From Octopus sinensis (Eukaryota), in contig NW_021835698.1 in NCBI RefSeq assembly GCF_006345805.1, forward strand, positions 1-38,592: 38,592 nucleotides of DNA, given 5' to 3'. This document shows, one piece after another, positions 1-38,592 of the stretch. Position numbers and translations under genes: made by a program. Numbering within the stretch: the stretch's first letter is position 1; every line of letters starts with the position of its first letter. The notes beneath the pieces are model-generated. The model worked only from the letters and a program-made list of their open reading frames with translations. It was not told the origin of the DNA and made no database searches.

Positions 1-175
1 GAAATTGTTTTTATCGAATGAATCGACCGCAGTCCTTATTGTTTTCATTAAGCTTGGTAGTTATTTAATCAGTTCCTTTTGGCGAACCGTTAGGTCACAG
101 CGACCAAACACACCTACACCGATTGTCAAGCGATGCTGGAGGACAAACGCAGAAACAAAGATACGCACACACACA
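1..175 (-). mobile_element. Partial tRNA-derived SINE (family A, 3' half)
   Basis: Reverse complement matches the 3' half of the copy at 37694-38058 (tttggcgaaccgttagg...ccgattgtcaagcgatgctgg). Confidence 0.7.
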
Positions 176-588
176 CATTATATATATATATATATATATA
201 TATAACGTATATATATATATGTGTGTGCGTGTGTATACATAAATTGGAGTGGCTTGCTTACCAACCACATGCGAAACCATGGCAACGTGTTACCATTCTC
301 GTTCCATGTGACATGGTTTTCTCTTTTTGGTTGCTATTTCTAACTTTCAAAGAGTAAAATGCCCATGGCCTTTTAAGGGCCCCTAAGACTGGTGGGTCGA
401 AGGAAGGAACTTATCGTCAAACCAGAGAACTTGCTCTAATACTTGCAAAAGGTACCCAAACCTCATCCGTCTTCAACTCATTCCTCTTCCCTAGTAAGAA
501 GCTCCGTCTGCACTAGTTTTGCTATTTTAATTATTTATCACAATGCTTCAAGCAAGCTGCAACAATCTTTAATATAATATAATATAGA

Positions 589-634
<46 letters not shown>

Positions 635-642
635 TATAGACC

Positions 643-814
643 ACCACACACACGAATACACGAAGGTATAGCGAAGCGTGCCAACATAAACAAATAAGAG
701 AGAGAAGACATGCGTCTGCATACTTTTGCTTATGAAACGAAACGTACCCTGCCAATACAAAGCGATCACATTATGAGGGAGGGAGAGAGAGAGAGAGGGA
801 GGGAGAGAGAGAGA

Positions 815-851
<37 letters not shown>

Positions 852-870
852 TCGGAGTACCTGATGGTGG
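643..870 (+). repeat. Dispersed repeat or local duplication, copy A (copy B at 8525-8730)
   Basis: accacacacacgaatacacgaagg...cacattatgagggaggg is near-identical to 8525-8671 (one 2-nt indel and one substitution seen), followed in both by (GA)n and gaaaatcggRgtacctga. Confidence 0.9.
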
Positions 871-1002
871 GGGACGAATTAGGTGTGCGACCCAAGAGCT
901 CAGACGTAAGGAAATCGGAACCAATACCGCAAGGCATCTCGTCCTAAATATCCACCACCACAACAACAGCAACAACAATGGCAACAATAAATATACTGAA
1001 TA

Positions 1003-1129
1003 CGTGGTTGTGTGGTAAGGAGTTTGCTTCCAACCACATGATTCTGGTTTCAGTTTCACTGCGTGGCCCCTGGCGAGTGGTCTTCTATTTGGTAGACAGA
1101 AACTGAATGATGCCCTTTGTATATATATA

Positions 1130-1200
<71 letters not shown>

Positions 1201-1432
1201 ATATATATATAGGGCGGACGGTTCTTTATGTTTATATTTGTCCCCCATCAACGCTTGATAACCGGTGTTGCTGTCTTTACGTCCCCTTAATTTAGTGATT
1301 CAACAAAAGTAAACAATAGAATAAATACCACCCTTAAAAGAATAAGTTTTGGGTCGATTCATTCTGCTAAAAAATTTCCAAGGCGGTGCCCCAGCATGGC
1401 CGTGCTTTAATGACTGAAAGTCAAAGATAAGA
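1003..1432 (+). mobile_element. tRNA-derived SINE (family A) with internal (TA)n
   Basis: Colinear with 37694-38058: tgtggtaagg...ccaaccacatg...ggtttcagt head, internal (TA)n, 3' aaggcggtgccccagcatggccg...aatgactgaa. Confidence 0.8.
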
Positions 1433-4400
1433 CATGATACATAAAGGTAACTTTTATCGCCATCGAAGTCCCTGCAATAAATATATCATGCACCGAGGGT
1501 GACTACAAAGAGGTCGAAACCGTACGGTGTGATGGTTTCGTGACTGGGAGATAATAGAGGTTCACTGCTCGCTTTCGATATATTTTGAGTGTAGATTGCA
1601 TCGAATAACCAGCTGGAGGAGATGTTCTCCTTGGGTTAAAAATAGCAGTAGCGTCGGTTCCCACGGGACAGCCTTATCTAAGTGACGATAAACGGTACTT
1701 CTCAGTATAGTTACTTCTTGCATCTCTTATCGAGATTTTCTCAACTGGTTAATTTGCATGTTGAAAGATCAGCGACTGGGTGTCACTTATTTTCTATATA
1801 TTGCGAGCTGGAATGGATTACTGCTATTTCTAGCGGACGAGTATCCACCACGAAGGATGACGACAAAGACGTCGGTTTTGGACGGAACAGCCATGTTAAA
1901 ATGAGCGATGTTACTTTTCAAGGTTCGTATATTCTTTTCAAATTTCTCTTTTGAAAAAAAAAATACGAAACCGGTTATTTCGCCCAAAACTATGTTACTA
2001 TACACAAAGGTTTCTAACATTTTCCTAACATAACGACCTAAATATATTCTATAACCTTATAACACAAGCCTTCTGTAGTTTTTTCACTCTCTCATATATA
2101 TATATATAGTGTAAGCAGTATGAAATTAAAATCGTCATCTGTATATCATACTTAATGTATATACACTGTTGATAGGCAGATTACTGTAGTGTTTGTCTGA
2201 GATAAAATTGTTTGTTAACGCGTTGTGTTTAAATACAAAATACACATCGGAAGGAGAGGAAAAATGATCTCGGTTGTGGCCAGTGAGGACGCTGGATGCA
2301 TTTCGGAATATTCTCGTAGCCAGCCACATGTCCGGACGAGATTTGCCGCCTCTGAAAAAAAAAAAGCAATTTACTGATATTGTGAATAGCCACCCAGCTG
2401 ATCAAAATAGTCTTATGTACTCAATCGAGGCAGTATTAAATCAAAATAGTCATCTGCATTTCATACTCAATGTATAAACAGAGTCGACCGACAAGTTGCT
2501 TCCGCTTAGTAATGGTGGTAGTAGTCGTCATGATAGCAGTGATCGTTGTAGCTGGTGTGTGTGTTGTTGTTGTTGTTGTTGTTGTTAGTATTTGTATTTC
2601 ACATGCAGAAATACTCCTTTGATGTATTTCCCTTCTGTTCCTATATGATCATTAAATATATGTTCCTATATTTAGCGATCATGTTTAGCTTTAAGAACCG
2701 AGGAGAATGTGCTTTACTGACGACGCTTAATAAGACCGAAACGTCCCTGTTCTTTCGCAAAATGGCGTCTAACGCCAGATACTCTTGTAGAAGCAGGCTC
2801 CGTACTTAACAAAAATTTCAATTGACCTTATTGGAATTGCTTCCCTTATATCTTGTGTGTTTAGATTTTAAAACACCTTTCTCGTGTATTTATGTATCGA
2901 CGTACATAATAAGTAGCTAGGAATTTCTTTGCCAAAATGTGTGAGTGCAGGAGAGTGTAGAGCCGCTTGCATCTATGTCCGCTGCTAGGCTCAGTTACTA
3001 GAACTTTTTTTTCTTTTTTTAATTTACTTTATTACTTGGGTGAGAACATCGACATATTGTATTTATTTGCGCTCTGAATCGTTCAGTCACCAAAACCCAT
3101 CCGAGAAAATTTTGTCGTGCGCATGCGTGCAATGAGACTGAAAGATAGAAATGCACAAGTGTACACATACATCTCACAGCATAAATTTACATATGCACAT
3201 ATATATATACACACTTTTATACACACACATATAGACATACATACATAAGTATGCATTGGCAAAAACACACATATGCACATGCGCACACACATACATACCT
3301 AGCCTCGCTTAAGCACCGCACACGCGCAGGTGTGGTGTTTATTTAGGAGTAATGGCTGCCTAAATACACCTTGGTAAACATTACACTGACATCGTTGGTG
3401 GAGCGTTAAAGGTTCATAGATGCGTAGGAACACACACACACACCACACACACCCCGCGCGTACCTATGCAGTCTTTTGATCAGGCCGCCATGACTGTTTT
3501 CTTTGTGCTTTCTTGCTAAACTCCTGACTTTCATCGTTGAGCGCTCCAATCGTTTCTCTTCCCTCGTAATTGTGTCTCGCTTGTTTGTGCCAACCATTTT
3601 TTTTTTAGAGATTTTAACGCAAACATTCAACAAGTCTTCTTTCTCGTGTATTTATGTATCGCCGTACAGAAGCACCGAGACATTTCTGTGCCAAAACGTG
3701 TGAGTGCAGGAATGAATGTAAAATAGTGAATATGCAGATACGCTGGTATGCTTGCAAAAAATGTGTTTCTATACATACACATGCACATACATACGTACAT
3801 GCATGCTTGCATGCATTTATATACACACACATACATACACATATATGTGTGTATGTATGTATGTATGTAAGAATATAACTGCGTAACTTTGCATACATGT
3901 TTACATATACATATGTATGTATGCATTTATGTATATACGTATATATGTATTATTGTTTGTACTTAAATATAGATATATAAATAATGCAGTGTGTAAATTG
4001 AGATGGAAGAAAATACCTTTTGTAACAAACGTAATTTTAGCCACGATTTGGAAAGATAACAAATCGATTACACCAAAGTTCATTATCTGTTGTCGGAGAG
4101 ACAAAATCTGGGATGCTTATGACTAGTTTCTAGTCTTCTTAGACCTTCGCAAGGAACGACTATCTATTCTCGGTCTGCGGAGTGATTCCTAACTCATATT
4201 GTATACACATAGACTGGCAGTCAGCTAAAGTATTCAGTCCAGTTCGTGTAACATCGCATGCGCCCATTTATTTGTTTATTTCTTTATAGGGCTCCATGCG
4301 GTGGTTTTGGAAATGCGGTTGCATCTTCCTTTGGGTGAGTGTAGACGAGACAAGAACGAGGCGGAAATTACTAATAACAATACACAGGGCGACCACTAAC

Positions 4401-4645
4401 ATACATACACACAAACGTATTATATACATATAAGATGTAATAAGAATTTAGAAACTTCGAGAATGTGAAATGTTAAGACTTAAGATAGTGAAGACAGAAA
4501 GCTTCTTTGCAACGATGAATAAATTGAATAATCTTTAAATATTTCTCGCACAAAGTCCCGTCAGAAGAACAGAACCGTCAAAAGATGTCTATCTGCTTAG
4601 ATGCCAGCCATATTGGATGGGAAAATGTAACATGGCCGCCGACTA

Positions 4646-4685
4646 TCTTCTGATGATGGGCCTTTGAGCATGAAACATGTAAAGG
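4646..4685 (+). ncRNA. Degenerate type I hammerhead ribozyme motif
   Basis: tctt-CTGATGA-(poorly paired stem II)-GAAAC-palindromic ACATGT-A-aagg. Stem I is tctt/aagg; stem II is disrupted. Confidence 0.45.
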
Positions 4686-5003
4686 TTGTCCAACTATCTT
4701 CTCAGAGTTATCTATGTTTTGGTCTATGTACTTATTGTTTACGTGGCAATTGTTACATCCAATTTTGATATATTTAACTCTCATTCAGAGCATTGTAATG
4801 CGGCGTTATCTAGAGCAGAATACAACCAAAAAATTACCTTTATTGATAAAGAGGACTTACAAATTGATAATAATTTAAGTAGCAATAACCACGCGCCGAT
4901 AATTATCGCGCCGATAATGGACGTAGAAGTAGATTTAATGTGACATCTAATCTAAATGGTAATAAGAACAAGGATAAGTACATAGACCAAAACATAGAAA
5001 ACT

Positions 5004-5034
5004 CTGAGAAGGGGCAACAACCCTGAAACATGTC
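5004..5034 (+). ncRNA. Degenerate hammerhead ribozyme core
   Basis: CTGA-GA (1 nt short of CTGANGA), stem II AGGG/CCCT, GAAAC, palindromic ACATGT, then C (GUC site). Stem I does not pair. Confidence 0.4.
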
Positions 5035-5260
5035 TGTAGCTGTCGGACTAGCAGGTTGAAGCGGCTGACCTCCCCTGTTCGAAGGTTTAATAACGGACGC
5101 AGTTTGTGTGTCAAGTAGCTAGCTTGAGGCGATGGCTTCATGGAGCTAATCAGCGACAGCTTTATTCTTATTTTTAAGAATGCCATATTAGTATCGCGAT
5201 AACTATTAATTTCTGATAGGATAATTTTAGATAAAAGTAAGAAGCATACAATTAGTAACA

Positions 5261-6196
5261 TTGATAAAGAGAACTTACATATCCCTGATAAAAAAAAGTA
5301 ATAATTGCCACGTAAACAACAATAAAGATCATGCCAGAAATAATAGTAGAAATAGATTTACGATGACAAAAAATCCTAATGAAATTAAGAATAATAATAG
5401 GAACATTGAACTGAACAAAGGTAATACGGATAAGATAAACTTTGATAAAACTAAGAAACATGCAAATAAGAACATTAATAAATACATCGACTCTGGTGAG
5501 ATTAGGAACGATTCAAATAACCCCAATTCTAATTCTAAGAAATTTAATAGGAGGGACATAATGTGGCTAAACATCCCTTTCAACTGTGCGGTTTTATCAG
5601 ATATTCAGAGTAGATTCAAAACAATTCTAGAAAAGAACTTCTCATCCTCTCATAGATATCATAAAATTATTTCTAAAAAAACTGTCAGAATTTCTTATTC
5701 AACCCTCCCAAATATGTCCACTTTAATAGCCAAGATCAATAATAATAACATTAAACTAGCCAGGAAAAATTTAAATAATAGCAATAAGAATACAAATGAA
5801 AATTGTAGTAACATTACTGAAATTAATAATAGCCACAATAATAATAATGACTATCATAACATAAGTATAACCAATAGCTATAGAATTGCTAGTAATAATA
5901 ATAACACAAATAGGAACAATTATGTTAATAATAGGAATAATACCAAGAGTGAAAATACCATGAATGGAGACAACAATGATATCTACAATAACACTATACA
6001 TTTAGAAACTAATACCGGTAACAATAGTAACAGCACCAACAATATTAATAATGATGGTAGGGTTATAGAACCAAATGATAGTGTAGGAATACCGATAAAT
6101 GATAATACTACTTTAGATAATAACATTAACTACAATAACGATAACATTATTTTAGATAGCAGCAGTAACCAAAATAACGAAAAAATATACTCGTAA
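5261..6196 (+). pseudogene. PLE ORF fragment: Asn-rich linker between RT thumb and GIY-YIG
   Basis: The ORF contains DIMWLNIPF and HRYHKIISKKTVRISYSTLPNM, resembling the Penelope-clade post-RT region (IIWFNPPF...HKIFNRNTVKISYS). It stops out of frame with the downstream GIY-YIG. Confidence 0.75.
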
Positions 6197-6200
6197 TGTT

Positions 6201-6659
6201 TTGAGTAACAGTAATATGAGACTTCTGTCCTCGAGTAATTCCACATCGAATTATAATCCCCCTAGATGTAACTGCAGAATTAGATCAAAATGCCCGGCGC
6301 CTGGTCTATGCGGGTTAAATAACGTAATCTACAAATGCACCATAACCACAGATAATAACAAATATACCTATTTAGGATGTACTATAAATTTTAAAAAACG
6401 CCTTAGTAACCATCTATCTTCTTTCAAATTACGTCATAAAGCTGATAACACCACTCTTTCAAGTAAAATCTGGGAACTAAAAAACAATAATATTAAGTAT
6501 AACCTTAATTGGGAATTAGTTAGAAGAGCGATACCTTATAAAAATAGCAGAGTTGGTTGTCAACTTTGCTCCATGGAAACATTTGAAATACTAATGAATA
6601 AAAAAAATGATATTTTATTGAATAACCGGATAGAACTGGGTCTCCTGTATCCACGCTAG
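6201..6659 (+). pseudogene. PLE GIY-YIG endonuclease domain with preceding CxC..CP..C motif
   Basis: CNCRIRSKCPAPGLC-NNVIYKC...YTYLGCT..FKKRLSNHLSSF...TLSSKIWELK...CQLCSME...LLNNRIEL is typical of Penelope-type GIY-YIG C-termini. Confidence 0.88.
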
Positions 6660-7715
6660 GATTAAGATTCTTAAATATTTTAAATGATAACAGTATATAA
6701 AAATCACTTTGAATAAAGCATTGCTCTTACATATTATATATTATATATTTAATTAGACAGCTACGATCTCATTAGCTATGGTTATATTCTCTCTCTAACT
6801 GTACTAGGTGATACTTATATAAATTAGTTGATTAGAAACTTCATTCTATTAGACTATGTAGATAATTTAAATTATTTCTTTCTAATTTTTAGTCTATTTT
6901 AAGTAAACCTATTTATAGAAAATTGGTTAATTAGACTTCTTAGTTCCTTTATATACTACTAATAAATTTTGCTAATCCTAGACCTATAATATAACGGTTT
7001 TTCATTATGAAAAATAACTCTATTTCCTTTCTTCTGACCTCTTATTGTATTCCCATAACCTGGCAATGTACTAATAGTAACATTAATAAATAAAGAAATA
7101 AATTAAATGACCTCCGTTCGAATATTGCACTAAATACGCTAAAATGTGTTCCTATAGAAACAACCTTTGACCCCCCCCTTTTCACCTTCCCATTTCCTCT
7201 TTATATAGCAATTAACAACAGTAGGTGGTCAAAATTAACATTCCTCCTTTAAGCTCTGTGGTTCTTGCAGATTTCTATATCAGCCATTTCGTCTCCACTG
7301 AAAGACTGTCTCTACGCTTCACTGACCCTCCTACAACTGTTTCGGATTCTAACATAGCAGTTTTCAGAAATTTCGCACAAATGTATCCAAAATATCTTCA
7401 CACAGCTTGAATCACACTTTACTATGAACTATATATGGATAAATACATATTCTGTGAGTACGATACCTCTCATCATATCTCCAGGAATCAAACTTTCTTC
7501 AATATGGATGAATTTACATCCTCACTTTCATCTTCACTTTCTGGAAAACTAAGAGGTTTTGAAAAAGTTTTTCAAAAACCTGATATATGACTGTGCAATA
7601 CTAAAAGAACTTTCAGAAGTCAATTTGTTATCTAAATCTCATTTTTATAGAACTTTCCATGATGTTTCACGAGTGTAACATCACCCCCTTTGATGTTTGG
7701 AGATCACAGATGTTT

Positions 7716-7804
7716 TTTGAGCTGATGAGTACGGGTCACTTATATTTACTGCAATTTTTGTAGCCTTATTAAAGATGTCTTCGTACGAAACAATTGTACT
7801 GAAA
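7716..7804 (+). ncRNA. Type I hammerhead ribozyme in the PLE 3' region, 48-nt loop II
   Basis: Stem I tttgag/ctgaaa (1 mismatch); CTGATGA 7722-7728; stem II GTACG/CGTAC; GAAA; palindromic stem III ACAATTGT; predicted cleavage after A7798 (GUA). Confidence 0.75.
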
Positions 7805-7829
7805 TATTGATCCATTCTTGTTGCTTTTT

Positions 7830-7908
<79 letters not shown>

Positions 7909-7945
7909 GTATATATATATATATATATATAATTATATATATATA

Positions 7946-7980
<35 letters not shown>

Positions 7981-7984
<4 letters not shown>

Positions 7985-8087
7985 GTATACATGTAAGATT
8001 CCAATACCTTATGAGTAAATTCCAATAGTATTTAAAAAACTATTGTATTTTACTCATAAGGTATTGGAATCTTACATGTATACCATT
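7981..8087. repeat. Perfect 39-bp inverted repeat with 29-nt spacer
   Basis: 7981-8019 aatggtatacatgtaagattccaataccttatgagtaaa is the exact reverse complement of 8049-8087. Confidence 0.95.
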
Positions 8088-8213
8088 CTTCCTAAGTAAT
8101 GGATCTACAAATGCAATATTCCTGCATATCTCACATCTATTTTCCTTCCTCCACTTCACTCTCTATTTCCTATCTTATCTAGAATAACTATTGCTTAACC
8201 ATTTTCTCACACC

Positions 8214-8261
8214 GTCTCCGATGAAGGGATATAATAAATATCCTGGAAACAGCTGTAAAAC
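8214..8261 (+). ncRNA. Degenerate type I hammerhead ribozyme motif
   Basis: gtct-CCGATGA (C for U in the core)-stem II GGATAT/ATATCC-GAAAC-palindromic ACAGCTGT-A-aaac. Confidence 0.55.
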
Positions 8262-8491
8262 CTATTTACAAATGTTCTAAAATCTTCACAGCCTTGGTTT
8301 TTTTTTCTCATTCTGAAAAAAACATTTTATATATACACATGCTGATGTATGACCTACGTTGGACTCCCTATTCGTATAATCACTGAACTTGGAGCTTAAC
8401 TATAGTCTATCCATAGCACTTATTCAGCATTACCTGACACCTTTGTCTTACACGACACCATTACCTCTCATAACCTATATATATAATATAT

Positions 8492-8524
<33 letters not shown>

Positions 8525-8525
<1 letters not shown>

Positions 8526-8730
8526 CCACACACACGAATACACGAAGGTATAGCGAAGCGTGCCAATAAACAAATAAGAGAGAGAAGACATGCGTCTGCA
8601 TACTTTTGCTTATGAAACAAAACGTACCCTGCCAATACAAAGCGATCACATTATGAGGGAGGGAGAGAGAGACAGGGAGGGAGAGAGAGGGGGATGGAGA
8701 GTGAGTGAGAGAAAATCGGGGTACCTGACG
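8525..8730 (+). repeat. Dispersed repeat or local duplication, copy B (copy A at 643-870)
   Basis: Direct alignment by eye with 643-870. Confidence 0.9.
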
Positions 8731-8842
8731 GAAATCGAAGCCACTCAGACGCGTACCGCCTGTCGCCACAAATTTGTTTATTCTGATTTCTGTTTCACTT
8801 TACACTCACATATATACATATACATACATACATACACGCACG

Positions 8843-8914
<72 letters not shown>

Positions 8915-9249
8915 TATGTTACAAAAAGAAAATAGAAACTACACGTGGAAATGTAAGGGGAGAGTAAGAAGAAAAATAATCGAAAAATGCAGATTGGAGA
9001 TCAAAAGGAGTAAAGGCTTTTTACGGAGAGTAACGCTAGACAAATGGAATTAGATGGACTGAGGTCATTTAGCCACGACTTTCCTTTTGTGTATATAATG
9101 AGAAAATGTGTGTGTTTACAAATGTGCTAATTAGGGGTACATCGAGAAAGGGGAGAAAGAGAAAATGCTTTCTGGAATTGGAATGAAATTTCAATGGGTT
9201 GACCACATCAAATTAAAAAGAAACCTTTCTCTCTCTTTCTCTCTCTCTT

Positions 9250-9290
<41 letters not shown>

Positions 9291-9502
9291 TATATATATA
9301 TATATATATATACACAAATACATATTTTTGAAGCTTCTGTGCAAGAAAACTGCCAGATGCATACATACATACATACATACGTACATACATACATACATAC
9401 ATACATACATACACACATGTATGTATATATCTGTGTGTGTATGCGTGTGTGTGCGTGTATGTGTGTGTGTGCGTGCTTGTGTGTGTAAATAGGTGGTTAG
9501 GG

Positions 9503-9533
<31 letters not shown>

Positions 9534-10734
9534 AAGAAGAAAGAAAGTAGGAATTTAAATAAAATATTAGATTGCTGTTTAAGATTATCAAATTCTAACG
9601 AGATGTCATGTCTTTTCGGAAGCTGCTGTAATATCTGGAGTGAGTCTGTTAAGTGAGGGTGTAGCAAACGCTAACAGTTGCTTTCCGATAGTAACCAGAT
9701 TTAACATTAGATTTAGTTCTGTTACTAATGCACAAACTGTGTTTTCTAATAATAGTCGTCTAATATTAACATATAATTGCTTATGGAAGGAATTATACAA
9801 GTCTGTATAATATATATTTGGAATAGAAGTAGTGGGGCACAATGAGTAATATTTACTGCATTTTTAAACTTTGAGAATAGAAATTTACGAATGTTTACTA
9901 CCTTACAAAAACTATATCAGCCAAGCAAATGAGCTTCTCTGAATACTTTAAAACATTGTAGCATAATCTGAACACTATTTCAGAAAGTTATCTCTCATTC
10001 TCTTTGAGCATATAAAAGACGAATTTAGATGGGGCAAAATGAGTAAAACAAAACGAGGTAAATTTGCCTCTTTCAATTCTCCAGAATAATATTTGGGAAA
10101 AAACTCATAAAACATCAATATCCATCTTTAGAAATTGGAAAGATTAGAAATTCAACAAAAATTCGAAATATATCAGTCAAATTGTAAAAGGATCGTGGGA
10201 AAATGGTACCTGATAAGAAATGAAACGAAACATGACTAAATCTAAAAGCTTAACATAAATATCTGTGTAGCTTCTTCAGAATCTGCTGGAATGGGTTTTT
10301 CATGGTAAAGGGAAGAAATTATTGAAATTGGTCATTACTCCTTTTATGCCAGTTTAGACTTAATTTTTGGTAATTGAAAATTATCATATTAGACATTAGT
10401 GTAGGAAAAAAATTGTCTTAGAATCCAAAAGAGAAAATGCCTATTGGTTGTTGAAGAGCAAAAATTATCCAGGTGTTTAATTAGCAACCTCAATTGCAAT
10501 TAGGTCAAAAACGAAAGGGAATTTCTTGGAAAACAAAACCCTAATCACCTGACTATGTTCCAAACCCTCTCAACCTCAACAACAACAACTATGCTGACCA
10601 ATTTTTATTCCCAAAGAAGATGCAACAGAATAAAAGGATGAGGATGCGATACTTGCAATGGAATGGTTTCAAATGGGCAGAGAGAAAATAACAAGAAATC
10701 AGAAATTAATCATTTTGCCTCACCCCTATTGGCC

Positions 10735-10940
10735 CAAGGTCTGAAATTGTGATGCGGGTGTTGGTCCATTAAATCGATCCTGCCCTACTTGACTTGGTTT
10801 TATTTCATCGACACCAGAGAGATGAAAGGCAATGTTGACCTTGGCGGAAATTGAACTCAGAACGTCAAGAACCAAAGCAAATGCCGTGAGGAATTTATGT
10901 TTTTCCGATGCTCTAACGATTCTGCGAGTTCACCGCTTCT
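10735..10940 (-). mobile_element. Decayed tRNA-derived SINE (family B)
   Basis: Reverse complement resembles 35416-35585 (gaatcgttagagc...ttctgagttcaatttccgccaaggtcaacattgcctttcatc). Confidence 0.7.
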
Positions 10941-11009
10941 AAGGAATAATGCAAAACTAAAGTAATTGCTTCAAGCATAAATGCAAACTCTGAAATTATT
11001 GTGAAGGTA

Positions 11010-11180
11010 TTGGTCGATTTAATGACCCTCTATCCCCAGTGTATGCTGGTATTGTATTTCATCAACTCTGGAGAGTTGAAGAGCAAAATTGAGCTTTTAG
11101 CGAAATTTGAACTGAAAATTGTGACAACCGAAACAAATACTGCAAAACATTCTAAGAGCCAACGGCCAATTCTCCACCTT
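11010..11180 (-). mobile_element. Older decayed SINE (family B)
   Basis: Weak similarity to the family B body and B box (cagttcaaatttcgct). Confidence 0.45.
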
Positions 11181-11549
11181 CAGAACAATTACAAAGCAAG
11201 TGTAATTACAGGCACGTACTCATGGGACGTAAATTAGCAATTAGCACATTGATAATTATTCGACATTATAAAATTATATTTGGGATTCGGTTGTCATGTC
11301 TGTGTGTTCTGAATTTTTTGATCTTGTTGTCTACAGGGAGTCTTTTAACTAAAAAAAGGATCTCTCAAGGCATGATCAATGGTAGACTTGGAAAATAGGG
11401 AGATGTAAGGGATAAAAAGGTAGACATTAAAGGGATTAGCGTGACTATGGATTATATGAAAGTGTTCGTTAACCTAATATTGAAATATTGGTAGCTTTAA
11501 CTCCAGGAACGTATTATTACAACATATAGTATTATAATAATATTATATT

Positions 11550-11601
11550 AAATAGAGTAGGATTAGCCGACCCCCAAATAGAGTAGGATTATCCGACCCC
11601 C
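11550..11601 (+). repeat. 26-bp tandem duplication
   Basis: aaatagagtaggattaKccgaccccc x2. Confidence 0.9.
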
Positions 11602-11999
11602 AAATGGTCGTTGTTATATAAGTACAGTGCTTGGGTGTTGCCTCATATTATAGAAGGAAAAATGAACGAACAGAAAAGAGAAAGACACAGACAAAAGAAA
11701 ACTAGGGCAGATAACACTTAAAAATAAATATGAAGCGAATATATAAAGACATTGAGAATAAGGATAAGAATAATACGCACACACACACACACTTGCGCGT
11801 GCACACACACACACACTAGCGCGCGCACACATATAAGTAATTATTTGGACCTTGGATATATGGTATACCGCAAGGGTGGGATGTAGGTTGGGTCGAAACG
11901 ATCGTTGTGTTGAATAAAGATTCTTGCCAACTCCATTTTCCGTTTCCCTCATTCATTATATATATATATATATTCTATGTTTACAGCTGTTTCGCAATC

Positions 12000-13430
12000 C
12001 ATATTCAGTTACATCAGGGAAACCAAAGTGCTTTTCAAGCATATAAATATATATGCAGGTATCCACATATAGTTGTATGTTATCATAACAAGTAGGGTTT
12101 TTCTTCAGAAGAAAGCTATTTTTGTGATTATGCAGTCAACATTTAAAGCATTAGATGTAACAATATATATATATATATATATATATTAGATGTGTGGAGG
12201 CGCAATGGCCCAGTGGTTTGGGCAGCGGACACGCGGTCGTAGGATCGTGGTTTCGATTCCCAGACCGGGCGTTGTGAGTGTTTATTGAGCGAAAACACCT
12301 AAAGCTCCACGAGGCTCCGGCAGGGGGTGGGTGGCGATCCCCGCTGTACTCTTTCGCCACAACTTTCTCTCACTCTTTCTTCTGTTGGCCTGCTCGCTTA
12401 GCCAGCGGGGTGGGGTCATTTGAAGGCTAAAACAATGCGAAGTGCATTGTGACCAGCGATGTGTAGCAACATCTGATAGCCTGGTCGGTTACGGTGATCA
12501 CGGTCACGGTGATATATTAGATGTAACACTATATACATTGTAGCAATATATACCTTGGGCATTAGTTCTACATTTGCAAGGCTTATTTCCACGATTCGCC
12601 ATGTGAGGGTTGTCAGGTGTAATTGTATTACTATCAATAATTTGTGTATCGTTACCTTTGTTATTTCATTTCATAGGTGGTTAGATGCATACGTAAGACT
12701 CGAACCTTTGGACTGATTGTTCGGTTTCGTTCTGTTAAATCTAGGTAAGTGTTCTGAAATATTAGGTGTTGTGGAGTATGTCGGTTAAATGTCTTGCTAT
12801 GCGCGATGGATACAGGTTTATCCAGAGCATGGGAGAATCCGGCTGCCATGTTGGATGAGATATTTAATCAGAAAGAAGAGTTAAACACTATCACGCTCCT
12901 CTTTCTCGGAATGCTTCCTACCAAACCGAACAGAAATTCTATTCTTCATATTATCAATTCTCACCTGTAAATCGCTCACAGGTATTCATCTTACAAAATT
13001 TATTGTTGCAATTATCACAGCAATTGATAATCTCATCATTTTTATCCTTATTGCTGCTATTTCTACTGTGTTTAGCAAGACGATTATGGTTATTATTGTT
13101 GTAGGATAATCCTTATCTGGATTATACTTAACAGAATTATTACCCTTAATACTCTCCTTATCTGTTGTGTTAATTTCTGTATTGTGTTGGTTTACCTTAT
13201 TATTGTTGATATCCTGCTGCTTTTAATCCTATTATTGCAGATGGTCCTTACGCTACTTTTCACTTTATTATTTAATATACGTATTCTTGATGTGAATGTT
13301 TTTCTAATAACATGATTATGACTGTTAATGCCATTATTAATAGCATTGTTATTAATGTTATCCTTAATATTATAAAAATTATTATTAATACATCTTGGCG
13401 ATAACTTCAATACTAAATTCCCTTATGGTC
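12000..13430 (-). mobile_element. Highly decayed Penelope-like element fragment, interrupted by a SINE
   Basis: Minus-strand translation gives RKRSVIVFNSSF*LNISSNM...LDKP...HSKTFNRHT / STTPNISEHL and PCKCRTN, matching the PLE linker and CxC motif of the + copy. An Asn-rich segment lies at ~13000-13420. Frameshifted and stopped. Confidence 0.65.
12194..12511 (+). mobile_element. Full-length tRNA-derived SINE (family C) with 13-bp TSD
   Basis: A box tggcccagtgg and B-box-like ggtttcgattccc; TSD atatattagatgt at 12181-12193 and 12512-12524. Confidence 0.85.
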
Positions 13431-14163
13431 AGGGCCCCATTGTCCACCTCGTGACCGATACGAGATCTACAGATGAGCCCACAGCGGCCGCAAGGAATTA
13501 CGTATGTTCTGCTTGGCTCCACGCTAATATAGTCCTTCCACCGGACTCTCCTTTCCTGGCTGACACGACGGCTTGCCTAAAATGCTCTGGTAGCTCGCTG
13601 GATGGTGCGGTGCCAAGTGCAGCGGTCAGTGGCCTGGGTGCTCCACTAGTGAGGGTCAATGTTACAAATTTTCAGGGTCTATTTTAGCATGCTTTTATAC
13701 TGCTTCTTGGGCGCAATAGCTGTTTCGACAGCCACAAGACAATTCTTCAAAGAATACTTTATACAAAACATTAGTTACTTTCAAATGTATTGAGTGCTTT
13801 ATTTGGCTGAACCCTTCAACAAACGAATATTACACAAGCACGCACACACCTGAGTGTAAACACCGATGTGTTATTTGTATTATAGACGTACGTATGAATT
13901 TGAAGCTACCAGTCACATGACTCCTTATAAATGAAGATATTTCCTCCGTCTGGTTGCTTTTCTCGCTACAAAAATGAAAGTTACAATGCGAAACAGTCAT
14001 TTTAACGAGTTGTATTTATTTATCACCCGACGAGATACATCTGCACCACCGGATGCTCCTGAAACAGTTGTTGAGTGTCCCACCCAAGAGGAATCTAGAT
14101 GTGTCGAAACAATTATCGGGATTAACAATAAATTCTCGTATATTCCATCTTCCGAATTTCATT

Positions 14164-14203
<40 letters not shown>

Positions 14204-14320
14204 GTGTCTGTGCGCGCGCACGCGTATGTATGTATGTATGTATGTATGTATGTAGTATGTATGTATAATATATATATATATTATATATGCGCGTGTGTGT
14301 GTGCGTGTATATATATGTAT

Positions 14321-14358
<38 letters not shown>

Positions 14359-14359
14359 G

Positions 14360-14872
14360 GCATAATTAAATCTCAGAATGAGATTGAAACAGTAATCGCT
14401 CGATAATGTAAAGTATAGAAGCCATCTTATCATGGCTAACCACATTGGGTAGGGGGTGTTACTGTAGCTTTATAGCCCCAAGAGATCGTCGTCTCTAGCT
14501 GGCTTTAGACACCATATCAGTGCCCTTGAAGTATTTGCAAAGGGAGGCCATCCCTTCCTCGCAAGCCTGAGTGATACGCTCGGACTAGTTTCGGGATTTT
14601 TGTCCCTTGTCAACGGGCGGTAACCACCAGGATGCGACGAAACTGAAGGCTTCCTTGCAAATATATAAGAGTTTTTCTAGTGGCGTCTCCCACTGATGTC
14701 GAAAAACTGACAGTAAGCATAATTAAATCTCAGAATGAGATTGAAACAGTAATCGCTCGATAATGTAAAGTATAGAAGCCATCTTATCATGGCTAACCAC
14801 ATAGGGGAGGGGGTGTTACTGTAGCTTTCCCCTATGTGGTTAGCCATGATAAGATGGCTTCTATACTTTACA
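14360..14872 (-). mobile_element. Non-autonomous PLE/retrozyme-like insert: 357-bp period with 112-bp direct repeats plus 44-bp terminal inversion
   Basis: 14360-14471 matches 14717-14828 (2 substitutions); 14829-14872 is the reverse complement of 14764-14807; HHR remnant inside; (TA)n on both sides. Confidence 0.75.
14577..14619 (-). ncRNA. Decayed type I hammerhead ribozyme
   Basis: Minus strand: cgcccg-TTGACAA (vs CTGACGA)-GGGA caaaaa TCCC-GAAAC-palindromic ACTAGT-C-cgagcg. Confidence 0.6.
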
Positions 14873-15041
14873 ATATATATATATATATATATAAATTTAT
14901 ATATAGAGGGCATATACATACATGCCAGAAGGCATTATACATACATGTCAAACGCTAAGAGGGACAATTAGTCATTTCTACCAAAAATATTACTAATCCC
15001 ACCGAATGCAATTTTTCAAAGTAAGACATTTAAAAAAATAT

Positions 15042-15089
15042 AGACCTGTATCACAGTGATTTCATACTTACGTACTCATCAGCAGGCCT
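15042..15089 (-). ncRNA. Type I hammerhead ribozyme, monomer 1
   Basis: Minus strand reads AGGCCUG CUGAUGA GUAC GUAA GUAU GAA AUCAC U GUGAU A CAGGUCU: 7-bp stem I, intact core, stem II with GNRA loop, stem III with a 1-nt loop. Confidence 0.88.
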
Positions 15090-15519
15090 GAATGTATTAT
15101 AATAAACAACGACCCTGCCCCGCTTAAGCCGATCAGCTAACTGCTCGACATCAACGAAGCACATGGGTGAGTTTACATATATTACATCCGGATAAATGGC
15201 AAACTTTTACGAATTGCATTTCGGGAGAGGAAAAGTTTTTTCGGAATAAAAATTTAGCAATTAGGACAACTACTTAATAAGGAAAACTTAACAAGAAATT
15301 GTCAGGTAGATAGCGTAAAAACCTCATAAGAGAAAAAATTTCGAAAATAATTATTTCTTATTGAACATATTAATTTATATATAGAGGGCATTATACATAC
15401 ATGCCAGAAGGCATTATACATACATGCCAAACGCTAAGAGGGACAATTAGTCATTTCTACCAAAAATATTACTAATCCCACCGAATGCAATTTCTCAAAG
15501 TAAGACATTTAAAAAATAG

Positions 15520-15567
15520 AGACCTGTATCACAGTGATTTCATACTTACGTACTCATCAGCAGGCCT
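15520..15567 (-). ncRNA. Type I hammerhead ribozyme, monomer 2
   Basis: Identical 48-nt motif, 478 bp from monomer 1. Confidence 0.88.
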
Positions 15568-15994
15568 GAATGTATTATAAATAAACAACGACCCTGCCCC
15601 GCTTAAGCCGATCAGCTAACTGCTCGACATCAACGAAGCACATGGGTGAGTTTACATATATTACATCCGGATAAATGGCAAACTTTTACGAATTGCATTT
15701 CGGGAGAGGAAAATTTTTTCGGAATAAAAATTTAGCAATTAAGGACAACTACTTAATAAGAAACTTAACAAGAAATTGTCAGGTAGATAGCGTAAAAACC
15801 TCATAAGAGAAAAAATTTCGAAAATAATTATTTCTTATTGAACATATTATTTATATATAGAGGGCATTATACATACATGCCAGAAGGCATTATACATACA
15901 TGCCAAACGCTAAGAGGGACAATTAGTCATTTCTACCAAAAATATTACTAATCCCACCGAATGCAATTTTTCAAAGTAAGACATTTAAAAAAAT

Positions 15995-16042
15995 AGACCT
16001 GTATCACAGTGATTTCATACTTACGTACTCATCAGCAGGCCT
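15995..16042 (-). ncRNA. Type I hammerhead ribozyme, monomer 3
   Basis: Identical 48-nt motif, 475 bp from monomer 2. Confidence 0.88.
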
Positions 16043-16272
16043 GAATGTATTATAAATAAACAACGACCCTGCCCCGCTTAAGCCGATCAGCTAACTGCTC
16101 GACATCAACGAAGCACATGGGTGAGTTTACATATATTACATCCGGATAAATGGCAAACTTTTACGAATTGCATTTCGGGAGAGGAAAAGTTTTTTCGGAA
16201 TAAAAATTTAGCAATTAAGGACAACTACTTAATAAGGAAAACTTAACAAGAAATTGTATTTATAATACATTC

Positions 16273-16320
16273 AGGCCTGCTGATGAGTACGTAAGTATGA
16301 AATCACTGTGATACAGGTCT
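16273..16320 (+). ncRNA. Type I hammerhead ribozyme in the inverted copy
   Basis: aggcctgctgatgagtacgtaagtatgaaatcactgtgatacaggtct; predicted cleavage after A16313 (AUA). Confidence 0.88.
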
Positions 16321-16587
16321 ATATTTTTTAAATGTCTTACTTTGAAAAATTGCATTCGGTGGGATTAGTAATATTTTTGGTAGAAATGACTAATTGTCCC
16401 TCTTAGCGTTTGGCATGTATGTATAATGCCTTCTGGCATGTATGTATAATGCCCTCTATATATAAATTAATATGTTCAATAAGAAATAATTATTTTCGAA
16501 ATTTTTTCTCTTATGAGGTTTTTACGCTATCTACCTGACAATTTCTTGTTAAGTTTTCCTTATTAAGTAGTTGTCCTTAATTGCTAA

Positions 16588-16624
<37 letters not shown>

Positions 16625-16694
16625 GGTCCCGGGTTGAGTCGGGGTTAACCACAGTAAATAAGGTACTCAATACATTGCAGAGTAAATTAATTTA

Positions 16695-16816
16695 TTTTCT
16701 AGAAGGAGCTTCTACAGGACTAGAACTGTTTCATTCAAATGAAATCATCAGGAAGCTTCCTGGTGATTTCATTTGAATGAAACAGTACTAGTCCTGTAGA
16801 AGCCCCTTCTAGAAAA
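16695..16816. repeat. 122-bp loopless palindrome made of two head-to-head HHR-like motifs
   Basis: 61-bp arms centred on aagctt (16753-16758) with 3 mismatches. Confidence 0.95.
16707..16757 (-). ncRNA. Hammerhead-like motif (left arm of the palindrome)
   Basis: Minus strand: agcttc-CTGATGA-tttcatttgaat-GAA-ACAG ttctagtc CTGT-A-gaagct. Stem II is weak (U-U at its base). The + arm copy has CTGGTGA. Confidence 0.6.
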
Positions 16817-17734
16817 AATATATATATATAGACACGCACACACACACACACACACACACTTAACTATCTCTATATCTGAATCTACCCATTTGCGCGCGAC
16901 TCTTTTTCCTCGTGTGCTTCTGTTGTAAAGAGCGACAAGGCAAGAGATGCAGAGGGGGAGGCAGGGGGGGAGAGAACCAGTGAAAGTGGAAGGAGTCACT
17001 GAAGGGGATCGGTGGGAGCAGATCTGGTCACGTGTCAGTTTGTTATGACTGAACCCGGTCTTTGTGTGTGTGTGTGTGTGTGCACGCGCGTCTTTCTGCA
17101 TGTCTCTGTATGCGCATGCGTCGTTCATAGACCACTTAAAACGACTGTGTGTGTGTGTTTGTTCATGTGTATCTATGTGTGTGTGTGTGTGTGTGCGTGC
17201 TTCTATACCTGTGTATGTTCGTGTATGTATGCTTGTGTATATCTGTTTATCCGCAGCTGCATGCATGTGTGTGTGTGTGTGCCCTCATCTATGTCTGTCT
17301 CTATATACGCCCGTGTGATTGTTTGCTTGTGTCTGTGTGTGTGTGTGTTTGCCAACGCCTTCCTTTCCCTTCTATTCCCTCCCCCCCCCGTTCGTCCCCT
17401 TTTTTTTCACTAACTCCTTTGTTTTGCTCTCCATTTCCCGCCACACTTTAAACCCAACCCTCCACCCCACCCGTCCCTTCCTGTATCTCCTTAGTAGCGG
17501 ACCTCCCCCGCCCCTCAACCATCACCATCACTTCATTGCCATTTCACCCCCATCCCCACCACCAACCACCACCACCACCACCGCCACCACCACCACCACA
17601 CCACCACCACCACCACTACCACCATCACCACCGCCACCACCACCTCACCACCATACTAATCCCTGACTCACAGTCACTCTTTGACTCATATCGTTTCTAT
17701 ATGCATCTGTTTTCATCCACGCAAATATATTTAT

Positions 17735-17777
<43 letters not shown>

Positions 17778-17826
17778 GATGCACAAACAGCTGCACCTAT
17801 ACGTGCATACATGTTGTTACATATAT

Positions 17827-17858
<32 letters not shown>

Positions 17859-18755
17859 GTGTATATATAGGCATATATATGTGTGTTTGTGTGTGTATAT
17901 GCATGTATGTGCACGCAAAAGTGATATTCTGTTTATGCTCGTATTCCTTCGTGATTCTATGTGTGTGTGTTCGCGCCCACGCATGTGCGCACACACACAC
18001 ACGTGCACACACGCACGCACGACTGTATCCCTGCATGTAGGTGTAATACTTTGACTGAGATGTATGGCTACGTGGGGGGGGGCATGGGGGAGGGGGAGGG
18101 CTGTACGCGCACGCACGCGCAACCGTTGCAGCCTCACTTTCATGCGAATCGTCTCGTGCTCCTACCTGCGACTCTGCGCGTGTGTGTGCGCGCGCTCGTG
18201 TCTGTGTGTCCGTGTGTCCTTTCATTTTGAATCTCTCTCTACGCAGATCTCTATTTTATGTCTGGTGTTGTTTCTGTTGTTATTTAGCCCTGGGTGAGAT
18301 GCGGATGAACAGATCTACGGTGAAATGTATTCCAGCTGTGACCATCCCGTTTATACCGTTTGGACATCAAACATCTCAGACAACGTTTATTTATGGGAAA
18401 TTTAGCTGCTATTTCTTGTAGTGTTTTTGACTACGTAGAGTCTATCGCAAGAGCGTATGCGCGTGTGCATAAGTGTGTGTGTGTGTGGGTGTGTGCGTGT
18501 GGGTGTGATTGTATGCGTGCGTGTGTTCATGTGTGTGTGTTTGCGCGCGTGTGTGTATGTGTGTGCATGCGTGCGTGCATGTGTGTGTGTGTGACGGTGT
18601 CAGCCTGTTTTGCAATGTTTGAACACATCTCAGTGCAAATGTGTGGTCTTATATTTGTTCTTTGTTTCTGTGTGTGCAGATACATATATTCATACGTATA
18701 CGTATATACACACACGAATATGCGTGTATATATATATATATATACGTACGTACGT

Positions 18756-18798
<43 letters not shown>

Positions 18799-18804
18799 AT
18801 ATAT

Positions 18805-18842
<38 letters not shown>

Positions 18843-18850
18843 CGGACATA

Positions 18851-18887
<37 letters not shown>

Positions 18888-20544
18888 TTGTATGTGTGTG
18901 TGTGTACGTTTGAATTTATGAGACGCAACACAAACTGCTGGTTATTCGTTATGGTCTCCATGTTTGGCGTCAAAGCCAAGAATTCACCAAATTCGTGTGA
19001 TCTACTCAAGATGATTCTTACAAATTAAGCACTAATACCCCCACCCCCCTACACTGTCTACTTTCATTTTGTGGGAAGCAAGAACAGCAACGAGGATAAA
19101 TGCTAAAGTATAAAACAAGTTGCTTCCCTTTATACGTGCATGTAGCGCAAAATCAATAGTTTGCATTGCTTCGTAGACATACTTCAAAGCCTAGTATGTG
19201 CACCACATTATGATGCACATTATCAAACGTTAAAAGTTATCATATATTATATACATACGTCTCCATATATATACATATATATATTATTGACATATTTCGC
19301 ACGGCGTCTGACGAAATGAAATGGATATTTTGTATAATAATTATGCAACATTACATCATGTCATCTTTCTGTCTGCATATGTATCGTAGAAGTAAACCAG
19401 AAATAACCATTCTCTTGGAACCGTTCGTCTTCAACATCTTCTCCGTTGCCAATTCATTTATGATTAAATACTCTGCGATAACCGTACAACACTTGGTTGC
19501 CATACGAGCGTTGGATTTGCAGATTTCTTAATAACTACTAATTAATGAATAATTCTTTAACTGGTTGAGTAATGAGATGTACTATTAGTACCCCTATTTA
19601 ACTATTTCCTTAGCCCACATGAACTGTAACATACATGCACGCGCACATGCACGCCCACGCATAATGTATTGATGAGATTAGCACATAATACTCCATCCAA
19701 TGAGAGATAAAAATCTTTTAATACGCACAGGATTTATATCAGATATCACAAGTCTCATGCGTACGCTAGAACAACAATCAGACGAGCTTGTATAGCGTGC
19801 CGTGTACAACCATGCCATCCTTCAGATGAGAAATAAAACATACAACAGACTAGAAATACAACACACAACACACTTTCTGAGAAATAACGAGAAAGAACGA
19901 AAAACGTGGAAGGAAGGTATATAAGAATTGTGTCCCTTTGATACCTTAGAAATAGAATTAACAAAGAATGGTGTGGGTATTTCGGAGAGGGAAGGTTAAA
20001 GTTTGTGAGACTATAAGTTTAATTCGGGTAGGGTGCTGTTCTCCAGTTCGATAACAGAAATTTATTCTGGTGCTTGCATTTAGCAAAACACTCGGATCCA
20101 TGATTTGGTAGGTTTGAAAAGGATATGAGTTCTTTTGGCTATACATAGCGTGTACCTCCTTGATTCAGTAACATATGGCGTGGAATATTTTACCTTGCTC
20201 CTCGATCCATGCCATGTTAACGGACCAAGGAGGTGCAATCTAAGTAGAGTAGAAAGAAATCATATCAGTTTTAAATCTAAGAACTTTAATGACCTATTGA
20301 ATTCTAAATCTGAAAATTTTACCAACTAGAATTTGCTGAATTTAGAAAATTAAAGAAAGAGGCATACATACATACATAATACATACATACATACGCACAC
20401 ACATACATAATACATACATACACACACACATACATACACACATACATACATACATACATACATACATACATACATACATACATACATACATACATACATG
20501 TGTATATGTTTGTGTGCGTGTTGTATATATATATATATATATAT

Positions 20545-20985
20545 ATATGACACCGCTAGAAAAAACTGCTGTTTTTTCTAGCGGTGTCATATGAAATTGT
20601 CACCCATAATTATGACCCTAGTATCGATCTATTGCATTTCAATCTATTTTAGATTTAGGGTTAGTTAGGGTTAGGGTTAGGGTTAGAGGTGGGGGAAGGG
20701 TATCTTTTTTTCTTCACAAATGTAAATAAACCCAATCTGTTTCTTAAATGAGGGACATATTCATACGGCACAGAATGTTTTCATCTCAATAGACGGTCAT
20801 TGATTAGTTGAAATTGCCGAAATGCAAGGAATTAAAGACCAAATATCTTACAAACTATAGAATTTTCTCAATAAAGCCAAGAGAAAAAGATGTTTTATAA
20901 ACACATTCTACCAGTATACGAAGTTTAAAATTCTTTAGTTACCTAGAAATTATGTTAAAAACTGGCGTTCAAACCGAAAAGATCC
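20545..20985 (+). mobile_element. Unclassified dispersed-repeat-like element starting with a perfect 22-bp hairpin and containing a short (TTAGGG)n run
   Basis: Hairpin arms 20545-20566 and 20571-20592 with loop tgct; ttaggg run at 20655-20686; follows (TA)n. Right boundary and class are uncertain. Confidence 0.5.
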
Positions 20986-21178
20986 CGGAATTACAGGTCA
21001 ATAACACATATTGAGTAAATTTTTAAAGAATTCAATATTCAATATGCTCAATTTTTGGCATGGATAAATAAAAATATCAATTTACTTACATCTGTGAGAT
21101 TTACGAGAAGACGCAGCTCTCCTCTCTGACTTGTGAGCAAAGACGGATTTCTTTATTTGTCAATACAAGACGAACATT

Positions 21179-21303
21179 GAGGGGACGAACATGGACACCA
21201 CAACACATAGAGGGGACGAACATGGACACCACAACACAGAGGGGACGAACATGGACACCACAACACATAGAGGGGACGAACATGGACACCACAACACATA
21301 GAG
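21179..21303 (+). repeat. 31-bp minisatellite x4
   Basis: gaggggacgaacatggacaccacaacacata; the second unit is 29 bp. Confidence 0.95.
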
Positions 21304-22592
21304 TTTGTTACAATGAAGTCGTTTTTTAAAAAATTATATAGAATATGAATAAAATAAAAGTCGAAGATGAATAAAAACCGGAAAATCGAAGTAATATAAA
21401 AATCAGGTACGGGGTTCTAATCAACCCGTCGGCAGTTTCCACACCTTTTTTTCCCCCGTTATTTTTCCTTTTTTCCTTGTGAGCAAACACTGAGATAGAA
21501 CCACGTGGTCTTGGTTATATATGCGTTTTAGAGGAATCCAATTAATTGGTGACTGCCTCAACTTAATTATAATTTATATTTCTTTCGTAATGTATGCCGA
21601 AAAATTGTCCAATGCATTGGACCAAGTGACTGAAGGGGTTAAAACAAATTCTTCTTCGTCACTGAGTGCACGATGCAAAAGTAAGTAAGGTCTGTGTATT
21701 GCAAGTTCGATTCTAAATTTCACAAAATGAAGCGAGAGTGAATTTATTTCGTTCAACGATGTTTTTATTGCGGAAGAAACTGCGCCCCCCCTCGGCACTT
21801 TAGCTACTATTTCTCTCAAGTAGTCTGCTGCCTCTTACTCAATATTAAATGTACAAAGGCGGTTGAATGCTAACGTAATTTCTCTTTTTCGATATGAGTT
21901 CAAATCCCGGCGCAGTTCACTTTACAATTTTTTTGTTTCTTCAACTAGATTCGTCTGGCTTGTTCTTTTAGCATTTAGCTGACCGTCTCTCTGGAACTGT
22001 CCTGTATTTAGTTTCATTTGTAATCGAAATAATATTGATGAAATGATAACATTTCTCCACTTATGAAAAACTTATTAAAAACCTATGAAAAACATTGTGT
22101 TGTTTATTATCTCTTTCTTTATTTTGTGTTGTTTATTATCGAACTGATAGAATCCTCGATGGATTCCGGCTGTGATTAATCGAATTTCAGCCGCGCCACA
22201 TTCTTCGTATTTATTGTTTTTTTCAGTCATTTTGTCCAAAACTACTTTGGAAATTCCCGAACACGAAAGTCTCTGGTGTTCTACAGCTTTCTTGACAATT
22301 GCTTGTTTCTTTTAAAAGCAACAACAACAACCCCATTTTAAAAAAATAACTGGCGTTCCGTCGGCTGCCACGATACGTGTTCCTCTTGATTCGATCAACG
22401 AAACTGTATCCTCGTGAAATTAACGTGCAAGTGGCTGAGTATTCCACAGAGACACGTAACCCTAACATAGTTCTTCAGTGTGACAGAGGATGTGACAACG
22501 CTAGCTCTTTGAATTACAGCTACGAGTTATTTTTGCCAGCCAAGTGGACTGGGGCAGCGTGAAATAAAGTAACTTGCTGAAGGAGATAACAC

Positions 22593-22655
22593 AGCGTCGG
22601 AAATTGAACACACGGCCTTCCGATCGCGAGTCGAAAACCCAAACCAATAAGCGAC
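22593..22655 (-). mobile_element. Decayed tRNA-like SINE head
   Basis: Minus strand ggtttgggttttcgactcgcgatcggaaggccgtgtgttcaatttcc has a tRNA-like layout with a B-box remnant. Confidence 0.4.
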
Positions 22656-23059
22656 GCGCCTGCACCAAGCGCACCATTCTGCTTATGTCAATCGCAGTTT
22701 CAAATTCGTGTCCTGGTATTATTCAAGAAGAAAAAATATACTTTTCACGTATTTTCAAAAGTGTCAAATATTTCTGAATATGTTACACCAAGCCAATGCT
22801 TGCCAAACTTTTTCAAGCTGCCGCCCTTTAGTTCTGAGACCTGGTGCCACCCACTCCCCATCACAAATTTAGACCATTTTCTGCAGCAAATTCAAAACAA
22901 CAGCATTTCACAAAATATAAGCCACAACACATTTATTTCTAACAAAAACTAAGAAATATTTCCCCAAGAAAAATATCAATGTTTATTTAATTAAATTTGA
23001 GGAAAATTGTTTTGATTTAAATATGGAAAATTGAGAGCCATGGAGGTTTGTTTTATCTT

Positions 23060-23255
23060 TTACCTTTTTCAGTCATTAGTCTGCGACCATTTTGGGGCAC
23101 AGACGAATCGACCCCAGGACTTTTTTAAAAGTTTGGTACTTATTCTAACGGTCTCTTTTGCCGAACTGCTAGTTTAGGGGAACGTAAACTAGCCAATGCC
23201 GGTTGTCAAAGGGAGGGGGAAAACAGAGACACACAGATACACACACACACATATA
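23060..23255 (-). mobile_element. Partial SINE (family A, 3' half)
   Basis: Reverse complement of the 3' half of 37694-38058 (tcgaccccaggact...ggtacttattct..cggtctcttttgccgaac). Confidence 0.8.
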
Positions 23256-23409
23256 CAATGGAAACTTAAAGAAGCCCGTTAATTCATACCCTACAAGCTT
23301 GAAATAACGGTGGAACAGTCATACTGGGGATTTTTTTAAAAACACAAGTCTGTTTCTTCAGACCTCATATCGATATGTGATAGATGAAAATAATAATAAT
23401 AATAAAAAG

Positions 23410-24273
23410 GAAGAGTTCAACCAGCTAGAAACAGCAGCCAAATCTCACACTTTGGATACTGTAATACTAAATATAACAAGTAACTGGAAAGCCCAACACA
23501 CATCGTATTGAATCATGGCATTGCAGTCGAAGGAGTCCATCTGCAAGTTCCACTTTGGATGGAAATAAAAAGAAAAAAACATCCAAAGTTTTCTAGAAAC
23601 ATCTATTTTATTGCTTGGTCTTCAATATTCTCCTCTCATGGATGTCACTTCAAATCTAATATCAATTTCTTCTTCTCATTATATTTTTTCCATTTCAGAA
23701 AGTTCGGCTTTAGTTTGAGGCCCACATTGATTGTTCGGAGGAACCTGGACTTCATCTCGTCTTCTGGAGGGGTCATCCTCATGCCTTAGACGCCCTTTGG
23801 TCTCATCAGGCATTATATCGAAAACCTTCTCATTAATATGACTGTCCCAATCGACAGAAATGTATCTGTCAAGACCTACCAAAAACTGAGCAAGTATAAA
23901 GATCTTGAAATAGAAATTGGCAAAATGTGAGACCTCAAGACTAAAACAATACTTGTTATAAGTTCCCTAGGAATGATAGCAAAAGGGGCTGATTCCTACC
24001 TATCTCAGATACCAGGTAAGACCAAAATGGCAGAAATTCAAAAGATAGTGCTCATGGGAACTGCCCATATCCTACGAAAATACTGTCTACGTAATAATAC
24101 TATGTGCAAAACCAAACATATGACACCCTAGGCATAACACCAGCATAAACTTCTAACTTGTTGTTTCTTGAGGTCTCTGGGTGAGACTTAGAGTCATCTT
24201 GTACAAATGCAAAGCAAAAGTCAAACATTTAATAATGATAATAATAATAATAATGATAATAATAATAATAATG

Positions 24274-24310
<37 letters not shown>

Positions 24311-24312
24311 TA
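23410..24312 (+). mobile_element. R4/Dong-like non-LTR retrotransposon 3' fragment (restriction-like endonuclease end, 3' UTR, (TAA)n tail), interrupted at ~23510-23815
   Basis: Translation from ~23830 gives INMTVPIDRNVSVKTYQKLSKYKDLEIEIGKM*DLKTKT...LGMIAKG...QKIVLMGTAHIL, ending in (TAA)n at 24229-24312. Confidence 0.75.
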
Positions 24313-24316
24313 AGGA

Positions 24317-24790
24317 ATGTTAAGCACAAGCAATAAAGAACAATTGGGACTGCTAATAATAATTCCTCAGCAGTCCCCAGTTGTTCTTTATAGCTTCAAT
24401 GTGCTTAACTGGAATACCAGTGAAATAATGAAAATTGACAGAAAAATCCGCAAGCTGCTGACTTGTAATAAGATGCACCATCCAAAGGCAGAGGTGGATC
24501 GTCTTTACCTTCCAAGAGCTCAGGGAGGTCGAGGCTTGATCCAGCTTAAATTTACGTACAAAACTACCACAATCGGACGGGCCAAATACCTTGAAACAAC
24601 CAACGATTGGATGCTAAAACTTGTTGAAAAACATGAAAGACCGAAAAAACTTCACTCTAATCTGAAAGAGAGCAAAACATTTGCTACTGATCTCTCCGAT
24701 ACCCACCAGATTGATCAGGTTGAAGGAAATGCACCAACTGCTGCTGCAAAGAAAATGAAATTAATTGCAAAGACAAAAACATGAAAAATT
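24317..24790 (+). pseudogene. R4/Dong-like RT C-terminal (thumb) fragment
   Basis: PVVLYSFNVLNW...IDRKIRKLLT.NKMHHPKAEVDRLYLPRAQGGRGL is characteristic of REL-type non-LTR elements. Confidence 0.85.
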
Positions 24791-25539
24791 AGTTAGAAGA
24801 TGTTTAACAGCATCATTTCACTCGTCCGATTTGAGGAGATTAACACTCCCCCCTCCCCCGCGTTTTCTCTCATTTGTCTGTAGAGTCTTTTTGCATTATA
24901 TTCTTTAATGACAGAAACTGATTGATTTGTAGGAGAAAATGATCGATGGTCCACTTTTCTTGGAACGCTCGGGATTCGTTGTCCACTTTTCTCTTTCTTG
25001 ATGACGACATTTTAGGGTTGGATAATTCGAGGAAAAAATATGGATTGTGGTGATAAATAACGGAGCATCTGTTGGAGAGTGAAATATAAACTTTATATAA
25101 AGAAAATATAAACTTGATCAGAGGAATAAGAATGAAGCAGTCGATTGTGTGTGACTGATATTCTCGATAGTCATTTGTTTGAATAAATACATTTGAGTTA
25201 TTTCTGGCCTTTGCATATTAGCAAATTAATAGGCTTGGAATGTCTTGAGTTCGTAGCTTGGTCGTTCACTAAACTGGTTCTTGGTTTCGAGAGAATTTGA
25301 GTGAGGGCGTGAATGACATGTTGACCAGTCGCTAGTGTCGAGAAGAAATAACCCGACCGATTGAAAGTCAGCTGCTCACCGACTGGTCCGACTTCTGCTT
25401 AGTTTCATCTTATTACTGAGGTTTCCTGTTTTTTTTTTTCGGGGAAACACGAGTCGCACTTTTTCGATTTTAATTCTACGAATTTACTCTTTTAACCTTT
25501 CCTAGAATTTTTGCTAAAGTGCATTCCACGAAAGCTTGT

Positions 25540-25690
25540 TTCGTTTTGGCCTATTTAGTCTACGAGTCGGCCAGACTAGCAAATTCACCACTTCACCGCC
25601 ATACTGCTACAGGTCTCCGCGCGCCAGAAAAAAAGGCTTCGTGGGCCAGATATGGCTCGCGGACCGCAGGTTGCCCATGCCCGATTTAGA
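25540..25690 (+). mobile_element. Possible hAT-like DNA transposon/MITE end
   Basis: gtgggccagatatggctcgcggaccgcaggttgcccatgccc resembles hAT subterminal GGCCCGCGGGCC motifs and a terminal repeat. No matching left end was found. Confidence 0.4.
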
Positions 25691-27050
25691 CCTTAGACTT
25701 CTTCTTCTGTTGCTGCTTTAGAGGTTGTACATTTTACTGCATTGTGCATTCGCCAACCTTCAAGCAGGACCGGAAGTATGCCAAGCCGAATGGTCTTTAA
25801 ATACTTTTTATTATTTCTTCATCTCCCTATGGCACTTTGCATTAAACCTTCAACCCTTTTTCTCTCCTCATCAGCTCCTCATTCCCCTTGCAATCCATTT
25901 TCCTTCACTTCCCAATCCTCTTCTCAGCTTCCTGTCGACCCGCTTCGCTCAGCTCCTCTTCGTCTTTGCCACTCCTTCCTCTTCGATCTGTCTCCCCATC
26001 TCGCTTTATTTACTCGTTTAACCCGAATCAGTTTCACGTTTCTTGAACCAGTTGGTCTTTGCTACTCGTCAGCTCTGGTTTTCTTTCTCCTTTCGGTTTC
26101 TGTTGATTGTCCCTTCCGATGACTTTCAACAAACACTTCTCTTGGTTGTGCTATGTTTCTATGCATCTCAACTTGTTATGTACCACAGAGGCCACCCGTT
26201 CGATTTCGTTTGGTTTTGCCATTTCTTTCATTCTGACCACTCCATTCTCAACTATCTTCACTTTACTACTAAACCTTCCCCCCACCCCAGTCCCTCTACC
26301 ACTTGCTGGGCCTAAGACTACTAAGCTTGGCTTGTCTTATTCAAATAAATACAATTCCCGAACTAACGACGCACAGTTTCAATTACACCCTTACCTATTG
26401 GTATAACTGTTGTAGTAAAAATGCTACAACCCTTCCCACCTGACAGGTGGTGTGACGCAGCAGCCACTCTCAGTTAGTTCTCTCCGCTGATTTTTGTTTA
26501 AATAATGCAAATTTCCCAGGCCATAAATATGTTCTCTTTTTTTTTTTTTTTTTTGGAGAAGTCTATGTATCTTGACTACAGAAGATAAAGTCAGTTATTG
26601 TACTGATGATAGCCACAGAGCCAGAAACACGTATCCACGACTACCTTCTTATTTCCAGAAAATTAGCCGGTCCTTTTCCTTAATGCCAGGTAAACTTTGG
26701 AGAATTTTTCAATCGTAATATTATCGCTCGTCTTCATGCGAGGTTGGCCTTAATTGCTGCTCAGTAATTATGCTGCGTCATGGAAAGGCGCAGATAATTG
26801 AAATCAAGAACTTATGTTGCAAGGCTTTTGATATCCTTGTACTCGTCTCTCTTTCTCTCCCCCTTCATTCTCTCTATATACATATAAATGTGAGTGTGTG
26901 TGTGTGTGTGTGTGTTGTGGGCGCCACGGTTCTGCAACGAAGTATATATATCTGCAACTGTTACAACGCGTTATTATGTTGTGTGCTTCTTCTGTCCAGT
27001 TTGTTGTCGCCACTGTAATGTTCTTATCACCACAGTTATGTTGTGGCCGT

Positions 27051-27323
27051 ATCTTTGACTCGTCTGTCTTTGACTCGCCTATCTTTGACTCGTCCATCTT
27101 TGACTCGTCTATCTTTGACTCGTCTATCTTTGACTCGTCCATCTTTGATTCGTCTATCTTTGACTCGTCCATCTTTGACTCGTCCATCTTTGACTCGTCT
27201 ATCTTTGACTCGTCAATCTTTGACTCGTCCATCTTTGACTCGTCTATCTTTGACTCGTATATCTTTGACTCGTCAATCTTTGACTCGTCAATCTTTGACT
27301 CGTCTATCTTTGACTCGTCTATC
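27051..27323 (+). repeat. 15-bp minisatellite, ~18 copies
   Basis: atctttgactcgtct with single-base variants. Confidence 0.95.
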
Positions 27324-27937
27324 ATCATGTTATCACTGATAGCTCCGCAAGACAATGACTTGCAACGTCTACTTTGACGTGACTCGAACCCGTATATATC
27401 ACGTAACTGACACTGACGCCAACTAAGAACTCGTACAACGACTCTACTACTACTGACGGCAATTGTCCCACGACTGTCCCACGACGACTGACTTTATAGT
27501 GACTGGATCCTTCATACCACTTGTCACGTGGCAGGGGGTGTATCATTTCCACTTCAACAATAACTGAGCTGGGCGCTGATTTCAAGGACTTAATAGAAGA
27601 GGTGAAGGGTCACCGAAGAAGACCAAGGCTTGCTGAAGGAGAGCAAAGGTTACTGAAGAAGGTCAAAGGTTACTGAAGGAGGTCAAAGGTTACGGCGTTA
27701 AACTGCGATTGTATTCTTTTTGTCTGTCTTTCTTTCCTTCCTCATCCCTGTCTCTCGTCCTCCCTTACCCCCATCATAACCCTCCATCCATGCCAATCAC
27801 CACTGCAACGTATTCGCCGCACCACTCTCACCAATTCCACCCTACCGCGGTTACTTCACCATCACCTTCGTCAATATCACTTAACAATGATGACGGCACC
27901 ATCGCCATCACCGCCACCACAACCCCCAAAACAATAA

Positions 27938-27977
<40 letters not shown>

Positions 27978-28311
27978 GACGTCGTCGTAGTCGTCATCAC
28001 CATCATCATCACGACCATCACCTTCATCGACATCGTCAGTGTCATCATCATTGTCATCCCCACCCCATCCCCACCCCATTCAACCTTGATTCACGTAATA
28101 CTCATCAGTATTTCCCCCCCCACCTCTTCCTCCGCTCCACATCACCGTCATTCCATCAGCCACCACCACCACCACCAACACCAACACCTCTACCGCCACT
28201 ACACCATCAGATAATATACACCAATACCCTTACATCACCACCACCACCACCACCACCACCACTATTACCGACACTGCATCAATCGAAGCACCATATACAT
28301 ACAGGCATATT

Positions 28312-28350
<39 letters not shown>

Positions 28351-29231
28351 CCACACACACACACACATACACACACACACATATATATATATACACACAC
28401 ACATATATATATATACACACACACACACACATATATATATACACACACAACATATACACACACACACACACACACATATATATACAAACATACACACACA
28501 CACACACATATATATACTCACACATTTTCTACCACGAGTATACAGAAGTATAAGAAATTCTCCCCCCCTCTCTCTCTCTCTCATACACACACACACACAC
28601 TCCCGCATGTACACTCCCTACAAGACGTATACAGTTACCCTCTCTCACTCTCTCCTCCTCTCACTCTTTCTCCCTTTCTCTATTTCCTCCTCCTCTCTCA
28701 CTCTCTCTCTCTCTCTCTCACTCTCTCTCTACCCCTCACAGTCTTTTTTGCAGCAAAACCAGTTACAAGAATAACTGATGCACGACGACTTGCAATAGCA
28801 GCAGCAGCAGCAGAAATAGTAGCGGCAGCAGCAGCAGTAGTAGTAGTAGTAGTAGTTGTAGCAGCGGCCGTCTTGGAGAGTGAGTCGCTGTGTCAGTGTA
28901 GAGAGTGACTTTACTCGATCGAGTGCGATGGAAGAAGAAGCGAAAGGATTTCGGGAGGAGAGCAGCAGCCGACGAGACGAACGGCCAACCGGGCAGCAAT
29001 AAACAAACACACACGGACACGCATCTATCTAGTCTCAGCCTTACGAATATTTACACACACACACACACACACACACTTACACATACACACATACACACAC
29101 ACACACACATACCCACATACACAATATACCTCATAAACACTCACACAAATACGACTGCGTCTCTATAACAAACACCACAAGGCATTACTCACACCGCCAT
29201 ATATTCGCACCTAATACATTTAATATGCATA

Positions 29232-29432
29232 TATAAACACACACACATACGCACATACACCACCCATACACACACGTCTATAAACACACACACATACGCA
29301 CATACACCACCCATACACACACGTCTATAAACACACACACATACACCACCCATACACACACGTCTATAAACACACACACATACGCACATACACCACCCAT
29401 ACACACACGTCTATAAACACACACACATACGC
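29232..29432 (+). repeat. 47-bp CA-rich minisatellite (~4 copies, one shortened) just upstream of the HSPA12-like ATG
   Basis: tataaacacacacacatacgcacatacaccacccatacacacacgtc repeated. Confidence 0.85.
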
Positions 29433-29456
29433 AAACACAACATAAACAACAGATTG

Positions 29457-30152
29457 ATGATGTCGTCGACGGAGTTGGACTTTGACGACAAACCGCCGAC
29501 AGAACACGCCCCACCGCCGCCACCAACGTCTCTAAACAACAACAACCACGCGTCAACCACCACCACCACCACAACTATCACCAGCGGCGGACACACGAAG
29601 CCGACCCCGGCGGCACGGCATGTCCGCGACGACTCGGAGGAGCAGGACAAAGTGCCGCCGTTTTCCATCAACGGGGACGGCATCGATGACGGCGATGACG
29701 TTGGAGCTTACACGAACGGCGACGTGTGCGGCGCGTCGGAGGCGGCGCCGGCGGGCATGGTGAACAGTGCCGGATCAGGCGCTATAATGATCAACTCGAC
29801 CGGGATGAATTCGGAATTATGCCGTGAAATGGGTCAGCTGGATGTGGACGGCGAGGGCGAAGAGCCGGCCGAAAGTTTTTCGCTGGTCACCGCCATCGAT
29901 TTCGGTACCACGTTCTCAGGTTACGCTTATTCGTTGAGTTCCGAGATCGATGCCATTTTTACGAACAAGAACTGGGGTCAAACCCAGGGCTTTATGCTGC
30001 ACAAGACACCGACCTGCCTTTTGTTGCGACCCTCGGGCGAGTTCGAAGCGTTCGGCTTCGATGCCGTCTCCAAATATAACGATCTGAGCGAAGAAGAAGT
30101 CGACGATTATTATTATTTTGACAGATTTAAAATGAAGCTCTACGCCAACAAG
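29457..30152 (+). CDS. HSPA12: First (or early) coding exon of a heat shock 70 kDa protein 12 (HSPA12A/B-like) gene; 232 codons, phase-0 GT donor at 30153
   Basis: SLVTAIDFGTTFSGYAYS...NKNWG...HKTPTCLLL.P.GEFEAFGFDA..KYNDL....DYYYFDRFKMKL matches the HSPA12 N-terminal nucleotide-binding lobe; GC-rich codons; AAG|GTAAAT donor. The start is uncertain (ATG 29457; possible acceptor CAG ending at 29452). No further exons recognised in the window. Confidence 0.88.
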
Positions 30153-30244
30153 GTAAATATATAAATATATATGCAGATATGCACCTTATGTATATATACA
30201 CAACCATACACATACATGAAAACACACATACAAACGCACTCGCA

Positions 30245-30275
<31 letters not shown>

Positions 30276-30389
30276 CACACACACACACACACCACACACA
30301 CACACACACCACACACAGGAAAACTATATTTTCGTGGCTCCTTGCCACCTCCGTCCGTCATCAGAGCTGCGTTCGTTTTGTTTGTTTTT

Positions 30390-30439
<50 letters not shown>

Positions 30440-30725
30440 CAGTGTGTACACATGTGTGTGTGTATGTTCGAACGGACGAACGAGCAAGACCTGCTGTTTT
30501 CATCACTTATATGTCTGCATAAACATTCACGCATTTTGTTGTCGTAGGTGTGTTCCATGTGTTTTTATAATTGTGCATTTAGAATAACGAAACCCAATCG
30601 AACTTCTCCCCCCCACATGAACTGAAAGTAACTTTATGTCTCATTAAACAGGTTTTCCTTTCTTTTTCACGTTTTCCTTTTCTCTTTTCTTTTTATCTTC
30701 GCAGTTTCCACCAGCCTTCATTTCC

Positions 30726-30726
<1 letters not shown>

Positions 30727-30787
<61 letters not shown>

Positions 30788-30838
30788 ATCTATCTATCGA
30801 TCTATCTATCTATCTATCTATATATCTATCTATCTATC

Positions 30839-30901
<63 letters not shown>

Positions 30902-30904
30902 ATC

Positions 30905-30942
<38 letters not shown>

Positions 30943-30943
30943 A

Positions 30944-30985
<42 letters not shown>

Positions 30986-31170
30986 ATCTCTATCTATCTA
31001 TCTCTATCTATCTATCTATCTACCTATCTATCGATCTATCTATCTATGTATCGATCTATCTATCTATCTATCTATATCTCTATCTATCTATCTATCTCTA
31101 TCTATCTATCTATCTACCTATCTATCGATCTATCTATCTATCTATCGATCTATCTATCTATCTATCCATC
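30727..31170 (+). repeat. Long (TATC)n microsatellite; similar tracts at ~31620-31810, 34840-34980 and 36930-37125
   Basis: Visible tetranucleotide arrays. Confidence 0.95.
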
Positions 31171-31405
31171 CAGTCCCTTCTGTGTTCAGCCCTGTGTGGC
31201 CATTAAAGAAAGTTATCTGTCTGTCTGTCTGTCTGTGTGTCTACTGCCTGTTTATCCCTCTGTCTGTCTGTCTGTCCATCGTACCCTCCCTTTTATTTTT
31301 ATTTTATTTTCTATGTTGATGAACCCATCTACCTACCTATATACACGCTTTCCTTCTTTTTCTCCTAACTATCTCTCTCTCTCTCCCTCCCTCTCTCCAC
31401 ACACA

Positions 31406-31446
<41 letters not shown>

Positions 31447-31620
31447 CGCTTCTTTTTCTACCTCTTCTTCCCCTTACAACTTCATTTCTGACTTTGTCTC
31501 ATTGTTTATCAATTTTTCTGCCAACTCATTGTCCATCTCTGTCTGTTTAGTTATCTGTTTACCTGTCTATTTATCTATCCTCCAACCTGTCTATATGTCT
31601 ATCTATATATCTACTTCTCC

Positions 31621-31811
<191 letters not shown>

Positions 31812-32306
31812 CCCACCCATCCATCCGTCTCTCTATTTACCCGTCTGTGTTGTTACCTCTTCGACTCAACAACTACATTTACACTCCATTAGTCGTCTAC
31901 CGAATCTGTCTTCTACATTTCTGCCAATAACCAATAAATGAACCGAGATCGAACTTATTAGATTAGGTTGTGGAATATTTATCTGGTCCAGGACAGAAAT
32001 GTTATCCAAGGCAGCCGGGAATTGAACTCGTGACCAAAGACTTTCTTCCCAGCCATAATCATTCCGTAGTATTTTTTTTTATTCTTGTTTTCGGAGTAAA
32101 TATATTTTTCAAGGTGATGGAGTGCAATTTAAGGGAGGTCTGGCTATTATTTCTAGTCGGTCAGGTGGCCTTCTGAACGCTTCCTTCTTGGTTGGTATTT
32201 GCAATGGCAGAATGAAATGGTGGATGTACCAAACTGTTTATCTGAGATCAAGAGATCGAATCAGTCCATGGATGTATGCATGCAAGCATGTGTATTTCCA
32301 TATATG

Positions 32307-32347
<41 letters not shown>

Positions 32348-33257
32348 CACTAACACGTTATCTTAAAGATAGCGTGTTGACACACATGTCACTATGTGCC
32401 GATTCCACAGACAAGGAACAAATGTCAGCCTCACTGCTTCTCCATTTCAGTAACAAAACATTTGAATTAAGAATTAGAATGTCTTTTTTGTTTATTTGTT
32501 TGTTTGTTTTCTTGAGCCGCTTAATATCTTTTTCTTTAGCCACAGTTTCGTATCATTTAAAAAAATTCTAAACATCCCTTTTTTCAGACATCGGTCGACT
32601 ATTTCTCGCCTTTCTCAAAATTCATGGGAAGAATTTTTGTAAATAGATTCTTTGTTTTCTGAGGCTTTTTTCTTAAAGTAATGAAACAAACTCTCCCCCT
32701 CTCCCCCACTCGCTTTTCTGAATCTCCCTTTCCTTCTGGAATAGTCTCTCCCCAGGAGCTTCAAGTTCCTACTGTAATTCATTTTCTTGTCTTTATAATG
32801 TTCGATCTTCACTTTCTCGTCCTCTGGCTTTCGCCATTTTCCCCAGATGGTTTTATTCCTCCGAATCTTGTAATCTTGGCTTTCAAGTCTCTTAAACCAA
32901 AGCAAAGAGACTTGCAGTGGTTAGGACGACCTCATTTTTCACTTAGTGACATCACTCTCCTTCTTAGTAACCCTACAATTTCTATTTCGCTCCTCTCTCT
33001 CTCTCTTCCTCTGTCTCACAAATATAGAATCTTGCTTCCTTCAACTCTCCTTTTATCTCTTACCTTTCCTCGCTCTCTCCCCATTTTCCCTTCCCATTCA
33101 CGTGACACACGACCTACTTCCGCTTTATAGTGTTTAGAAAACAGATAATTTACAAAGTGAAAGTATATAGTGAAAATCGGAAAGTTTGAGAGAAAGTGTT
33201 CGGCTGTGGCGTGAGTTAAGCAATGGTTTTCTTTTGGGAACAAACCAAGCACGATTG

Positions 33258-33295
<38 letters not shown>

Positions 33296-33424
33296 TTTGT
33301 GTGTGTGCGTGTGCGTGTAGATGAATGGATTGATGTATTGTATGTATATCTGGACAAATGTATGTATATAGTTAAGTTAATTTTTGGGCTCAAAAAGCAA
33401 GGCCTTGTATGTATTTAACTATTT

Positions 33425-33462
<38 letters not shown>

Positions 33463-33763
33463 GCATGTGTGTGTGTGTGTGTGTGCGTGTGTGTGTGTGT
33501 ATGTGTATATATATATGTATACATGTATGTATGTATATATATATTTCGCTTAGGCATTGCTAGACTAATAAATTGGTGTAGAACTCAGTATATACGTGGT
33601 CCAGAAAGAAGCGTTAGTCGAGTACAGAGCGGTAATAAGATGAGATGACAAAGGAATTAAACGTCATTAGCTTACAGCTGTTTCCATTATAAAATGCAAG
33701 GGACTCGGAGTTCAGAGCCTGAGTAACACCATAACAAGAACATGAAAAAGAGACACACACACG

Positions 33764-33795
<32 letters not shown>

Positions 33796-34292
33796 TCCAT
33801 ATTGTACTTCGTGCTCAAAAACAGGATCTGTGTCCAGTTGGTTTTGGTTTCAGAGGGTGGAGATATTACGTGAGGTTGTGTCCTTCATTCTTTTCCTCTC
33901 TGACCGCACGAGGTGTGACGTCAATGAAACCACCCCCGTGGTGTGATTCGCTGAAACACGTTCACCGATGAATCATCGCCGTCTTTTCACGTCGTTCTTT
34001 CTCTTTCAAATCTCACCTTTTATTGTCTTTCGTTCTGTTTTAGGTTTACGTGTATGTATGTTATACCTAGATTCACACATCCACCCACCCACCCATCCAT
34101 CCACCCACCCACCCATCCACCCACCCACCCATCCATCCATCCATCCATCCATCCATCCATCCATCCATCCATCTATACATACATACATACATGTAGAGAC
34201 AGACACACCAAAAATGTAATATTCAGTATGTATGTATGTATGTGTGTGTTTGTCTATGTATATAAACAAATAAATAAACAAATATATATAAT

Positions 34293-34334
<42 letters not shown>

Positions 34335-34514
34335 TATTATATATATATAATATATATATATATATACCGGAGTAAACACATAAATGTGAAACAAGATGGA
34401 AAAAAAGAGTACTCAAATACCAGTGGTAGAGTAATATGCTTTATTTAAAGCAGCAGAAAATTCAAAAAAAAAAAAATTCAACAAAACGAAATATTTTCTG
34501 CTGCTTTAAATAAA

Positions 34515-34562
<48 letters not shown>

Positions 34563-34653
34563 TGTACTGCATATGGTTATACAGATCAAATATAAGCGTG
34601 AATATGTATATATAAAAATATATTTAAACATACATTATATTATATTACATTCT

Positions 34654-34684
<31 letters not shown>

Positions 34685-34848
34685 AAGACACATTAAGCCA
34701 GATATTCGTGATGTCATACACATAAACCTTGTATCTGTTGATGTGTTTGTGGGTTTGTTTCAAATATGCGTGTATTTCTTTTAGGATTCCTGTTGTATCT
34801 AATAATGGGTATATTTATATATCTGTCTGTCTGTCTATCTTACCTATC

Positions 34849-34909
<61 letters not shown>

Positions 34910-34914
34910 CATCC

Positions 34915-34980
<66 letters not shown>

Positions 34981-35139
34981 AAGCATATATTCATACCTAC
35001 ATACACATATATACACACATCTACACACACATACATATCCCCCATGGAGATATGTATGTATGTATGTATGCGTGTATGTGTTTCCGTCTGTTTATATGTG
35101 CGCGAGTGTGTGTATGTGTGTATGTGTGTGTATGTGTGT

Positions 35140-35179
<40 letters not shown>

Positions 35180-35348
35180 TCCCTGTGCGTAAGTGCTTTA
35201 GTATAGAATCGAAACCGGCGCTCAGTGTTCGTTAACCGAATTTTGTGTTCTTGCATGGCTTAAGTCTTCCTTAGTTTCTTTAAAGTTGCAGGGAATCACC
35301 CCACCCCTGCACTTGATTCCCCAGCCCTATCACCACCAGCCAATCTGC

Positions 35349-35410
<62 letters not shown>

Positions 35411-35415
35411 GTTAC

Positions 35416-35770
35416 GGCGCCAAGCTGGCAGAAAGGTTAGCACGCCGGGCGAAATGCTTTGCAGTATTTCGTCTGCCGCTACGTTCTGAGTTCAAATTCC
35501 GCCGAGGTCGACTTTGCCTTTCATCTTTTCGGGGTCGATTAAATAAGTACCAGTTACACACTGGGGTCGATATAATCGACTTAATCCGTTTGTCTGTCCT
35601 TGTTTTGTCCCCTCTGTGTTTAGCCCCTTGTGGGTAGTAAAGAAATCGGTATTTCGCCCGTTGCTACGTTTTGAGTTCAAATTCCTTCGAAGTCGACTTT
35701 GCTTTTCATCCTTCCGTGGGTCGAATAAATTAAGTACCAGTTGAGTACCGGGTGAGATGTAATCGACTAC
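35416..35770 (+). mobile_element. Composite/dimeric tRNA-derived SINE (family B)
   Basis: A box tggcagaaagg and B box gagttcaaattcc; the body is repeated from ~35648 (gtatttcg..cgctacgtt.tgagttcaaattcc...taagtaccagtt...taatcgact). Follows (TTA)n. Confidence 0.8.
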
Positions 35771-36931
35771 CCCCACCCCCCCCCCACCCCGTCTCTCTAA
35801 TTTCAGTCCTTGGACCTACAATAGAAAGGAATATTAATTTCCATTCTTATTACCATTTCATCCCCTACCTTCCGACTTTTTTTCTTCTTTCATACTCTTC
35901 CTCTCCTGCCTCTCCGCAATTCTCTTTGCCACATTCTTCTTTCTCTCTCTCTTCTTCTCTCTCACTCTCTCTCATTCACTTCAGCTCTCTCTCTCTCTTC
36001 TTCTTCTTCTCTCTCTCACTCTCTCTCATTCACTTCAGCTCTCTCTCTATCTCTTCTTCTCTCGCACTCTCTCTCTCTTCTCTCTCTCACTCTCTCTCAT
36101 TCACCTCAGCTCCCCCCCTCTCTCTCTCTCCGTGCTTCGGTCTCCTTTCATTGCTCAATCTTACTCCTCCTCCCTCTCTATATCAATCTAAACCGTTCAT
36201 TATTTTTCCAATTTCTTGCCTCCTCCTAATCCTCATCCCTTTAACTGCCCCTTCTTTCTCCTCTCCCTCTCTTATTTATTCAACTTCCTTTTCCTCTTTC
36301 TTCCCTTCATTGCTTCTCCTCCCCACTATCGTCAATAGATTTCCTATTCAATCACCCTCTCCCTCTCTCTCAATCTCTCTGTCAAAATATTTCTCTATTG
36401 ACGACGGGGTGGCAGACGGCTGCCGGAAGCGTCATATAATATATGTCTCTTAAATATTTAGTTTCGTATTTTCTTACATTCCGTGTCACAATCCTGTTGA
36501 TTGACGAAACCTGAGCTTGATGGTAGAAATACTAGTGGAATAAAGCTTTAAACTAAAACCCTATCCTCTTATGAAAGCACATAATGGCTAATGTATCCCA
36601 TGCTACACTATTTCAAAACAAAACACCTTATGGTAATGGCTATAGTCACTAGTGATCACAGATCTCTCTCCCAGTCCGGATTAACAATAACAAACGTCGA
36701 CTTTGGATTCCATGCATCTAAACATGTTAAAATATGTCACCAGTAATATGTTTGTGTCCTCTTATGTAGCTATAATACATATTTCTATACCAATATATCC
36801 CGTTTTTGGTCAAAATCTATATATTTGATGATTTGTCTGCTTCCGGTATGTCTGACCGCCTGTCCAGATAGCAACTATACACTGTCACATGCCTCTCTCT
36901 CGCTCTCTCTCGCTCTCTATCTGCCTGTCAG

Positions 36932-37015
<84 letters not shown>

Positions 37016-37020
37016 GCTAT

Positions 37021-37051
<31 letters not shown>

Positions 37052-37079
37052 ATCTCTCTCTCTCTCTCTCTCTCTAGCT

Positions 37080-37125
<46 letters not shown>

Positions 37126-37430
37126 GACCAATCCATCTATACAAAAAACACACACTCGCACACATTGTATGCGTATATATATATGCATGTACATAAGTAT
37201 GTATACATGTAATGAGTATATATATATATGTCTATATCTACGTGTGTGTGTGTGCGTGTAACTCTATTCTCCTTGTGTCTCTGCCTGCCCCATCCCTATC
37301 GTCTGCCATCCACTCCTTTGTTTCTTTCACTCTTTCGACACGTGACCTTTATCAATATTTCCTCAATAATAATTTGGTTCAGACTCAACTATTGATGATA
37401 TCTAAACGAAATGGTGTATGTATGTGTGTG

Positions 37431-37485
<55 letters not shown>

Positions 37486-37515
37486 CAACACACACAACAC
37501 ATACATATATATATA

Positions 37516-37562
<47 letters not shown>

Positions 37563-37693
37563 AGTAGGTAGTATGTATGTATGTATGTATGTATGTATGT
37601 TGTTATGTATGTGTGTGTGTGTGTGTGTATGTGTGTTGTATGTGTATATGCGTGTGTGTGTATGTATGTGTGTGTGTATATATGTATGTATGC

Positions 37694-38058
37694 TGTGGCT
37701 ATGTGGTAAGAAGCTTTCTTTCCAACCACATGGTACTGGGTTCAGTGCCACTGCGTGGTACCTCGGGCAAGTGTCTTCTACTGTAGCCTTGAGCTGACCA
37801 AAGCCTTGTGAGTGGATTTGGTAGACGGAAACGGAAAGAAGCCCGTCGTATATATGTGAGTGTGTGTATTTGTGTGTCTGTGTTTGCCCCCACCACCACT
37901 ATTGCTCGACAAACGATGTTGGTGTGTTTACGTCCCCGTAACTTAGCAGTTCGTCAAAAGAGACCGAGAGAATAAGTACTAAACTTACAAACAATAAGTC
38001 CTGGGGTCGATTTGCTTGAGTAAAGGCGGTGCTCCAGCATGACCGCAGTCAAATGACT
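37694..38058 (+). mobile_element. Near full-length tRNA-derived SINE (family A)
   Basis: tRNA-like head (tggctatgtggtaag...gggttcagtgcc), internal TA/TG tract, 3' aaggcggtgctccagcatgaccgcagtcaaatgact; homologous copies at 1003, 1 and 23060. Confidence 0.85.
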
Positions 38059-38485
38059 CCCACAAAACACTTTATGCATTCAGTTTGTTGATTCCTTCAG
38101 TTTTACATCGAAACGGCTGAAGGTGAGGACCCTGACGAAACTGCCCCCCAGGGTCACGACACTAGACTACGAGTCCAACAGTAGGCAGTCGCTGCAATTG
38201 AAACACGTGTAAGTCCGAAAAAGCTGCCGTAAAAAACTGTTAAATAAAATTATGGACGTGGAAGATCGCCGTTCCCCTTATTATTAATACTATCCCTTAC
38301 TCTAGGGAACATATGTGACCCTGAATAGGACACACGAATTTAGCCAGCGGGAAAAGTTACCAGAGCCTAACAATTTATTGGACCGTTGTGATTAACCGGC
38401 ATCTGAAACCGAGAGGAAACACGGTCACCGCCAGGATGTTATGTCCCTTAAACTCATTTTTGAAATATGCATGTATGTATGTATG

Positions 38486-38519
<34 letters not shown>

Positions 38520-38592
38520 TGTATGTCTGGCATGAAAAGTATGTATGTATGGGTGTACTGTATAAATGTATGGCTGGGACTTGTATTCGAAT

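What the first reader, a model, noticed from the sequence alone, without database searches (positions are those of the whole stretch)
14894..16595. Tandem array of ~477-nt non-coding monomers, each with an intact hammerhead ribozyme (candidate cephalopod retrozyme/circRNA system)
Seen: ~2.85 near-identical tandem units plus an inverted partial unit. Each carries the same 48-nt type I HHR (7-bp stem I, CUGAUGA, GAAA, AUA cleavage triplet) at 478- and 475-bp spacing, and there is no ORF. Established: tandem HHR repeats of this architecture (newt satellite 2, schistosome SMalpha, metazoan non-LTR retrozymes, Penelope pseudo-LTRs) are transcribed as multimers, self-cleave to monomers and can circularise. 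Inference: a minus-strand transcript would release ~475-478-nt monomers that form circRNA and are mobilised in trans by a PLE RT. The near-identity of the units suggests a recent insertion. I cannot tell whether this family has already been described.
Basis: partly seen in the sequence, partly recalled or inferred. Interest (0 to 1): 0.92.

Follow-up and report, generated by a model that had tools for sequence, protein, structure and literature searches.

The report
Hammerhead-ribozyme retrozyme array in octopus DNA
A young, non-coding tandem repeat in what looks like an octopus genome carries a complete self-cleaving hammerhead ribozyme motif in every unit and was inserted in the manner of Penelope-like retroelements, so it is a new example of the known "non-LTR retrozyme" class, not a new kind of system.

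Summary
Positions 14894-16257 hold 2.86 head-to-tail units of 475-479 nt, and a 339-nt inverted partial unit follows at 16257-16595. Units differ at 3 substitution sites plus a few short indels. All four copies carry the same 48-nt type I hammerhead, on the minus strand in the array and the plus strand in the inverted copy. No ORF exceeds 54 codons.

A full hammerhead descriptor matched 0 of 2000 shuffled windows. Rfam does not call the motif: the best hit is HH9 at 19.5 bits against a gathering score of 52. The ribozyme is a minimal variant. It has a G10.1·U11.1 wobble, no loop 1 and a quasi-palindromic helix III, and folding predicts that it pairs as a dimer.

The sense monomer is strongly self-paired (z = -7.7) and has 33% GC. 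A head-to-head 5'-truncated copy, a partial tandem and (TA)n on both sides match the published insertion signature of Penelope-like elements.

Best reading: a non-LTR retrozyme, meaning a non-autonomous Penelope-like element. Octopod origin is supported by shared repeats with Octopus sinensis. Copy number, transcription, cleavage and circularisation could not be tested. Verdict: a new member of a known kind, of moderate interest.

The parts
14873..14893 (.). Left flanking (AT)n microsatellite. It is the presumed target sequence and abuts the 3' end of the minus-sense array.
   Evidence: Sequence read; TRF row 14873-14905.
14894..15372 (-). Unit 1, a full 479-nt monomer and the 3'-most unit of the minus-sense array.
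   Evidence: Alignment A1; BLAST gives 97.9% identity to unit 2.
15373..15848 (-). Unit 2, a full 476-nt monomer.
15849..16257 (-). Unit 3, 5'-truncated. It covers monomer positions 70-476, and its 5' end forms the head-to-head junction.
   Evidence: 98.5% identity to unit 2.
16257..16595 (+). Inverted 5'-truncated copy, plus-sense. It covers monomer positions 266-476 plus 1-125, and its 3' end abuts (TA)n.
   Evidence: the repeat finder I1, I2 and I8; BLAST 99% and 98.4%; 0 substitutions against unit 3 over 212 nt.
15042..15089 (-). Type I hammerhead motif of unit 1. Predicted cleavage is after A15049.
   Evidence: Descriptor hit; pattern search.
15520..15567 (-). Type I hammerhead motif of unit 2. 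Predicted cleavage is after A15527.
15995..16042 (-). Type I hammerhead motif of unit 3. Predicted cleavage is after A16002.
16273..16320 (+). Type I hammerhead motif of the inverted copy. Predicted cleavage is after A16313.
   Evidence: HH9 alignment in register with the core.
15527..16001 (-). Predicted 475-nt monomer RNA released by two cleavages. The second monomer is 15049-15526 (478 nt).
   Evidence: Linear MFE -133.5 kcal/mol, z = -7.7. Circular MFE -126.8 kcal/mol, 66% of nucleotides paired, 17 G·U pairs.
16596..16621 (.). Right flanking (TA)n microsatellite. It abuts the 3' end of the inverted copy.
   Evidence: Sequence read; TRF row 16593-16621.

Best explanation
This locus is one insertion of a non-autonomous, hammerhead-bearing retroelement of the metazoan non-LTR retrozyme class, a non-coding relative of Penelope-like elements (PLEs), in an octopod genome.

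Shown by the sequence:
- The unit is about 477 nt, has 33% GC and contains no ORF.
- Each unit carries a core-complete type I hammerhead on one strand only.
- The sense RNA is unusually self-paired, partly through G·U pairs that exist only in that polarity.
- The insertion is a 2.86-unit head-to-tail array joined head-to-head to an inverted 5'-truncated copy. Both outer (3') ends lie in a (TA)n microsatellite.

Inferred life cycle:
- A minus-strand transcript through the array folds its hammerheads. They most likely pair two at a time through the quasi-palindromic helix III (AUCAC-U-GUGAU).
- Cleavage after AUA releases 475- and 478-nt monomers with 5'-OH and 2',3'-cyclic phosphate ends.
- A host RtcB-type tRNA ligase circularises the monomers.
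- A PLE reverse transcriptase/GIY-YIG endonuclease supplied in trans nicks a (TA)n target and primes cDNA synthesis on A/U-rich patches of a circular or multimeric template. This would explain a cDNA longer than one unit and two arms that start at different monomer positions (about 476 and 125).
- Priming from both target strands would give the head-to-head inverted arm.
For: - The array and inverted copy are real.
- The full hammerhead descriptor is present 4 times and matched 0 of 2000 shuffled windows.
- All invariant core positions are present and align in register to the Rfam HH9 consensus.
- The sense monomer folds at -133.5 kcal/mol against -94.6 +/- 5.1 for shuffles (z = -7.7). The antisense gives -95.1 (z = -3.7). 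The sense circle has 66% of nucleotides paired and 17 G·U pairs against 8.
- Two ribozyme copies cofold at -30.5 kcal/mol, against 2 x -12.4 for separate copies, with an intermolecular helix III and helices I and II intact. The monomeric helix III has a pair probability of about 0.02. This is the dimer behaviour reported for newt, axolotl and PLE hammerheads (PMC4209133; PMC7229834).
- No ORF is present.
- GC content, unit size and tandem number fall within published retrozyme ranges: GC below 45-50%; units of 150-450 bp, up to 972 bp; most families have 7 units or fewer.
- The operational definition 'type I HHR in all tandem repeats' is met.
- Partial tandem, adjacent inverted 5'-truncated copy and (TA)n target match the PLE insertion signature. 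Non-autonomous PLEs are reported to give multicopy head-to-tail insertions (PMC8557442).
- The copies differ at only 3 substitution sites in about 1.7 kb, plus short indels. The two arms at the junction are the most alike.
- PLE-type RT plus GIY-YIG genes exist in Octopus sinensis and are reported in cephalopods.
Against: - Rfam models do not reach threshold.
- The 10.1-11.1 pair, which is highly conserved as G-C, is G·U here.
- There is no internal loop 1, loop 2 is a 4-nt GUAA, and no canonical tertiary contact is recognisable. Monomeric activity may therefore be very low, as reported for PLE min-HHRs.
- All four ribozyme copies are identical, so there is no covariation evidence.
- No second locus could be found. 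None exists in the window. Metagenome, viral and prokaryote contig scans found none. Exact and homology look-ups of the small ORFs also found none. None of those collections is a cephalopod genome, so mobility rests on one insertion's architecture.
- No autonomous PLE with a matching 3' end was identified. The GIY-YIG-encoding repeat at 4748-7839 shares no sequence with the monomer.
- No transcript data are available.
Confidence: 0.72

Rival explanations
1. This is a local minisatellite, not a circRNA-borne insertion. A hammerhead-containing terminal fragment of a PLE (a pLTR remnant) landed here once. It was then amplified in place by unequal crossing-over or replication slippage, with a later local inversion. 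The ribozyme is a passenger and the array is not mobile.
For: The 2026 preprint proposes this route for retrozyme arrays: a PLE terminal sequence followed by local amplification. Only one locus is visible. Near-identity of the units is also what recent unequal crossing-over or gene conversion would produce.
Against: No PLE coding remnant adjoins the array. Both outer ends sit in one (TA)n tract and are both element 3' ends. The inverted arm is joined head-to-head with at most 1 nt of overlap. A single PLE-type integration event explains this better than amplification plus a separate inversion. The strong sense-strand-specific RNA structure is not expected of a passive satellite.
Confidence: 0.15
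2. This is an ordinary tandem repeat in which a hammerhead-like string arose by chance. No ribozyme function exists.
For: Rfam scores are far below gathering thresholds. The 48-nt motif is not more stable than shuffles (z = -1.03). The G10.1·U11.1 wobble and the lack of tertiary motifs are atypical. The four copies count as a single independent occurrence.
Against: The full descriptor (core plus three helices in the correct register) occurred in 0 of 2000 shuffled windows, and in 7 of 2000 even when relaxed to helices of 3, 2 and 2 bp. It sits in a repeat with every other retrozyme property and a PLE-type insertion structure. Helix III is palindromic, as in known dimer-dependent hammerheads.
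Confidence: 0.06
3. The structure is an assembly artefact. The tandem copy number, the inverted arm or both were created by mis-assembly of repeats or by chimeric fold-back long reads.
For: PLE-type tandem and inverted structures are known to cause assembly problems. Several differences between units are 1-2-nt indels in or beside homopolymer runs, which is typical of long-read error.
Against: The junction is not a fold-back palindrome. The sequences on its two sides correspond to different monomer positions (70 and 266) and are not reverse complements of each other. Both ends continue into unique flanking sequence. The units carry private substitutions.
Confidence: 0.05

Closest known systems
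Metazoan non-LTR retrozymes (Cervera & de la Peña 2020, PMC7229834), especially those of the mussel Mytilus galloprovincialis
   Same: [quoted passage not shown] Both give a highly self-paired monomer RNA. The mussel ribozymes also lack most loop1-loop2 tertiary-contact nucleotides. The host genomes also contain PLEs.
   Different: The unit is longer, at 477 nt against 350-390 nt in mussel and 170-400 nt for the described circRNAs. The ribozyme sequence is unrelated at the primary level as far as could be judged. It has a G10.1·U11.1 wobble and a 4-bp palindromic helix III. Expression and circularity are unknown here. The host is a cephalopod, and no paper in the searched library describes retrozymes in cephalopods.
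Newt/axolotl satellite 2 hammerheads (HHR_Amex1/2) and PLE 'min-HHRs' (PMC4209133)
   Same: All are type I hammerheads in tandem repeats with a weak, palindromic helix III, so that two neighbouring ribozymes can build one extended helix III. A weakened base of helix II is tolerated in HHR_Amex2.
   Different: Helix III here has 4 bp and a 3-nt loop, against 1-2 bp in the amphibian ribozymes and none in the min-HHRs. The amphibian ribozymes keep the loop1-loop2 contacts. PLE min-HHRs usually have a 6-8-bp helix II, an extra nucleotide after A9 and a conserved G10.1-C11.1 pair.
Penelope-like elements and their non-autonomous derivatives (Craig et al. 2021, PMC8557442; Li et al. 2026 preprint)
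   Same: The insertion architecture matches: partial head-to-tail tandem, an inverted 5'-truncated copy abutting the 5' end, and insertion into a (TA)n microsatellite so that no target-site duplication can be read. Canonical PLEs carry a hammerhead in the repeated part.
   Different: No RT or GIY-YIG ORF lies within the element. No sequence link to a particular autonomous PLE was shown. (TA)n preference is documented for Naiads, which lack canonical hammerheads, and is hypothesised for Neptune. The 30-40-bp 'tail' could not be identified.
Plant LTR retrozymes (PMC4918200)
   Same: Both are non-autonomous, non-coding, hammerhead-flanked units thought to propagate through circular RNA.
   Different: The plant elements have type III hammerheads inside LTRs, a PBS and PPT, 4-bp TSDs, GC above 55% and Gypsy-type mobilisation. 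None of these features is present here.

Membership tests
Hammerhead ribozyme, type I | Invariant catalytic core: C3 U4 G5 A6 N7 G8 A9, G12 A13 A14, A15.1-U16.1 and H17 at the cleavage site | tested here: met
   CUGAUGA ... GAA A ... U A| is present in all four copies. It aligns in register to the Rfam HH9 consensus with high posterior probability.
Hammerhead ribozyme, type I | Three helices around the core, with helix I open and helices II and III closed by loops | tested here: met
   Helix I has 7 bp, helix II has 4 bp with a GUAA loop, and helix III has 4 bp with a CUG loop. Helices I and II are in the MFE structure. Helix III forms only in the dimer model.
Hammerhead ribozyme, type I | Conserved G10.1-C11.1 pair at the base of helix II | tested here: not met
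   The pair is a G10.1·U11.1 wobble (GUAC/GUAU). The literature calls G-C 'highly conserved'. A U·U at this position is tolerated in the axolotl HHR_Amex2.
Hammerhead ribozyme, type I | Loop 1-loop 2 tertiary interaction of canonical metazoan type I motifs | tested here: not met
   No internal loop or distal stem follows the 7-bp helix I. Loop 2 has 4 nt where the HH9 consensus has 6. The mussel and PLE variants lack this interaction as well.
Hammerhead ribozyme, type I | Score at or above the Rfam gathering threshold for a hammerhead covariance model | tested here: not met
   There is no hit at gathering thresholds. The best hit is HH9 at 19.5 bits against 52.
Hammerhead ribozyme, type I | Site-specific self-cleavage | not testable with these tools
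   This needs in vitro transcription of monomer and dimer constructs.
Metazoan non-LTR retrozyme | Tandem repeats of roughly 150-1000 bp with a type I hammerhead in every unit | tested here: met
   The array has 2.86 units of 475-479 nt, with hammerheads in 3 of 3 units and in the inverted copy. The definition is given.
Metazoan non-LTR retrozyme | Non-coding; no LTR, PBS or PPT; low GC | tested here: met
   The longest open frame is 54 codons. GC is 33%. The only repeats are the units themselves.
Metazoan non-LTR retrozyme | Monomer RNA is highly self-paired | tested here: met
   z = -7.7 against shuffles, and 66% of nucleotides are paired in the circle.
Metazoan non-LTR retrozyme | Multiple dispersed loci in the genome (a mobile family) | not testable with these tools
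   No cephalopod genome can be searched by DNA with these tools. There is one locus in the window. The collections that could be scanned gave no hits.
Metazoan non-LTR retrozyme | Expressed as linear and circular RNA of unit length | not testable with these tools
   No transcriptome data are available.
Metazoan non-LTR retrozyme | Co-occurrence with autonomous PLEs in the host genome | tested here: inconclusive
   An RVT_1 fragment upstream of a GIY-YIG domain is present in an O. sinensis locus. PLEs are reported in cephalopods. The window's own species is unidentified, and no PLE RT was found in the window.
Penelope-like element insertion (autonomous or non-autonomous) | Partial head-to-tail tandem (pLTR-type) organisation | tested here: met
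Penelope-like element insertion (autonomous or non-autonomous) | Inverted 5'-truncated copy immediately adjacent to the 5' end | tested here: met
   The head-to-head junction is at 16257. The two arms start at monomer positions 70 and 266. The feature is described.
Penelope-like element insertion (autonomous or non-autonomous) | Insertion into a microsatellite, (TA)n for Naiads | tested here: met
   (AT)n at 14873-14893 and (TA)n at 16596-16621 flank the unit.
Penelope-like element insertion (autonomous or non-autonomous) | A 30-40-bp 'tail' extension at one end | tested here: inconclusive
   No family consensus is available to define the ends, and the boundaries are ambiguous within about 6 nt of AT-rich sequence.
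Penelope-like element insertion (autonomous or non-autonomous) | RT plus GIY-YIG ORF (autonomous PLE) | tested here: not met
   No ORF lies within the element. It can therefore be only a non-autonomous derivative.
Penelope-like element insertion (autonomous or non-autonomous) | Sequence similarity of the unit to the pLTR or 3' end of an autonomous PLE of the same genome | not testable with these tools
   This needs the host genome or a Repbase-type library. There is no similarity to anything else in the window or in L002.

The most novel reading that the evidence does not exclude
This locus may be a snapshot of how retrozymes integrate. A hammerhead-bearing circular or multimeric RNA would have been copied by a (TA)n-targeting PLE enzyme, of the Naiad or Neptune type, which does not itself need a hammerhead. 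Priming would have occurred by A/U microhomology at internal template sites on both target strands. That would explain the more-than-unit-length array, the two different 3' ends and the head-to-head arm. If so, the family is young and active in octopods, produces abundant 475-478-nt circRNAs, and shows hammerhead RNAs parasitising PLE machinery rather than descending from one PLE lineage. A read-through transcript would also form a 336-bp dsRNA hairpin, a possible substrate for the extensive A-to-I editing or RNAi systems of coleoids.
Probability: 0.2. Interest if true: 0.55.

Novelty: new member of a known kind. Interest (0 to 1): 0.36.

Why it matters
Non-LTR retrozymes and their circRNAs have been shown experimentally in a coral, a mussel and salamanders. 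They were recently tied phylogenetically to PLEs in vertebrates. An octopod family would extend the class to cephalopods, where none is described in the searched literature. Rfam-based annotation would miss this ribozyme because it scores below threshold.

This single young insertion also keeps both junctions intact. It shows a retrozyme with the structural hallmarks of PLE integration: (TA)n target, head-to-tail multimer and an inverted 5'-truncated arm. That is direct locus-level support for the idea that retrozymes are mobilised by PLE machinery from a circular or multimeric template. It also provides a defined construct for cleavage and circularisation assays.

Tried and rejected
- Rfam at gathering thresholds found nothing in the whole window. 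An E<=10 search of 13500-18000 gave only spurious miRNA-type hits on microsatellites and palindromes.
- Two other CUGAUGA...GAAA strings were examined. The one at 16700-16751 (minus) lies inside a perfect palindrome, has no separate helix II and GAAA, and failed the descriptor. CUGAGUGA at about 14568 has an extra core nucleotide. Both were rejected.
- Related copies were sought with hammerhead and monomer patterns in metagenome, viral and prokaryote genome contigs. All gave 0 hits.
- Exact look-ups of 8 monomer ORFs and 10 neighbouring ORFs found nothing in the collection. A homology search with the 54-aa open frame gave no candidates.
- Covariation analysis was not possible because the four ribozymes are identical.
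- The GIY-YIG ORF at 6201-6659 was tested as a possible partner. It belongs to a large repeat family with an 809-aa ORF in O. sinensis. Pfam sees no RT in that ORF, PDB sequences give nothing, and it shares no sequence with the monomer. No link was established.
- Species identification through the exon-like ORF at 29859-30164 gave only unnamed hits of 80% identity or less.
- A fold-back read artefact was rejected because the junction is not palindromic.
Full report
**1. Observation**

- TRF reports an array at 14889-16257 with period 479, 2.9 copies and 97% matches.
- The repeat finder gives unit-to-unit spacings of 475-479 nt. It also finds a 336-nt inverted arm (16257-16592) that is 97% complementary to 15248-15583.
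- BLAST of unit 2 against the window maps the minus-sense array to monomer positions 70-476, 1-476 and 1-476. The plus-sense inverted copy maps to positions 266-476 followed by 1-125.
- No other copy of the monomer exists anywhere in the 38.6 kb.

In alignment A1 the copies differ at only three substitution sites, all private to one unit. They also differ by eight short indel columns, mostly in or beside homopolymer runs. Unit 3 and the inverted copy meet at the junction and show no substitutions over 212 nt. The longest stop-to-stop frame in either strand is 54 codons.

**2. The ribozyme motif**

All four copies contain the identical 48-mer AGGCCUG-CUGAUGA-GUAC-GUAA-GUAU-GAA-AUCA-CUG-UGAU-A|CAGGUCU. 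It lies on the minus strand at 15089-15042, 15567-15520 and 16042-15995, and on the plus strand at 16273-16320.

This is a type I hammerhead.
- Helix I has 7 bp and is open.
- Helix II has 4 bp and a GUAA loop.
- Helix III has 4 bp (A15.1-U16.1 to A15.4-U16.4) and a 3-nt loop.
- H17 is A.
- Every invariant core nucleotide is present.

Predicted cleavage is after A16313 on the plus copy and after 15049, 15527 and 16002 on the minus strand. A minus-strand transcript would therefore release monomers of 475 and 478 nt.

A descriptor requiring the core and helices of at least 5, 3 and 3 bp matched 0 of 2000 dinucleotide-preserving shuffles of the window on both strands. Relaxed to 4/3/2 and 3/2/2 bp, it matched 1 and 7 of 2000. 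The four copies count as one independent occurrence, but that occurrence is not plausibly chance.

- Rfam finds nothing at gathering thresholds.
- It finds nothing among 77 E<=10 hits in a 4.5-kb search.
- When 111 nt are searched alone, HH9 scores 19.5 bits against a gathering score of 52, with E = 0.0074. The core is aligned in register, but there is a 2-nt shorter loop 2 and no distal helix I.

The motif departs from canonical metazoan hammerheads in three ways.
- The 10.1-11.1 pair is G·U rather than the highly conserved G-C.
- There is no loop 1 and no recognisable loop1-loop2 contact.
- Helix III is thermodynamically weak in the monomer.

In the 48-mer, the canonical fold costs -9.4 kcal/mol against an MFE of -12.4 kcal/mol, in which UGAU of the core pairs with AUCA. 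Helix III pairs have a probability of about 0.02. Two copies together fold at -30.5 kcal/mol, with an intermolecular 5+5-bp helix III around a U·U mismatch and both helices I and II intact.

That is the dimeric architecture described for newt and axolotl satellite ribozymes and for PLE min-HHRs. Those ribozymes cleave poorly as single motifs. I therefore call the ribozyme core-complete but minimal and probably dimer-dependent. Activity is untested.

**3. The monomer RNA**

The excised sense monomer (15527-16001, minus strand) folds at -133.5 kcal/mol. Shuffles give -94.6 +/- 5.1, so z = -7.7. The complementary strand gives -95.1 kcal/mol and z = -3.7.

As a circle, the sense RNA has an MFE of -126.8 kcal/mol. 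It has 66% of its nucleotides paired and 17 G·U pairs. The antisense circle has 58% paired and 8 G·U pairs.

One example of polarity-specific structure is the duplicated 23-mer GGCAUGUAUGUAUAAUGCC(U/C)UCU. It forms a long hairpin through G·U pairs in the sense polarity, and these become A-C mismatches in the other polarity. GC content is 33%. High self-pairing and low GC are listed properties of metazoan non-LTR retrozymes.

**4. Architecture of the insertion**

The sense strands of the array and of the inverted copy diverge from a single junction at 16257. Both are 5'-truncated there, at monomer positions 70 and 266, and they overlap by at most 1 nt. Both outer ends are element 3' ends and run directly into one microsatellite: (AT)n at 14873-14893 and (TA)n at 16596-16621. 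The two 3' ends lie at different, A/T-rich monomer positions (...UAUAUAUAAAUU and ...AAAUUUUUAU).

Craig et al. describe the following for PLEs:
- partial tandems;
- a strong bias for microsatellites, (TA)n in Naiads, that hides target-site duplications;
- multicopy head-to-tail insertions of non-autonomous derivatives.

The locus fits this description point by point, except for the 30-40-bp tail, which I could not assess.

The junction is not a fold-back palindrome, which argues against a chimeric-read artefact. An array longer than one unit implies a multimeric or circular template. The 3' ends are not at the ribozyme cleavage site, which argues against priming on the end of a linear cleaved monomer. 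These last two points are inference.

**5. Host and surroundings**

The ORF at 6201-6659 has a marginal GIY-YIG match (22.4 bits against a cut-off of 22.6). Its only close relative is an Octopus sinensis protein at 75% identity. The O. sinensis locus (L002, CM016863.1) aligns to window 5260-6703 at 73% identity. It also shares a 326-nt repeat with window 12173-12498 at 91% identity. The window is therefore from an octopod related to, but probably not identical with, O. sinensis.

In O. sinensis the repeat carries an 809-aa ORF. The window copy is truncated and frameshifted. Pfam finds no RT in that ORF or in its long relatives. The family is very large, with 3984 representative clusters.

The same O. 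sinensis stretch happens to contain a canonical PLE-like pair, an RVT_1 fragment upstream of a GIY-YIG domain. The literature reports Naiad and Penelope elements in cephalopods.

No RT is detectable near the array. An exon-like ORF lies 13 kb away on the other strand. The array is flanked by unrelated perfect palindromes at 14760-14876 and 16683-16828.

**6. Mechanism**

The best-supported model is a non-LTR retrozyme. The steps, all inferred from the family, are:
- transcription of the minus strand;
- hammerhead cleavage, probably in dimeric form;
- ligation of the monomers into circles by a host tRNA ligase;
- reverse transcription and integration by a PLE RT/endonuclease supplied in trans, at a (TA)n target.

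What is shown here is the motif, the unit properties, the polarity-specific structure, the insertion architecture and the youth of the copies.

The rivals are as follows.
- Local DNA-level amplification of a PLE terminal fragment, a route proposed in the 2026 preprint. I give it about 0.15.
- A chance motif, about 0.06.
- Mis-assembly, about 0.05.

**7. Comparison and novelty**

The locus meets the operational definition of an active non-LTR retrozyme, a type I hammerhead in all tandem repeats. Its unit length and repeat number are within published ranges.

The closest described relatives in the same phylum are the mussel retrozymes. They have 350-390-bp units, ribozymes that also lack the tertiary-contact nucleotides, and up to 1% of total RNA as circles.

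No paper in the searched library couples retrozymes with cephalopods. The giant squid genome paper only counts 235 Rfam 'hammerhead 1' hits. The searched library is incomplete, so prior description elsewhere cannot be excluded.

Genome-wide copy number, the autonomous partner, transcription, cleavage and circularity could not be tested. No cephalopod genome or transcriptome can be searched by DNA with these tools.

**8. Verdict**

It is a new member of a known kind. Interest is moderate (0.36). A specialist would expect retrozymes in cephalopods. The clean junctions linking a retrozyme to PLE-type integration, and a ribozyme variant invisible to Rfam thresholds, are nevertheless useful.

Noticed in passing
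window 4748-7839 (+), ORFs 5261-6196 and 6201-6659; L002:2255-4684: This is a truncated, frameshifted copy of a repeat of at least 3 kb whose C-terminal domain is GIY-YIG-like (Pfam 22.4 bits against a cut-off of 22.6). It is 73% identical over 1450 nt to an Octopus sinensis locus with an intact 809-aa ORF, annotated 'myelin gene regulatory factor-like A', which is probably a misnomer. The family has 3984 representative clusters at E<=1e-3. Pfam sees no RT domain, although a YRDD-like motif is visible by eye. The element type is unresolved.
   Followed up: partly
L002:7844-9308 (-), Octopus sinensis CM016863.1: This is a canonical PLE-like arrangement. [quoted passage not shown] No hammerhead was found in the 9.3 kb that was fetched.
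   Followed up: partly
window 12173-12498: This 326-nt dispersed repeat is 91% identical to L002:656-969 of O. sinensis. It is the best evidence that the window comes from an octopod.
   Followed up: partly
window 14760-14876 and 14357-14471 / 14714-14828: A 117-nt near-perfect palindrome lies directly left of the (AT)n target. Its left arm and about 45 nt upstream are duplicated 357 nt away at 97% identity. It is MITE-like or a hairpin element.
   Followed up: no
window 16683-16828: A 146-nt palindrome has 73-nt arms, 89% complementarity (95% in the 122-nt core) and no spacer. It lies 60 nt right of the (TA)n tract. It attracts spurious sub-threshold miRNA-model hits and contains a CUGAUGA...GAAA string that is not a hammerhead.
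   Followed up: partly
window 14894-16595 as a whole: A transcript reading through the array and the inverted copy would fold into a 336-bp, 97% paired dsRNA hairpin. That is a potential ADAR or RNAi substrate in an animal known for heavy RNA editing.
   Followed up: no
window 29454-30164 (+): This exon-like ORF has 55 homologues of 80% identity or less in public assemblies. By eye it resembles an Hsp70-family N-terminus (AIDFGTTFSGYA), possibly HSPA12-like. Pfam gives no hit.
   Followed up: partly
window 24317-24784 (+): This 155-aa ORF resembles, by eye, the C-terminal region of non-LTR (LINE) retrotransposon ORF2 proteins. Pfam gives no hit.
   Followed up: partly
window 20655-20686; 27050-27323; 21174-21303: Three repeats were seen: an interstitial TTAGGG x5.7 telomere-type repeat, a 15-nt x18 minisatellite (TATCTTTGACTCGTC) and a 31-nt x4.3 repeat.
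   Followed up: no
window 569-1018 and 8461-8967: Two copies of another dispersed repeat share ORF-like strings (MRLHTFAYETKRTLPIQSDHIMREGE...). Each is next to GA/TA microsatellites.
   Followed up: no
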